A stretch of DNA of 64,000 nt from an uncultured cyanobacterium (lineage in GTDB: Bacteria; Cyanobacteriota; Cyanobacteriia; Cyanobacteriales; Nostocaceae): contig OY970166.1 in assembly GCA_963706595.1 (NCBI GenBank), positions 1,696,001 to 1,760,000 on the forward strand, given 5' to 3'. Every line of letters starts with the position of its first letter. Positions within the stretch are counted from its first letter, which is position 1. Below the pieces are notes generated by a model that saw only the letters and a program-made list of their open reading frames with translations, had not been told where the DNA came from and searched no databases. This document shows, piece after piece, positions 1-64,000 of this stretch. A program made the translations under genes and the position numbers.

Positions 1-35
1 TCTACTAATAATGTATCGAGTCGCTGCTTCACCAA
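1..35 (-). CDS. tlyA: 5' end of TlyA family rRNA methyltransferase (runs off the window start)
   Basis: Minus strand reads TTG GTG AAG CAG CGA CTC GAT ACA TTA TTA GTA GA (MVKQRLDTLLV), identical to the tlyA start at 5537; whether this copy is intact cannot be seen. Confidence 0.7.
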   Translation of the reverse strand, partial: MVKQRLDTLLV

Positions 36-102
36 TTAACTTGATTCTCCTGGTAATAAGCTGAACAAACCTGATTTTGCACAACATTTTAAATAAAACT
101 CT

Positions 103-173
103 TGTGGGATGGGCATACTATGGCTAACGCCACGCTACGCGAACGACAAGCTCAGTACAAGTCTTGCCCGTCC
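103..173. repeat. Nested small dispersed palindromic repeats
   Basis: Outer hairpin gggatgggca/tcttgcccgtcc interrupted by tact..cgacaagctcagtacaag, itself interrupted by ggctaacgccacgctacgcgaa. Confidence 0.55.
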
Positions 174-207
174 AAATTGTGCGGCATTTAGCTAATTAAT
201 GCACAGT

Positions 208-3200
208 TTAAGATTCCCATGTAATTGTATAAGAATCTAACGAACCTTTACCCTTACCTTGTCGCCAACAATTATCTGCTTCCCATGCGCCGTTTTCTGT
301 CTTGCGTTTGCGGCTGCGGACGGTGAGGGTGTTATTTTCCAACTTCATTAGGTGATATTGCCAAGGTTCGGCGGTAGTGAGTTCGTGGGTGGGTGCGCCG
401 AATGTTCCCGCGCAGATGCGGAATAGTCCTCGTTCTGCGTCGTATTCATTAAAGCCTTTTTGGGCTTGGTGGACGTGTCCGTGGAGGAAGAAGCGGAAAC
501 CTGCGACGGCTAACTGTTCCATGAAACTTTGGTCTTTGATGCGGTCATCCCAGGCGCTATCTAGGGGATGATGCCATACTGCTATTTTGATGCAGTTTGT
601 ATATTCTTGCTGGCGGCGAATTTTTGTGAGGGCGTTGCTGAGTGTATTCATATTAATGCTGGCACGGGATTTGTAATGATGATCCAATTGCCAAGCGGAG
701 TTTAACCCTAGAATGAGCAGGTTTTGGTCGGGGAAATGGTCGAGGGTGTATTGCTGGTCATAGTCTAGAGGATAGGGTTGGTTTTTGATAGTTTGGTAGA
801 AGTTGCTGAAGTGTTCAAAGCGTTGATTGTATTTTTCTTCATCTCGCACACGAATGACACTGGCACTTTCTTCTATATATTCACCTTGCTTCAGTTCTCC
901 CTCATAGTCGTCACGGTCAATTAATTGGTAAGCTTTTTTTGCTAGTGACCAATTGAGGTCATGATTACCGGGAACGATGATAATTTGCTCAGGTTGGAGG
1001 GCGAAATCTTGGCGGAGTTCATCAAAAAATTGTTTGGCTGCTTCGTATTCTGCGGGGGTTGATTTGTTGGCGATGTCGCCGGAGAGAATGAGGGCATCAA
1101 GTTGAGGAATTTCGAGTTCATTTCGCAAGTCGGTTGCTAGTTGGTTTGACCAAAGTTTAGCTTGGTCAGGTGTGCCAAAGTGCAGGTCTGAGAGGTGGAG
1201 AATGTGCATTATGGAAGTTTTAATAAGCTGGGGGTTTGGTTTAGTAATTGGTTGAGCAAGAGAGTTGTAGTATTTACAGTTTTCTTGTATCGCTTCAAGT
1301 GCTTGTAGTACATCACTCGCATTATCTATATTATTTTCATCTTCGAGCAATTGAATTAACCCAGGAATCGCTGCCTCTGATTTGATTTCTCCCAGGGCTG
1401 ATGCCGCCCTCCTACGCACATCGGAGTTTTCATCTTCGAGCCATTTAATTAACCCAGGAATCGCTGCCTCTGATTTGATTTTTCCCAGGGCTGATGCCGC
1501 AAAATAACGCACAGATAATTCTTCATCTTCGAGCAATTGAATTAACCCAGGAATCGCTGCCTCTGATTTGATTTCTCCCAGGGCTGATGCCGCACTAAAA
1601 CGCACAGATAATTCTTCATCTTCGAGCAATTGAATTAACCCAGGAATCGCTGCCTCTGATTTGATTTTTCCCAGGGCTGATGCCGCACTAAAACGCACAT
1701 CGGAGTTTTCATCTTCAAGCAATTGAATTAACCCAGGAATCGCTGCCTCTGATTTGATTCCTCCCAGGGCTGATGCCGCACTAAAACGCACAGATAAGTC
1801 TTCATGTTCGAGCAATTGAATTAACCCAGGAATCGCTGCCTCTGATTTGATTTTTCCCAGGGCTGATGCCGCACTAGAACGCACATCGGAGTTTTCATGT
1901 TCGAGCAATTGAATTAACCCAGGAATCGCTGCCTCTGATTTGATGTCTCCCAGGGCTGATGCCGCACTAGAACGCACAGAGGAGTTTTCATCTTCGAGCA
2001 ATTGAATTAACCCAGGAATCGCTGCCTCTGATTTGATGTCTCCCAGGGCTGATGCCGCACTAGAACGCACAGAGGAGTTTTCATCTTCGAGCAATTGAAT
2101 TAACTCAGGAATCGCTGCCTCTGATTTGATGTCTCCCAGGGCTGATGCCGCCCTAGAACGCACAGGGGAGTTTTCATCTTCGAGGAATTGAATTAACCCA
2201 GGAATCGCTGCCTCTGATTTGATTTTTCCCAGGGCTGATGCCGCATAATAACGCACATCGGAGTTTTCATGTTCGAGCAATTGAATTAACCCAGGAATCG
2301 CTGCCTCTGATTTGATTTCTCCCAGGGCTAATGCCGCCCTAAAACGCACATCGGAGTTTTCATCTTCAAGCAATTGAATTAACCCAGGAATCGCTGCCTC
2401 TGATTTGATTCCTCCCAGGGCTGATGCCGCACTAGAACGCACATCGGAGTTTTCATCTTCAAGCAATTGAATTAACCCAGGAATCGCTGCCTCTGATTTG
2501 ATGTCTCTCAGGGCTGATGCCGCATAATAATGCACAGAGGAGTTTTCATGTTCGAGCAATTGAATTAACCCAGGAATCGCTGCCTCTGATTTGATGTCTC
2601 CCAGGGCTGATGCCGCCCTCATACGCACATCGGAGTTTTCATCTTCAAGCAATTGAATTAACCCAGGAACCGCTGCCTCTAATTTGATGTCTCCCAGGGC
2701 TGATGCCGCCCTCATACGCACATCGGAGTTTTCATCTTCAAGCAATTGAATTAACCCAGGAATCGCTGCCTCTGATTTGATTTTTACCAGGGCATCTGCC
2801 GCACTCCTACGCACATCGGAGACTTGATGTTCGAGTAATTTAATTAACCCAGGAATCGCTTTGTTAGATTTTGTTAAACCTAAAAGCGTAATTTTAAATA
2901 ATAGAGGAATTTCTAACCCAGCAACTAAATCAACTGTTTGCTGTTGGAATTCTGGCTTTACAGCACCTGCTAACCTTGCGCCTAACTGCCAATCTACCTC
3001 TAAGGCTAAGTTCACCACTTGCACCGCCTGCGCCCCATCATCCACCAATTCCAGCATCAATTTCAGGGGTTCAGTCCATTTTAAATAATTTAAATACTCT
3101 CGCTGGAGACGTTTATCACCGAGGTTTGGTAATTGCTTGAGCAAACATTCGGCGGTGTAATAGTCCTGAATTAGTTGGTGGCGAAATTCAATTTGGTCAT

Positions 3201-4347
3201 TTGCCCCAACTTGAATTAAGTGATGGTTGAGTAAGTCTTGCAGCCAGTTTAAAGCTCTGTCACGGGGTCTATCAAATTTCTCAGATTGCAAAAACTGGGT
3301 TAAAACTTCCTCGGCTTTTGACCTGGATATGGCAACATTTAATTCTGTCAGCTTATCCCCTGTGGTCATGTAGAATGCCAGATGTTCTAATAATCGAGTC
3401 CACCACCGCCGAGACTCATCTGTAACTGGGATATCTTGGCGATATTGACGCTCATAGGTTTGGGTAAACTGGCGAAAAACTAAACCCAAGTTCGGCGGGA
3501 TGTCTCCTGTGGCTTGAAACAATGAACACAGCATCAACAGTAGCAACGGCGTTTCTCCAAACTCCCGCAACCTGTCGCCTAAGTTCTGCAACATCTGCTC
3601 ACCCTGTTCTGGCAAATAGGCGCGGACAAACTGCTGCATCTGTTCTGCTGTCAGGGGTTGCATTTCCAGCTTCTTGGTAATACCCAAATCGCCCCCCACG
3701 CCTAAATCCCGCGTGGTGAATATCATCGGCGTGGTTTTTTCGTAGTCTTGCCGGAATTTATATAAATTTTGTCGGGCTTTTTCTGAGGGTAATTCGTTGA
3801 TACCATCTACCAACAGGAGGAATTGCCCGTCAAATAACAGTTTTTCTATGGTTGTAGTCTCCAACAGTAGGCGATGGCGCATTAAGAAATCCCGAATTAA
3901 ATCTAGGACTGAGGTTTGGTAATAGCGCAACTCTACTAGCACGGGGATTTGACCTAACCCCCCAACCCCCTTCCCTGCGAGGGAAGGGGGAGAATTAACT
4001 CCCCTCTCCGTTTCGGGGAGGGGTTGGGGGAGGGGTTTCTCCGCTTCCTCTAACAACAACCGCACCAACGCCGTTGATTTCCCCGAACCTGGCCGCCCTA
4101 CCAGTAAGACGTGTTCTTGAGCATATTTCCGCAACCCTGCCAATACATCTAAACGCTCAGTTTTCTCCTGGGTTTCGCTCCGTTCCTCTTTGGTGGGCAA
4201 TACCGTCTCCACCATAAAATTTAGCATTAGGGGCGATCGCTTATGCTCAACTCGCTGCTGTCCCACTACATCCGTCAGCGTGTAAGCATTCCACCATTGG
4301 GCATAATCATTGCTGAGTGATTCGAGATAGTCATTCCAGATGCTCAT
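208..4347 (-). CDS. NACHT NTPase + HEAT (PBS-lyase-type) repeat array + C-terminal calcineurin-like metallophosphoesterase (NLR-like)
   Basis: Walker A GRPGSGKST, Walker B LLLVDGINE, IFTTR, TPLLL, FRHQLIQDY; 16 repeats of 31 aa; LSDLHFG, SGDIAN, VPGNHD, WHHP, LHGHVH motifs. Confidence 0.9.
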   Translation of the reverse strand: MSIWNDYLESLSNDYAQWWNAYTLTDVVGQQRVEHKRSPLMLNFMVETVLPTKEERSETQEKTERLDVLAGLRKYAQEHVLLVGRPGSGKSTALVRLLLEEAEKPLPQPLPETERGVNSPPSLAGKGVGGLGQIPVLVELRYYQTSVLDLIRDFLMRHRLLLETTTIEKLLFDGQFLLLVDGINELPSEKARQNLYKFRQDYEKTTPMIFTTRDLGVGGDLGITKKLEMQPLTAEQMQQFVRAYLPEQGEQMLQNLGDRLREFGETPLLLLMLCSLFQATGDIPPNLGLVFRQFTQTYERQYRQDIPVTDESRRWWTRLLEHLAFYMTTGDKLTELNVAISRSKAEEVLTQFLQSEKFDRPRDRALNWLQDLLNHHLIQVGANDQIEFRHQLIQDYYTAECLLKQLPNLGDKRLQREYLNYLKWTEPLKLMLELVDDGAQAVQVVNLALEVDWQLGARLAGAVKPEFQQQTVDLVAGLEIPLLFKITLLGLTKSNKAIPGLIKLLEHQVSDVRRSAADALVKIKSEAAIPGLIQLLEDENSDVRMRAASALGDIKLEAAVPGLIQLLEDENSDVRMRAASALGDIKSEAAIPGLIQLLEHENSSVHYYAASALRDIKSEAAIPGLIQLLEDENSDVRSSAASALGGIKSEAAIPGLIQLLEDENSDVRFRAALALGEIKSEAAIPGLIQLLEHENSDVRYYAASALGKIKSEAAIPGLIQFLEDENSPVRSRAASALGDIKSEAAIPELIQLLEDENSSVRSSAASALGDIKSEAAIPGLIQLLEDENSSVRSSAASALGDIKSEAAIPGLIQLLEHENSDVRSSAASALGKIKSEAAIPGLIQLLEHEDLSVRFSAASALGGIKSEAAIPGLIQLLEDENSDVRFSAASALGKIKSEAAIPGLIQLLEDEELSVRFSAASALGEIKSEAAIPGLIQLLEDEELSVRYFAASALGKIKSEAAIPGLIKWLEDENSDVRRRAASALGEIKSEAAIPGLIQLLEDENNIDNASDVLQALEAIQENCKYYNSLAQPITKPNPQLIKTSIMHILHLSDLHFGTPDQAKLWSNQLATDLRNELEIPQLDALILSGDIANKSTPAEYEAAKQFFDELRQDFALQPEQIIIVPGNHDLNWSLAKKAYQLIDRDDYEGELKQGEYIEESASVIRVRDEEKYNQRFEHFSNFYQTIKNQPYPLDYDQQYTLDHFPDQNLLILGLNSAWQLDHHYKSRASINMNTLSNALTKIRRQQEYTNCIKIAVWHHPLDSAWDDRIKDQSFMEQLAVAGFRFFLHGHVHQAQKGFNEYDAERGLFRICAGTFGAPTHELTTAEPWQYHLMKLENNTLTVRSRKRKTENGAWEADNCWRQGKGKGSLDSYTITWES
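1335..2860 (-). repeat. Intragenic 93-bp tandem repeat array (16 HEAT units)
   Basis: Recurrent aattgaattaacccaggaatcgctgcctctgatttgat with 93-bp period. Confidence 0.95.
3953..4038. repeat. Double-hairpin dispersed repeat inserted in frame in the NACHT gene
   Basis: cctaaccccccaacccccttccc..gggaaggggg..cccctctcc..ggggagggg; closely related to the intergenic copy at ~4587-4674. Confidence 0.85.
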
Positions 4348-4549
4348 GGTGTGTGGAATAGTGAGATGTTGGCGTTAGGGAAAGATTAAATGTTGCTTGC
4401 CTAACCCCTGGTAACGGTGTATTTTTGACAAGGTTTAACTTACTGAGTGAAATTGTAACTTATTATCTGAGTTTAGATTTTATTAAATAAGAATCAGCAC
4501 TTTAGAGAGGCTCAGACCCTCGATTTTTTTGAGAAGTCGGGGATCTTTT

Positions 4550-4695
4550 CTGACTTTTCACGTCATGTGGAAAAGCTAACGCGAAACCTAACCCCCCAAC
4601 CCCCTTCCCTACCAGGGAATGGGGAGAATTCAAAGCCTCTCTCCTTGCAGGAGAGAGGTTTGGAGAGAGGTTTTCTAGATACCGTGAAAAGTTAG
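4550..4695. mobile_element. MITE with ~25-bp imperfect TIRs and 10-bp target-site duplication
   Basis: TIRs ctgacttttcacg../..cgtgaaaagttag; gggatctttt at both 4540-4549 and 4696-4705. Confidence 0.85.
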
Positions 4696-4761
4696 GGGAT
4701 CTTTTTTGTTCTCGAACTACGAATTATGCTAATTTCATCTCAGTGAACTTTGCTATCACCA

Positions 4762-5262
4762 ATGTCTAACCTATTACCAACTGAATCCCAGCCTAAATCT
4801 CTCGATGATTTTGAATTAGACTTGCTCAAACAGGAATATTTTTTTCTGCAAAATACGATTGAAGACTATAACAAGCAGATTTGGGTGATAAAAGCCCTGG
4901 GAATTACTGGGACTGGGGGAGTCTTAGCATTGATGTTACAGCAAAAACCCATCGCCAGTGCGATCGCCTTAATAGGTTGCTCTATTCCCTTATTTTTCTG
5001 GATTCTCGAAAGTCAATGGAAACACTTTCAGCGCGGTTTCTATCCCCGTGTTGCCGAAATTGAGTATATTCTCGCCAATACATACAACTTGAAAAGCCCT
5101 GGTATCTATGGCAGTTGGTCGAAAACCCACAAGCGTCAGCACATTTCTAAACGTCAAGGCTACCTCTGGGATGGTCTGCTCAATCGTAGTGTTTTCATGA
5201 GCTACATCCTAGAGATTATCTTTCTGTTGATCATAGCGGCGATCGCACCTAATATTTTGTAA
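4762..5262 (+). CDS. Small membrane protein with about 3 TM helices, function unknown
   Basis: ORF track; hydrophobic segments ALGITGTGGVLALML, IALIGCSIPLFFWIL, VFMSYILEIIFLLIIAAIA; ATG 4762 preferred over TTG 4750. Confidence 0.75.
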   Translation: MSNLLPTESQPKSLDDFELDLLKQEYFFLQNTIEDYNKQIWVIKALGITGTGGVLALMLQQKPIASAIALIGCSIPLFFWILESQWKHFQRGFYPRVAEIEYILANTYNLKSPGIYGSWSKTHKRQHISKRQGYLWDGLLNRSVFMSYILEIIFLLIIAAIAPNIL

Positions 5263-5537
5263 TAATTACTCTCGGTGCGCCCATCTAAACAAATGCGTCC
5301 GGTTGTGGAGATAGGGAACACATCCAAAGCCTTTACCAGTTTCTCACCTCCGCGAGACACAAAGCGCGATCGCTCTTTAATCTTAATTTGAGCCGCAACA
5401 TCAACTTCCGTCCCAGCCTTATCCACCACCTGCTGATTAACAGTCACCTCTCCCGCTTGAATTAAGCGCTGTGCTAAAGCGCGAGAAGGACATAAATTTA
5501 AATCTACTAATAATGTATCGAGTCGCTGCTTCACCAA
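5202..5537 (-). pseudogene. tlyA: Truncated tlyA 5' fragment (S4 domain, ends at ..GRICLDG)
   Basis: KQRLDTLLV..SRALAQRLIQAGEV..FVSRGGEKL..ICLDG, then sequence antisense to the neighbouring gene instead of the expected GxSTGGFTD continuation; homology ends ~5281. Confidence 0.85.
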
Positions 5538-5972
5538 TTAACTTGACTCTCCTGGTAATATCAAATCTAAAGCAAAATGAATAATTTCTTCCCGATTTAC
5601 CAACTTCTCTAATTCTTCTGGCTGATAACGACCTTCTTCCACTTCCAAAGAAGCCTGATCAATAGCATTTAAATAAGCTTCTTCTAAAGTTTCCCATAAT
5701 TCCGAGCGTGTGAGGTAATAACCTCCAGCTTTACGGCGCTTATTTTCTCGCTGAATTTCCCGAACAGAATTGCGAATAGACACTTCCCAAGAGCGAGTGC
5801 TGCGATGTTCCGCTTTTTGTTTAATTAAATGTAATAAAAGAATCACCGCGTAACTACGAATCGTTTTAATAATGTCATTTCGGCTCATTTCTGCCAATTC
5901 TTCCACGATAACCAACGCCCCTGTAACATCGCCTTTAATGAGTAAGTCTTTCAGAGTTAGTAATTCTTCCAT
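5538..5972 (-). CDS. DUF29 family protein
   Basis: EELAEMSR..LLLHLIK..RSWEVSIRNS pattern. Confidence 0.8.
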   Translation of the reverse strand: MEELLTLKDLLIKGDVTGALVIVEELAEMSRNDIIKTIRSYAVILLLHLIKQKAEHRSTRSWEVSIRNSVREIQRENKRRKAGGYYLTRSELWETLEEAYLNAIDQASLEVEEGRYQPEELEKLVNREEIIHFALDLILPGESS

Positions 5973-6165
5973 AGTTTAGCGCCTGAAACATCGGTAACTG
6001 CTATTGTCATCTGAAAGCACAGAAAACTTGTTTAAAGCCTACCTGCTTTTATTATTAAAAAAAGTAAACGCACCTTGTCAAAAAAGCCAAAGTGCGATTG
6101 TTATATTACCCGTCATTACAGACTAGGTTTGCTATCCTGCGATTTCCCATCACCAGGGCTAGATG

Positions 6166-6675
6166 CTAAATATCCTTCTCGCTCAACTCACGAGTCATAT
6201 AATCAAAAGGTTCATCCACAAAAGCAGTATCAGCGACACCTGCGGCTGCAACTTGTTCCTTCACCATATCCTTGAGAATCTGGATACCAGAAACCGTCGG
6301 GCTAATAGGTACACCCAAAGAATTGTAAGTTTCCCGCAACCCTTGAAGTACACGCTCATCCAACACATTCATATTACCCGCCACCAAAGCATAAGTAGCA
6401 TAGCGGAGGTAGTAATCCATATCCCGCAGACAAGCCGCATAACGACGAGTTGTGTAGGCATTTCCGCCAGGACGAATCAACTCAGGCTGTTCTTCAAATA
6501 ACTTAACACTGGCCTGTTTGACCAGCGAGGCTGCATTCGAGTTAATCGCCGCCGCCGCTTTTACCCGTGCTGTGCCACTTTCAAAATAAATTTTCAGGCT
6601 GTCAATCGCATTCCGGTCAAAATAACGTCCAGCAACGTCATAATTCTTAATCAAGCTTGTAACTGCATCGCGCAT
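6166..6675 (-). CDS. apcF: Allophycocyanin beta-18 subunit
   Basis: MRDAVTSLIKNYDVAGRY, GGNAYTTRRYAACLRDMDYYLRY; divergent from glnA; GGGAG SD before ATG 6675. Confidence 0.95.
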   Translation of the reverse strand: MRDAVTSLIKNYDVAGRYFDRNAIDSLKIYFESGTARVKAAAAINSNAASLVKQASVKLFEEQPELIRPGGNAYTTRRYAACLRDMDYYLRYATYALVAGNMNVLDERVLQGLRETYNSLGVPISPTVSGIQILKDMVKEQVAAAGVADTAFVDEPFDYMTRELSEKDI

Positions 6676-6901
6676 TCTTTTTTCTCCCAATCAATGCTAT
6701 CTATGGTTTGATATTAATTTGGTTGCAATTATGCACCAGTAAATTTTTGTGCCATGTATTTTATTTAAAATATGATACGACACAAAAACAATTCATCCGC
6801 TATCTAAGGATTCTATGCCAAAGTTGACCCTATCAGATGAACTTTACGTTTTGTGCAGATGTGAGACAAAAGGTTAATATAAGCTGTAATCCAGATAAGC
6901 T

Positions 6902-6944
6902 GTAACAAAAACTACAAAATCTTCTAATGTCCAGGATTTATGAT
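6902..6944 (+). promoter_or_regulatory. NtcA-activated glnA promoter
   Basis: GTAacaaaaacTAC at 6902-6915 (GTA-N8-TAC) and TATGAT -10 at 6939-6944. Confidence 0.85.
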
Positions 6945-7045
6945 ATTTCAGGTGTGTCATCTACAACTTAGTTCAAATCATCTGGGTTAGGATGCTTTGG
7001 AAGATTTTGGCTTGATTTTAGGAAATAGGTAGAGAAGGAGTAACA

Positions 7046-8461
7046 ATGACAACCGCAAAAGAAGTCTTGAAATTGATTCAAGACCAAAAAATTCAGATGA
7101 TTGATCTGAAATTCATCGATACACCAGGAACTTGGCAACATCTGACGTTGTACCAAGACCAAATCGATGAAAGTTCCTTCTCTGATGGTGTTCCTTTCGA
7201 CGGTTCCAGCATTCGTGGTTGGAAAAACATCAACGAATCGGACATGATGATGGTACTCGATCCCAACACTGCTTGGATCGACCCCTTCATGAAAGAGCCA
7301 ACGTTAAGTATAATTTGTAGTATTAAAGAACCCCGCACAGGTGAATGGTACAACCGTTGTCCTCGTGTTATTGCCCAACGCGCAATAGATTACCTAGTTT
7401 CTAGTGGTCTCGGTGATACAGCGTTCTTTGGTCCTGAAGCAGAATTCTTTATCTTTGATGATGTTCGCTATGACCAAAATGCCCATGAAGGCTACTACCA
7501 TGTAGATTCTGTAGAAGGTGGTTGGAATTCTGGGAGAAAAGAAAGCCCCAACTTGGGTTACAAAACACGCTTCAAAGAAGGCTACTTCCCAGTATCGCCG
7601 GCGGATAGCTTCCAAGATATCCGTACCGAAATGCTGCTGACAATGAAAGATTGCGGCGTACCAATTGAGAAACAACACCACGAAGTTGCTACTGGTGGTC
7701 AGTGCGAACTGGGTTTCCGCTTTGGTAAATTGATTGAAGCTGCTGACTGGCTGATGACTTACAAATATGTCATCAAGAATGTTGCCAAAAAATACGGCAA
7801 AACTGTAACCTTTATGCCAAAACCAATTTTTGGCGATAACGGTTCAGGTATGCACTGTCACCAGTCCATCTGGAGAGATGGCAAACCTTTATTTGCTGGT
7901 GATAAGTATGCTGGAATGAGTGAAATGGGATTGTACTACATTGGTGGTATCCTCAAGCACGCACCAGCACTTTTAGCCATCACCAACCCCACCACTAACT
8001 CTTACAAACGCCTAGTACCTGGTTACGAAGCACCTGTGAATTTGGCTTACTCCCAAGGGAACCGTTCTGCTTCTGTGCGGATTCCTTTATCTGGCGATAA
8101 CCCCAAAGCCAAGCGCTTAGAGTTCCGTTGTCCTGATGCGACTGCTAACCCCTACCTAGCATTTGCAGCCATGCTGTGTGCTGGTATTGATGGTATTAAG
8201 AACAAAATCCATCCAGGTGAACCCCTAGATAAAAATATCTATGAACTCTCTCCAGAAGAACTGGCGAAGGTTCCTTCAACTCCGGGTTCTCTAGAATTGG
8301 CTTTGGAAGCACTAGAAAATGATCATGCTTTCTTAACAGAATCAGGCGTGTTCAGCGAAGACTTCATCCAAAACTGGATTGACTACAAGCTGGCTAACGA
8401 CGTGAAGCAGATGCAGATGCGTCCTCACCCTTATGAGTTTTACCTCTATTACGATTGCTAA
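7046..8461 (+). CDS. glnA: Glutamine synthetase type I
   Basis: [57 protein letters not shown]. Confidence 0.99.
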
Positions 8462-8484
8462 TTGCGATTAGTAATGAAATTTTA

Positions 8485-8509
8485 GCCACCCTATGAGGGT
8501 GGCTTTTTT
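8485..8509 (+). terminator. Rho-independent terminator after glnA
   Basis: gccaccct-atg-agggtggc followed by tttttt. Confidence 0.8.
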
Positions 8510-8611
8510 CTGACTTATCACGATTAAAAACTCGGTTTATTGCCATTTTAAAGCCAGGAACCTAGACTTTTAGTCTATTTTGGAAATCAATGAAAAGCCT
8601 ATAAAATCAGC

Positions 8612-8642
8612 TTTTTGACTTTTGACTTTTGACTTTTGACTT
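8612..8642. repeat. STRR-type heptamer repeat (ttttgac)x4
   Basis: Direct read of the sequence. Confidence 0.8.
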
Positions 8643-8662
8643 CCGCGTAGCGGTAAGCGGTA

Positions 8663-8863
8663 CTAGCTCATTGAAGCGTGGCTACTTTCATAAATCGTCC
8701 GAGTGGTTGGATCAATTTTCCCTTGAAGAGGACTCCAGTATTCAGCTAATTCTTCAGGAAGACCGAGTTCCTGTGCTGCACGCATCAGCATTGATTGTTG
8801 ACGATTCTTCACTTGCTGATATTGGCGCATTGCTAACGCACGACTTCTATCTTGAATAGACAT
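8663..8863 (-). CDS. gifA: Glutamine synthetase inactivating factor IF7
   Basis: RALAMRQYQQVKNRQQSMLMRAAQELG motif; convergent with glnA; AGGAGG SD. Confidence 0.92.
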   Translation of the reverse strand: MSIQDRSRALAMRQYQQVKNRQQSMLMRAAQELGLPEELAEYWSPLQGKIDPTTRTIYESSHASMS

Positions 8864-8924
8864 GACCACAGTCCTCCTTATGGTTTTAGTTATAAATGAT
8901 GAGGTATTTATTCCATTGATTTAT

Positions 8925-8955
8925 ATCATAGCGAGATTTCTGTAGCTAAAGTTAC
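8925..8955 (-). promoter_or_regulatory. gifA promoter with NtcA box at a repressor position
   Basis: GTAgctaaagtTAC at 8942-8955, only 11 bp from a minus-strand TATGAT (8930-8925). Confidence 0.75.
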
Positions 8956-9085
8956 AAAATTGCGTTTTTGTAACAAAAGTTTATATTTGAGTGGCTAGTG
9001 ATTGCTATTTTCTACTCAAAAGTCTTGCCAAAACTTTTTACAGGCGGATTTATTGAACCTCGCATGACTAGAAGCTTGAACCTCG

Positions 9086-9194
9086 TAGTGGCGTGACAAG
9101 CTTAAAATAGTGCATTAGGAAAAATCAGAAAACATTGATTTATCAAAATTTTCTCAAAAATCTATTGCAACATTTTAGCCTTGCCACGCCAGTA
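9086..9194. mobile_element. MITE-like element with ~23-bp imperfect TIRs
   Basis: tagtggcgtgacaagcttaaaat versus attttagccttgccacgccagta. Confidence 0.6.
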
Positions 9195-9271
9195 GGGTGC
9201 GTTATGGACGCTAGTCCTAACGCACCGAGAATTGAAGATGGTGCGTTGCGCTACGCAACAACACACCCTAC
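9192..9271. repeat. GTAG-type REP doublet (REPIN-like)
   Basis: gtagggtgcgtta..taacgcacc and ggtgcgttg..acaccctac in inverted orientation. Confidence 0.65.
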
Positions 9272-9444
9272 TAACAGTCTTCGTTTGTGCCTAATCCCCT
9301 GCTCCCCTGCTTCTTTTTCAAAGGCGGGGTGTGGTAAAAAAGCAGATTGGGATGTTAATTAATTCAGATTCTGAAGATAGATGATTTTTTCGTTACATTT
9401 TTTTACATATAATTAGTAAAAGTGATAAATACTTCAATATTTTT

Positions 9445-10503
9445 ATGTCTGACACTTTAAGCAAGCTGACTTATCAGACCTTTCAACAAGGCAAAAGTTA
9501 CTTTGGTTTGGCTCATAAAACTTTAAGTTCACGGCTGATGAATCTGATTCATCCCACTCTAGGACAAAAGGGCAAACCCATTCCTAGCGAGGTTTTGTTC
9601 AAATTTCAACAAAAAATGAATCAGCTGCTAGAAACAGACTGGGAGGATGCGGAAAAAGGGGTATATCCCGAAAGCCTACTGTTTGATAACCCTTGGTCAG
9701 ATTTTTTCCGCTATTATCCCCTGCTATGCTTAGACGCACCTCAAATCTGGGAACGGGCTGAACAAAAGAAATATCAAGAATTTTCGCCGGAAATAGAGAC
9801 AGATGGTTATCCCAGTTATTATGTGCAGAATTTCCATCACCAAAGTAACGGCTATTTAAGCGACGATTCAGCTAATTTATATGATTTACAGGTAGAAATT
9901 CTCTTTAATGGAACTGCCGATCCGATGCGGCGGCGGATTCTTGCGCCTCTGAAGGAAGGGCTGAAGGCTTTTGATGCTGTTGCGCCACGACAAGTGCGTG
10001 TTTTAGATATTGCTTGTGGGACAGGGCGAACACTGAAGATGATTCGGGCAGCTTTACCTCAAGCATCTCTGTATGGTATGGATTTATCACCAACTTATTT
10101 GCGTAAGGCAAATCAACAACTATCCGAAATTCCCGGAGAATTACCGCAACTGTTGCAAGCCAATGCGGAAGAGTTACCTTATTTAAATGACTATTTCCAT
10201 GCTGTAACTTCTGTGTTTCTCTTCCATGAGTTACCAGCACAAGTCCGGCAAACAGTGATTGAACAATGTTTCCGAGTCACAAAACCAGGGGGCGTATTTG
10301 TCATTTGTGATTCTATTCAACAGAATGATTTACCTGAATTTGCTGTGATCATGGATTCTTTTCCCGAAGTTTATCATGAACCCTACTATCGGGATTACAC
10401 TCATGATGACTTAGTAGAACGTTTAGAAAAAGCTGGTTTTGACAAGATTGAGATCCAAGTTCACTTTGCAAGTAAGTATTTTATTGCTCATAAGCCAGCT
10501 TAA
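9445..10503 (+). CDS. Class I SAM-dependent methyltransferase
   Basis: VLDIACGTG, DLSPTYL, AEELPY, VFLFHELP, RVTKPGG. Confidence 0.9.
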   Translation: MSDTLSKLTYQTFQQGKSYFGLAHKTLSSRLMNLIHPTLGQKGKPIPSEVLFKFQQKMNQLLETDWEDAEKGVYPESLLFDNPWSDFFRYYPLLCLDAPQIWERAEQKKYQEFSPEIETDGYPSYYVQNFHHQSNGYLSDDSANLYDLQVEILFNGTADPMRRRILAPLKEGLKAFDAVAPRQVRVLDIACGTGRTLKMIRAALPQASLYGMDLSPTYLRKANQQLSEIPGELPQLLQANAEELPYLNDYFHAVTSVFLFHELPAQVRQTVIEQCFRVTKPGGVFVICDSIQQNDLPEFAVIMDSFPEVYHEPYYRDYTHDDLVERLEKAGFDKIEIQVHFASKYFIAHKPA

Positions 10504-10661
10504 CTTGGATTACACATTGAGTATTTTCGCTCACCCTACAAGAAAAAATAAATTCAGTAAAATGTCAGGTTTTGTTGGCATTTGTGGTTACACTGAACAT
10601 CTAGTATCATGCAAGCTGTTTAACCTATTAGTAGGGTGGCTTACACGCGGAGGATGGAAGA

Positions 10662-10940
10662 ATGAAGGTTTGGCTGGCTTGTTTTTTAGTGTTGTTCGCT
10701 TTGGCAGAACTTTTTGACTGGTTAAAAGCATTTAATCTGCCTTTGCCTATTTATATTTTGGGTGGGGCATTTTTAGCCGTTGCTTCTAACTATGACAAGA
10801 TTATTGGCTCTTACTTCAGTGATGCAATTATTGAAACGTCACCCGAACAACCCCAGTTAAATTCGCCTAGCCAATCGCTTGATGCTATTTCTTTCGTTCA
10901 TCCTGTTGAACAGGTACAACCATCGGAAACCCAATTTTAA
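10662..10940 (+). CDS. Small hypothetical membrane protein
   Basis: Two hydrophobic helices; GGAGG upstream. Confidence 0.7.
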   Translation: MKVWLACFLVLFALAELFDWLKAFNLPLPIYILGGAFLAVASNYDKIIGSYFSDAIIETSPEQPQLNSPSQSLDAISFVHPVEQVQPSETQF

Positions 10941-10972
10941 ATATTCCTGTGTTAAGCTTTGGCGGTGCGTTA

Positions 10973-11155
10973 GAGGTTGTTTGAAAAGTCTAATTTATTA
11001 CAGCCCTGGCGACTAGAAGTCGCGGCTATACAAACTAAACCCGCCTGCGCGGGTTGAAAATCCCATTTTTTCATTAGACTTTGCCTGTGTAGTAGCGTAT
11101 CGCTAACGCGAAGCGTAGCCATATTATATTCGCCCAAAACTTTTCAAACATCCTC
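10973..11155. mobile_element. MITE with 17-bp TIRs and TTA target duplication
   Basis: gaggttgtttgaaaagt / acttttcaaacatcctc; TTA at 10970-10972 and 11156-11158. Confidence 0.85.
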
Positions 11156-11293
11156 TTAGGCTTAACGCCGTGACGCACCCTACTGCTACTACTAATGGTT
11201 AGTTTCTACACTGGAATGATGTATCCAATGATAGATATAAAAAATAAATATTTAGTGATACTCTATCCTAGAGTTGATCATTAAAGGATAAAT

Positions 11294-11476
11294 ATGAGTA
11301 TTGAAAAAAGAGTAGAAGCCACTGCCAAAAATATTGAAGGCAAGATACAAGAGGCAGTTGGTGAAGTAACGGGCAACCCAGAAGATAAAACCGAAGGACA
11401 AGCTAAACAGGCTGAATCCCAAGTTATTCACACCATAGAAAATATCAAAGATGAAGTAAAAAAAATTATAGACTAG
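11294..11476 (+). CDS. CsbD family stress protein
   Basis: EGKIQEAVGEVTGN..EGQAKQAE. Confidence 0.9.
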   Translation: MSIEKRVEATAKNIEGKIQEAVGEVTGNPEDKTEGQAKQAESQVIHTIENIKDEVKKIID

Positions 11477-11619
11477 CTTAATTCTCTAGTCCATAAGTTT
11501 GGTTGAATTTATAAAGTTATCTAATATTTATTGCTGACTCCACCTTTTTTGTTAAACGTGGAGTATTTAACGTTTGCTCCTAATAACTTGGCTTTCACCA
11601 TAACTATCCTTTAATCCTA

Positions 11620-11892
11620 CTAATGACTAGTACGATCAGTTAGCAAACCCCATAAAAAGATGGCAATTATTGCACCAATGATCGCGACAATGAGACCAGG
11701 AATGCTGAGAGTTGCCGCAGTCAGTTGTAATCTGCCTGTTTCTAAGATACTAACAATAGTTCCCCCGATTAAAGCACCGATAATACCCAAAAGCATGGTT
11801 GCAATGATTCCGCCGCCCTGACGACCAGGGTAAATAGCTTTAGCAATAGCTCCGGCAATTAAACCCAGAATTATCCAAGCAATAATGTTCAT
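11620..11892 (-). CDS. GlsB/YeaQ/YmgE family stress-response membrane protein
   Basis: IIAWIILGLIAGAIAKAIYPG..LLGIIGALIGG. Confidence 0.9.
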   Translation of the reverse strand: MNIIAWIILGLIAGAIAKAIYPGRQGGGIIATMLLGIIGALIGGTIVSILETGRLQLTAATLSIPGLIVAIIGAIIAIFLWGLLTDRTSH

Positions 11893-12009
11893 AGTTAAAA
11901 TTGTTAACAGGGTTTATAAATAATTTATTAATTAGTATCTACTTTTCCTTCTACCAGAAGAGATAGCTATTAAGTTTTAACTGGAGACATGAAAAAAATC
12001 TAAGTATAT

Positions 12010-12090
12010 GTAGTGGCGTGTTATGGCTTTAGCCTAACGCACCGTCTTCTGTGGTCTTGGTGCCGTACTCTCCTGGATAACACACCCTAC
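12010..12090. repeat. REP doublet (REPIN-like), same family as 9192-9271
   Basis: gtagtggcgtgtta..taacgcacc..taacacaccctac. Confidence 0.6.
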
Positions 12091-12605
12091 GTGTGTTTGA
12101 TAAATCAAATATGAGTCCTATAGTTAGATTTATTTTTACTGCTTTAGTGAAAGTTTATATGGCGCTCCTATTCTATTTATAGTTATTTGTAGAAATTGCC
12201 AGAGTTCAAAACTTCAGTTTCTGGAAAAAATCGGAGTTATGCTCAAAAAAAATTAGCTTTTCAGTGTTGTCAGGAAAATTTAAGCTGAATTTTTACAATT
12301 TTGCTCAAGGTAAATTGACCCGATTATGGTTTTTTTGTAAAGCTGTGCCAAACTCTCTTTAACCGCTATTATTCATTGAGATAGCCCTTTAAGTCGCTTT
12401 TGATTAATTTTTAGCATTAGGTAATATATATTTTTTGAAAATGAAATCCTGGATACTTTTTTATTCATAAGTGAGGATTTATCATTTACCACTAGCCATT
12501 AAATAATTAATATTTTATTTTGCTAGATTTTTCCAAATCATGCTTGTTAGTATATAATACTAACAAAATCATGACATTTTTTTAAACAATCCGGGCATAC
12601 GTATT

Positions 12606-12932
12606 ATGAATCAACAAGTCAAAGTCGTGAAACTCAGTGGAATTGTCAAGACTACAAATTCACAAGAACTCCGAGAACATATTACTCACCTTTTAGAAAG
12701 TGGTGAAAAAATAATCTTAGTTGATTGTGAAGATGTGTCGTTTATGGATAGTTCTGCCTTGGGGGCTTTGGTATTAGCTTTCAAAACTTTACGGACGGCA
12801 GATATAAGGCTAGTTCTCTGTTCTATTAATGAACAGGTCAGGATATTATTTGAATTAACGGGTATGGATAAAGTTTTTGAGATATTTTTAAATCAAGATG
12901 AGTTTCATCAAGTTTTACTTTCTAAAAAATGA
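12606..12932 (+). CDS. STAS-domain anti-sigma factor antagonist
   Basis: VSFMDSSALGAL, LFELTGMDKVF. Confidence 0.9.
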   Translation: MNQQVKVVKLSGIVKTTNSQELREHITHLLESGEKIILVDCEDVSFMDSSALGALVLAFKTLRTADIRLVLCSINEQVRILFELTGMDKVFEIFLNQDEFHQVLLSKK

Positions 12933-14069
12933 TTAATCAAAATTAATTTGTAGGATTGATAAATCATCATCGAAAGCCTCTTTGGAGTTCAAAGCAATGA
13001 GATAATTCAATACCTGATCGAGTTGGCGGTCAATAGTGTGTTGTAAGCTAACAAGTATTTGAATGAAAGCATCTAAACTCCAAAGTGTGCCATCTAATTT
13101 CGTGATTTCATAAGCACCATCACTGAAAATATAGAGGCTACTAGATTTATCAATATTGCAATAGGCATCAACATATTTAGATTCTGGAAACATCCCCACT
13201 GGCATTCCCGGAGTTCTTAGTAGTTGAATTTCAGTATTTTTGGAAGTTGTACCTGATAGTAATATTGCTGGTGGATGACCAGCACTTGCATAAATTAATT
13301 GCCGACTAACTCGGTTATAAACTCCATACCAAATAGTAAAATATTTATCATTTTGGTAATTCATCTGGAAGGTTTGGTTTAAGGCTTTTAGGACATCACT
13401 CGGTTGATAATAATTCAACCCTTTTAAGGCCCGGGAACGTAATAGATTTAGCACGGAAATTGAGGGGAGGGCAGCTTTGAGTCCATGTCCGGCTGTATCT
13501 AGCAGGTAGATGGCGAGATAGTCGGAGTCTAGCCAGTAGTAATCGAAACAATCGCCGCCGAGTTGTCGGGAAGGAATGAATCGAGAATTGATGCTGAAGG
13601 GTTCGGTGGCGGGTAAAGGGAGAAGCGATCGCATATATTCTGCTGCTTCTGCTAATTCGGTTTCTAATAGTAGCTTTTGGGTATGTAAATCCTGACTTAA
13701 CTGATGCAGGCGCAATCCGGCTCTGACTCTGGCTTTTAATTCATTTTGTTCTATGGGTTTGGAGATAAAATCATCAGCGCCAGCATCTAGTCCTTTGACA
13801 CGATCAGCGATTGAATCCAAAGAGGTGAGAAAAATAAAGAATGTGGTGGATAAATTAGGGTCTGTTTTCATGCGCTTACAGACTTCTAGTCCATTCAATC
13901 CTGGCATAATCCAATCACAAATAACTAGTGCTGGCTGGTAGGCGATCGCCAGAGCAATTCCTTCCTCTCCATTACTAGCAGCAACTACTTCATAGCCCTG
14001 TTTTGCTAACATCCTCTTCAGGAGTGTTTGGATAGAAATATCATCATCAATTATCAGGATTTGAAACAT
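12933..14069 (-). CDS. Response regulator with SpoIIE/PP2C phosphatase domain (RsbU-like)
   Basis: Receiver IIDDD..CDWIMP..ISKP; LGGDCFD, DTAGHG, AGHPP, FSDG, DDLS. Confidence 0.92.
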   Translation of the reverse strand: MFQILIIDDDISIQTLLKRMLAKQGYEVVAASNGEEGIALAIAYQPALVICDWIMPGLNGLEVCKRMKTDPNLSTTFFIFLTSLDSIADRVKGLDAGADDFISKPIEQNELKARVRAGLRLHQLSQDLHTQKLLLETELAEAAEYMRSLLPLPATEPFSINSRFIPSRQLGGDCFDYYWLDSDYLAIYLLDTAGHGLKAALPSISVLNLLRSRALKGLNYYQPSDVLKALNQTFQMNYQNDKYFTIWYGVYNRVSRQLIYASAGHPPAILLSGTTSKNTEIQLLRTPGMPVGMFPESKYVDAYCNIDKSSSLYIFSDGAYEITKLDGTLWSLDAFIQILVSLQHTIDRQLDQVLNYLIALNSKEAFDDDLSILQINFD

Positions 14070-14194
14070 ATAGAATGCTAAATTAAAAATTAATTAAAAA
14101 TAAAATTATGCTAGATTTTACGGCTAATTATAGATACTGCTCACCCAGAATAAACCGCTAATCAACATTTCTGCTTGTTCATGATCAGCAAATA

Positions 14195-14962
14195 TTATGG
14201 AGGTGACAACGGATTTATCCATAAAAGAATGGCGCGTTTTAGTTGGTTTAAATCGCGGTAAACTTCTTGTCTAAACCATTGTCCTAAAGCGTCTAAGGGA
14301 GTGAATGATGCTCCTGGTTGCCATTTGATATCTTGACCTAAAGGTGTAGTGTGAGTACCGGGTAAGGTTTGTGTGGTGACCATTTCTGAAAAGCGGGCTT
14401 GTAAGATTTTGGTTAAAGGTGTTGATTGATCAATGGTATCGTTACTAAATTTTATTAATAAATTGCGGCGGATATTATAACTTTCCTGGATCATTCGGTT
14501 GGTTTCCAGGGGCGAGGGAGTAAACTCAACCCGGAACGTAGAATTTAGCTGTTCGACTAAAGGTATAGCCTCCTTGGCGGCGTAGTTGTTGAAGGAAATT
14601 AAAATATTCCCGGCACGTTCTACAGGTAGCAGACTGCCGATGAGTAAGTGCAGTTTACAACCCATACTATGCCCTAGTCCATAAGTAGGGAGATAGAGTT
14701 GGCGTAATGACCCAGAGTCGTGTAATCTTTCGATGGTGCGTTCAAAGTTCAGCAGTGCAGTTTTGGCGATCGCAATATGATCCAATGTATTCACAAATGG
14801 TGTAGCAATAATCACATACCCTTTATTGGCCAGTTGTTCCAGTAACCAGCGATAAGTGAGATGGGGCGCAGTAGCCACAAATGCACCACCGAGAAAATGA
14901 ATCATCCCGATGGGTTTTGGGGGAATCAGTACCCAGTTACCTCTAATTTCTTTCCAGTCCAT
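14195..14962 (-). CDS. DUF1350 family alpha/beta hydrolase-like protein
   Basis: HFLGGAFVATAP, GHSMGCKLH, PGTHTTP. Confidence 0.85.
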   Translation of the reverse strand: MDWKEIRGNWVLIPPKPIGMIHFLGGAFVATAPHLTYRWLLEQLANKGYVIIATPFVNTLDHIAIAKTALLNFERTIERLHDSGSLRQLYLPTYGLGHSMGCKLHLLIGSLLPVERAGNILISFNNYAAKEAIPLVEQLNSTFRVEFTPSPLETNRMIQESYNIRRNLLIKFSNDTIDQSTPLTKILQARFSEMVTTQTLPGTHTTPLGQDIKWQPGASFTPLDALGQWFRQEVYRDLNQLKRAILLWINPLSPP

Positions 14963-15066
14963 ATTGATAGGCGATCGCTAAATTCACACCTCTTTATGTT
15001 AGACTCTCCGTTGCAGTCGTGGGAAGCTTCACAGAAAAAGCCATGAGTTGCAAGGATGAATCAGTT

Positions 15067-15804
15067 TTAGCTTTGGGTTTGCAGCCTTTTCATTTCCAGT
15101 TGCACATCTAAGGCAATTTGCAAAGCTTCATTGAGTAACCTACCATGCTCGGTAGCTTCCTCTGTAACTTGCATTGCTGTTAAAGTGGCTAAATTATTCG
15201 CAAATAACTCTGTATTCCTGAGAATAAAATTCTTGTTTTCTCTTAAAATTCTTTCTGTCTTCAAAGCCCGAATTAAATCAGTTCTGGTGAGTTCCAAAGC
15301 AGCAATGACTTTTTCTCTTTCTTGAATAACTACTCCTGGATTACCAGCAGCTTCTATTTGGTCATTGATATCTATAGCTTTAATCACAGAATTATACCTA
15401 TCAACATCATTTAAAAGTATCTCTAAAGAATTTGTCATATTCTGATTAAGTATTTTCATTTTTTTCCACCATAATAAATACAAAACAATTTGTGCGACAC
15501 CACCACCCCACAAACTTAAAATTATTAACAACAACCAAGATGGAATTGTAATCCAGGTAGCAAACAGCCTAATAATGATGTCAAAAAGCAAATAACTAAA
15601 GACAAAAATAGAACAACTAATAAAAACTACAGTCGCCCCCTCAGAACCCTTGAGCTTATCTATAATCCTTTGAGCCATCTTTTTTAAAGGACTGCTAATA
15701 ATAATTAATTCATCTTTAACAGGTAAATTAGTCAACTTTCGCAATTCTTTATGACTAATATCTAAGCCATGTAAATCATTACGCACAGCTTTCCCCATCC
15801 TCAC
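15067..15804 (-). CDS. Hypothetical 2-TM protein with coiled-coil C-terminus
   Basis: ORF track; two TM helices; start uncertain. Confidence 0.7.
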   Translation of the reverse strand: MRMGKAVRNDLHGLDISHKELRKLTNLPVKDELIIISSPLKKMAQRIIDKLKGSEGATVVFISCSIFVFSYLLFDIIIRLFATWITIPSWLLLIILSLWGGGVAQIVLYLLWWKKMKILNQNMTNSLEILLNDVDRYNSVIKAIDINDQIEAAGNPGVVIQEREKVIAALELTRTDLIRALKTERILRENKNFILRNTELFANNLATLTAMQVTEEATEHGRLLNEALQIALDVQLEMKRLQTQS

Positions 15805-16095
15805 CAGAATACTTATTTAGTACAATATAGCAATCAAATTTATTCATGGCTCGTTAAATTGTAATTTTCGCCATTTTTTTTTAATAGAACTAATTGCTCC
15901 TGAAAACATTGGGTACAATATGATACTTTTATAAATTGATCATTAGTTATATTCTCAGATTGGATATGGTTCGTAAATGATTACATATAGCATTTTTATT
16001 TTTTAGCACAGCGAGGAATACTTTCTAAATGCTACACCCAGATTTATTTGTGGGTCTAACCAAAATCTCAAATCTAAAATTGCTTGACATTTTAG

Positions 16096-16869
16096 TTAAG
16101 GTATAGGCTTGTCGAACATCAACACAGAGAGAAAAAAGTCCGTCATAAAAATTAATACCCAAGTAGTGACAACTGCCGTTGTTGCTGATTCTCCAACTTC
16201 TTTTGCACCCCCTTTAGTAGTGAGTCCCCAACTACAGCCATTGATACTAACTATAGCTCCAAAAATCAGACCTTTTACTAAAACCATAAGTAAGTCTGAT
16301 GGTTCCAAAAAAGTTCTCACAGACTCCAAAAAAGCCTCAGAATCAATATTGTAAAATTGGGCTGCGGCAAAAACTCCGCCAGCGATACCCGTAACTAAAG
16401 CAAAAACCATCATAATTGGCATCATTAAAATGCAAGCAATTACTCTAGGAAGCACTAAGTAATCAATGGGATTTGTTCTGAGCATATAAAGTGCATCAAT
16501 TTGCTCTGTAACTCGCATAGCACCTATTTCTGCTGCAAAAGCCGAACCTACTTGACCCGCAATAATACTAGCTGTCAAAATTGGCGCTAATTCTCGGCAA
16601 AAAGCCAAAGCAAAAGCCCCCCCGACCGCATCTAGCGCCCCAAATCTGGCTAATTCTCTAGCAGTTTGAATAGTAAAAATCATCCCCGCAAACCCACTGA
16701 CCAGGATAACCGGAAACACCGAAGATGGTCCGGCTGTTACCATGTGTTGCAAAATTTTTCGGTAGTAAGTTTTTCCTTGGAGTAAATGCAGCAGTACTTG
16801 ACCAAAGAGTAGCAAGGCGGCAAAACAGCGTACAATCCATAATTGGTCTAATTTTTTTTTCGTTTGCAT
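16096..16869 (-). CDS. mlaE: MlaE family lipid ABC transporter permease
   Basis: RELAPILTA, AEIGAMRVTEQIDAL, GGAKEVGESATTAVV; start placed at MQTKKK because the upstream extension lies in a MITE. Confidence 0.9.
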   Translation of the reverse strand: MQTKKKLDQLWIVRCFAALLLFGQVLLHLLQGKTYYRKILQHMVTAGPSSVFPVILVSGFAGMIFTIQTARELARFGALDAVGGAFALAFCRELAPILTASIIAGQVGSAFAAEIGAMRVTEQIDALYMLRTNPIDYLVLPRVIACILMMPIMMVFALVTGIAGGVFAAAQFYNIDSEAFLESVRTFLEPSDLLMVLVKGLIFGAIVSINGCSWGLTTKGGAKEVGESATTAVVTTWVLIFMTDFFLSVLMFDKPIP

Positions 16870-16901
16870 TACCGCCCTTAAAACTGATTTTTTTGTCCCT
16901 A

Positions 16902-17006
16902 TATAGCGTTTCTCAGTTGAGTAGGTACTTGAACCCCACCCCCAACCCCCTCCCCGCAAGCGAGGAGGGGACTATGATATACCTCATGTGATTAGGAACG
17001 GCTATA
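16902..17006. mobile_element. MITE with tatagc..gctata ends; inverted relative of 55117-55215
   Basis: Core ccccctccccgcaagcgaggagg shared in reverse complement with ~55145-55177. Confidence 0.7.
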
Positions 17007-17273
17007 TCAGGATGTGAGACAAATTGGAACGCATTTAGTGATTGTTTGCAGAGTCCAATAAGTATAAACTGAGTCTCGTCATTAGCTTACCGGAAATTGT
17101 GTCTAGTATCAAAATATTTTGCCCCTATATCAGTCAGTATTTTGTATACTTGATAACATAAAAAACCTGACCAGATTAAATTAGTATATAGCAAATATAA
17201 ATTATTCATGAAAACCAATATCCTGGTTGATTCAATAAACATGGTTTGGGAAATTTTGTCGCCTTTATTAATT

Positions 17274-17372
17274 AAGAGGAGGGCAGGGTGCAGGGGAGAA
17301 GAGGAAAAGTTGTTAAGTAAGGAAGTTTAAAGTAATTTCTAACTTCCCCTTGCTCCCTGCTCCCCTACCTCT
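17274..17372. repeat. STRR-armed inverted-repeat element (aagagg..cctctt)
   Basis: G-rich left arm, C-rich right arm. Confidence 0.6.
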
Positions 17373-17536
17373 TTTGGTCAACTATCTAGAGGAAGAGAAG
17401 AAAAATAACAGTTTGACCTTAAGCTAGTTGTGTAATTGAGTCGAATCTGAGATTATTTACGGTATCTTTAGGGAAAATCTTTTTTTTCATCCTATTTTGA
17501 TTCCATACTGGATGAGTTTTTTTGGAGGATATTTTC

Positions 17537-19183
17537 ATGATTAGTTTCTGCCGTTGGTCATCAGTAAGTACAACTTTATTGGCGTTGGGAGTGACTGTTT
17601 GCACAATCAATCCGATGATAGTTTCTGCTCAAACTAGAGGAGTTCAAACTACTCCCTCGCCTGGTGTAGGCGCTAACTTGTCTGATATTAGTTCAGATTA
17701 TTGGGCTAGTCCATTTATTCAGACTTTAGCTGCAAGAAATATTATATCTGGCTTTCCTGATGGCACTTTTAGACCAAATCAACCTGTGAGTCGGGCGGAA
17801 TTTGCGGCCATGATTCAAAAAGCTTTTAATCAACAACCTGTTCGGCAAATAAGTCCAAAAGGTTTTACAGATGTTAGTCCTGGTTTCTGGGCGAGTTCGG
17901 CAATTCAGGAAGCCTACGAAGCTGGATTTATGTCAGGTTATCCGGGAAACGTATTTCTGCCAAATCAGCAAATTCGCAAAGTTGAGGCCATAGTTGCTAT
18001 AACAACTGGTTTGGGTTTGCAAACGGGCGAAAATCCCTTGGGTGTAGTGAATACTTACTACACAGATGCTGCCGCAATTCCAAACTATGCATTAAATAAT
18101 GTCGCAGCGGCCACAGAAGCCAATATGGTGGTTAATTATCCCAATGTTAACCAACTCAACCCGCTAGATCCGTTAACTCGTGCGGAAGCATCGGCTATTT
18201 TGTATCAAGCTTTAGTTAGACAGGGACAAATGCAAGCCCTGACTCCCAATGTTGCGGCGAGTAAATATATAGTTGGGGCTGCTAAACAGACTCAAACTGC
18301 TCAAGATATTGTTTCTATTGCGGCATCGAGTGAATCTTTTAGAAGTTTGACTTCTTTATTGCAGATAGCAAGTTTAGCAGGTATTCTGCAACAACCAGGC
18401 CCTTATACAGTTTTTGCTCCCACGGATGCAGCTTTTGCGGCTTTACCTGCGGGGACTCTAGAGGACTTACAGCAACCGGAGAACAGAGAATTATTGATTC
18501 AGATTTTGAGATATCATGTTGTTCCTGGGGAGGTAACTGCGAATCAACTCTCAGACGGAGAATTGAAAACTTTTGAGGATGTACCTGTAAATATTAAGCT
18601 GGATAGAGCTACAAATCAAATTGCGGTCAATAATGCGAATGTGATTCAGCCGAACATTGAAGCCAGCAATGGTGTCATCCATGCAATTAACGAAGTCCTC
18701 ATTCCACCTAACCTGGGAGTAACTCAGCAGCCACCAGCAGAAACTACTCCTGATATCACCCCAGGTGCAACTACTCGTGGTGGTGCTAGTTATGTGGGAG
18801 TTGCTGGTAATATTGGCATCAGTGGCAATTCTACCCTTAGTGAAAGTAATTATGCCCTAATCAGTAAAATTGGGCTAACAAATACTATTTCGGTGCGCCC
18901 ATCGGTGATCTTTGGGGGTGATACGCTGTTTTTAGTGCCGGTAACTTTAGATTTTTCTCCGCGTTCAGTAGATCCTTTGGGTGAACAACAGTTATCCATC
19001 TCTCCTTTTTTAGGAGGTGGTGTTGCTATTAATACTGGAGGGGATTCTGAGTTTGGTTTCTTGTTAACTGGGGGTGTGGATTTACCTTTAGGCGATCGCT
19101 TTACCGCCACTGGTACTGTGAATGCCGCATTTTTGGATCGCACTGATGTTGGTTTGTTCCTGGGAATCGGCTACAATTTTTAA
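17537..19183 (+). CDS. SLH domains + fasciclin (FAS1) domain + C-terminal outer-membrane beta-barrel-like domain
   Basis: Signal peptide; GFPDGTFRPNQPVSRAEFA SLH motif; TVFAPTDAAF and ASNGVIHAINEVL FAS1 motifs; ends GIGYNF. Confidence 0.88.
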   Translation: MISFCRWSSVSTTLLALGVTVCTINPMIVSAQTRGVQTTPSPGVGANLSDISSDYWASPFIQTLAARNIISGFPDGTFRPNQPVSRAEFAAMIQKAFNQQPVRQISPKGFTDVSPGFWASSAIQEAYEAGFMSGYPGNVFLPNQQIRKVEAIVAITTGLGLQTGENPLGVVNTYYTDAAAIPNYALNNVAAATEANMVVNYPNVNQLNPLDPLTRAEASAILYQALVRQGQMQALTPNVAASKYIVGAAKQTQTAQDIVSIAASSESFRSLTSLLQIASLAGILQQPGPYTVFAPTDAAFAALPAGTLEDLQQPENRELLIQILRYHVVPGEVTANQLSDGELKTFEDVPVNIKLDRATNQIAVNNANVIQPNIEASNGVIHAINEVLIPPNLGVTQQPPAETTPDITPGATTRGGASYVGVAGNIGISGNSTLSESNYALISKIGLTNTISVRPSVIFGGDTLFLVPVTLDFSPRSVDPLGEQQLSISPFLGGGVAINTGGDSEFGFLLTGGVDLPLGDRFTATGTVNAAFLDRTDVGLFLGIGYNF

Positions 19184-19213
19184 TGGGAAACTCGGCTAGA
19201 AGGGGAGTTTGAG

Positions 19214-19429
19214 TTAGCTATTAATGAGGATGAACAGGGAATAGCCGCAGATAGAAAAAACGAAGGCGATCGCTACAGAAAAAATAACAACATCCCTGAC
19301 AATAAATAAAATCCAATCTTTTCTGAGTTCCTGTCTAAACTTGAGTTCCCGCAGCTTGCGTTCCAGTTCCGCGTCTGCTTGTGATTGTAAATTGACTGTT
19401 GATATAACTGCTTTTTTATCTGCGTCCAT
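19214..19429 (-). CDS. Small single-TM hypothetical protein
   Basis: GGAG SD before MDADKK; C-terminal TM helix. Confidence 0.55.
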   Translation of the reverse strand: MDADKKAVISTVNLQSQADAELERKLRELKFRQELRKDWILFIVRDVVIFSVAIAFVFSICGYSLFILINS

Positions 19430-19742
19430 ATTTCTCCAAAAGCAAATTTGATTTAATATTTTCACCCCTTAAGTCAGGACTAAAGTCCTGACTACAAACC
19501 TTTAATTATTTACGCCGACTTACTTCATCAAACCTGTCGGCTAAACTCTATTTTTAAGGTAATGCAAATGCATTGTCTTATCAAAAATCGCTCATGCGAT
19601 CGCATAGCGGTTTCTTTGGAAGAATTTGGTGATTATACAGCCCTTTTCCGTAAAACCGCCTTTTCTTTTGTCGGGTAGCTTTTCGAGCGCTGATAATTCG
19701 TATCTTTTCTTCTCGATTAGTATGTACAGACCCCGTTCGATT

Positions 19743-20525
19743 CTACAACTCCTCAAAGAGATTGTCATTGTATCTTCTCCAATCGGGTATTTGGTTGAGA
19801 TTATCATCAGATCCTTGATCTGATACGACGGAAATTACAAGCAAAAATTGAGGCGCTCCTATTTCCCTGTTATATCCTTTTGCTATGTTGAGAGATTCTT
19901 GTTGAAAATCTAAATCTAAGCCACGAAAATATCTAGTTAAAATTTGGTGAGATAGAGGGTGTGAGAATCTATAAAGTTTTCTATTTTTCAATCCAGAACC
20001 AATTGCTATATTCATAGGTAAAGTTACAACGTGCAAAGATCCGCTCGATTTTACCCCACGAAGTTTTTGTAAATTGTAGTCAGCACTATTATGAATACTC
20101 TCGTAATCGTAAAGTAATACATAAGAATGTGGTGCATTTTTGTAAATTCTATTTAGCTGCTCATCTTTAATAGCATCAAAAATGTTGCTTTTTTCCTTCC
20201 GTTTCTTTGCCTCTAGAAAGGCTACACCTTCCAATGCTTGATCTGGATATTGAATTCTAACAAGAATTGCAACGTCACCAAATTTTTGCTCGGCTGACAG
20301 TTTTTTCCTTAACTTATAGGCGTTTGAAGCTATCCTTATTGTCTTTTTACCCATTCCTACTTCAATATTACGGAACCGTTGACGATACTCACGCAATAAG
20401 TCCTGAGTAACGTAGTCTTCATCCCAGTTGTATAAATTGTCGCCTACTATTCTTTGAATGACTGAATTAATTGCACCTTCTAAATCTACTCGAAATTGCT
20501 CACAATCTACATACCTCATATCCAT
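19743..20525 (-). CDS. Hypothetical protein, probable PD-(D/E)XK nuclease fold
   Basis: EQKFGDVAILV..VAFLEAKK (E..D..ExK) motif; AT-rich. Confidence 0.6.
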   Translation of the reverse strand: MDMRYVDCEQFRVDLEGAINSVIQRIVGDNLYNWDEDYVTQDLLREYRQRFRNIEVGMGKKTIRIASNAYKLRKKLSAEQKFGDVAILVRIQYPDQALEGVAFLEAKKRKEKSNIFDAIKDEQLNRIYKNAPHSYVLLYDYESIHNSADYNLQKLRGVKSSGSLHVVTLPMNIAIGSGLKNRKLYRFSHPLSHQILTRYFRGLDLDFQQESLNIAKGYNREIGAPQFLLVISVVSDQGSDDNLNQIPDWRRYNDNLFEEL

Positions 20526-20712
20526 AACTCTTTATACACCCCAGAGAAAATCAAGCCCATTATTACACGCTTTTTGGCTCATCTCATCTAATTCTAGTAA
20601 ATCAGCCATGCTCCTTCGGATTTGCTACGCGATCGCCCAGCTAAAAAAAATCAGAGCCATACCATAATACTTGGTATCGACTCTGATAATTATTTATGAA
20701 ATTAACTGTAAA

Positions 20713-23700
20713 TTAGCCAACAGTCAAATTAACACGGACAATCATATCGTTGTAGTCTTTGTCACTACCACGTTGTAAATCTTCAAAGCCAAAGACGTTA
20801 TTTCCTAACATGGTAATGTGGTCTACTTGTGTAGGATTAGCGCCTAAGAATGGGAAATAAATCGGCTGGTCATTCACGTTTTCTGGTCTGCCATCAGCAA
20901 TAATAAATGGTGCTAACAGTGAACCAGCCTCTAAAGTAGCTGTGTAAGTGCTTGTCCGGCGGTTATTGGTTGTCAGGTCAATACCTGGAACACGGGCATT
21001 TACAGCAGCTTGACCATAACCAGCTTCTCCGGGGAGAATGTCTGCGTTGCCATCGCCGTTGATATCGATGCCGCCATTGTCATCAGTGACTTGATAGAAG
21101 CTGACATAATTGTTCAAGGCTGCATCTCTGTTGACGATAAATTCCGCTTGTACCGATTCTGTAATCCCTCGTAAATCAATCAACTCAGATTGTAATCCCG
21201 CTTGCAACCCTGTACCTAAAGGTAATGGTTGCTCAGTCGCCTGAATCTTCACCTCAAAATCTTGGTAATTGTTGCTTCTTAAAGGTCTTACCTTCCAAGC
21301 TAAAGAAAATTCATCATTGCCCAAATTGGTAATTCTTTGGGTAGAAGCATTAGAAAATAATACATCTGTGATGGGGATAAATCCAGCCTGGACTTCATCG
21401 GTTGTTCCGTTCGGCACTGCATAGAATCTCAGATTATCGCCTGAGTTAAATTCTAATAAGCGGGTAATGTTGTCTCGACTAAAGCCAGTAGGCAATCTAT
21501 GCACAGCAGAGAAAATTGCTTGCGCCCGTTCTAATGCGGCTTCGGCATAACCTGCGTTTCCTGGGGCAATACCGTTAACACTGCCTATTGCATCATCCAC
21601 TGTAAATACACCCAGTTCATGCAACTGATTTGGTCTGGTTCGTGTCAGTGTCACTTGGAGTTGTGTAGTTTCACTCTGACCGCGAATCGTAAAAGTATCG
21701 CTGCCAGGATTATTTACTAGTGACACATCGTTGTCGGCAATTGTCACAGTGGCACTGTTGGATATATCTAAAACGTATTCAGCTTGATCAACTAAGTTGA
21801 GGATAACAGTTTCATCACCCTCCACGAAATCATCATCTGCTGGTGTAACTGTAACATCCACGAAGGTTTGACCGGCGGCGATAGTCGCAACCCCAGTGAG
21901 GTTGTTGTAATCAACATTATTGGTAGCAGTACCTTCAACGGTGTAGTTAACTGCCAGAGATTTACTGGTATTACCAACACGAGAAATGCGGAAAACGCCT
22001 GGTTGATTACCTGTTTCTGCGGCATCGATCACAAGGGACTCAATGCTGACTACAGAAGTAGCCAAATTAAGCGGCTTATCTAAGCCTAAGAGAATGATTT
22101 CGTTGTTGTCAATCTCAGGTGGTCTGCCGACTGAGAAAGGATAGTTGTTATCGTTAGCCAGCAGGAGTGTGTTTTTATCAATTACCACCACAGATTCAAT
22201 CGTGACAAAGGGAAAGGTAAACAGAGTGTCACCGTCTCCATTTAAATCATTGGGGTCTTGAATCTTCAACAGGTCAACGACTTCCTCTTTAGATACAAAG
22301 CCGTTGGCATCTTTTTGAGACAAATCAATCTTGAATATCTTCTTAAACTGGGCAGATGCACCTTGACGACCATCCCGTTCAATTACCAGAAATTCATTTT
22401 CATTCACCACGGTTAATGCACCGATGGCGTGATTGGGTTGTTCCATGCGGTAGTAGCCAGCTAAACCCTGATACTGCTTGGATTCCGCATCAAATTCATA
22501 GATGCGTAAGGAATTGGCAGGATCACCAATTACAGTACCTTCCAACATGGGATAGATGGTTTTCTTATCCAGGCTGATAGCCATGCCTTCAAATCCGCGA
22601 GAACTCGCCAGATTTGAGTAAACTGGATCGCCTAGTAATTGGTCAACCACTAAGCTACCTGTACCTGGGAAGTCAGAGAAGAAACCATCAATGCCTAACT
22701 CAATAAACTGTTGATATTCTAGTTTGGGATCGCCGTTGTACTCTGCTGCGAGGAAGATGTCTTCGTTGCGGAAGGTGTAGGGATGTAACAGTAAACCGAC
22801 TGCATGGGCATCTTGTACCAGGGTTGTTGGTGCTTGGAGGACACCACCTACAGAAGGCACAATTAAGCGCTTGTTGGGTCCAATACCTGCTGCGTATGTG
22901 GCAATGTTAGCTAGTTCTGTGGGATTGGTAAGGTCGCCGTAGGTGCGGGAGTCACCACTCACTACAAAGTCATAAGGTTTACCATTAGCACCGCCCAGCA
23001 GTTGAACTAGGGGAATATCAATGCCGGCGGCTGGCATGATTACCTGTTTCAGTTCCTGGAGATTGCCTACCTCGAAGGATTGAATAAATACCCGTTCGGG
23101 GTCGGTGAAGTCTTGGGCAACTAAGGTGTTAACTAGAACCTCACCCAGGTTAATGTTGATGTCGGAACCATTTAAAAGTTTGCCTTCACTCGCAAAGAAG
23201 GTGGGGTGTTTGGTTTCCGGATAAATGCCGATTTTGCGTCCTGTTTCGGCTTCTACTTGTTTTACCAAAGCAATGATTTCTTCGAGACTGGGAACTTTTA
23301 GCCCATCACCATCAAAGTTGGTTCCTCGTAAATCTGGCAGACGTTCAATAGAATTGAGAGTTTTGATTTCTGCTAGGGTGAAATCTTCTGTAAACCAACC
23401 TCTGATAGTGCGACCATCAATAACTTTGGTGGTGAAACGGTCAGCAAACTCTGGACGTTCGTTAACATCTGTGCTGGTGTCAGTTCTGTTGACTGAATCA
23501 TCATCATTGAGAATGGCTAAGGCGTTTTCGTGACGCGCCACTAAATAACCATCTTTAGTAGCGACTAAATCAGGTTCAATGAAATTCGCACCATCTGCGA
23601 TCGCTAACTTGTATGCTTCTAAAGTATGTTCTGGTCGTGAACCACTAGCCCCCCGGTGTCCAATTACCAAAGGTGCAGAACCATCTAAGGTAGCAAACTC

Positions 23701-26700
23701 AGGGGGAATTAAAGCCGGATTATCAGGAGAAATCACAAACTCGCCAGTCAATTGATCACGCACGCGATCGCCTGTACCTGGAAAATCTGTAAAATAGCCA
23801 TCAACACCTAAGTTAATGAAATCGATGAATTCCGCTTCTGGGTTGCCATTGTAGTCGGCAGCGAGAAAACGTCCTTCATTACGGAAGGTGTAAGGATGGA
23901 TCAGCAAGCCAGCATCATGGGCATCTTTCACCAAAGAAGTGGGAGGAGTCAGAGTTTTATCGGCATCATTAACTACACCATCGCCGTTGACATCATCCGC
24001 TTGACCATCATTATTGGCATCAACACCTTGCACGGATCTAATCATCCGTTTCCAAGGACCAACACCAGATGCGTAAGTCGCAATTTCTTGTAAACCCTCT
24101 GGTGTCCGCAAGTCAGCATAGGTGCGGTCATCGCCACTGACTACGAAATCATAGGGTTGAGTCTCAATCAGGGAACCATCAAGATTGACATCAATAGCAT
24201 CGAATAACTGAACTAGGGGAATATCAGTAACTTGACTTAATTCTTTGAGATTGCTGACTTCAAAGGATTGGATATAAATCCGACTGGGGTCAGTGAAACC
24301 AGTTTGTTCTAGGGTTGCTAACAGGGGTTCTTCCAGGGACAAACCCAAATCATCGTGGAAAGTGGGATGCTTGGTTTCTGGGTAAATCCCGATTTTCTTA
24401 CCTGTATCAGCTTCGATTTGCTGAACTAACTCAATAATTTCCTCAAAAGTAGGAATTTCGTACAGACCGTTAAACACTTGGGTACGGAAACCTTGAGGCA
24501 TAATCGCCCGTAGGGTCTTGATTTCCGCCAAAGTGAAGTCAGAAGCAAAGAAACCTTCTTCGGCAACGCCATCGACCATTTTAGTGGTCAGGCGATCGCT
24601 AAATTCTGGACGAGAGGCGACATCAGTGGTAGCAATTAAATTAGGTTCGTGACGAGCAATTAATACGCCATCTTGCGTAATAACCAAATCAGGTTCAATG
24701 AAATCTGCACCGCGTTCAATTGCCAGTTTATAAGCGCCTAAAGTATGTTCTGGTAGTTCCCCGCTTGCGCCCCGATGTCCAATCACAATCGGTGCTTCAC
24801 CATTCAGAGTATTTAAACTCACGTAATTAGGTGTATCAATGGGAGCTTCTATCAGCTTACCAGTGGCATCGAAATGTAACAGATAAGGACCAAATTCTTC
24901 ACCAATCCAGAAACTACCATCTTTTGCAACTACCAGAGATTCCAGGTCAAAATCTGAACCGGTTAATAAACGGTCAGGAGTATTCTCATTGATAATCTCG
25001 AAAGGAACTTTCTTGTCAGGGTCGGATAGTTGCACAAAATCCAACACATTCACACTACCATCACCCCCAACTTCTGCACCTTGGAAACTGGGGTCAACGC
25101 GATAAATCCGCAGTAAATAATCAGGACTATTCGCCTTGCTACCAAACCCATTGTCAGACAAGAACCAGAAGGAACTGTCATCGGCAACTTGCACAGCACT
25201 AAATCCTTGAATTGGCTGTGAGGCAAAGGGTACATTCCGTCCGTTGGTATTACCTGTAATGGCATTACCGGATGGTGGCCCTTCAGCGAAGGTGTCAGCA
25301 GGGAGGGAGGCAAAACCTACAAGTGTTACGTCTGGGGTAATGGGTTGATTATTCGGTTGTGGCACAGGATTACGGGGGTCGTAGCCAGTTGTGTCAATAT
25401 TTAGGGGATTAGGGAAAGCATCAGCAATATTTTCCCAAGGCACAAACTTAAAGTTGCTATTGACGTTTTCTAGTTCGCCGTCATCTTCAACTAATTTGGC
25501 TGGGTCGTTATTACCATCCTGGGTAACAAATAGACCGTAGGGGAAGTTAGCACCCAAGGGGACGTTTATTACATCTGCGCCGTCTGACTCTTGCACGCTG
25601 TCAATTGCGCCATTGCTGCCAACGGCAAAGCTTCCTAAGTATTCGTTATTACCTTGGCGGTTATAGATAGCAAAGGTGTTATCGCCTTGACTGGATGCTA
25701 GTAGATAGCCTGTACCGTTAGCACCGTAGTAAATCGTCAGTCCTTCGACATCGGGGGTAAGATTGCTACCACCCAGTTCTTTAACTTGATCGATCAGTGT
25801 GCCGGTTTTACCACCGTTGGGTTCGGCTTGGAATTTCCAGATCCCGACATTTTCTTGACCGATGTAAAGGAAACCTGTTTCTTGGTCTGCCACCATTCCC
25901 TCAGTTTGGGGGTCAAATCCGGCTTTGGTGGGTACGGTGAATTCTCTAACTCGTTCTACCCCAATTTTGCCATTACCTTGGTCGATTAGTTTGTACTGGG
26001 CGACATCTCCAGTGTCGGCACGATTAGCGAAGACATAGTAATCGTTGGTGACGGGACTACGGTACATCGCTACGCCGTAAGCGCTGATGTCGTCTGCTGA
26101 GTAAGGTGGGCTAAAGGGTGCGGCTTGGAAGAGAGTGCCAATATTGCTAGCGGTGATGTCTTCTAGATACTCACCGTCAGCGTTACCATTGGGATTTATT
26201 TTGAAGAATACCAGTGTATCGTTTTCGCGATCGCTTGCCACGGCAATATCAACAGATTCACCACCTAAATTAAAGCCGTATTGCAAATCAACATTGTTGT
26301 AGCGAATACCACCAGGATTAACTGTCTGCAATAAATTACCAGACAAGTCATAAACCCGGATTCCAGCATTTTTCACGGCTGTGAGTACCAAGCTATCGGC
26401 AGAGTTGGTAGCATTCACATAAATAGCTGGGTCATCGGCATCAGCATTTTGATCAACAACAGCCTGGGCGGGATCTTCATCGTCAAACAAATCAGGACGG
26501 GTTTCTACACTTGGCGTGACAGTCGGTACTAAGTCTGCGCCGCTATTCAAATTTAACCCAATAATCACTGGGTCATGGTCGGAAGAACGGAAGGCATCAG
26601 GACTATATAAACTTTCTACCTGTCCGGCTGATTTGAAGTTGGTGTTGTAGTCTAAAACATTGGGTTCATCGGCGTTGATGTGCCATTTGGCAGCACCGGT

Positions 26701-29700
26701 AACTTGCGTTGCTAAACTACCATTAGCTAAGGCATGATCCAGGGAACCCCATTGGCCACTAAAGACAAAGGAGTAACTGCTATTGGATACCAAGTTTTCA
26801 TATCCAGCCGTTTCCAAAGTTGTGATTGGGTCTTCTTTGGCGTAGGCGTTGATGTCGCCCATGATTAAGTAATCAGGGTCAGTGATACCTGTAGGATTAG
26901 TGGCTAACCATGCGGCTAAATCTTGGGAAGCACGAGTCCGAGTCCCATTGGAAGCACCTTGACCATCGCCAATATCTGTATCACCCACACCACCAGCACT
27001 AGAACCTTTGGATTTAAAGTGATTCACCACTGCGGTAAATTCTTCACCACTGGAGTTTTCTTGGAATGTCTGCGCTAGGGGTTTACGGTTGTTATCGTCG
27101 AATGCCCCTTGACCAAAGCCATCGGGGACTGTGGCAGCTATACCAACAGGGGTGACATTACTGGGTTTGTAGATAAAGCCTACAGCAATGTCATCCGTAC
27201 CCAATTGAGCAAGACCTGGATTAATTAAAGCATAAGTACCAGCGCCAGCCACAGCATTCAAGCCGTTAACTAAATCTTGAATTGCACTATTAGCACCATA
27301 GCCATCGTTCTCTATCTCGATTAATCCCAGGACATCTGCGTTGATATCCAAGATGGCTTGAATAACTTTATTCCGTTGGCGATCAAACTCAACTGAATCG
27401 TCGGCTCCCCGTTGTTCTGGGCTGTCGAAACCTTCACCCTGACCATCGCCGTTAAAGTAGTTAAGGACGTTGAAGCTGGCAACTTTCAATCTACCACCGA
27501 CATCTGGCGCTGTTTCTGGACGCACATTAGCGGGTGTAAAGTTTGCCGGATCTACTGGCTGAATCCGATAGTCGCCAAAGCGAGCATCTAAAATACCAGA
27601 CAATCCCATCACTGTGTCACCACCGCGCAGGGTATTATCACCATTTAAAGGTTGACCACCCCGACCGTGAATAATCGGATCAGGATTTTGAATACTTTGG
27701 CCATCGTCTAAAATAATCCGACGCTTGGCAATTTCTGCTTGGTAAGCAGCGTTACCACTAATACTAGGGGCATTAAATTGAGTGTATTGTTCTAATCTGC
27801 CATCGGTTCCAGGCTGGTTAGTGTCACCATCGGAGGATAAAACAACTTGTCCAAATCGCCCTAATTGGAAATGCTCAGTTACTGTGAGGGTTTGGGGAAT
27901 AGTGACGCGCATTCCCTCAAAGGCTTCTAAGTCATCAATACTCAGGATGGGGAAACTCAACGCTGAGGCTGTGGGTAGGGGGTTATCCTCACTGACTATA
28001 GTGACGTTAGTTAGATTTCTCAGTTGAGTGAGGCTGCTACCACTACTGGCAAATTCGCTGACTTCACCTGTGAGTCGCACTTTGTCGCCAACTTTTACAT
28101 TTACTCCGAAGTTGTCATCAAAGACAAAGATACCTTCTGAAGTTGAAGCATCGCCATCTATATCAGTATCTTCTTCTTGGACGTAGAAACCACGCAGATT
28201 CTGCACACCGCCAGCCGCTTGGAAATCGCCAACGACAATGCCTTCAATGGTTTGAAAGGTTCCGAGGAAATTCGCGATCGCTCCACTACCCTGAACTTCA
28301 TGAATTTTGCTGATTTCTACTACCTCGTCATTGTCTGTAATTGTGGCAGTGATTTCGGCAATATTCAGCCCGTTGTAATTCACATCACTGCTAGTTACAG
28401 CATGACTAATATTACTCAAGTGCGTACCTTCAACTACATCATCATCTGCGGCAATTATTGTAACTATCTGTGGTGTATCCCAGTTATCTGGAGTAAATAT
28501 CAGATTTGCTGGGGTAGTGGTAGATTGAGAATCAGTATTAATCGTAACTGTGACATTGGCTGTAGGTTGGGTATTCAGTACCAAAGTATAGGTATCTGTT
28601 GCACCTGCCTCTGTGACATTGGTACTACCATCAGATTCAATCAAGCTAAAGCCTGGTAATGCGGCGGTGGAAACCTGTAAATTATCGATCGCCAACCCAT
28701 GATCGCTACCAGATTCGTTAATATCTGTCCAACGCAACCAAATTTCTTCACCAGGTGCTAAAGAAAACCCTGTGAGGGTGTCCGCAACACTGGCTCTGTT
28801 GTCGCTGTTATTACCATCTAAAGCACCGCCTGAACTGGTAGCAATTGGCGCTAAAAAGTCCAGTCTATCAAAATCAACCCAAGTCCCAGAAGTTAAATCT
28901 GTGGCTCCAATTTGGTAAGCAAAGTTGAGTTGATGTTGAGTTGTATTCCCACCATTACGCCATTGTTCACCGATGTAACTAATTGAGAGTGTGGAGATGG
29001 TGGCATCAGTATCGTTAAAGAAACGCGCTCCGTAGTGAATAGTGTTAGTACCATTAGAAGCAACTGAGCCTAATGCTCTGTCGGTGTCTTCTGTTGTCCC
29101 AAAGCTGTAGAGACTACCACTATTACTACTGCCAGTACCAGCATTGATTGTCTCACGAGTTGCATACCAACCAGGGATAGTTTCAGCATTTACCCAAGAT
29201 TGATTAGTACCGGAACTAATCAGGCTATCGAAGCTTTGGGAGTAAGGGGTACTCAGAGAAATTGCCTCTGGTGGGATAGTAGTCAATTCTGAACCCAAAG
29301 TGATGATATCGCTGCGGAATTTCTGGAAGTTGTCTTGTGCTAAATCTTTAGAATTTGTGCCGTTGTCGTACCAGACAAAATCACCGTTATCTATCAATAC
29401 CTGAATTTCGCTACTACTAGTGAGTTCATCAGGGACTTCTACAATCGTCTCAAAACTTCCCCCTACATTTAATGCTGTCAAATTTGCTGTCCGTAGTACA
29501 GGCGCATCGGCGGCATTACCATTCCAGGTGTAGAGGCGGAAGTCATTGGGAGCAGTACCTGTTGCCCCACCTGCTGGCCCAGCAATAATCAGATATTGGT
29601 TATTAGAATTACGTTCAATACTGCGGATACTACGACCACCTAAATCTAGCAGAATGGGAGCGCCAAAGGTTGCAGAGCCAGATGTGCCACCTGTGTTATC

Positions 29701-32691
29701 CAGAATATCAGTAAAATTAGTTACTGGAATAATCAGCGCTTTGTTACGTTCTGGTGTGGGGAGATTAGGCGCACGGAAGGCAACGTAAGCGGCATCACTA
29801 TCGGGGGCAACTGTCAAGCCTTCAATGCTAAAACCGTTGGCAACTTCGGGAGATATGCCATCTGCGGCACTAGCAGCTAATCCGAGATAATCAGCACCCA
29901 AGCCGTGACCGTTGCTGCTATCCCAAGCAATCAGGTCATCTTCGAGAAACTGGTAGTATCCCTGAAAAGTCAGGGTAGCATTAGATTCTGTGCCAGTAAT
30001 TTCTGTAGCAAAAATCCGTTCGCGGTTGGGTCTGTCTTGGCTACTGCTATTGTTGCTGTGGGAACCCATCCAGTAAATTGTGTCACCAATTCTGGTAGAG
30101 GCTTCAATATCTACTTCACTGGAACCAGATAAGCCTAACATTGAGGTGAAGTCAAAACTGGCTAATGGTAAACCGGAGTTATTGCGATCGTATAGCCGAA
30201 TTGTTTGGTCTTCGTCGTCGGCAACGAACATATAATTGGCATCAATAGCGATCGCACTAGAAGCGTCACTTGTACCTGTCAAGAAGCGGGTGGTGGGAGT
30301 TCCAGACCCGGCAGAAGCGGCGTAGTTAATAATGTAAGAGTTGCTGAGTGTACCGTCACTCACCGTAACTGTGATATTTGCCAGACCAACACCAGTCGGA
30401 TTAATCTTGAGATTGCGTTCTGCACCGCTACCAGAAAGGGTGAGGTTGGCATCAGGGACAACTGCTTGATTACTGCTGGTGACTGTAACTGTCAGATCGC
30501 CAAGTGCTGTATCGGAGTCACTCAGGGTGAAATCAATTCCTAGTGTTTTAGCAGGGTCGGTAGGATCGTTAATTACACCACTGATTGCACCAGCACCTGT
30601 AATTGCTAGGGGAACTGGTAAGTTCTCTCCATCAAGAAAATCTGTTGTAGTGGGATTAATTTCAATTTTTGGTGTGCCAACAATGGATACAGGATTGGGA
30701 ATATAAGTACCTGGGTTGGCGACATCACCACCAGTAGATAAACGCGAATTCTGACCATCATTGACGGTGGAAAGTTGCCAATCAGGAGTAATCTCAAAAG
30801 CATCTAGATTTGCTGCTTCTGTCCAGCCACTAGCGTTCTGAGTGCGAATTGTCCCGACAATTCCTTCATCGTTATAAGTCAGGCGATCAATTAATTGCCC
30901 ATTTTCATCGTACAGATTAATCTCATCGTTCCGTCCTAAACCTTGGTTGGAGTTGCCGATGATTTTCACTGATTCAGATAATCCCCAGGCTGTACGGAAT
31001 GTTTCGGCTGGTTCTTCGGTTAAAATAACTGATTCTCCAGGCTGGACAATCCCATAACCACTGACCCCGAAGGAACCAGGAGTGCGGGTGTTATCGTCAA
31101 AACTCCAACCAGTAAAATCTACGGCTGTAAGGCCGAGGTTGGTAAATTCGACGAATTCTCCATCAGCACCAGAATACATATACTCGGTGATTTGGATGTC
31201 AACGTTAGTATTGGGAACTGCATCGTTGTCGGTAATATTTACCGTAACGTTAGCGATCGCAATTCCATTGTAGTTAGCATCACTACTGCTGACACTATGG
31301 GTAATTGTCCCTGTGTGTGTACCCTCAACGACATCATCATCGACAGCCATGACTGTCACTGTTTGGTCTACATTCCAGTTGTCGGGAGTGAAAATCAACG
31401 TTGGCGAACTGGTTGTCACTTGTTCATCCACAGTGATGTCGATAGTCACATTTGCTGTGGGCTGAGTTTTCAGTGCTATGGTGTAGCTATCTGTAGCCCC
31501 ACCTTCACTGACATCGGTGCGATCGCTAGATTGAGTGATAACTACGCCAGGGACGGGTATGATATTGACGTTATAGAACCCTGGGTTGCCAATATCGCCA
31601 GCAGTAGAAGCTAAGGAATTCTGGGCATCACCGACAGTAGACAATACCCAATCAGGATTAATATTGACAGCATCTAGATTAGCTGGATCAGTCCAGCCAC
31701 TGGCGTTCTGAGTACGAATTGTCCCTGGAAATGCTTGATCTCCATAGGTGAGGCGGTCTATCAGTTCACCGTTATTATCGTACAAATTAATTTCATCAGC
31801 GCGCCCGATATTTCGTGTCAATCCGCCAATTACCTTGACGGAAGCCGATAATCCCCATGCTAAACGGAAATCCTCTTCAGTCGTTTCTGTGAGGATAACT
31901 GATTCTTCAGGCTGCACAATCCCGAAAGCGCTCAAATCCACAGTCCCAGGTGTGCGACCACTATCATCGTAACTCCAGCCAGTGAAGTCTACTGCGGTAG
32001 TACCCAGGTTGGTAAACTCCATGAATTCACCGTTAGCACCGGAGTACATATATTCGGTGATTTGGATGTTTGGTAAAGGCTGAAAAAGGGTAAATGATGA
32101 TGCCCAATTAGAAATGTCAGTTATGGTGGAACTAGCTGTCCAATTTGCTGCGTTGGAGATAGCAGCTAGAAGTTCTGCCTGAGTTCCAGAAGTAGAACCG
32201 CTATAATAGCCATTTGTCCCATTAGTAGTTATTGCTACTGTTGTAGTACCAGTTTCCAGTGTGCCACCATTAGCAGCACTTGGTTCAGCAGATGTAGACG
32301 CGCTAGTTGCATTCAAACTCCAGTTGCCAGAATTCAGTGCATAAATTAAAGTTGGGCTGGCTAATGTTCCTGTATAGATAATCAGCGAGTCACCACTAGC
32401 ATTGAGGGCAAAATTACTGGGATTATTAGAGTTAAACCCTGGTGAATTATTGTTATTTACGTTTCCATTTGTCCAGGTGAGAACTGTACCCGCAGAGATA
32501 TCTGTAGGTGCAGTGTAAGTCAGAATTCCCTCTCCAGTTCGGAAGCTACCACTACCACTAGATTGCCAACCGTTATCTGTGATGTTGAAGGTTGTACCAG
32601 CAGCAATATCTACCAGCACTACTAAACGGATGCTATCAGGATTAGTAGTGTTATAACCTGCGATTGCAATATCACCTTGTGTCAAAGCCAT
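20713..32691 (-). CDS. 3992-aa multi-domain phosphoesterase: 2 lamin-tail domains, Calx-beta-like repeats, DUF3616-like, ExeM/NucH nuclease, beta-propeller phytase, phytase-like esterase split by 2 GDPD domains, DUF4114
   Basis: IQITEYMY x2; [29 protein letters not shown] (EEP nuclease); [24 protein letters not shown] (phytase); HRGASG..EHTL..IEPDLV x2 (GDPD); FGFEDL..DKDYND. Confidence 0.92.
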
Positions 32692-32801
32692 AAATTTATT
32701 GCCAGTTGTATTTTAGAGGGCATCGAGCATGAGCAAACTAACTATGAATTTTCCCAGAACCCATACTTTGCTATCAGTATTAATGTGGCTACAATGCTCT
32801 C

Positions 32802-32845
32802 AACCTATACCAGCTAGATTAAGAAACAGCTAGCATCAGGTTAAA
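32802..32845 (-). promoter_or_regulatory. Putative SphR/Pho box
   Basis: Minus strand TTTAACCT-N3-GCTAGCTG-N3-CTTAATCT (11-bp period) followed by TAGGTT, a -10-like hexamer. Confidence 0.6.
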
Positions 32846-33266
32846 TTTTGAAATACTTGCAAGTAAATAATTTACCGAAAACAATATCAATATCTTGGTC
32901 TTGTAGGGAGCATTCCAAATGTGCAAGTCTAATCTATTTATAGGATTCTGATTGATAAAAGAATGACAAACGAACCGCATTCGCGCAGCGTATGCCCCAG
33001 GGCTTTAGACGCAAAGAACGCCAAGGTAAGAGGGTTTAATAGGTCTTGCGCTTTGCGCTTACCGTCTTCTCCCCCCTGCACCCTGCACCCTGCACCCCTG
33101 CCTCTTCCCACTCCCCACTTTTCATTGGCTCTATCGGTTAGAAGACACAGATAAAACCAACTGAGGTTGTAATTAATTATGCTGAAATTATCTTTCCTCT
33201 GGTTGATGTTTATTATGTGTAAATTTTGGAGAGTTAATACATAGGTTCGCTTAGAGATGGAAAACA

Positions 33267-33806
33267 ATGCCTAAAATTAATATTGGTTTGACAGAAGAGC
33301 AGCGCCAAGGTGTAATAAATCTGTTGAATCAAGATTTAGCAGATGCCTACGTTTTGATAGTAAAAACCAAAAAGTACCATTGGGATGTGGTAGGCCCTCA
33401 GTTTCGCAGTTTGCATGAACTTTGGGAAGAACATTATGAAAAGCTAACTGAAAATATTGACGCTTTAGCGGAACGGATTCGGGCTTTGGGCGGTTACCCT
33501 GTGGGTACGATGGAGGGATTTCTCAAGATTGCTACTCTCAAAGAACATAGTGGTGATGTCCCCTTAGCAACAGGGATGGTAGCTCAACTAGGAGAAAATC
33601 ACGAACAGGTGATTCGTAATCTGCGGGATCATGTAGATCAGTGCAGTGAGCAATTTCATGATGAGGGAACTTCTGACTTTTTAACTGGACTGATGGAAGA
33701 GCATGAAGAAATGGCTTGGATGTTGCGCTCGTTCATTGAAGGACAAGCGTTAGAACCTAGCGGTGTACAACCAGCAGCAGAAACTAAAACCCCTGTAGGT
33801 GTATAG
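33267..33806 (+). CDS. dps: Dps family DNA-protecting ferritin-like protein
   Basis: KYHWDVVGPQFRSLHELWEE..DALAERIRALG..AWMLRS. Confidence 0.95.
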   Translation: MPKINIGLTEEQRQGVINLLNQDLADAYVLIVKTKKYHWDVVGPQFRSLHELWEEHYEKLTENIDALAERIRALGGYPVGTMEGFLKIATLKEHSGDVPLATGMVAQLGENHEQVIRNLRDHVDQCSEQFHDEGTSDFLTGLMEEHEEMAWMLRSFIEGQALEPSGVQPAAETKTPVGV

Positions 33807-33928
33807 AACTAGGTAAATAAGGTATCAACTGAGGGAAGATTGATTCTTTGAAGTTGGCGGGTGACAATCAATCTTCCTATACATCATTCATTTTTCTATG
33901 ACAAAAATAAGTTTTAAGGAGCATTAAA

Positions 33929-34697
33929 GTGCCAGAAGTTTATCAAGCAGAACGTACCATCTCAGTCTGTATTTAAAGAACAAAAGCAAATTGATCAGGT
34001 GATTCGACGTTTACTAGACAGGGGTGTGCCTAGAGATAATATTTCAGTTATGGGCAAAGACTTCCAGTCAGAAACGCGAATTTCTGGTTTTATTACGAAG
34101 AAAGATGTGATTCTGGGAGGCTTGAGAACAGGAGCGATTTTTGGTTCTTTATTTGGTTCGTTTCTTAGCTTGCTGACTGGTGTAGGCGTACTGTTCATTC
34201 CTTTTGTGGGGCCAATTGTGGCGGCTGGCCCTATTGGTGCGTTGTTGCTAGGGGCTGCTAGTGGCGCGATCGCTGGTAGCGCTGGCGCTGGACTAGTATC
34301 GGCCTTAACTGCTTGGGGGATGCCGGAAGATAAAGCCGCAGTTTATCAAACACGCTTACAAGCTGGCGAGTTTATCTTAATGGCAGAAGTACCAAGCGAT
34401 CGCCTGGGAGAATTTCAATTGCTGATCGAAGGTAGTGGTGGTGAAGAAATTCACACAACTGAAAAAACATTGACTCGCCCTTGTTCTGGTCGATGTAACA
34501 ATCCCGAAGATTTGTCTCCTGAAGTTCGCTCTCATCTTTCTGAAGCAGCTCAACGTACATTCATGGATCGCTATAATACCGTTTTAGATCATACAAGTGA
34601 CGAGTTCACAGCTGAACAAGCGGCTTGGGAAGCTGTTCATGAGCAGTTCGATGAAGATGAAAGCGGTGTTTGGTCTAAGGCTAAAGTGAATGTTTAG
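33929..34697 (+). pseudogene. General stress/ChaB-like membrane protein with +1 frameshift near codon 13
   Basis: AAGGAG + GTG 33929 gives [12 protein letters not shown]; removing one base at ~33966 joins it to [15 protein letters not shown] and the 33999 ORF ([13 protein letters not shown]-terminal ChaB-like AQRTF..AAWEAV). Confidence 0.7.
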
Positions 34698-34728
34698 CTA
34701 ATTACAAATCTTCAGCAGACCAGACTTT

Positions 34729-34890
34729 ACAAATTAATCAGGGTATGATCTCAATAAAATACGTCGTTTCAGACTTTTATCCCCGATTATTTTGATTGTA
34801 AATAGATCCGCATTGTAGGGGTTTAGCAATGCTAAACCCCTACGAAAGATATGGTTTTTGATAACACATATTTAATGTTAATTGTCAATG
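34729..34890. mobile_element. Degenerate copy of the 55218-55408 MITE
   Basis: Shares acaaattaatca.ggtatg and the 29-bp hairpin gtaggggtttagcaatgctaaacccctac (34815-34843). Confidence 0.65.
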
Positions 34891-34995
34891 GGTGTAAAAA
34901 TAAATAAATATAGAGCGAGTTTGAGGACTAGATGGTTCTGCCCAACAAGATGGATGGTGGCGCAAATCTAGTTAACCCGCTCAGTAGAATGGCGA

Positions 34996-35610
34996 TTAAT
35001 TGATCTTTGGTTCGATCTCCCCTGATAGAGGCTGCTCCAGATAAACTGATTGTTCCGGGGAGGCTATTGCCGCTTTGGGAATTTCTATGACTGGATTATT
35101 CAAGGCCACCATGAGGGGAGAACTTAAAATTACAGGCGTTGCTGCAAGTTGTGTTGGCTCGACTGGTTGTTGTCGCGCCAGTTGAGGTATCTTGAATTCA
35201 CCACCTAGCAAACCAGACATAGCACCAATCACACAAGCCGCTAGAGCGGTTCCTCCAAATGCCCAAACGGTACGGGAACGGCGGCTCACACGCTTTAATA
35301 CTTGCGCGGCTGTTACTTCTGGCGGTTGTTGGGCTGTCGGTACTGGGACAGCCCGCAAGCCTCGCCTGAGATTTAGTAGTCGGCTATACAGGCATTGAAC
35401 TGAGGCATCGTTTTTTAGCCATTCCTCTACTTGCCTGCTTTCAGAGGCTGTCACCTCTCCATCGAGGTAAGCACTTAATAACTCGAAGCGATCGCGCTTC
35501 ACCATATCCATAGCACCCGTTGACTCATTGGTATGCTGACTTATTCCATCTGACAAATCTTGAGGATTTAGCCAGGGAGAACGGTCATCAAATGGAGAAT
35601 TACTATTCAT
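34996..35610 (-). CDS. Transmembrane anti-sigma factor, cognate of SigG
   Basis: FELLSAYLDGEV, TM helix, immediately downstream of the ECF sigma gene. Confidence 0.88.
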   Translation of the reverse strand: MNSNSPFDDRSPWLNPQDLSDGISQHTNESTGAMDMVKRDRFELLSAYLDGEVTASESRQVEEWLKNDASVQCLYSRLLNLRRGLRAVPVPTAQQPPEVTAAQVLKRVSRRSRTVWAFGGTALAACVIGAMSGLLGGEFKIPQLARQQPVEPTQLAATPVILSSPLMVALNNPVIEIPKAAIASPEQSVYLEQPLSGEIEPKIN

Positions 35611-35743
35611 TGTAGCATTATGACCAATTCATATTGCGGGTAAAGACAACGATAAATCCTGATAAATTCTTTGAATTCCCGGATGCTGGGAGCAGCCTTC
35701 TAAATTGACATCAAAGTTTTGAAACAATATTTAATTTGTGGTA

Positions 35744-36400
35744 TTAGGCATCTAGATAGGTTTGCAGCTGAGTTTGCAATCTGGATCTAGCTCTAGCAAT
35801 TCTTGATTTCACTGTTCCTAAAGAAACACCAGTAATTTCGGCAATTTCTTCATAAGCCATCCCTTCGATTTCTCTAAGAACAATGGTAGTCCGAAACACC
35901 TCTGGCAAATCCGCGATCGCATCTCGTAGTTGCTCGTAAAATTCTCTAGTTGTCAGTTCTTCCTCTGGTCCGGGAGTATCGCCAGCAATTTCCCAATCCA
36001 TCTCGCCGTCTTCTAGTGTGCGGGGAGCATCCAGTGATAAGGGACTGGCTACCCGCTTCCGTTTACGCAACTCGTCATAAAACAAGTTGGTAGCAATCCG
36101 GCTTAACCAGCCCCGAAACTTGACTGGCTCTTGTAATCGGTTCACATTTCGATAAACGCGAATCCACACTTCTTGAGCTAAATCGGCTCTGTCAGGCCAA
36201 TCTGGAGCCAGGTGGTATAGAACTCGATCAACTTGACTTTGATAGCGGCGCAATAGCTCTGCAAACGCAGCACGATCCGGGCGCAGTCCGACTTGACAGC
36301 GTAAAATGAGATCGTGGTTGGAGAGTTTGTCAACTTGCACCGATGCTTCTGGGTATCTTGCATCAACAGTTGACCAGGATACAGTAATCGATTGGCTCAT
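35744..36400 (-). CDS. sigG: ECF RNA polymerase sigma factor SigG
   Basis: DLAQEVWIRVY, FRGWLSRIATN, YEEIAEITGVSLGTVKSRIARAR. Confidence 0.9.
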   Translation of the reverse strand: MSQSITVSWSTVDARYPEASVQVDKLSNHDLILRCQVGLRPDRAAFAELLRRYQSQVDRVLYHLAPDWPDRADLAQEVWIRVYRNVNRLQEPVKFRGWLSRIATNLFYDELRKRKRVASPLSLDAPRTLEDGEMDWEIAGDTPGPEEELTTREFYEQLRDAIADLPEVFRTTIVLREIEGMAYEEIAEITGVSLGTVKSRIARARSRLQTQLQTYLDA

Positions 36401-36694
36401 AGATCGTACTGAACTTTAAGTTATCCTTCTCTATTAGACAAGCTAATGGGCGCAATGTTCCTTCAGCAGTGACGGATTTATGACTGGTACATGGCAGTAT
36501 ATAAAATCAGAGACGTTAATAGCACAAATCAAAACCCTGTTTTGATCCCCAACAAATACTTTATTGTATTTATAGCTATTATTTATGGGTTGTTTTAATG
36601 CAGTATTATTACTTGCATTTGTACAATTAACACTATCTGACCATCTACAATTGACAAAAATAATAATATGTGCAATTAAAGATATGGAACAACA

Positions 36695-36832
36695 GGCGCT
36701 TAACGTCCGTTGATCACAAACACTAACTCCTGAGATGGCAAAGTCCTGTGAGCAGAGTGTTAGGTCGGACTGAGTGTAAACCCAGTTGCTGCAATACTTT
36801 GAGCAATTAAAACCGTCCTCACATCTCTGACC
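36695..36832 (-). ncRNA. Candidate structured non-coding RNA (strand tentative)
   Basis: GC-richer non-coding block with nested stems gtccg/cggac, ctaactcctg/cagagtgttag, actgagt/acccagt, ttgct/agcaa. Confidence 0.4.
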
Positions 36833-36834
36833 GG

Positions 36835-37007
36835 AAGAGGCGGAGGGGCTTTCTAGCAGGGGGCAGGGGGAGCAATCCCTGCCAGCCGTGAAGCAGAGCG
36901 GAACATGGGTACAAGCCCCGCCCTTCTAGGGCGCTTTTACTGGGACAGAGTACAAGCTCCGTCTCAGTTTTCTCCCTTGCTCCCTGCCCCCTGCTCCCCT
37001 GCTTCTT
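36835..37007. repeat. STRR-armed element related to 38910-39095
   Basis: Shared gggctttctagcaggggg and gccgtgaagc.gagc.gaacatgggt. Confidence 0.7.
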
Positions 37008-37076
37008 TTGACTACAGCTAGATCATTTTTTAGATGGGTAGCAGCTGCGCCAAAAGGGGCTAAAATTTCACTGCTG

Positions 37077-37259
37077 TTAGTATAGGCAGAGGAGTAAGAA
37101 AAAAGGTGATTTTTCCGGGTTTTTTATGATAATTGTTGTTGATGTTTGTGTATGTGGTGAATGATTAATACCAGCATAAGTTGAATTGAGTAGGCGGATT
37201 TGAAAAAATAAATTCAGGGAAAATGTAATTATGACTGCTAGGAATAATTTTTCAAACAT
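37077..37259 (-). CDS. Small hypothetical membrane/secreted protein
   Basis: MFEKLFLAVIITFSLNLF hydrophobic N-terminus. Confidence 0.5.
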   Translation of the reverse strand: MFEKLFLAVIITFSLNLFFQIRLLNSTYAGINHSPHTQTSTTIIIKNPEKSPFFLLLCLY

Positions 37260-37491
37260 GATTTTTCTCTCGCCCGCATGATTAATGATGGATGTTATGC
37301 ACTCCAAGTGTTCCGGGGATTAAAATTTTTCACCAATAATTTTGTGCCAGGATCTCTTGATAGTGTTGGGTTGCCTAAAAGTATCGGCAGAGTTATGAGA
37401 GAACAGATAAGTAACTATAAATTATTGATAATTTTGGATGTACTCATGAACCAATTAGCCCACTGGATATGTCAGGGATAAACAATAGGCG

Positions 37492-38229
37492 ATGGCAATG
37501 GTAAGAAATGAATCTGTAGCGCGCATAGTAATGTTTCTCTGTTTTGGCACAGCCATCTTCTCGCTAGCTGTCCATTGGCACATTACAACAACTCAAGCGC
37601 AGTTTGAGCAGCCAGCTTCAGCCGCAGGCAGCCCGTCTGAGAGTGCTTCTACCGCTCGTGGTGCGTCTACACCTGCTAATCAACCCACTCACCAGCAACC
37701 TGTGCAGAGGAGTTCTGTACCGTATATGTCGGGTGCAGTCAGCTATAATTCCACTGGCTCTACTGACTTAGGGACAAAGATGCGATCGCTGTTTCCCGGA
37801 CAAAGGCAGAATTCCCCAGGTTTATCTTCACCAAACTCATCTCAGACGGAAGTGGTAGTGAATTTAAGCGATCGCCGTACCTATGTTTACAAAGGAGGTG
37901 AAGTGATAGCCAGTTATCCAATTGCTGTCGGTAAGGAAGGTTGGGAAACCCCTACAGGTTCTTTCCGTGTCACCGATATGCAAGAATATCCTATTTGGCA
38001 ACACCCCATCACTGGCAAAGTATTTCCATCAGGTGTTGATAGTCCTTTAGGAGAACGATGGATTGGTTTTTGGTCAGATGGACGCAATGAAATTGGCTTT
38101 CACGGCACGCCGGAGACACACTTGTTGGGCGCGGCTATCTCTCATGGCTGCTTACGAATGCGTAATGAGGATGTGCGCTTATTATATGAGCAAGTCAATA
38201 TTGGCACTCTTGTCTCAGTGCGCGATTGA
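37492..38229 (+). CDS. L,D-transpeptidase (YkuD family)
   Basis: YPIAVGK..TPTG, IGFHGT..SHGCLRM. Confidence 0.92.
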   Translation: MAMVRNESVARIVMFLCFGTAIFSLAVHWHITTTQAQFEQPASAAGSPSESASTARGASTPANQPTHQQPVQRSSVPYMSGAVSYNSTGSTDLGTKMRSLFPGQRQNSPGLSSPNSSQTEVVVNLSDRRTYVYKGGEVIASYPIAVGKEGWETPTGSFRVTDMQEYPIWQHPITGKVFPSGVDSPLGERWIGFWSDGRNEIGFHGTPETHLLGAAISHGCLRMRNEDVRLLYEQVNIGTLVSVRD

Positions 38230-38316
38230 TTAGGAATTTCCCCAAATTCCATGATTCATTCAGATATGAAAACCCCGATTTATTAAATAAACCGGGGTTC
38301 TCAAGCCACTCAATTT

Positions 38317-38859
38317 TCAATACTCAGATTTTTGCTCAAAATTTGGGGCGTAGACATTCAGTAAATTACTGACTTGGCGCAGAATTTCATTACCAGTGTT
38401 TTTATTCAAGACTGGTGTTCTGTTGTCGTTGGGTTGGTTGATGTTACGTCCTATAGACTCGGTAATTTGCTGGGAAATTAATTCTTGCAATTCTGCCTTC
38501 GCACGTAGACGTTGGTAGCTAGCACCTTCTTCTGTAGTCGCATACAAGGGTGGTAAGCGGTTGAGAGCATAAGCGGCTATATCCCCCACATCCAAAGAAC
38601 TGTCGCTGGTAGCTTCAATTTCTGCGGCTCTGGCGATCGCTTCACTCAAGACCAATTCTTCCATGACATTAATGAATTGTTTGCGAGGTACCGCCACTAC
38701 CTCACCGGTCAGTAATGCCCCCATCAATCGATCCAGCGCCATGTACTCTTCAATTGAAAGCTCGGATGCGTTATCACAGATTCTTCCAACTTCTGCTTCC
38801 ATCACTGGTGTCAAATAACCATCCTGGAGAGCTTGTTCTACAATTTTTTCAATACTCAT
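38317..38859 (-). CDS. cdgR: ComFB family protein, CdgR-like c-di-GMP receptor
   Basis: MSIEKIVEQALQDGYLTP, INVMEELV, DIAAYALNRLPPLYATT; between M23 peptidase and L,D-transpeptidase/sigG as recalled for Anabaena. Confidence 0.75.
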   Translation of the reverse strand: MSIEKIVEQALQDGYLTPVMEAEVGRICDNASELSIEEYMALDRLMGALLTGEVVAVPRKQFINVMEELVLSEAIARAAEIEATSDSSLDVGDIAAYALNRLPPLYATTEEGASYQRLRAKAELQELISQQITESIGRNINQPNDNRTPVLNKNTGNEILRQVSNLLNVYAPNFEQKSEY

Positions 38860-38909
38860 AACGCTCATTATCTTTACGCTAACCAAGCAGGGTAGGGACG
38901 GTATCAACG

Positions 38910-39095
38910 AAGAGGTAGGGGGAAGTGGGCTTTCTAGCAGGGGGAAATGACTCCTTCCTCCTGCCGTGAAGCGGAGCAGAACATGGGTCTGAGTCCCCCA
39001 CTTCTACAAAGTGGTTCTCGTCCTGGTGGGGTCGAATCCCCATCTGGACTTTCCCCCTGCTCCCTGCTCCCTGCTCCCTGCTCCCTGGCCTCTTT
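38910..39095. repeat. STRR-armed element with (ccctgct)n arm
   Basis: aagagg..cctctt ends; core shared with 36835-37007. Confidence 0.7.
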
Positions 39096-39176
39096 TTCAA
39101 TCCATTCCATTTTGCCTAATTATCGGCAAAAAGTATATAATCTATCAACAAATGGCGAGCAATCTTGCTGTTTTAG

Positions 39177-40115
39177 CTAATCGACTCCATCAAATCTCCA
39201 AGGTACTGGATCAATAGATTGCCCGTTGACATATAGACCCCAGTGCAAATGCGGCCCTGTGGAAGCACCTGTGGAACCGACTGTGCCAACTAATTGACCC
39301 GCTTTGACGAAATCACCTTCTTTGACATTAATGCCATTGAGGTGCATGAGAATACTGGTGACTCCTTGCCCGTGGTCGATGCCAATTGTGTTGCCGTGAA
39401 CCCGAAATCCTTCCGATACTCTACCTACCAACGCCACTGTTCCGGGCGCTGGGGCAACTACCCGTGAACCCGTAGCACCAGCGTAGTCAACGCCACGATG
39501 GTAGTAGTCATTGGCAAATTTACCATTATAGTAGCGACGGACACCATAGATGGTGGTAATCCGCCCTTGATTTGGTTGAAGCAGTGGGCCATTCCAATGC
39601 TTTTGCGGTGTTTGGATCTTTTTGAAAGCTGCTACGCGCTGAAGTTCATGTTCTGTGGCCTTCACCCCAGCCCTCCCCGGTGGCAGATTAATCCGTTGTG
39701 TGGGAAAAGTCCGATTACGCAAATTCACTGCCAAGTTTCGCACCTGACCATCTCCAGAAACTTTCAGTGTGATGGTTCCAGGTTTATCCAGTGGAGTTGT
39801 GGGAATTAAAGCCCGATATTTATTGGGGGCGATCGCAAATGTTGGATAAGAATTTTCACCTACAGCCACAGTAGGATTACTGCCATTGGCGGGATTATCT
39901 ACGTTAATCATCACAGATATGGTATCTCCCAACTGAGGATTGCTGGGAGTCACCTGTGCTTGCAAAGCATGTACAGGTAAAGCCAAGATCACAACCACGA
40001 TAGAGGCAAATATGCCGATGAATAAGTTTTTTATGTGGCGGTTGGGTTTGAGTCCTTCAAAATTAAAATAGGGCAACTTCTGGTCAGATTCTCTAGTGTA
40101 ATTATTGATAGTCAT
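39177..40115 (-). CDS. M23 family metallopeptidase
   Basis: HRGVD, IDHGQG, GSTGASTGPHLHW; start uncertain. Confidence 0.92.
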   Translation of the reverse strand: MTINNYTRESDQKLPYFNFEGLKPNRHIKNLFIGIFASIVVVILALPVHALQAQVTPSNPQLGDTISVMINVDNPANGSNPTVAVGENSYPTFAIAPNKYRALIPTTPLDKPGTITLKVSGDGQVRNLAVNLRNRTFPTQRINLPPGRAGVKATEHELQRVAAFKKIQTPQKHWNGPLLQPNQGRITTIYGVRRYYNGKFANDYYHRGVDYAGATGSRVVAPAPGTVALVGRVSEGFRVHGNTIGIDHGQGVTSILMHLNGINVKEGDFVKAGQLVGTVGSTGASTGPHLHWGLYVNGQSIDPVPWRFDGVD

Positions 40116-40495
40116 AGAGCTACAGAACAATCTCTTACTTCTGTTGACCAGACTAGCTAATAGGCGATAGTGTTTCCTGGGCGAGGTAATTTTTTTCAGA
40201 AAGTAGATGATTATAAGTAGTTTCAACAGCCAATGTGAATGCTAAACTATACTCAAATTAATTAAATTACTGTAAATTCTTGTTTGTATTCGGTGTTATA
40301 GCAACCGCCAAGGTGGTTAGGACAAAAACAGATCAAAAAACTCTTGTCATGAAGGAGTTTTAAGCCTGCCCCCTGCCCCCTGCCATATCGCGTAGCGCAA
40401 CGCACCAGCCCAGATTTTCGGTGCGTAACAGCTTAACATCCATAATGCACCCCACCCAAATGAAAGGTTTTTGGACTTGTGTGTACACCGTAGCT

Positions 40496-41203
40496 TTATA
40501 GGGCGGGGTAGTTCACTGCTATAGCAGAAGCATTAACTAGCTTGCCATCTTCCATCTGAACAATCCGATCAGCAATGTCTAGAATGCGATTGTCATGAGT
40601 TACCATCAGGATTGTGCAACCTTGTTCTTTGGCAAGTTTTTGCATCAGGTTGACCACATCTCGCCCTGACTGACTGTCAAGGGCTGCTGTGGGTTCATCT
40701 GCTAAAACTAGGGGAGGATGGCTAACTAAAGCACGAGCGATCGCAACTCTTTGTTTTTGTCCTCCTGACAATTTATCAGGATAATAATCAAGGTGATTTC
40801 CTAAGCCTACCTGTTCTAACATCAGGGCGGAACGGGTTTGCATCTCTCGTGGGCCAATATGCTGGTGCAGTTCTAAACCCATTCTCACATTCTGGAGTGC
40901 TGTCAAACTTCCATGTAGATTGTGGGCTTGAAAAATATAACCATTATGCTGTCGCGCCTGCACCAATTGTTCGACACTAGCACCGCAAAGTTCCCTGGAC
41001 AAGACCTGCAAACTCCCAAACTGGGGAGAACGCAACGCCCCAACTAAGGTGAGGAGAGTAGTTTTACCAGAACCAGAAGGTCCAGTCAAAATAATAATTT
41101 CGCCAGATTTAATCTGCAAGTTAATGTTAAATAAAACTTGCCTACGCAGTGAACCTAGACCAAAGTAGTGGTCGAGATTCTGGATGGAAATAACTGGAAC
41201 CAT
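40496..41203 (-). CDS. DevA family ABC exporter ATPase
   Basis: GPSGSGKTT, LSGGQKQR, LADEPTAALD. Confidence 0.92.
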   Translation of the reverse strand: MVPVISIQNLDHYFGLGSLRRQVLFNINLQIKSGEIIILTGPSGSGKTTLLTLVGALRSPQFGSLQVLSRELCGASVEQLVQARQHNGYIFQAHNLHGSLTALQNVRMGLELHQHIGPREMQTRSALMLEQVGLGNHLDYYPDKLSGGQKQRVAIARALVSHPPLVLADEPTAALDSQSGRDVVNLMQKLAKEQGCTILMVTHDNRILDIADRIVQMEDGKLVNASAIAVNYPAL

Positions 41204-41226
41204 AAGTAGGTGGATGTAAATAAAGG

Positions 41227-41360
41227 TCATTAGTCATTGGTCATTGGTCATTGGTGATTAGACATTAGAAGTTACAATTTCCCCCCTGCGTCTTCTCCCC
41301 CCTGCACCCTGCACCCTGCTCCCCTGCCTCTTCCCCCCCACTCCCCACTCCCCACTTCCC
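41227..41360. repeat. STRR heptamer repeats (tcattgg, ccctgca, ccccact)
   Basis: Direct read between devC-like and devA-like genes. Confidence 0.7.
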
Positions 41361-42535
41361 TAAAACATATCAGCCGGGTCAGCAGACCGCAGTTTCCGGG
41401 TGGCGATCGCTCCAGAAATTGAACACATAATTATGGTTAAAATTAGTACATGAAATCCCCGAATTGCCGTCATATACATCGGTAAATTTGTCGCCGTACG
41501 AGTCATTTGGTAAAGTCCCAAGGATACTGCTACCCCTGGAATAAAGCCTAATGCTGCTAAAATCAAAGTCTGTTCAAACACTACACTGAGCAAATAGTGA
41601 TTTCGATACCCCAAGGCTTTAAAAGTAGCGTATTCCCTGGTATGGGCATTGACATCAGTGGAAAGAACTTGATAAACCAGAATTACTCCCACTGCAAACC
41701 CCATTGATACACCCAGGCTAAAAATGAACCCAATGGGGGAGTTTGTTCTCCAGAAGTTGTTCTCAAATTCAATAAATTCTGCGTGAGTCATGACGCTGAC
41801 ATCATCTCTGAGGTAAGCTTGTAAGGCGATCGCTACCTGTTTCGGGTCATAACCTGGTTTTACCTTGATTAAACCGAGACTGATACTGCTGGCTGGTCGT
41901 CGGGAAAATAAGCGTAAAAAGTTTTGATCGCTGGTGATCAAGCTACCATCAGAACCAAAAGAAGCGCCTACTGTGAATAAACCACTAATGGTAATTGTGC
42001 GCCCATCTATTTCGGTAGTCAGTTTTTTACCTTGGTCAATTTGAGCGATCGCCTTTTGATAATCTCCCCTAGCACTACGATCAAACAAAACGGTATCTGG
42101 TAGCTTGATTGACTGTAATTGCTGATTCACATCCGGTAAATCAAAAGCTGGTTTATCTGGATTAAAGCCGATGACTTGCACCGAAGTCTGGCGGCGGGTT
42201 TGGGGATTCTTCCAAATGATGTTGTTGACATACATTGCTTCAGCCGAATATACCCCTGGGATATCCATTGCTTGGTAAAGCCGCCGCCGGGAAAAGGTGG
42301 GCATATTTTGCAGGCTTCGGGCTTGGGGACTAGTTAAAACAATGTCTGCTTGCAAACTGCGATGTAGTCGAGTGTTACTGTCGTATAGCGCGGTTTGAAA
42401 GCCCATCTGCATAAACATCAACACATCCGCAAAGGCAATGCCTGACAATGCTACCAATAAACGGCTTTTTTCGTGACTCAGTTGCAGCCATCCTAAAGGT
42501 GTGCGTCGTCGCAGTTGTTTGATTAGTCCCATCAT
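41360..42535 (-). CDS. DevC family ABC exporter permease
   Basis: RRTPLGWLQL, GIAFADVLMFMQ, EYATFKALGY, KLRSADPADMF. Confidence 0.92.
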   Translation of the reverse strand: MMGLIKQLRRRTPLGWLQLSHEKSRLLVALSGIAFADVLMFMQMGFQTALYDSNTRLHRSLQADIVLTSPQARSLQNMPTFSRRRLYQAMDIPGVYSAEAMYVNNIIWKNPQTRRQTSVQVIGFNPDKPAFDLPDVNQQLQSIKLPDTVLFDRSARGDYQKAIAQIDQGKKLTTEIDGRTITISGLFTVGASFGSDGSLITSDQNFLRLFSRRPASSISLGLIKVKPGYDPKQVAIALQAYLRDDVSVMTHAEFIEFENNFWRTNSPIGFIFSLGVSMGFAVGVILVYQVLSTDVNAHTREYATFKALGYRNHYLLSVVFEQTLILAALGFIPGVAVSLGLYQMTRTATNLPMYMTAIRGFHVLILTIIMCSISGAIATRKLRSADPADMF

Positions 42536-42597
42536 ATAAATGAAGTGCTTCCTTCTTAAATAGAGACGCGAAAAAACAATGTGTTCCTAATTACGAA

Positions 42598-43803
42598 TTA
42601 CGAATTAGACAGTTGAATGACTGCCTTGACCTGCATATTACTTAAGTTGGCAGCTTTCTGACTGGAAGTTTCATCTAATCGGATATAAACCTCCACTACT
42701 CTGTTATCAATATTGCTAGCGGGGTCAGTATTAATCACATTTTGCCGCCGCACTTGTAAGCCTTTGCGGTCTACTGTTCCTTGTAATTCAATGGGCAGGA
42801 AATCACCAAATACTTGGACTTTCTGCCCTGGATTAACTTTGCCGATATCGCTTTCATAAACCTCGGCAATTACATACATCTCGCTGGTTTGCCCAATTTC
42901 AACAATGCCATTATTTGAGATTAATTCGCCTGGGCGGGTGTGAACCTCGAATATTTGACCATCTTGAGGCGATCGCACATAAGCTTGTTGTAGATTTGCT
43001 TGTGTTCGCTGCATGGCTGCTATGGCTCGATTTACTTCTGCTGAGGCTGCTGCTATATCGACTTGCGGCACTTCAGCAATTCGATCCAGTGTTGCTGCGG
43101 CTTCTTTAATTTGTTGCTGGCTGGTTGACTCGATGCGCGTTAACTGTGTTTGTGCCTCTTGCAGATTTTTTTGGGCTGTTTCCAGTGTTAAGCGCTTGCT
43201 GTCTCTCTGGGAGGCAGATATTGCTCCCTCTTGATACAGCTCTTGATAGCGTTGGTTTTCGGCTGTGGCGTTACGCACTTCGGCTTCCCATCTAGCCACT
43301 GCGGTTTCTTGGGCAGCAATATCACCTTGGCGTTCTGCTTGCAAGCGCGCAATTGTGGCTTCTTGTGCTAAAATCTCTCCACGTTTAGCACCTGCTTTGA
43401 TGCGGTTTAAGTTTGCCTGTTCCACTTTTACTTGTTCTTCAGCCTCTTTCAAGGCCGCCGACAAGCGATCGCGGCTGTCTAAAATTGCGATCACTTGCCC
43501 TGCTTTGATCCTATCCCCTTCCCTCACTAAAAGTTTCTCTACCCGACTTCCTTCTGGGGAAGTAGTCGCAGAGAGTTGAATAACTTTTCCTTTTGGTTCA
43601 ATACGTCCTAGAGCTGTTACCGTTTTTAACTCAGGTAGTAGTACGGCTGGCGCTGGCGTTTTCTGATTTACTGTATCCTGAAATTTTAATACCGTATAAA
43701 CACTACTACCAATTACAGTTAAAGATACAAGGATAGCGATAAACAAGGGCGGACGTAAAATCGATTGGGGAGATATTGATCGATCTAGCTTTGAGTTCTG
43801 CAC
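42598..43803 (-). CDS. DevB family membrane fusion protein
   Basis: TVTALGRIEPKG, AEVYESDI, DNRVVEV; start uncertain (GTG 43803). Confidence 0.9.
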   Translation of the reverse strand: MQNSKLDRSISPQSILRPPLFIAILVSLTVIGSSVYTVLKFQDTVNQKTPAPAVLLPELKTVTALGRIEPKGKVIQLSATTSPEGSRVEKLLVREGDRIKAGQVIAILDSRDRLSAALKEAEEQVKVEQANLNRIKAGAKRGEILAQEATIARLQAERQGDIAAQETAVARWEAEVRNATAENQRYQELYQEGAISASQRDSKRLTLETAQKNLQEAQTQLTRIESTSQQQIKEAAATLDRIAEVPQVDIAAASAEVNRAIAAMQRTQANLQQAYVRSPQDGQIFEVHTRPGELISNNGIVEIGQTSEMYVIAEVYESDIGKVNPGQKVQVFGDFLPIELQGTVDRKGLQVRRQNVINTDPASNIDNRVVEVYIRLDETSSQKAANLSNMQVKAVIQLSNS

Positions 43804-44022
43804 GTTAGCATACCTTTGAAGCAATTGCAAATAAGCTGATTCAAATGAAAAAAAATTAAATTTTGGTAAATGTCCCGCCTAACTCTCTTTTATCACTCAC
43901 CAGAGCAAAAAATATCATGCTCTCCCTGAATTTTGGACATAATCATCGGTGTTTCCGAGACATATATAAGGTGTACCAGTCTCTAATCCTCAGTTTTCGT
44001 CAAACTGCTCGGTACTATACAA

Positions 44023-44074
44023 AACTAAACGGTTTAGTTCTATAATAGAATTATACTAAACCGACTAGTTTAGT
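44023..44074. promoter_or_regulatory. Two ACTAAAC..GTTTAGT palindromes flanking TATAAT; putative TetR operators
   Basis: aactaaacggtttagtt 44023-44039, TATAAT 44041-44046, actaaaccgactagtttagt 44055-44074. Confidence 0.65.
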
Positions 44075-44173
44075 CAAGCTATCTCCAAAAAAAGGAGATG
44101 AAAGGGCGGAGAATAATCGATACTCCAGGACTGATGAATTACAGAATTTTGCTAAAATAAGGACTATTTGAAC

Positions 44174-44791
44174 ATGGCACGCCCAAAAGTGGGAGAAATC
44201 GAGCGCTCAAATTCAGCAGACAAAATGGAAAAAATTCTGCAAGGGGCGATGCAAGAATTTTTAGCTCATGGTTATGCTTCCACTAGCATGGATCGGGTAG
44301 CAGAAGCGGCTGGGGTTTCTAAGGCCACAGTATACAGTCACTTTCAAGATAAAAAAGGATTATTTAAAGCATTAATTGAGAAACTTGCCAGAAAACGGTT
44401 TTATTCCATATTGGGGTCACAACCGCTAACAGGAGAACCTTATGTAGTACTGCGTCGATTAGCCGCAACTGCATTGAATCAGATGGTTAACGATCAGGAA
44501 TATCAGTCATTTGAGCGCCTGTTGATGGGAGAATCGGCACGTTTTCCGGAGTTGGCGCAGGTATTTATTTACAGCATGGCAAAACCAGCCATTGAGACGA
44601 TCAGTAAATATTTAGCTTCTCACCCGGAATTGAAGATACCTGATCCAGAAGCCACAGCCAGAATTCTCATTGGCTCGTTGGTGCATTTCGTGATTACGCA
44701 AGAAATTATGCATGGTAAAGAGATTATACCAATGGAAAGCGATCGCTTAATAGATGCTTTAACACACTTGATTGTTAATTGTGCTGATTGA
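44174..44791 (+). CDS. TetR/AcrR family regulator
   Basis: SMDRVAEAAGVSKATVYSHFQDK HTH; divergent from devBCA-like operon. Confidence 0.93.
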   Translation: MARPKVGEIERSNSADKMEKILQGAMQEFLAHGYASTSMDRVAEAAGVSKATVYSHFQDKKGLFKALIEKLARKRFYSILGSQPLTGEPYVVLRRLAATALNQMVNDQEYQSFERLLMGESARFPELAQVFIYSMAKPAIETISKYLASHPELKIPDPEATARILIGSLVHFVITQEIMHGKEIIPMESDRLIDALTHLIVNCAD

Positions 44792-44901
44792 CCTAGCAAT
44801 GGAACTTCATTGCAAACTCTTTCGGAAGAAGGAACTCATTATGTCTGTGATTTTTTAGATTGTTCTTAGTAGATGTATAAATTTTCATTAGGCAAAATAT
44901 C

Positions 44902-45228
44902 ATGGCTAAGGAACAAGAAAATCAAATAAATCAGCCAGTCAGTCAAGATTGGCATTCCAGAGAAGAGCCAACAGCCAAGGAAAGACACTTAACAGCGAAT
45001 CCGGGAGATGTAATTGAGGAATCGAAATCACTCCAAGAGAAGGCGAAACAAGTAGCTGTGGATGCACCTGATATTACAGGTGATCACATTACCGTCCCAA
45101 CTTACTTTGTTGTGGAATACCCTGATGGGACAAAAAAGGCACTGCATCATGTCAGAGATGCAGAAGAAATTTCTGATGTGATTCGTCAAGCACGAGTAGA
45201 CGAAGATGGAAATCGCCTTTGGTGGTAG
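44902..45228 (+). CDS. Hypothetical hydrophilic protein
   Basis: ORF track, 108 aa. Confidence 0.7.
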   Translation: MAKEQENQINQPVSQDWHSREEPTAKERHLTANPGDVIEESKSLQEKAKQVAVDAPDITGDHITVPTYFVVEYPDGTKKALHHVRDAEEISDVIRQARVDEDGNRLWW

Positions 45229-45459
45229 TTTCGTGTAGTTTCAATTGAGTAGATTTATTGAACTGGGAAACTTCCATACAAGTCCAAAATTAGCCCTGGT
45301 TGGCTGTCATCAGCACATCTGGGAAATTTATGTAAAATAAGTTTTCTACAAGCAGTATTGCCAAGGGTATTCACAAGACAAAAAAACCACGCTGAAAAGC
45401 GTGGAATTTTATAATTTTACGGCGGGAAGATGATAAATAACCACTTTTAAAACATCCCC

Positions 45460-46323
45460 TTAACGGCATAACAATACAGGAATATTGCTACTTCTGAGCA
45501 GTTGGGCGGTGGTACTGCCAATTACTAAATTACGAATGCGGCTATGTCCGTAAGCTCCCATGAGTAAAAGGCTGATATCTTGTTGGGTAACATAATTGCC
45601 TATGACTTTTTCTGATTCACCTTCTATGAGGCTACAAACTGGCTTATATCCTGCTTTTTGCAAAACTTGTTGAGCTTCATTGAGTCTGTCCATTCCTGTT
45701 TGCACTGTGTTACTTTTAGCCACCGTCAGTAGATGGATCTCTAAATTTTGGAAGCTAGGAGAATCTACTAAAAATTGCAAGAGTTTTTTCCCAGTTGCAC
45801 TACCGTCATAGGCGATTAAAATACGCGAAATCGGTTTAAATTCACGGGGTATCACTAAGCATGGCTGACTACTACTCCGCACAATCCGATCTACATTTGC
45901 CCCTAAATGTCCAGAGGCAAAATCTGCGGCTTCTCCCCGTTGACCTAGAACAATTAAATCGGAATATTTTTCAAATTCATGAAAACAATCTACCAGAAAT
46001 CCGGTTTTATTAGTTAACTTAAAATCTTCGATGCCTTCAGCTTTCAGAGTTTCGCCAGCAGTCTGCAAAATCAAGCGGGCGCGTTGATTGTTCAGTTTGG
46101 CTTTTTTATGTTCTAACTCCACCAATTCATGCAGCAAGTTTTCGGAAGCATCAAGCCCAATGCTACCGCTTAAATTGCCAGTGGAAACTACTTTTTGGCT
46201 GCGAATATCGGTGACAAACAAAACATTGATGTGGGCATGAAATTGACGAGCAAACCAAGCTCCATATTTATAAACATTTTCCGCAAAAGCTGAACCATCG
46301 GTACAAAGTAAGATATTTTTCAT
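45460..46323 (-). CDS. Tandem-domain universal stress protein
   Basis: ILLCTDGS, LIVLGQRG, LMGAYGHSRIRNLVIGSTT. Confidence 0.92.
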   Translation of the reverse strand: MKNILLCTDGSAFAENVYKYGAWFARQFHAHINVLFVTDIRSQKVVSTGNLSGSIGLDASENLLHELVELEHKKAKLNNQRARLILQTAGETLKAEGIEDFKLTNKTGFLVDCFHEFEKYSDLIVLGQRGEAADFASGHLGANVDRIVRSSSQPCLVIPREFKPISRILIAYDGSATGKKLLQFLVDSPSFQNLEIHLLTVAKSNTVQTGMDRLNEAQQVLQKAGYKPVCSLIEGESEKVIGNYVTQQDISLLLMGAYGHSRIRNLVIGSTTAQLLRSSNIPVLLCR

Positions 46324-46368
46324 TCTGGCTTGACTCCCTGGATATAGAAACATTAGAAGGTAAACATA

Positions 46369-47841
46369 TTACTGCTTTTTCAGAGTTTCGGCGTTTTGAG
46401 AAATTGCTAATTTATTGAGCAAAGTGGCACTAGCTTCATTGAGTCCGATGAGTTCTACATCTGCTCCATTGCGGCGAAATTTCATGACTGCTTTATCGAG
46501 GACTTCCACTGCACCTTGATCCCAGAGGTGAGCATGAGTTAAATCAATGGTGACGCGCTCGATGAGTTCGGTAAAATCAAAAGACGCGAGAAACTCATCT
46601 CTGGATAAAAAGAAAATTTGTCCGGCTACTTTGTAAATCCGATGTCCGCCATCTTCACTCAGCACTTTATCCACAAATACCAACTGAGCAATCTTATTGG
46701 AGAAGAATACTGTACTCATGACAATACCCGTCACCACGCCGATGGCAAAATTCCGGGTAAAAATTGTCACAAACATTGTTGTTAACATGACGGCGGTTTC
46801 AGTGCGGGGAATACGGGGAATATTTTTTAAGGATGACCAGCGAAATGTCCCAATTGATACCATAATCATCACGGCGACTAATGCGGCCATGGGCATTTGC
46901 TTCACCCAATCCTGTAAAAATAAAATGGCAATTAACAGGAAAACCCCGGCTGCAAGGGTTGACAGTCTTCCTCGTCCGCCAGACTGGACATTAATTACCG
47001 ATTGCCCAATCATCCCACACCCGGCCATACCTCCAAAGAAGGCGGTAACAATATTAGCAATACCTTGTCCTTTGGCTTCTTGATTTTTATCGCTGGGAGT
47101 ATCTGTGAGTTCATCCACCAAAGCAGCAGTTAAGAAGGAAGCCAATAAACCAACGATGGCTAAGGTGAGGGAATAGGGCAGAATAATCTTTAATGTGGTC
47201 AGATTCCACGGCACTTGGGGCAGCGCAAAGAAGGGTAAGCTTGAGGGTAGTTCTCCCATATCCCCGACTGTGGGAACTTCAAGTTTGAGCGCGATCGCTG
47301 CTATAGTCATCACAGCTAAAGCCACTAAGGGCGAGGGGACTACTTTGGTGAAGCGAGGTAGTATATAAATAATCCCCAAAGAAAGGATAGTCAGTATATA
47401 TACAGTGGGCGGGACGTTGGTCAGTTGGGGTAATTGAGCCAGAAAAATTAACACCGCCAAGGCGTTGATATAGCCAATCATTACCGCTCTGGGGACAAAT
47501 CTCATTTGTCGCCCTAGTTTTAGCACCCCAAACAAAACTTGAAAGATTCCGGTGAAGAAGGTGGCGGCGAATAAATACTGCAAGCCATGATCTTTGACTA
47601 AATCAATCATTAACAGCGCCATTGCGCCTGTAGCGGCGGAAATTGACCCTGGTCTGCCTCCTAAAAAGGCTGTGATCACTGCAATAATAAATGAAGCGTA
47701 TAGCCCAACTTTGGGATCTACCCCGGCAATGATTGAAAAAGCGATCGCTTCGGGGATGAGTGCCAACCCCACTACTGCACCCGCCATCATGTCTCGCTGA
47801 GTGTTAAAAAACCACTCTCGCCTCAAAATTGTTGCGTTCAA
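46369..47841 (-). CDS. SulP family anion transporter with STAS domain
   Basis: [40 protein letters not shown]. Confidence 0.93.
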
Positions 47842-48277
47842 GTTTCCTCCTAGCGCCGTTATTCATCTAAAGTTACCAGCATTTTGGCGCACTTGAATTA
47901 GTTCACCTGTCAAAAATATCTCGGCAATCAAGCATACTAATTTGCAGAGTTAGATAGTATGCGGAAGGCTGAATAAGTGAATAGCTCGCGCCGACAAACT
48001 ATTATGAAGAACCAAATCAATCCACAGCCTAAACTAGTGGGATGCGATGATATCGCTCAAACTGAATGAAAGTTTGCCTATTTTCCGGCAATAATAGCTT
48101 TAATGCTGCTGTTTACTGCAAGGATCAGGCTGCTCTTTAAGGTGGACAATCCCAACTAATTAAGGCTACCGAAGAGATTGTTACCTGCAACATTATCCAA
48201 ACCTGATTACTACTGAACAACTACAAGGGCGTTGATGAATTTATCGCTAGCATACCACGGCAATGTAAAGATTTGCA

Positions 48278-49324
48278 ATGAAAAAACAAACAACCCGACA
48301 AATTACCCTGAATGGCAAACCACCCATTGTGATTGCACACCGGGGAGCTAGTGGTGAATTACCAGAGCATACTTTGGCAGCTTACAAACTGGCCATTGAA
48401 CGCGGTGCAGACTTCATTGAACCTGACCTAGTTTCTACTCAGGATGGGGTTTTGGTTGCACGACACGAACCCAATATGATTAATACTACAGATGTCGCAA
48501 ATCGTCCAGAATTTAGCGATCGCTTCACCACTAAAATCATTGATGGAGTTGCTCAAACAGGTTTTTTTGCCTGTGACTTCACTCTATCTGAAATCAAAAT
48601 CCTGCGGGCAATTATGCCGCAAGACTTCCGCCCCCAAGAGTTTAACGGTATTTATGAAATTCCGACTTTAGCGGAAATCATTCAGTTAGTTCAGCAAACA
48701 GAAGCTGATACAGGCCAGAAAATTGGCATTTATCCCGAAACCAAACACCCAACTTTCCACGCTGCTTTGAATTTGTCTTTAGAAGCAAACCTACTAGAAA
48801 CCTTAGAAATAAATGGTTTTACTGACCCCAGTCGGATTTATATCCAATCTTTTGAAGTCAGCAACCTCAAAAAACTGAGTCAACAAACTGATATACCTTT
48901 AATTCAGTTATTAAATGCTGGTGGGATCAATCTTGATGGTTCATTGATTGAAACTCAACCCTATGATTTTGTAGTTAGTGCAGATCCGCGCACCTATGCT
49001 GAACTGCGAACCCCAGCAGGTTTAGAAGAAATTGCTACCTACGCCTCTGGTATTGGTCCCTGGAAACGGATGATTGTTTCAGTTCAGGGTGTTACCGATC
49101 AAACCCTGACTGCACCCACAACCCTGGTGCAAGATGCCCATACTGCTGGCTTGGTTGTACATCCTTATACCTTCCGTAATGAAGAGCGTTTCCTCGCTGC
49201 CGACTACAAAGGCAATCCAGCCTGGGAATACATCCAGTTTATTAATTTAGGTATTGATGGCTACTTTACAGACTTTCCGGGTACAGGTAGTCAAGTGCGC
49301 GACCAAAACAGGCTTGGGATTTAA
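48278..49324 (+). CDS. Glycerophosphodiester phosphodiesterase
   Basis: [41 protein letters not shown]. Confidence 0.93.
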
Positions 49325-49480
49325 GAGGCAGGGGTGCAGGGTGCAGGGAGCAAGGGGGAGTTAAGAGGCAGGGGTGCAGGGTGCATGCAGGGCGCAAGGG
49401 GGAGTTAAGAGGCAGGGGTGCGGGGTGCAGGGCGCAAGGGGGAGTTAAGAGGCAGGGGTGCAGGGTGCGGGGAGCAAGTT
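49321..49480. repeat. Four tandem ~40-bp G-rich units
   Basis: ttaagaggcaggggtgc.. starting at 49321, 49361, 49405, 49445. Confidence 0.9.
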
Positions 49481-49601
49481 ATGCAATTCTATTAGACCCA
49501 AAAAGCATGATAAAAGTGAATTGTGGGTAAAATTAACCGAAAAATAACCTAGTATCAAAATTTCTAGAGTATTATTGTGAAAAGTATTTTTAAGAAAAAA
49601 T

Positions 49602-50387
49602 ATGACAGGAGTTTTAGAATCGGTCAATGTCTGGCAAGAAGCGGCGAGTAATCTTAATAATTTTTCCACAGCAGAAGTGTTACAACTGCTGGAAAAATAC
49701 CAAATGTTGCCGCAGCTAATCAAAGAGATAGTGCTTGACCAAGCGATCGCACCAATTTCATGTACAACAGAAGAAGAGAAAATTGCTTGGGAAAAGTTAG
49801 CCCAACAATATCAAATTACCTCTGATGATGCGCGTCAGCGTTGGCTTGAGCAAAATAACATGAGTGCAGAACAATTGGATGCGATCGCCATCCGCCAATT
49901 TAAAATAGACAAATTCAAACACCTGACTTGGGGAAACGATTTAGAATCTTATTTTTCACAACGCAAACCCCAATTAGATCGAGTAGTATATTCTCTGATT
50001 AGAACCAATGATGTGGGTATTGCTCAAGAAATCTATTTTCGCCTACAAGCAGGAGAACAAACTTTTGCCGAATTAGCACGGGAATATTCTCAAGGACCAG
50101 AAGCACAAACAAATGGTTTAGTCGGTCCCGTGGAATTGCAAACTATCCATCCAACTTTAGCAAAAATATTAGCTACTAGCCAGCCACAACAACTATTACC
50201 ACCCACTCAATTAGAAAACTGGATAGTCATAGTCCGCCTAGAGAAGTTGTTGCTGACACAGTTAGATAATTCCCTACGCCAACGCTTGCTAAATGAAAAG
50301 TTTCATACTTGGCTACAAGCCCAAATAGTAGCGCAAAATTCCCAAATTCAGCCCAGAGGAAATGCCACAGTGAAAATATCAACCTAA
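49602..50387 (+). CDS. PpiC-type peptidylprolyl isomerase (T1SS-associated)
   Basis: LDRVVYSLIR, FAELAREYSQGPEA..GLVGP. Confidence 0.9.
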   Translation: MTGVLESVNVWQEAASNLNNFSTAEVLQLLEKYQMLPQLIKEIVLDQAIAPISCTTEEEKIAWEKLAQQYQITSDDARQRWLEQNNMSAEQLDAIAIRQFKIDKFKHLTWGNDLESYFSQRKPQLDRVVYSLIRTNDVGIAQEIYFRLQAGEQTFAELAREYSQGPEAQTNGLVGPVELQTIHPTLAKILATSQPQQLLPPTQLENWIVIVRLEKLLLTQLDNSLRQRLLNEKFHTWLQAQIVAQNSQIQPRGNATVKIST

Positions 50388-50435
50388 CTTTTGGGTTGTA
50401 GTTATGAATACACTTCTAAATATACTTATCCGGGT

Positions 50436-53435
50436 ATGACTTATATTGCAAGTTCCTTTCAAGAATTTATTTCAAAGCTAGAGGGGTTTGAACATCTACC
50501 CACTCAAGAGATAACTCATCTCTGCCAACAACTACAAGCTTGGCGCTATCGTATAGGACAAAAAATAATTGGGAAAGCTCAACTCCCAGAACAAATTACA
50601 ATTCTTTACGAAGGAAAAGTTCGTTTGTTGGGATATCATCCCCAAACGCAAACACCTACGACATTAAAATTATTACAGCCAGGCGAAATCATCGGTGAGA
50701 TTAGTATATTACGTGAGGTTGCCTGTGAAACCGCGATCGCATCCACCGAAGTTATCTGTCTCAGCTTAAGTAAAAGCGAATATTTACGCCTGCTGACTTC
50801 CTACCCAGACTTTAGCAACACACGCTTAAACCGCAGTCATTTAATCGAAATATTTGATGTTCTCGGTTCACAAGTAGAAAAGCAAGCCAACGCAGTTCCC
50901 AACCTCACAGAACTTGCAGAACAAGCCTTATCCAGAGCCAAAATACATTACCTGAATCCCGGAATCACCTCAGCGAACCAATTAGATAACGAAAATATCT
51001 GGTTTGTTAGTGGTGGTAGTCCAGTCACAAATTTCTCTCCTGGTTCCCGCTTAGAATTCAGTGACACACTTCAAATTAAAGGCACAAATCAGGCGCGTTT
51101 GATTGGTTTATCTCCAGCCGACTTATCATTTTTAGATAGTCATCAGACGCAGACTTCTCCACTCAATATTATCCCAGCAACTATCATTGATGACCTAGAA
51201 ATTCCCTACGCCTATGACCAAGAAAATCCCCAGTCTGAACCACCTCCACAGAAAAATCATCAAAAACATCAAAATTATCCATTTGTTAGCGGTAAAGGCG
51301 AAATAAATAGCATCTTCGCCTGTTTTCAAATGCTCTCGAAACACCTAAAAATACCCTTTCGCAAGGAAGTAATTCGGCGCATTTTAACAGAACAAATCAA
51401 ACGCCAAGGTAATATTTCTTTCCCCGCTTGTGCTTACATAGCCGAGTTAATGGGACTCAAATCCCAGTTAGTAGATTTACCTGTAGCGGCAATTACGCGC
51501 ATTCCTGCACCAGCGCTCATTTATTATGGTGATAGTTACGCTGTTTTATATGAAACCGGAGCTAATACTATTGTTGCAGGTGTACCATCCCAAGGAATTG
51601 TCCGTTGCAAACCTGCGGAATTTATCGCCCAATTAGATATTGATGAAAGCAATTTACCTCCCCAGGTAAAAGTTTTATTACTGTCTGCTACGAAAGAAAC
51701 ACCTCAAGAACGCTTTGGTATTCAATGGTTTATTCCTTATCTGTCAAAGCATCGGCGAGTTCTCATAGAAGTCTTTATTGCTTCGTTCTTTGTCCAGTTA
51801 GCCCAGTTAGCTAATCCCCTCGTAATTCAGCTAATTATCGACAAAGTTATCGTTCAAAATAGCATTAGTACCCTAAATGTTTTAGGAGTTTTGCTCTTAG
51901 TAGTCGGGATATTTGAAGCCTTACTCACCACATTAAGAACTTACTTATTTGTGGATACCACCAACCGCATTGATATGGGTTTGGGGTCAGAAATCATCGA
52001 CCACTTACTACGTCTACCACTGCGCTATTTTGAACGCCGACCTGTAGGTGAACTGGCGACTCGCGTCAACGAATTAGAAAATATTCGGCAATTTCTCACT
52101 GGTACAGCTTTAACAGTCGTATTAGATGCCGTATTTTCGGTAATTTATATTGTCGTCATGCTGTTTTACAGTTGGCAATTAACTTTAGTAGGTTTAGGAA
52201 CAATACCTATATTTATTATTCTGACATTAATTGCTTCTCCCACAATTAGCAAACAATTACGCACCAAAGCTGAACGCAACGCCCATACTCAATCATATTT
52301 AGTTGAGGTAATGTCAGGTATTCAAACAGTAAAAGCGCAAAATATTGAATTACAATCGCGTTTTTCCTGGCAAGAGCGTTATGCACGGTATGTAGCGGCT
52401 GGTTTTAAAACCGTAATCACTTCCACCCTGGCTAATTCTACCAGTAGTTTTCTCAATAAACTCAGTGCATTGTTAGTTTTGTGGTTAGGTTCTTATTTAG
52501 TTTTGCAAGGAGAATTAACTCTCGGTGAATTAATCGCTTTTAGAATTATCTCAGGTTACGTTACTAGCCCCATATTGCGTTTAGCTCAACTTTGGCAAAG
52601 TTTCCAAGAAACTGCTTTGTCGCTGGAGCGTTTAAGTGATATTGTTGACACACCACAAGAAGGTGAAGAAGACAGAGGAAATATTCCTTTACCAGCCATT
52701 TCAGGAAGTGTGAAATTTGAAAATGTTTCCTTCCGATTTGCAACTAGCGGTCCTTTACAACTTTCTAACGTTAATCTGGAAATTGCATCGGGTAAATTTA
52801 TTGGCATTGTCGGACAAAGTGGTTCAGGTAAAAGTACATTAATGAAATTACTGCTGAGACTGTACGAAGTCGAATCGGGCAGAATTTTAATTGATGGTTA
52901 CGATATTTCCAAAGTGGAACTTTATTCCCTGCGGCGACAGGTGGGTGTAGTTCCCCAAGAAACACTATTGTTTGATGGAACTGTTCAGGAAAATATAGCT
53001 TTAACGAATCCCGATTCGACAACTGATGAAATTATTGAAGCGGCTCGTATTGCTGCGGCTCATGATTTTATTATGTCCTTACCCAACGGTTACAATACAC
53101 GGGTAGGAGAACGGGGTGCTGGACTTTCAGGAGGACAAAGACAGAGAATTGCGATCGCTCGTTCTATTTTACAACGACCAAAATTATTAGTTTTAGACGA
53201 AGCCACAAGCGCTCTAGACTATCCCACAGAACGACAAGTTTGTTTAAACTTAGCTAAAGCCTTTCAAGGTAACACAGTCTTTTTTATTACCCACCGCCTC
53301 ACCACTGTTAGCCATGCAGATATGATTGTCGTCATGGATAATGGCAGAGTTATAGAACAAGGAAACCATCAAGAATTAATGGCTGCTAAAGGTCATTATT
53401 TCTATCTTTATCAGCAACAAGAAGTCAATGTTTAA
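50436..53435 (+). CDS. Type I secretion ABC transporter (cNMP-like + C39-like + TMD + ATPase), HlyB family
   Basis: GQSGSGKST, LSGGQRQR, LDEATSALD; YFERRPVGEL. Confidence 0.93.
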   Translation: MTYIASSFQEFISKLEGFEHLPTQEITHLCQQLQAWRYRIGQKIIGKAQLPEQITILYEGKVRLLGYHPQTQTPTTLKLLQPGEIIGEISILREVACETAIASTEVICLSLSKSEYLRLLTSYPDFSNTRLNRSHLIEIFDVLGSQVEKQANAVPNLTELAEQALSRAKIHYLNPGITSANQLDNENIWFVSGGSPVTNFSPGSRLEFSDTLQIKGTNQARLIGLSPADLSFLDSHQTQTSPLNIIPATIIDDLEIPYAYDQENPQSEPPPQKNHQKHQNYPFVSGKGEINSIFACFQMLSKHLKIPFRKEVIRRILTEQIKRQGNISFPACAYIAELMGLKSQLVDLPVAAITRIPAPALIYYGDSYAVLYETGANTIVAGVPSQGIVRCKPAEFIAQLDIDESNLPPQVKVLLLSATKETPQERFGIQWFIPYLSKHRRVLIEVFIASFFVQLAQLANPLVIQLIIDKVIVQNSISTLNVLGVLLLVVGIFEALLTTLRTYLFVDTTNRIDMGLGSEIIDHLLRLPLRYFERRPVGELATRVNELENIRQFLTGTALTVVLDAVFSVIYIVVMLFYSWQLTLVGLGTIPIFIILTLIASPTISKQLRTKAERNAHTQSYLVEVMSGIQTVKAQNIELQSRFSWQERYARYVAAGFKTVITSTLANSTSSFLNKLSALLVLWLGSYLVLQGELTLGELIAFRIISGYVTSPILRLAQLWQSFQETALSLERLSDIVDTPQEGEEDRGNIPLPAISGSVKFENVSFRFATSGPLQLSNVNLEIASGKFIGIVGQSGSGKSTLMKLLLRLYEVESGRILIDGYDISKVELYSLRRQVGVVPQETLLFDGTVQENIALTNPDSTTDEIIEAARIAAAHDFIMSLPNGYNTRVGERGAGLSGGQRQRIAIARSILQRPKLLVLDEATSALDYPTERQVCLNLAKAFQGNTVFFITHRLTTVSHADMIVVMDNGRVIEQGNHQELMAAKGHYFYLYQQQEVNV

Positions 53436-53512
53436 CTGAGTAGAGACGCGATTCATCGCGTCTTTTACAAAATCAATTTCTAATAAATTTTTCACCACAA
53501 AACTAAATCATC

Positions 53513-55075
53513 ATGATTCAAATTAATGGGAATGGCAACGGTAAAGTAAAAAGTGATGTTAAAGATTCGCGGGTACTCACATCTTTAAACAAGGCTTCTC
53601 ATCAGCCTTTAGCAAATGCCAATTATACTAATTTTGACCAATCAGTTGTGTTACGCCAATCTCCAATTTGGTCACGCACAATTATGATGACTTTAATCGG
53701 ACTAGCTTGTTTTGGCATTACTTGGGCTTATTTCGCCAAAATCGAGCAAGTAGTACCTGCTACAGGTCAACTCAAGCCGGAAGGGACAGTCAAAGAAGTT
53801 CAAGCCCCTGTGAGTGGAGTAGTAAAATCGGTTCATGTAAAAGATGGAGAAAAAGTCAACCCAGGAGATTTGCTGCTAACTTTTGAAACTGTTGCTACAG
53901 TTGCTGAATTAGATGCTTTAAAAAAGATTCGCACGGCGTTAACCGAAGAAAATCAAATTTATCGTCAGTTAATGGCAACTAGTTATACTACAGCATCTGA
54001 AGTGGAATTTTCACGTGGTAAATTACCAGTAGATGCCGAGTTTCTTTTGAAAAGTAGGACAGCTTTAGTTAAAGAAAATGAATTGTTACGTGCTGAATTA
54101 AGCAACTTAAATACAGCTACAGGTTTAGGAGTTGATGAACAACAACGCTTACAATTTGCTCAAAGAGAATTTGATTCTCGCTCTGCTGCAAGACAGTTAG
54201 AAGTAGAGAAAACTAAGAAAGAACTTGCTCAAATAGAAGTGAGAAAGAGTAATACTCAATCTAGTTTAACTATTCAGCAGAGTATTTTAGACAAAATTAA
54301 AACCCTGGCTGAGGAAGGTGGTATTTCTCAGCTTCAATATCTCAATCAACAACAACAAGTCCAAACACTCACAGCCGAAATAGCGCAATTAGATCAGGAA
54401 CAGCAAAGGCTACAGTTTGGAATTGAGCAAGGACAGCAGGAACTGCAAAATACTGTGGCTGCTTCCGGTAAAAACGTGTTAGAAAAAATAGCTGATAATA
54501 AAAAACGTATTGCCGAAATTGATAGCCAATTCATGAGAATTGTGCTAAGTAATCAACAAACATTGGCAGATATAAATAGTAAAATTTCTCAAGCTCAGTT
54601 GAATTTTCAATATCAAGAACTGCGCGCTCCTGTAGCCGGAACAATTTTTGACTTACAAGCAAAAAGCCCGGGTTTTGTCGCCAATGCGAGTCAGGAAGTC
54701 TTGCAAATTGTACCTGATGATAAATATATTGCTGAAGTTTTTATCACCAATAAAGATATTGGTTTTGTGCGGGAAGGAATGCATACAGATGTGAGAATTG
54801 ATTCTTTTCCTTTTAGCCAGTTTGGGGATATTAAAGGAAAAGTAATTAGTATCGGTTCAGACGCATTACCACCTGATGAAACATATCAGTTTTATAGATT
54901 TCCGGCAACAATTAGTTTGGATAAACAAAATTTAGATATTCAGGGTAGAAATATCTCGTTACAATCTGGAATGTCAATTGTCGCCAATATTAAGGTACGT
55001 GAAGAACGTACAGTCATGAGTCTATTTACAGAAATGTTTACTAAACAAGTTGATAGTTTGAAAGAAGTACGTTAA
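53513..55075 (+). CDS. HlyD family T1SS membrane fusion protein
   Basis: ATGQLKP..VQAPVSG, KDIGFV..RIDSFPFSQFG, LQSGMS. Confidence 0.93.
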   Translation: MIQINGNGNGKVKSDVKDSRVLTSLNKASHQPLANANYTNFDQSVVLRQSPIWSRTIMMTLIGLACFGITWAYFAKIEQVVPATGQLKPEGTVKEVQAPVSGVVKSVHVKDGEKVNPGDLLLTFETVATVAELDALKKIRTALTEENQIYRQLMATSYTTASEVEFSRGKLPVDAEFLLKSRTALVKENELLRAELSNLNTATGLGVDEQQRLQFAQREFDSRSAARQLEVEKTKKELAQIEVRKSNTQSSLTIQQSILDKIKTLAEEGGISQLQYLNQQQQVQTLTAEIAQLDQEQQRLQFGIEQGQQELQNTVAASGKNVLEKIADNKKRIAEIDSQFMRIVLSNQQTLADINSKISQAQLNFQYQELRAPVAGTIFDLQAKSPGFVANASQEVLQIVPDDKYIAEVFITNKDIGFVREGMHTDVRIDSFPFSQFGDIKGKVISIGSDALPPDETYQFYRFPATISLDKQNLDIQGRNISLQSGMSIVANIKVREERTVMSLFTEMFTKQVDSLKEVR

Positions 55076-55116
55076 TCAAGAGTTTGTAGTGAGGCTTTCA
55101 ACCCTCATTGAGAATA

Positions 55117-55215
55117 TATAGAGGTATCCACTTCAATGAAGTACATCATAGCCTCCTCCTCGCTTGCGGGGAGGGGGTTGGGTTCTTGTATCTCACTTAA
55201 CTGATAACCGCTATA
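55117..55215. mobile_element. MITE, inverted relative of 16902-17006
   Basis: atcatagcctcctcctcgcttgcggggaggggg core; ends in cgctata. Confidence 0.65.
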
Positions 55216-55217
55216 TC

Positions 55218-55408
55218 AGGACTTACGCACTGTACAAATTAATCATGGTATGCTGTTACCAAAAATAGCCAATTTTCGGCTTGGAACAACGATTATGTTG
55301 ATAGTAAACATACCCGTGTGGTAGGGGTTTAGCAATGCTAAACCCCTACGAAATATCTGCTTTTTAGTGTTACGCATATTGGATATTTATTGTCAAGGCG
55401 TAAGTCCT
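55218..55408. mobile_element. MITE with aggacttacgc/gcgtaagtcct TIRs and central REP-like hairpin
   Basis: Perfect 11-bp TIRs; hairpin at 55321-55349. Confidence 0.8.
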
Positions 55409-55770
55409 AATTATCACATACAGGAATACAATTTTATTTATGCCCTATTTTAGGCTTGTCAGCGCAAAGCGCAGGCTACGCCAACAAAAATTAAATATTA
55501 GTCATATATATTTCAATACCGTTCAGTTAGCGTCAAACACCTTAAAATGTGTAGGTTGGGTTGTTCGCGTTAGCGTTGCGGAGCAATGGAACGTTAACGT
55601 AGTTTACCGAAGGCGTAACCCAACATTTCCGGGGGCTAAATATATTGGTTTCTTTGGGGTGTAACAGTTGAGGGTGCGGAATGTGGGTTGTAAAGCAAGG
55701 GTGAAAACTATCATTTCTAGGCGGGTGTAGAAACCAACAGAACAGCTATTGTTTGATGAAGTTAATATCC

Positions 55771-58059
55771 TTACTTAAAAAATACCTGAAAAATTACTGA
55801 AAAAATATCATTTGTTGTTTGTAATTCTTGACCAAAAGTATCATCACCAAAATCATGAATATTTCTGCCCCAGTTAAAAGTAATACTAGAAAGATTAGAA
55901 CTACTACCCCATGAATACTTTGAGGAAATGCCATAACTATCAATACTTCTTTGGGGTGAAAAATAAGCAGTTAAGCTGGCATTTTTACCCAAGGATGCAG
56001 TTAAACTGGCTTGAATTTTATTACCAGTTGAATCTGGTAATAAGTCTAAAAGTTGACTAATCCTAAAAGATAAATTTCTCCAATTGATATTTGTACCAAC
56101 ACTTAAAAAATTATCAACGGGATTATCTAAAAAATTAGCATCATCTCGATCCCAAGCGTAACGAAATCCTGTAAATAAACTCAAGTTGCTAGTAGAACTT
56201 AATCTAAATTGTTTTGATAAACTGCCTTCGACTTTACTATAATAATCTTTATCACCATTATCATAGGCGATCGCCCCCACATTTAACAACCAATTATCCC
56301 AATTAATTGTATAATCTCCACCTACATAAACTTTCAGATCCTCGGAAAATATCGCCCCAGTATAGTAACGCAAAACACTATTGTAATTAGTAATATTACC
56401 TGTAAAACTTACATGAGGGTAATAATTAGTTTTCTCATTCAAAGTATTAATAGTCTCAAAATTCACATCTCTCTCCAAAACAGACACATAAGCTTGAATA
56501 TAAAAATTATTTAAGTCCGCAGAATTGATGCTATTAGCAATGCCATTATCATTAGTTGCTAGTGCAAAATTCACATCAGAATTAATTCCACCTTCTCCTC
56601 CCACTCTCACAGTTCTTTTTTCTTCCCCAGTGGGAACATAGCGAAATGTTTGAGGAAAAGATCGTTTTGTAACTGGAGATATTCCCAACCAGACACTATT
56701 AAATTTACCCGCAGGTATGTTTGATTTTCTATTAACTGCATCACCATTATTAGCAGTTCTTTGATTATGTACTGCTTCCCCTACACCACCTTGATAAATC
56801 ACAAAACTATTAGCAGGAACTCTAATATTATTCGCCGCATTAAATAAATTTTTGTTAATATTAGTATTGGCGTTTTCAGGTAAACCTGCTAAACTTGGTT
56901 CTACATCTGGTAAAATTTCCCCCACCGCACCTAATGCAGAATTTAAACCGAAATTCTCATCATTAACTATGAGATTTACACCTTTAATAGTTCTCCCTAA
57001 AACTGCTTTTTCTGCATTAGTTTTGACAATTTGGCGCACTCGGTAATAACCCAAGCTATAGGTATTATCAATAGATTCCTGACGAGTAATAGAAGTTTGA
57101 TTAGATTGACTATTTCCTGGAGTAGCACCAATATTAGGTAAATATAAATCTATTCCTACGAATTCACCATTTACACCTTGATTTTGCCAACCTGGTAATT
57201 TAATAATTGCCAAAGTTTCGGGAGAAACCACATCACCAATATTACCTAATTGTTCAATCCGAGTCGGAACCAAAAATCTTGGTTCAATACTATTTCTATT
57301 CACCACTAAAGGAGGTAATAAATTACATTGTTCTCCAGAAATGGCAGCATTATTATTAACTAAATCACAGGGTCCAATAAAAGTTTGTTGTAATTCAAAA
57401 CCTCTTAATGTTTGTGGTTGGGATTGAATAATGGAAACTTGGCGATTTTCATTAATTGTTCGCAGTTGAATATAATCTGCTTGAAAATCAGAGGTAAAAA
57501 TATTATCCTGGGAAAGACTTTGAATAACTTGACTGTCAACTTGATAAAGAGCATTAATATATAAATTATCAGTACGTTCATTACCAAATACGAACTGACT
57601 ATTTACCACAGCTTTAGTTAAATGATTAACCGTCAAATCATTCAGAGAAAAAGTAGTTAAAATTGCTGGTACTTTATCTTTAGGAACTGCTTGAGGTGGA
57701 GTTTTATAAATGTTATCCCCAGGATTAGAATCATCTGATGGAATTTCTATAGGTTGTGGAATTTCTAAACTTTCTTGGTTGGGATTATTTAGAGGTAATA
57801 AATCTGATGCTTGATGAGAAAAACTTGGCTGATTCTCTTCGATATTTTCAGGAATACTCTTGATTTGAGGAAGATTATTTTTAACATCCTCTAATATTTG
57901 CAGTTTATTTAAGTTAGTGTCGGGTATGATTTCCGAAATGGATTCAGCTATTGGTTGATTTTCTTCTGCTTTTACTGGAGTCTGTTGAGTAACCAATATC
58001 TGGGATAAGCTGATGAAAATTTTCAGAAAAATTTTAATAAGACTTGCCGATTTTTTCAC
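55771..58059 (-). CDS. Secreted protein with probable C-terminal outer-membrane beta-barrel
   Basis: Signal-like N-terminus (..PVKA|EE), amphipathic beta-strand-rich C-terminus ending IFQVFFK. Confidence 0.65.
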   Translation of the reverse strand: MKKSASLIKIFLKIFISLSQILVTQQTPVKAEENQPIAESISEIIPDTNLNKLQILEDVKNNLPQIKSIPENIEENQPSFSHQASDLLPLNNPNQESLEIPQPIEIPSDDSNPGDNIYKTPPQAVPKDKVPAILTTFSLNDLTVNHLTKAVVNSQFVFGNERTDNLYINALYQVDSQVIQSLSQDNIFTSDFQADYIQLRTINENRQVSIIQSQPQTLRGFELQQTFIGPCDLVNNNAAISGEQCNLLPPLVVNRNSIEPRFLVPTRIEQLGNIGDVVSPETLAIIKLPGWQNQGVNGEFVGIDLYLPNIGATPGNSQSNQTSITRQESIDNTYSLGYYRVRQIVKTNAEKAVLGRTIKGVNLIVNDENFGLNSALGAVGEILPDVEPSLAGLPENANTNINKNLFNAANNIRVPANSFVIYQGGVGEAVHNQRTANNGDAVNRKSNIPAGKFNSVWLGISPVTKRSFPQTFRYVPTGEEKRTVRVGGEGGINSDVNFALATNDNGIANSINSADLNNFYIQAYVSVLERDVNFETINTLNEKTNYYPHVSFTGNITNYNSVLRYYTGAIFSEDLKVYVGGDYTINWDNWLLNVGAIAYDNGDKDYYSKVEGSLSKQFRLSSTSNLSLFTGFRYAWDRDDANFLDNPVDNFLSVGTNINWRNLSFRISQLLDLLPDSTGNKIQASLTASLGKNASLTAYFSPQRSIDSYGISSKYSWGSSSNLSSITFNWGRNIHDFGDDTFGQELQTTNDIFSVIFQVFFK

Positions 58060-58117
58060 AATTATTAAATAGGATTAATGTTGAAGATTTAAAAAAAACT
58101 TTGTGAATACAGGAAAA

Positions 58118-58142
58118 ATAACCTTTCTCAAAGAAAGGTTAT
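58118..58142 (-). terminator. Stem-loop between the small secreted protein gene and the barrel gene
   Basis: ataacctttct-caa-agaaaggttat. Confidence 0.6.
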
Positions 58143-58200
58143 TACTTAGAAGATATTTCGATTAGTTAATAACTTACTGAAGTATTAACATTTATGGTAT

Positions 58201-58593
58201 CTAAGGTGTGTTAATAATGGCTACTGTTCCACCTGTGACATCAATATTGACATCGTTGGCATCCAATTGGTTAGCTTGTATTGCGCCTAAACTAAGAGCA
58301 TCTTCAACAGCAATGGACTGAATATAAACGCTAGATCCAGTTAAGGTAATCTCACCACCAGTACCTCCAGCAAAAGCTTCTGTACCCGCACCACCATTAG
58401 TCACAGCACCTGCATAAGCTGTACTTTTACCAACTGCAACAGCAGCAGATGCTTCAGTTACGTTAACGCCATCTAAGATAAAAGAAGCAGAACCAGCAAC
58501 ACCACCTTCTCCAGCAAAAGCAGAGGTAGCAACACCGAAACTTCCAGCAACAACAGCAGCAGCAACTAATAATTGAGATTTGATTTTCAACAT
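58201..58593 (-). CDS. Small Gly/Ala-rich secreted protein
   Basis: Sec signal MLKIKSQLLVAAAVVAGSFGVATSAFA; beta-prone mature part. Confidence 0.75.
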   Translation of the reverse strand: MLKIKSQLLVAAAVVAGSFGVATSAFAGEGGVAGSASFILDGVNVTEASAAVAVGKSTAYAGAVTNGGAGTEAFAGGTGGEITLTGSSVYIQSIAVEDALSLGAIQANQLDANDVNIDVTGGTVAIINTP

Positions 58594-58770
58594 GGTAATT
58601 CTTCCCTGATTTGAGTTTTGGATTTGTAAATTAATTGAGAACAAGCAGTTCTCAGTCAGGTTGTGGATATATGAAACTTGACTGAGGATGTAGGTTATTA
58701 ACCTAACGGTGGAGAACGAACCCCAATTTGAGTCATGTTTTTTAGTCGTTGAGTATGTAAATTACAGCAT

Positions 58771-61700
58771 TCATACGGACAAAGTATATGAAATCTCACC
58801 AATTGCGACATTACCAACAGTGGCTAAGGTTTCTGTTCCTGATTTAATCAGCACATTACTACCACTCTTTTCTTCAAAGGTAGTGATACTACCCAGAACT
58901 AGAACTTCGTCTATACCTATTTGATAGTCAATGATTCTATCTATTCCTTGTCCAGCGCCGATGACAAAGGTATCTATTCCGTCTCCACCAGTGTAGCGGT
59001 CGTTTCCTGTGCCACCATCAAGGTAGTCATTGCCTGAACCACCGAAGAGAATGTCTGCACCTGTACCACCGTAGAGGCTGTCATTGCCATCATCACCGTA
59101 GAGGCGGTCATTGCCATCATCACCATAGATGGTGTCGTTATCATTACCACCGTAGCCAATGTCTGCACCTGTACCTAAGAAAATGGTGTCATTGCCATTG
59201 AAACCGTAGATGCGATCATTGCCATCTAAAGCATCCATGATGTCATCAGCAGCTGTACCTCTGCCAATCTCACTACCAGAGGTAAATTCTTGGATATCTG
59301 TGACACTCAAGCTGTAAGCAGTAGTGGCATCTGGTGTTGCACCTACTGTGGTGTCATCTACATCAACGTTGACATTGTAACTGGTCTGGGTTTCAAAATC
59401 CAATGTGGTGCCGGCTTTGAGATATAAGGCATGACTGATAATTTCAAAGAAGCTGGCATCAGCGCCACTCAAGCTGAGGTTATTTGTTCCCAGTTCATCA
59501 TCAGTGATAGCAATATCTGCCACCTTAACGGCGCTGGTGGTGTCAGTATTTTCAAGCAAGCTGGTAATAGTGTTGCTGAGAGTGACGGTTGTAGGCGGGT
59601 TGTTGACAATACTTAAAGTCGTTGTCGCCAATGCACTGATATTGGAACTGGCAGCACCATCATCAACTACAAACTCAATTGTCCGGTCAGTGGTATCAAC
59701 AGAAGCCGCCGTATTGTTGTAAGTGATGGTACGGAGGACTTGCTGATATTCGGCAACAGTACCTATGCCACTTAAAGTCAGAACCCCATTGTCGTAACTA
59801 GAGGTAATGCTGCCTGTGGTAGTGGCAGTGAGAGTTTCATCACCATCATTCAAAAGGTTGGTAATAGTAACAGTTGCCCCCACGAGGTTGGCTGAGTTAC
59901 GGTCTACTAGGCTCAAATTGGTATCAACAACTACAACAGGAGTGCCACTAAAAGAGGTATTGAAATCAATGTCGGACAATTGAGAAAGTTCGAGAACCCC
60001 ACTAGAGCCGATACCAGCCCGACCAAACACCACGTAGCTCTGCCCTGAATTACTGCCGTTGGGGTCGGCACCCCTTGCCCCAATAATCAGGTCATCAATG
60101 CCGTCGCCGTTGATGTCCCCGGCGCTGCTGACAGAACTGCCTGAGTAGTCAATCGCATTAATGCCGTTAATAGCGAAGCCGTTGCTGCCGTCGAGGCTGG
60201 AGAGGTTGAGGGTGGAACCCAAGCCACTGCTGCTGCCAAACACCACGTAGCTCTGCCCTGAACGATTATTGCCGTTGGGGGAGGCAAAGTATGCCCCAAT
60301 AATCAGGTCATCAATGCCGTCGCCGTTGATGTCGCCCGCGCTGCTGACTGAATCGCCTGAGAAGTCATCTGCTGCAATGCCGTTAATAGCGAAGCCGTTG
60401 CTGCCGTCGAGGCTGGAGAGGTTGAGGGTGGAACCCAAGCCACTGCTGCTGCCAAACACCACGTAGCTCTGCCCTGAACGATTATTGCCGTTGGGGGAGG
60501 CACGGTTTGCCCCAATAATCAGGTCATCAATGCCGTCGCCGTTGATGTCCCCGGCGCTGCTGACAGACCTGCCTGAGCTGTCAAATTCTGCAATGCCGTT
60601 AATAGCGAAGCCGTTGCTGCCGTCGAGGCTGGAGAGGTTGAGGGTGGAACCCAAGCCACTGCTGCTACCAAACACCACGTAGCTCTGCCCTGAAAAATTG
60701 CCGTTGGGGTCGGCACTGCTTGCCCCAATAATCAGGTCATCAATGCCGTCGCCGTTGATGTCCCCCGCGCTGCTGACAGACCTGCCTGAGCTGTCAAAGG
60801 CATTAATGCCGTTAATAGCGAAGCCGTTGCTGCCGTCGAGGCTGGAGAGGTTGAGGGTGGAACTGAAGCTACTGCTGCTGCCAAACACCACGTAGCTCTG
60901 CCCTGAACTACTGCCGTTGGGGTCGGCACTGCTTGCCCCAATCATCAGGTCATCAATGCCGTCGCCGTTGATGTCCCCCGCGCTGCTGACAGACCTGCCT
61001 GAGAAGTCAAAGGCATTAATGCCGTTAATAGCGAAGCCGTTGCTGCCGTCGAGGCTGGAGAGGTTGAGGGTGGAACTGAAGCCACTGCTGCTGCCAAACA
61101 CCACGTAGCTCTGCCCTGAACTACTGCCGTTCGGGGAGGCACTGCTTGCCCCAATCATCAGGTCATCAATGCCGTCGCCGTTGATGTCCCCGGCGCTGCT
61201 GACTGAAAGTCCTGATCTGTCACTCGCATTAATGCCGTTAATAGCGAAGCCGTTGCTGCCGTCGAGGCTGGAGAGGTTGAGGGTGGAACCCAAGCCACTG
61301 CTGCTGCCAAACACCACGTAGCTCTGCCCTGAATAATCATTGCCGTTGGGGTCGGCACCGAATGCCCCAATCATCAGGTCATCAATGCCGTCGCCGTTGA
61401 TGTCCCCGGCGCTGCTGACTGAATAGCCTGAGCTATCACCCGCATTAATGCCGTTAATAGCGAAGCCGTTGCTGCCGTCGAGGTCGAGGACAGGAGCGGC
61501 GTTGCCAAACACCACGTAGCTCTGCCCTGAATTACTGCCGTTGGGGTCGGCACGGTTTGCCCCAATAATCAGGTCATCAATGCCGTCGCCGTTGATGTCC
61601 CCCGCGCTGCTGACTGAATTGCCTGAAAAGTCACCTGCATTAATGCCGTTAATAGCGAAGCCGTTGCTGCCGTCGAGGGTGGAGAGGTTGAGGGTGGAAC

Positions 61701-62989
61701 TGAAGCCACTGCTGCTGCCAAACACCACGTAGCTCTGCCCTGAATTACTGCCGTTGGGGTCGGCATCGGATGCCCGAATAATCAGGTCATCAATGCCGTC
61801 GCCGTTGATGTCCCCGGCGCTGCTGACTGAAAAGCCTGAGTTATCACCCGCAATAATGCCGTTAATAGCGAAGCCGTTGCTGCCATCGAGGTTAGAGAGG
61901 TTGAGGGTGGAACCCAAGCCACTGCTGCTGCCAAACACCACGTAGCTCTGCCCTGAATCACCGCCGTTGGGGTCGGCACGGTTTGCCCCAATAATCAGGT
62001 CATCAATGCCGTCGCCGTTGATGTCGCCGGCGCTGCTGACAGACCTGCCTGATCTGTCACCCGCATTAATGCCGTTAATAGCGAAGCCGTTGTTGCCGTC
62101 GAGGTTAGAGAGGTTGAGGGTGGAACCCAAGCCACTGCTGCTGCCAAACACCACGTAGCTCTGCCCTGAACCATTATTGCCGTTGGGGGAGGCACCGTTT
62201 GCCCCAATAATCAGGTCATCAATGCCGTCGCCGTTGATGTCCCCCGCGCTGCTGACAGAACTGCCTGAGTAGTAATCTGTTGCAATGCCGTTAATAGCGA
62301 AGCCGTTGTTGCCGTCGAGGTTAGAGAGGTTGAGGGTGGAACCCAAGCCACTGCTGCTGCCAAACACCACGTAGCTCTGCCCTGAAGCACCGCCGTTGGG
62401 GTCGGCACCATAAGCCCCAATAATCAGGTCATCAATGCCGTCGCCGTTGATGTCCCCGGCGCTGCTGACAGACGAGCCTGAGCTGTCACCCGCATTAATG
62501 CCGTTAATTTTGAAGCCGTTGCTGCCGTCGAGGCTGGAGAGGTTGAGGGTGGAACCCAAGCCACTGCTGCTGCCAAACACCACGTAGCTCTGCCCTGAAG
62601 CAACGCCGTTGGGGTCGGCATACTTTGCCCCAATAATCAGGTCATCAATGCCGTCGCCGTTGATGTCCCCGGCGCTGCTGACAGACGAGCCTGAGAAGTC
62701 ACCCGCATTAATGCCGTTAATTTTGAAGCCGTTGCTGCCGTCGAGGCTGGAGAGGTTGAGGGTGGAACCCAAGCCACTGCTGCTGCCAAACACTACGTAG
62801 CTCTGCCCTGAATCACCGCCGTTGGGGTCGGCACCGATAAGCCCCAATAATCAGGTCATCAATGCCGTCGCCGTTGATGTCCCCCGCGCTGCTGACTGAA
62901 AAGCCTGAGTTGTCATTTGCTGCAATGCCGTTAATTTTGAAGCCGTTGCTGCCGTCGAGGCTGGAGAGGTTGAATGTGGAATTTGTCAT
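58771..62989 (-). pseudogene. FG-GAP (integrin-alpha-like) repeat protein with cadherin-like and RTX domains; +1 frameshift at ~62836
   Basis: 14 GDINGDGIDDL repeats; GGxGxD nonapeptides at the C-terminus; ATG 62989 frame breaks at an extra base in repeat 1. Confidence 0.8.
59990..62980 (-). repeat. Intragenic 213-216-bp tandem FG-GAP repeats (14 units)
   Basis: Recurrent aggtcatcaatgccgtcgccgttgatgtc. Confidence 0.95.
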
Positions 62990-63012
62990 GTTTTTAAGTG
63001 TTTTTGTCGTAA

Positions 63013-64000
63013 TTATGCGGGATTTTTAGCGTAAACAGCATCATTATCATTGTTGCCAATGGTAATTACCCTTCTGATTTGATCACTGCGAAAACCGATC
63101 GCCATCGGAGAGCGAATTTGTGGTAATACTGCTATGTCATACAATTCGTTAACTACGCCTTCGATGTTCAGGGAGTGAACGATATCCCCTGTTTTCAGGT
63201 CTATAACCAACAAACCGCACCTAGCAGTAGTATCTTTGGCCGCCAGCTTGTCATCTAGGGGTAAGCCACTCAAGGTTTTGGTATGACGGGATTCGGAAAT
63301 ACCAACAATGGCAAAGTTGTGATGAAATGCCAGTCCTCTTTGATAACCTGGACAAAAGGCTATGGCCTGAAATTTGCCTGTTTGTAAGTCTGCATAACCA
63401 AATTCCCCTGTTCCGGAATTAAGTAACCACAATTTGTCTTGATACCATCGGGGTGAGTGGGGCATGGATAGTCCTGCTAAGACTATTTCGTTGCTGTCAA
63501 TGTCTATAATGCAACCTCCTTCTACCCGCTTTTGTCGCCAACCCTCGTTAATATCCGACTTACTAATAACGCTGACGTATTTAGGCTTGCCATCTTTTAG
63601 TGCCACTCCGTTGAGATGACATCTATCCTCTGCTGCGAGTTTAGATATGAATGGTGGTTGCCAAACTGGGATAAAACTATGGGTTTGGCTAACAGTGGCT
63701 AAACAGCTAAATAAAGTGTTAGCAAAAACTATTTGTTGCTTGTCATCAACGACAATATCGTGAATATCTAAGTCCCCTGTGATGTAACCAACTTGGGGTA
63801 GATATACGGCATCGTGATTATTATAAGTTTCCCCTGGTGCGAGGGTATTTTCAAATCGCCACAGTTGGTAAAGGGTGCTAATATAAAGGCTGTTACCTGT
63901 GGCATATAAGCCCATACACCTGTCTAGGGTGCGCTCGAATACAGCTAGTTTACCAGTTGGTTCTAAGCCGATAAAAAATACTTTACCTGCTTGGTAAGTG
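63013..64000 (-). CDS. TIGR03032 (DUF4915) family protein, 5' end beyond the window
   Basis: TGDLDIHD, EDRCHLNG, GLSMPHSPRW, FCPGY.RGL; frame stays open to the window edge. Confidence 0.9.
   Translation of the reverse strand, partial: TYQAGKVFFIGLEPTGKLAVFERTLDRCMGLYATGNSLYISTLYQLWRFENTLAPGETYNNHDAVYLPQVGYITGDLDIHDIVVDDKQQIVFANTLFSCLATVSQTHSFIPVWQPPFISKLAAEDRCHLNGVALKDGKPKYVSVISKSDINEGWRQKRVEGGCIIDIDSNEIVLAGLSMPHSPRWYQDKLWLLNSGTGEFGYADLQTGKFQAIAFCPGYQRGLAFHHNFAIVGISESRHTKTLSGLPLDDKLAAKDTTARCGLLVIDLKTGDIVHSLNIEGVVNELYDIAVLPQIRSPMAIGFRSDQIRRVITIGNNDNDAVYAKNPA

Follow-up and report, generated by a model that had tools for sequence, protein, structure and literature searches.

The window analysed here, the whole stretch of 64,000 nucleotides at positions 1,696,001 to 1,760,000 of contig OY970166.1, belongs to an uncultured cyanobacterium of the Nostocaceae. 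Judging from how its nearest homologues are named, the host is probably a filamentous, multicellular, Nodularia-like cyanobacterium. A single ORF on the reverse strand (208..4347) encodes a protein of 1379 aa in which a NACHT ATPase, a 16-unit HEAT array, a cap, a linker and a metallophosphoesterase follow each other (Pfam NACHT, HEAT_2/HEAT_PBS and Metallophos). The tripartite build of nucleotide-binding domain (NOD), repeat sensor and effector is therefore contained in one ORF, in the order NOD-sensor-effector and not effector-NOD-sensor. The N-terminal module (aa 1-496; 2860..4347, reverse strand) comprises a pre-P-loop segment, the NACHT NTPase and a helical arm. In this module, NACHT (PF05729) is matched with 31.7 bits, against a Pfam cut-off of 26.7, and both the Walker A (aa 84-91; 4075-4098) and the Walker B motifs (aa 177-185; 3793-3819) are intact, in agreement with the NACHT switch postulated in the original prediction. 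With the over-threshold domain and both Walker motifs, the product is classified as an NLR-like STAND NTPase of the NACHT clade. The module shares 83-87% amino acid identity with that of three same-genus orthologues (G010, G002 and G009), with dN/dS values of 0.35-0.58. Between Walker A and the next NACHT strand, it contains an in-frame insert of a dispersed short, MITE-like repeat (aa 105-132; 3952..4035, reverse strand; 32 hits by blastn within the same genome). The contigs of relatives carry other sequence at this spot and break there, and different inserts occupy the same site in orthologues. PADLOC and NCBIfam gave weak defence matches, at the domain level and under the curated cut-offs; EruA was the only named NACHT defence model matched in NCBIfam (E 1.7e-4, far under its cut-off).

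The dispersed MITE-like repeat family is represented a second time in the intergenic promoter region (4550..4699; 47 hits by blastn within the genome). This copy is missing from the contigs of three relatives, where position 4549 is joined to 4700. Further upstream, a divergently oriented gene (4750..5262, forward strand) encodes a predicted membrane protein of 170 aa. This protein is 92-100% identical over its first 152 aa beside the NLR gene at 6/6 same-genus loci that hold the gene (G000 itself, G001, G002, G006, G009 and G010; the match at the G001 locus is in two pieces), and it has no match at any locus of three relatives lacking the NLR gene (G003, G004 and G005). It travels with the NLR gene in the genus. 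The membrane protein matches no Pfam or NCBIfam family and its atlas neighbours are unnamed clusters; a SLATT-like partner identity was considered and abandoned, as nothing was found in its support. The upstream boundary of the islet is marked by a duplicated 5' fragment of tlyA (5280..5560, reverse strand). The full tlyA begins at 35 and extends to the left beyond the window, and the one tlyA 5' end present in G003 is matched by both copies. The locus is surrounded by housekeeping genes (tlyA, an allophycocyanin-like gene and glnA) and is not a defence island. RNA-library contigs of one relative cover the flanks on either side of the repeat array, which is at best a weak hint of transcription.

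The C-terminal part of the protein (aa 1047-1375; 223..1209, reverse strand) forms a metallophosphoesterase module (Pfam Metallophos PF00149, 48.9 bits). It displays the five motifs of calcineurin-like metallophosphoesterases (DxH, GD, GNHD/E, H and GHxH), namely DxH at 1177-1191, GD at 1066-1083, GNHD at 958-969, HH at 565-579 and GHxH at 469-483, all on the reverse strand. Its catalytic residues are invariant or nearly so across 26 aligned sequences and its model has a pLDDT of 86.9. By fold, cyclic-nucleotide and glycerophospho-diesterases come closest, Mre11/SbcD being more distant, and neither sequence nor fold searches of the effector separate a nuclease from a nucleotide phosphodiesterase. 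Two NCBIfam models of anti-phage phosphoesterases, DS9_1 and DS8, are matched with E values of 6e-28 and 5e-26; at 97.9 bits versus an equivalog cut-off of 420 and 90.7 versus 790, the effector is related to these families, yet a member of neither. The module is represented by 568 sequences at E <= 1e-30, at either protein end, and is found N-terminally on NACHT and NB-ARC proteins too. Among 42 scanned proteins carrying it, 12 have NACHT, NB-ARC, nSTAND or AAA among their top five families; others carry TIR, SIR2, caspase, CHAT, Macro or EAD domains. The phosphoesterase is, in view of this domain company, a promiscuous STAND/NLR effector module.

Between these two modules lie 16 highly internally conserved, alphaRep-like HEAT units of 31 aa (aa 497-992; 1372..2859, reverse strand), delineated from Tandem Repeats Finder, the unit alignment, the structural model and alphaRep matches. 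Tandem Repeats Finder reports one array at 1334-2860, with a period of 93, 16.4 copies, 91% matches, no indels and a score of 2399. The units were cut in a register in which each begins A-I-P-G. The array is followed by a seventeenth half-unit and a C-terminal capping helix (1264..1371, reverse strand; helices at model residues 554-563 and 565-584), then by a low-confidence linker (pLDDT below 50). The cap motif is kept in orthologues irrespective of their C-terminal domain. As had been noticed, the 16 units are nearly identical in DNA, with a mean pairwise identity of 90.0%. At the protein level the mean is 81.8% (87.7% to the consensus), and no two of the 16 units are identical. Both levels agree with the definition of highly internally conserved repeats (units about 80% or more identical).

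The differences between units involve 31 of the 93 nucleotide columns and are concentrated at unit positions 11, 13-15, 18, 19 and 26, with less variation at 22 and 25. Mean pairwise DNA identity is 96.6% outside the seven hypervariable codons versus 67.4% inside them. The hypervariable di-residue following V-R/H was read again exactly as first described (RS, MR, MR, YY, SS, FR, YY, SR, SS, SS, SS, FS, FS, FS, YF, RR), with the same small codon pools (AGG/ATG/TAT/TCT/TTT at position 18; AGT/AGG/TAT/TTT at position 19). The other variant blocks were also recovered, that is D/H at position 11, NSD/NSS/ELS at 13-15, to which DLS, NSP and VSD are to be added, and D/K/E/G at 26. Silent sites are, as claimed, nearly invariant: synonymous variants occur at 2/31 codon positions, namely position 8 (TTA once) and position 9 (CTC 11, CTT 5). 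When replacement and silent changes were compared codon by codon in the aligned units, variation was not proportional at synonymous sites. The 31 variant codons comprise 29 replacement and 2 silent ones, the silent class being smaller than the neutral site-count expectation (binomial P = 0.0099). The hypervariable codons have multi-nucleotide alleles and zero silent variants. As an informal measure, computed among paralogous units that exchange sequence, pN/pS amounts to 2.78 over the full set of 16 units and to 2.97 when just the 14 inner ones are taken. Between species, the flanking domains have dN/dS values of 0.27-0.80, with dS of 0.08-0.27 versus a pS of 0.04 in the array. The contrast between array and flanks suggests that the units evolve under diversifying selection, as proposed.

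The AlphaFold model has an overall pLDDT of 85.5, mostly above 90 within the units, and in it the second helix of each unit corresponds to positions 14-27. Sixteen HEAT_PBS stretches are recognised by Pfam (E 5e-100), HEAT_2 being matched as well. The best PDB sequence matches are alphaRep chains (E down to 3e-83), which are also retrieved by Foldseek with a TM score of 0.79 and 46% identity. The array is accordingly predicted to be an alphaRep-type HEAT (HEAT_PBS) solenoid made of 31-residue, two-helix units. In this model, variable residues are found at the start of, and on one face along, the second helix of every unit. The alphaRep proteins are artificial binders whose variable positions, named 18, 19, 22, 23, 26 and 30, are held on concave faces, according to the portion of the original description available to us (Guellouz et al., 2013, PMC3754942). 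These randomised residues align to unit positions 14, 15, 18, 19, 22 and 26 of the present array. All six vary here, and four of the array's six most variable positions are among them (hypergeometric P = 0.0063). Since the natural hypervariable positions coincide with those randomised in alphaRep, a concrete prediction can be made of the residues that would set specificity.

The family comprises at least 1389 proteins at E <= 1e-50. Among the 120 best homologues, 70, drawn from many genera, have arrays of 6 or more like units; in those 70 arrays, mean entropy decreases in the order of positions 15, 18, 22, 19, 14, 13 and 26. Orthologous arrays, variable at the same unit positions, contain 19 units in G010, 12 in G002, 5 in G012 and 9 or more in G033; the closest relative, G006, was left out of this comparison, its array reading N. 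Within the 16-unit array, the variant blocks combine in mixed patterns, all four combinations being observed in 20/36 informative codon pairs, which corresponds to a minimum of 5 exchanges. Such four-gamete pairs are also seen in the orthologous arrays of G010 (60/78) and G002 (4/15). Several of the pairs in the array rest on single-nucleotide alleles (D/H, E/K), for which recurrent mutation could account for part of the mosaicism. At position 7, Q is found in 14/16 units, while the two edge units retain K, as do all 12 units of G002, a pattern of concerted evolution. Adjacent units are more alike than in shuffled orders (7.87 versus 9.27 differences, P = 0.02), in keeping with local duplication. 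The mosaic blocks, the spread of species-specific changes through interior units with the older state at the edges and the differing unit numbers of orthologues all favor the inter-repeat recombination that had been put forward.

These observations are best explained, with a probability that we estimate at roughly 0.7, by an NLR-like receptor of a filamentous Nodularia-like cyanobacterium, in which a recombination-diversified HEAT sensor of the alphaRep type is combined with a phosphoesterase effector. The original prediction of a ligand-recognition surface reprogrammed by inter-repeat recombination and coupled to a NACHT domain is thereby supported. In such a receptor, the putative ligand-contacting residues would be those of the loop before, and of one face of, the second helix in each unit. 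Because DNA identity between units is high, the units may recombine within the gene, by unequal crossing-over and short-tract gene conversion. Recombination would alter the unit number and re-sort a small pool of variant codons, while selection would retain replacements at the binding face and purge them elsewhere. Ligand binding would then free the NACHT domain, allowing ATP binding and oligomerisation. As a result, the C-terminal metallophosphoesterase domains would be gathered into an active phosphodiesterase acting on nucleic acid or nucleotides, and the infected or non-self cell might stop growing or die. In characterised bNACHT and Avs proteins, the effector is N-terminal and the sensor, non-repetitive or degenerate, detects conserved proteins of phages. 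By comparison, the cyanobacterial sensor is hypervariable and the effector C-terminal. The activation route is a conjecture, since the effector lies behind the sensor, unlike in characterised bacterial NLRs.

The same diversifying receptor might have a ligand other than phage, and serve kin or non-self recognition, or programmed death between filaments, in the manner of fungal HET-E/HET-D. The apparent multicellularity of the host, the allorecognition role of the fungal precedents and the position of the locus outside any defence island would fit this idea, which is also raised for bacterial STAND sensors in the available text of a study on diversity-generating retroelements (DGRs; PMC10907252). 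However, the closest curated models of the effector carry anti-phage names, albeit with matches under cut-off, and the characterised bacterial NACHT and Avs proteins are described as anti-phage in the parts of the literature at hand (PMC13581612; PMC10907252). We consider a non-phage ligand rather unlikely, and the present observations are compatible with both roles. Slightly more doubtful still is a stronger version of the receptor model, where intragenic recombination is so frequent that cells or filaments of one population differ in unit order and number. The array would then act as a natural, self-reshuffling library of binders, giving a multicellular cyanobacterium an anticipatory NLR repertoire without reverse transcriptase. 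If so, it would be a recombination-based counterpart of DGR-diversified sensors and fungal HET loci. The occurrence of such arrays in the 70 homologues, joined to exchangeable effectors of cell death at the C-terminus (phosphoesterase, caspase or TIR), would in that case point to a major branch of immunity in cyanobacteria that is as yet unstudied.

A neutral origin would require that recent slippage or unequal crossing-over produced the array, and that variation is seen at surface positions only since the rest is structurally constrained, with no adaptive diversification. It is true that the units are very young at silent sites, as reflected by the low pS, that neighbouring units are more alike than expected by chance, and that the alphaRep library positions were themselves picked because natural repeats tolerate change there, as stated in the accessible part of the article (PMC3754942). 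Nevertheless, relaxed constraint can raise dN/dS up to 1, versus 2.8-3.0 over the whole unit. Moreover, neither the multi-nucleotide alleles of codons devoid of silent variants nor the recurrence of the same hypervariable positions in the 70 homologue arrays, across many genera, is expected under this scenario, which we regard as improbable.

It should also be considered that near-identical 93-bp units could have been collapsed or mis-joined during assembly, so that unit number or order would be wrong. No run in the read index contained more than 0.25 of the sampled words, reads of the source strain being absent from it, and the read comparison covered runs of four relatives. The short-read contigs of these relatives carry the flanks at roughly 90-97% identity and end at the array edges; one joins 1437 to 2854, across 1416 bases of array, with 21 foreign letters. 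These contigs are uninformative on the present array itself. Named proteins of Nodularia spumigena have 2-3 units on contigs of 16-104 kb versus 12 in a complete genome, possibly through short-read collapse, and the difference was set aside as evidence for that reason. However, the present genome is a single 5.57-Mb contig in which the array is in frame and free of indels, the 16 units are all distinct, and comparable arrays exist in other single-contig genomes (G002, 12 units). A wrong number or order would, besides, leave the variation pattern standing. An assembly artefact is thus very improbable. Finally, programmed variation by a dedicated machine, either a DGR or silent donor cassettes, has next to no likelihood and a DGR target was rejected: the small codon pools are cassette-like and there are multicellular bacteria whose STAND sensors are diversified by DGRs, at least as the available text reports (PMC10907252), but blastn of the genome with a probe of two units produced 18 hits, every one of them within the array, all 5 reverse-transcriptase genes of the genome are >480 kb away, and adenine bias is absent among the array changes.

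Returning to the recombination-diversified receptor, the idea of repeat shuffling has previously been put forward in the literature for NLRs whose repeats are highly internally conserved, and is not new here. NLRs that shuffle near-identical repeats are well studied in fungi, in relation to allorecognition; in bacteria, as far as the accessible literature goes, they have been noted only in surveys of WD40 and TPR proteins. The locus offers a clean bacterial HEAT example, within a family that is widespread in bloom-forming cyanobacteria and whose death effectors are interchangeable. Should strains differ in their arrays, these would mark, and perhaps determine, the recognition of cyanophages or kin. 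Natural binder scaffolds might also be obtained from them.

Several known systems resemble this receptor in part. The bNACHT and Avs proteins, which are named in PMC13581612 and PMC10907252, likewise associate a STAND NTPase, a repeat sensor and a death effector. DGR-diversified sensors, too, are diversifying parts of NLR-like ATPases from multicellular bacteria; their diversity, however, is described as arising when a reverse transcriptase mutates adenines that encode a C-type lectin fold, as opposed to a repeat solenoid with no nearby reverse transcriptase and no adenine bias (Dore et al., 2024, PMC10907252). The alphaRep binders share the 31-residue unit and the six library positions, whose residues make contacts in the complexes covered by the consulted sources (Guellouz et al., 2013, PMC3754942; PDB 4zv6, 6bzx and 4xl5). 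Unlike the cyanobacterial receptor, they are designed, with 1-7 internal units and no NTPase or effector, and variation in the natural array extends to position 25 and to the loop positions 11 and 13. Within the same phylum, highly internally conserved WD40 and TPR repeats, for which rapid diversification is likewise proposed, occur in NLR-like proteins of Cyanobacteria, as well as of Actinobacteria (Dyrka et al., preprint, 10.1101/2020.01.06.895854; PMC13449251). In the sections available, the bacterial reports cover WD40, TPR, ANK and LRR repeats, HEAT being explicitly omitted from the 2026 survey (PMC13449251), and our literature search found no paper on bacterial highly internally conserved HEAT arrays. 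The closest parallel is with fungal NLRs having highly internally conserved repeats, that is HET-E, HET-D and the HNWD family, and the NACHT/HEAT gene Pa_6_7270 of Podospora. The present gene differs from these in being bacterial, in its 31-aa HEAT_PBS/alphaRep unit, the fungal HEAT unit having 33 aa in the texts at hand, and in its effector lying C-terminally, behind the sensor. Between-strain polymorphism is shown in Podospora (PMC13449251), whereas the cyanobacterial array is known from between-species comparison. As far as these papers could be consulted, the fungal genes likewise combine a NACHT domain with near-identical, superstructure-forming repeats that have few variable binding-face positions, an excess of replacements and a repeat number differing between alleles or orthologues, and the mechanism proposed for them is the same, namely repeat shuffling together with concerted evolution (Dyrka et al., 2014, PMC4986451; Ament-Velasquez et al., 2026, PMC13449251).

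Computational analysis supports the original prediction of a recognition surface that is diversified by inter-repeat recombination and coupled to a NACHT switch. The NLR gene, on the minus strand at window 208-4347, is a single open frame encoding 1379 aa. Its N-terminal 496 aa, scanned alone, match the Pfam NACHT family at 31.7 bits against a cut-off of 26.7, and its two Walker motifs (A, aa 84-91; B, aa 177-185) are intact. Pfam also matches HEAT_2, HEAT and HEAT_PBS (16 stretches) in the protein and a C-terminal Metallophos domain (aa 1047-1294), where all five metallophosphoesterase motifs are intact, and Tandem Repeats Finder delimits the array at window 1334-2860 (period 93, 16.4 copies, 91% matches, no indels). 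From the placement of these domains, array and motifs, the order is NACHT, 16 units, a half-unit and cap, a linker and the phosphoesterase. The NLR has no N-terminal effector; its first 60 aa are a conserved P-loop lead-in common to all orthologues compared. The NACHT domain contains an in-frame copy of a dispersed short repeat (aa 105-132, window 3952-4035; 32 blastn matches in its own genome), which lies between Walker A and the strand that follows and encodes a loop rich in proline and glycine. Since different inserts occupy this place in the orthologues, the spot is a tolerated insertion hotspot. A second copy of this repeat family is intergenic, upstream of the NLR (window 4550-4699; 47 blastn matches in the same genome).

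The array reported from the DNA was confirmed within this single frame. In the A-I-P-G register (for example, unit 12, aa 869-899, AIPGLIQLLEDENSDVRFSAASALGKIKSEA), the 16 di-residues, the two residues after V-R/H, match the reported list exactly, and their codon pools are as stated. Silent sites are indeed nearly invariant: synonymous variants occur only at codon positions 8 and 9, and the 29 other variant codons all alter the residue. Two silent codons out of 31 variant ones is below the neutral site-count expectation (P = 0.0099). Alignment of the units gives a pN/pS of 2.78, rising to 2.97 when the two edge units are left out. For the flanks, dN/dS between species is 0.35-0.58 in the NACHT part and 0.27-0.80 in the effector, and silent sites diverge more in these flanks (0.08-0.27) than they vary within the array (0.04). 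DNA identity among units is 96.6% outside seven hypervariable codons (unit positions 11, 13, 14, 15, 18, 19 and 26) and 67.4% within them.

Exchange between repeats is supported by the presence of all four allele combinations in 20 of the 36 informative codon-position pairs, which need at least five exchanges within 93 bases; in orthologous arrays of the genus, such pairs number 60 of 78 (genome G010) and 4 of 15 (genome G002). The silent CTT allele of position 9 always has D-NSD to its right and pairs with five different di-residues. Because CTT is thus linked to D-NSD yet joined to five di-residues, breakpoints lie between unit positions 15 and 18. Adjacent units are closer than in random order (7.87 vs 9.27 differences, P = 0.02, 20,000 shuffles). 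Cassette donation and mutagenesis by a diversity-generating retroelement were set aside, since none of 18 blastn matches of the unit in its own genome lay outside the array, no reverse transcriptase was found within 480 kb of it, and the variant changes showed no adenine bias. The array presents a classical case of concerted evolution in which the edge units were left behind. At position 7, 14 of the 16 units have Q and the first and last have K, the residue found in 12/12 units of G002 and 14/19 of G010; at position 13 the array has N where the G002 and G010 arrays have D. Species-specific changes are found throughout the interior units, the edge units keeping an older state.

The top PDB sequence matches of the array are alphaReps, artificial HEAT-repeat binders (E down to 3e-83). 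In the alignments, their chains vary at six places (two before V-R, two after, one after A-A and one after L-G), which align with unit positions 14, 15, 18, 19, 22 and 26; the library description lists them, in its own numbering, as 18, 19, 22, 23, 26 and 30 (PMC3754942). Of the six positions that vary most in the array, four belong to this alphaRep set (P = 0.0063), and the remaining two alphaRep positions, 14 and 22, also vary in the array. AlphaFold, run on the single sequence of aa 440-1046, gave a model with a mean pLDDT of 85.5 (over 90 for most of the array) in which helix A covers approximately positions -1 to 8, a loop 9-13 and helix B 14-27. Because helix B has this span, residues 15, 18/19, 22 and 25/26, at i, i+3/4 spacing, would line one helical face; positions 11 and 13 sit in the loop leading into it. 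With Foldseek the model matches alphaRep chains, at 46% identity and a TM of 0.79 on the target, as well as the PP2A A subunit. The assignment of the face is based on homology and helical periodicity. According to the same alphaRep source, binders contact their targets through concave faces bearing the variable residues, and in one complex 13 of 17 contact residues are variable positions (PMC3754942).

Orthologues of the NLR were found in five of ten other genomes of the genus (G001, G002, G006, G009 and G010) and are absent from five. Unit counts differ between species (16 here, 19 in G010, 12 in G002), as do the di-residue repertoires (S/Y with I/R/L in G010, W/R with S in G002), some codons being common to the arrays. 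The repeats are degenerate in G009 and G001, and the array of the closest relative, G006 (locus L035, G006:C1:5326800-5333200; NACHT part 92% identical), consists entirely of N. The plus strand over the 12-unit array of G002 (locus L034) is open for 452 codons; this opposite frame is no gene but arises as a by-product of the repeat, and no opposite-strand frame of at least 80 aa was found over the array in the window. More widely, at least 1389 proteins are homologous at E <= 1e-50, with named sources including Nodularia, Anabaena, Nostoc, Calothrix, Moorena, Symploca and Microcystis. Among the 120 best homologues, 70 have at least six units that are at least 71% identical to the consensus of their own array. 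Over these 70 arrays, mean variability ranks positions 15, 18, 22, 19, 14, 13 and 26 highest, position 18 being mainly S, R, Y, I or W. A second NACHT gene of the same genome (C1:3092327-3096607, partly in locus L002; 1427-aa frame) has about 16 near-identical 33-aa HEAT-like units with a variable pair (YY, HQ, HK, SV, HR) before A-A-S-S-L-G, at the equivalent helix position, and a C-terminal domain different from that of the NLR.

The NLR and a divergent gene for a predicted 170-aa membrane protein (window 4750-5262, plus strand) form a 5.2 kb islet between a direct repeat of about 280 bp, a duplicate of the tlyA 5' part at window 5280-5560, and the full tlyA, with its start at window 35 and the rest continuing left of the window (window 1-58; locus L001:507-1325). 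In the same genus, G003, with a single contig lacking the NLR, has one tlyA directly after DUF29, that is, an empty site; in G002 the membrane protein and NLR occur with neither DUF29 nor the tlyA duplication; and G004 and G005 have three unrelated genes at the site, including a CHASE2 cyclase. Given these differing contents, the NLR is an accessory gene at a variable spot upstream of tlyA. The membrane protein, for which no Pfam or NCBIfam family was found, had no match in any locus of the NLR-lacking G003, G004 and G005. It is more conserved than the NLR: beside that gene, its first 152 aa are 92-100% identical at each of the six loci of the genus that hold it, including this one. It may be a partner of the NLR or a mere passenger.

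Searching with the 330-aa phosphoesterase module gave 568 representatives at E <= 1e-30, in which it lies at one or the other end of a protein of 340-2356 aa. In the 42 scanned for domain company, out of 150 listed, NACHT, NB-ARC, nSTAND or AAA was among the five best families in 12, TIR occurred in five, SIR2, caspase, CHAT and Macro in one each, and effector-associated domains in two. The nearest curated models are NCBI anti-phage phosphoesterase families, matched far below their cut-offs, and in 26 aligned sequences the catalytic residues show little or no variation. The modelled fold (pLDDT 86.9) has as its nearest match a B. subtilis YydB chain, itself a model, followed by the phosphodiesterases GpdQ, Rv0805 and Lmo2642, with Mre11/SbcD more distant. 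Such calcineurin-type domains have been predicted to be nucleotide phosphodiesterases in conflict systems (Kaur et al., PMC7159879). In precomputed Pfam lists, relatives have a caspase or TIR domain replacing the phosphoesterase. Three distant orthologues (L037 in genome G036, L038 in G020 and L039 in G034) retain NACHT together with the HEAT array and its conserved cap motif; by eye, their C-termini hold an unassigned domain, a caspase-like domain and none, respectively. The C-terminal effector is swappable.

Near-identical HEAT arrays of bacteria were the subject of no paper found in our literature searches, supplements aside, and the available text of a 2026 study of prokaryotic STAND sensors makes no mention of HEAT arrays or of this effector (PMC13581612). 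A 2026 survey, which did not include HEAT, describes an enrichment of ATPase domains among proteins with highly internally conserved (HIC) repeats across all domains of life (PMC13449251). Arrays of WD and TPR repeats that are 80-90% identical have been reported in NLRs of cyanobacteria and actinobacteria, and the same regime was suggested for them (10.1101/2020.01.06.895854). Fungal NLRs with HIC WD40, ANK and TPR repeats, and one HEAT array, are described as polymorphic in repeat number and under positive selection on the concave face (PMC4986451). The NLR studied here belongs to this known kind, that of NLRs with HIC repeats.
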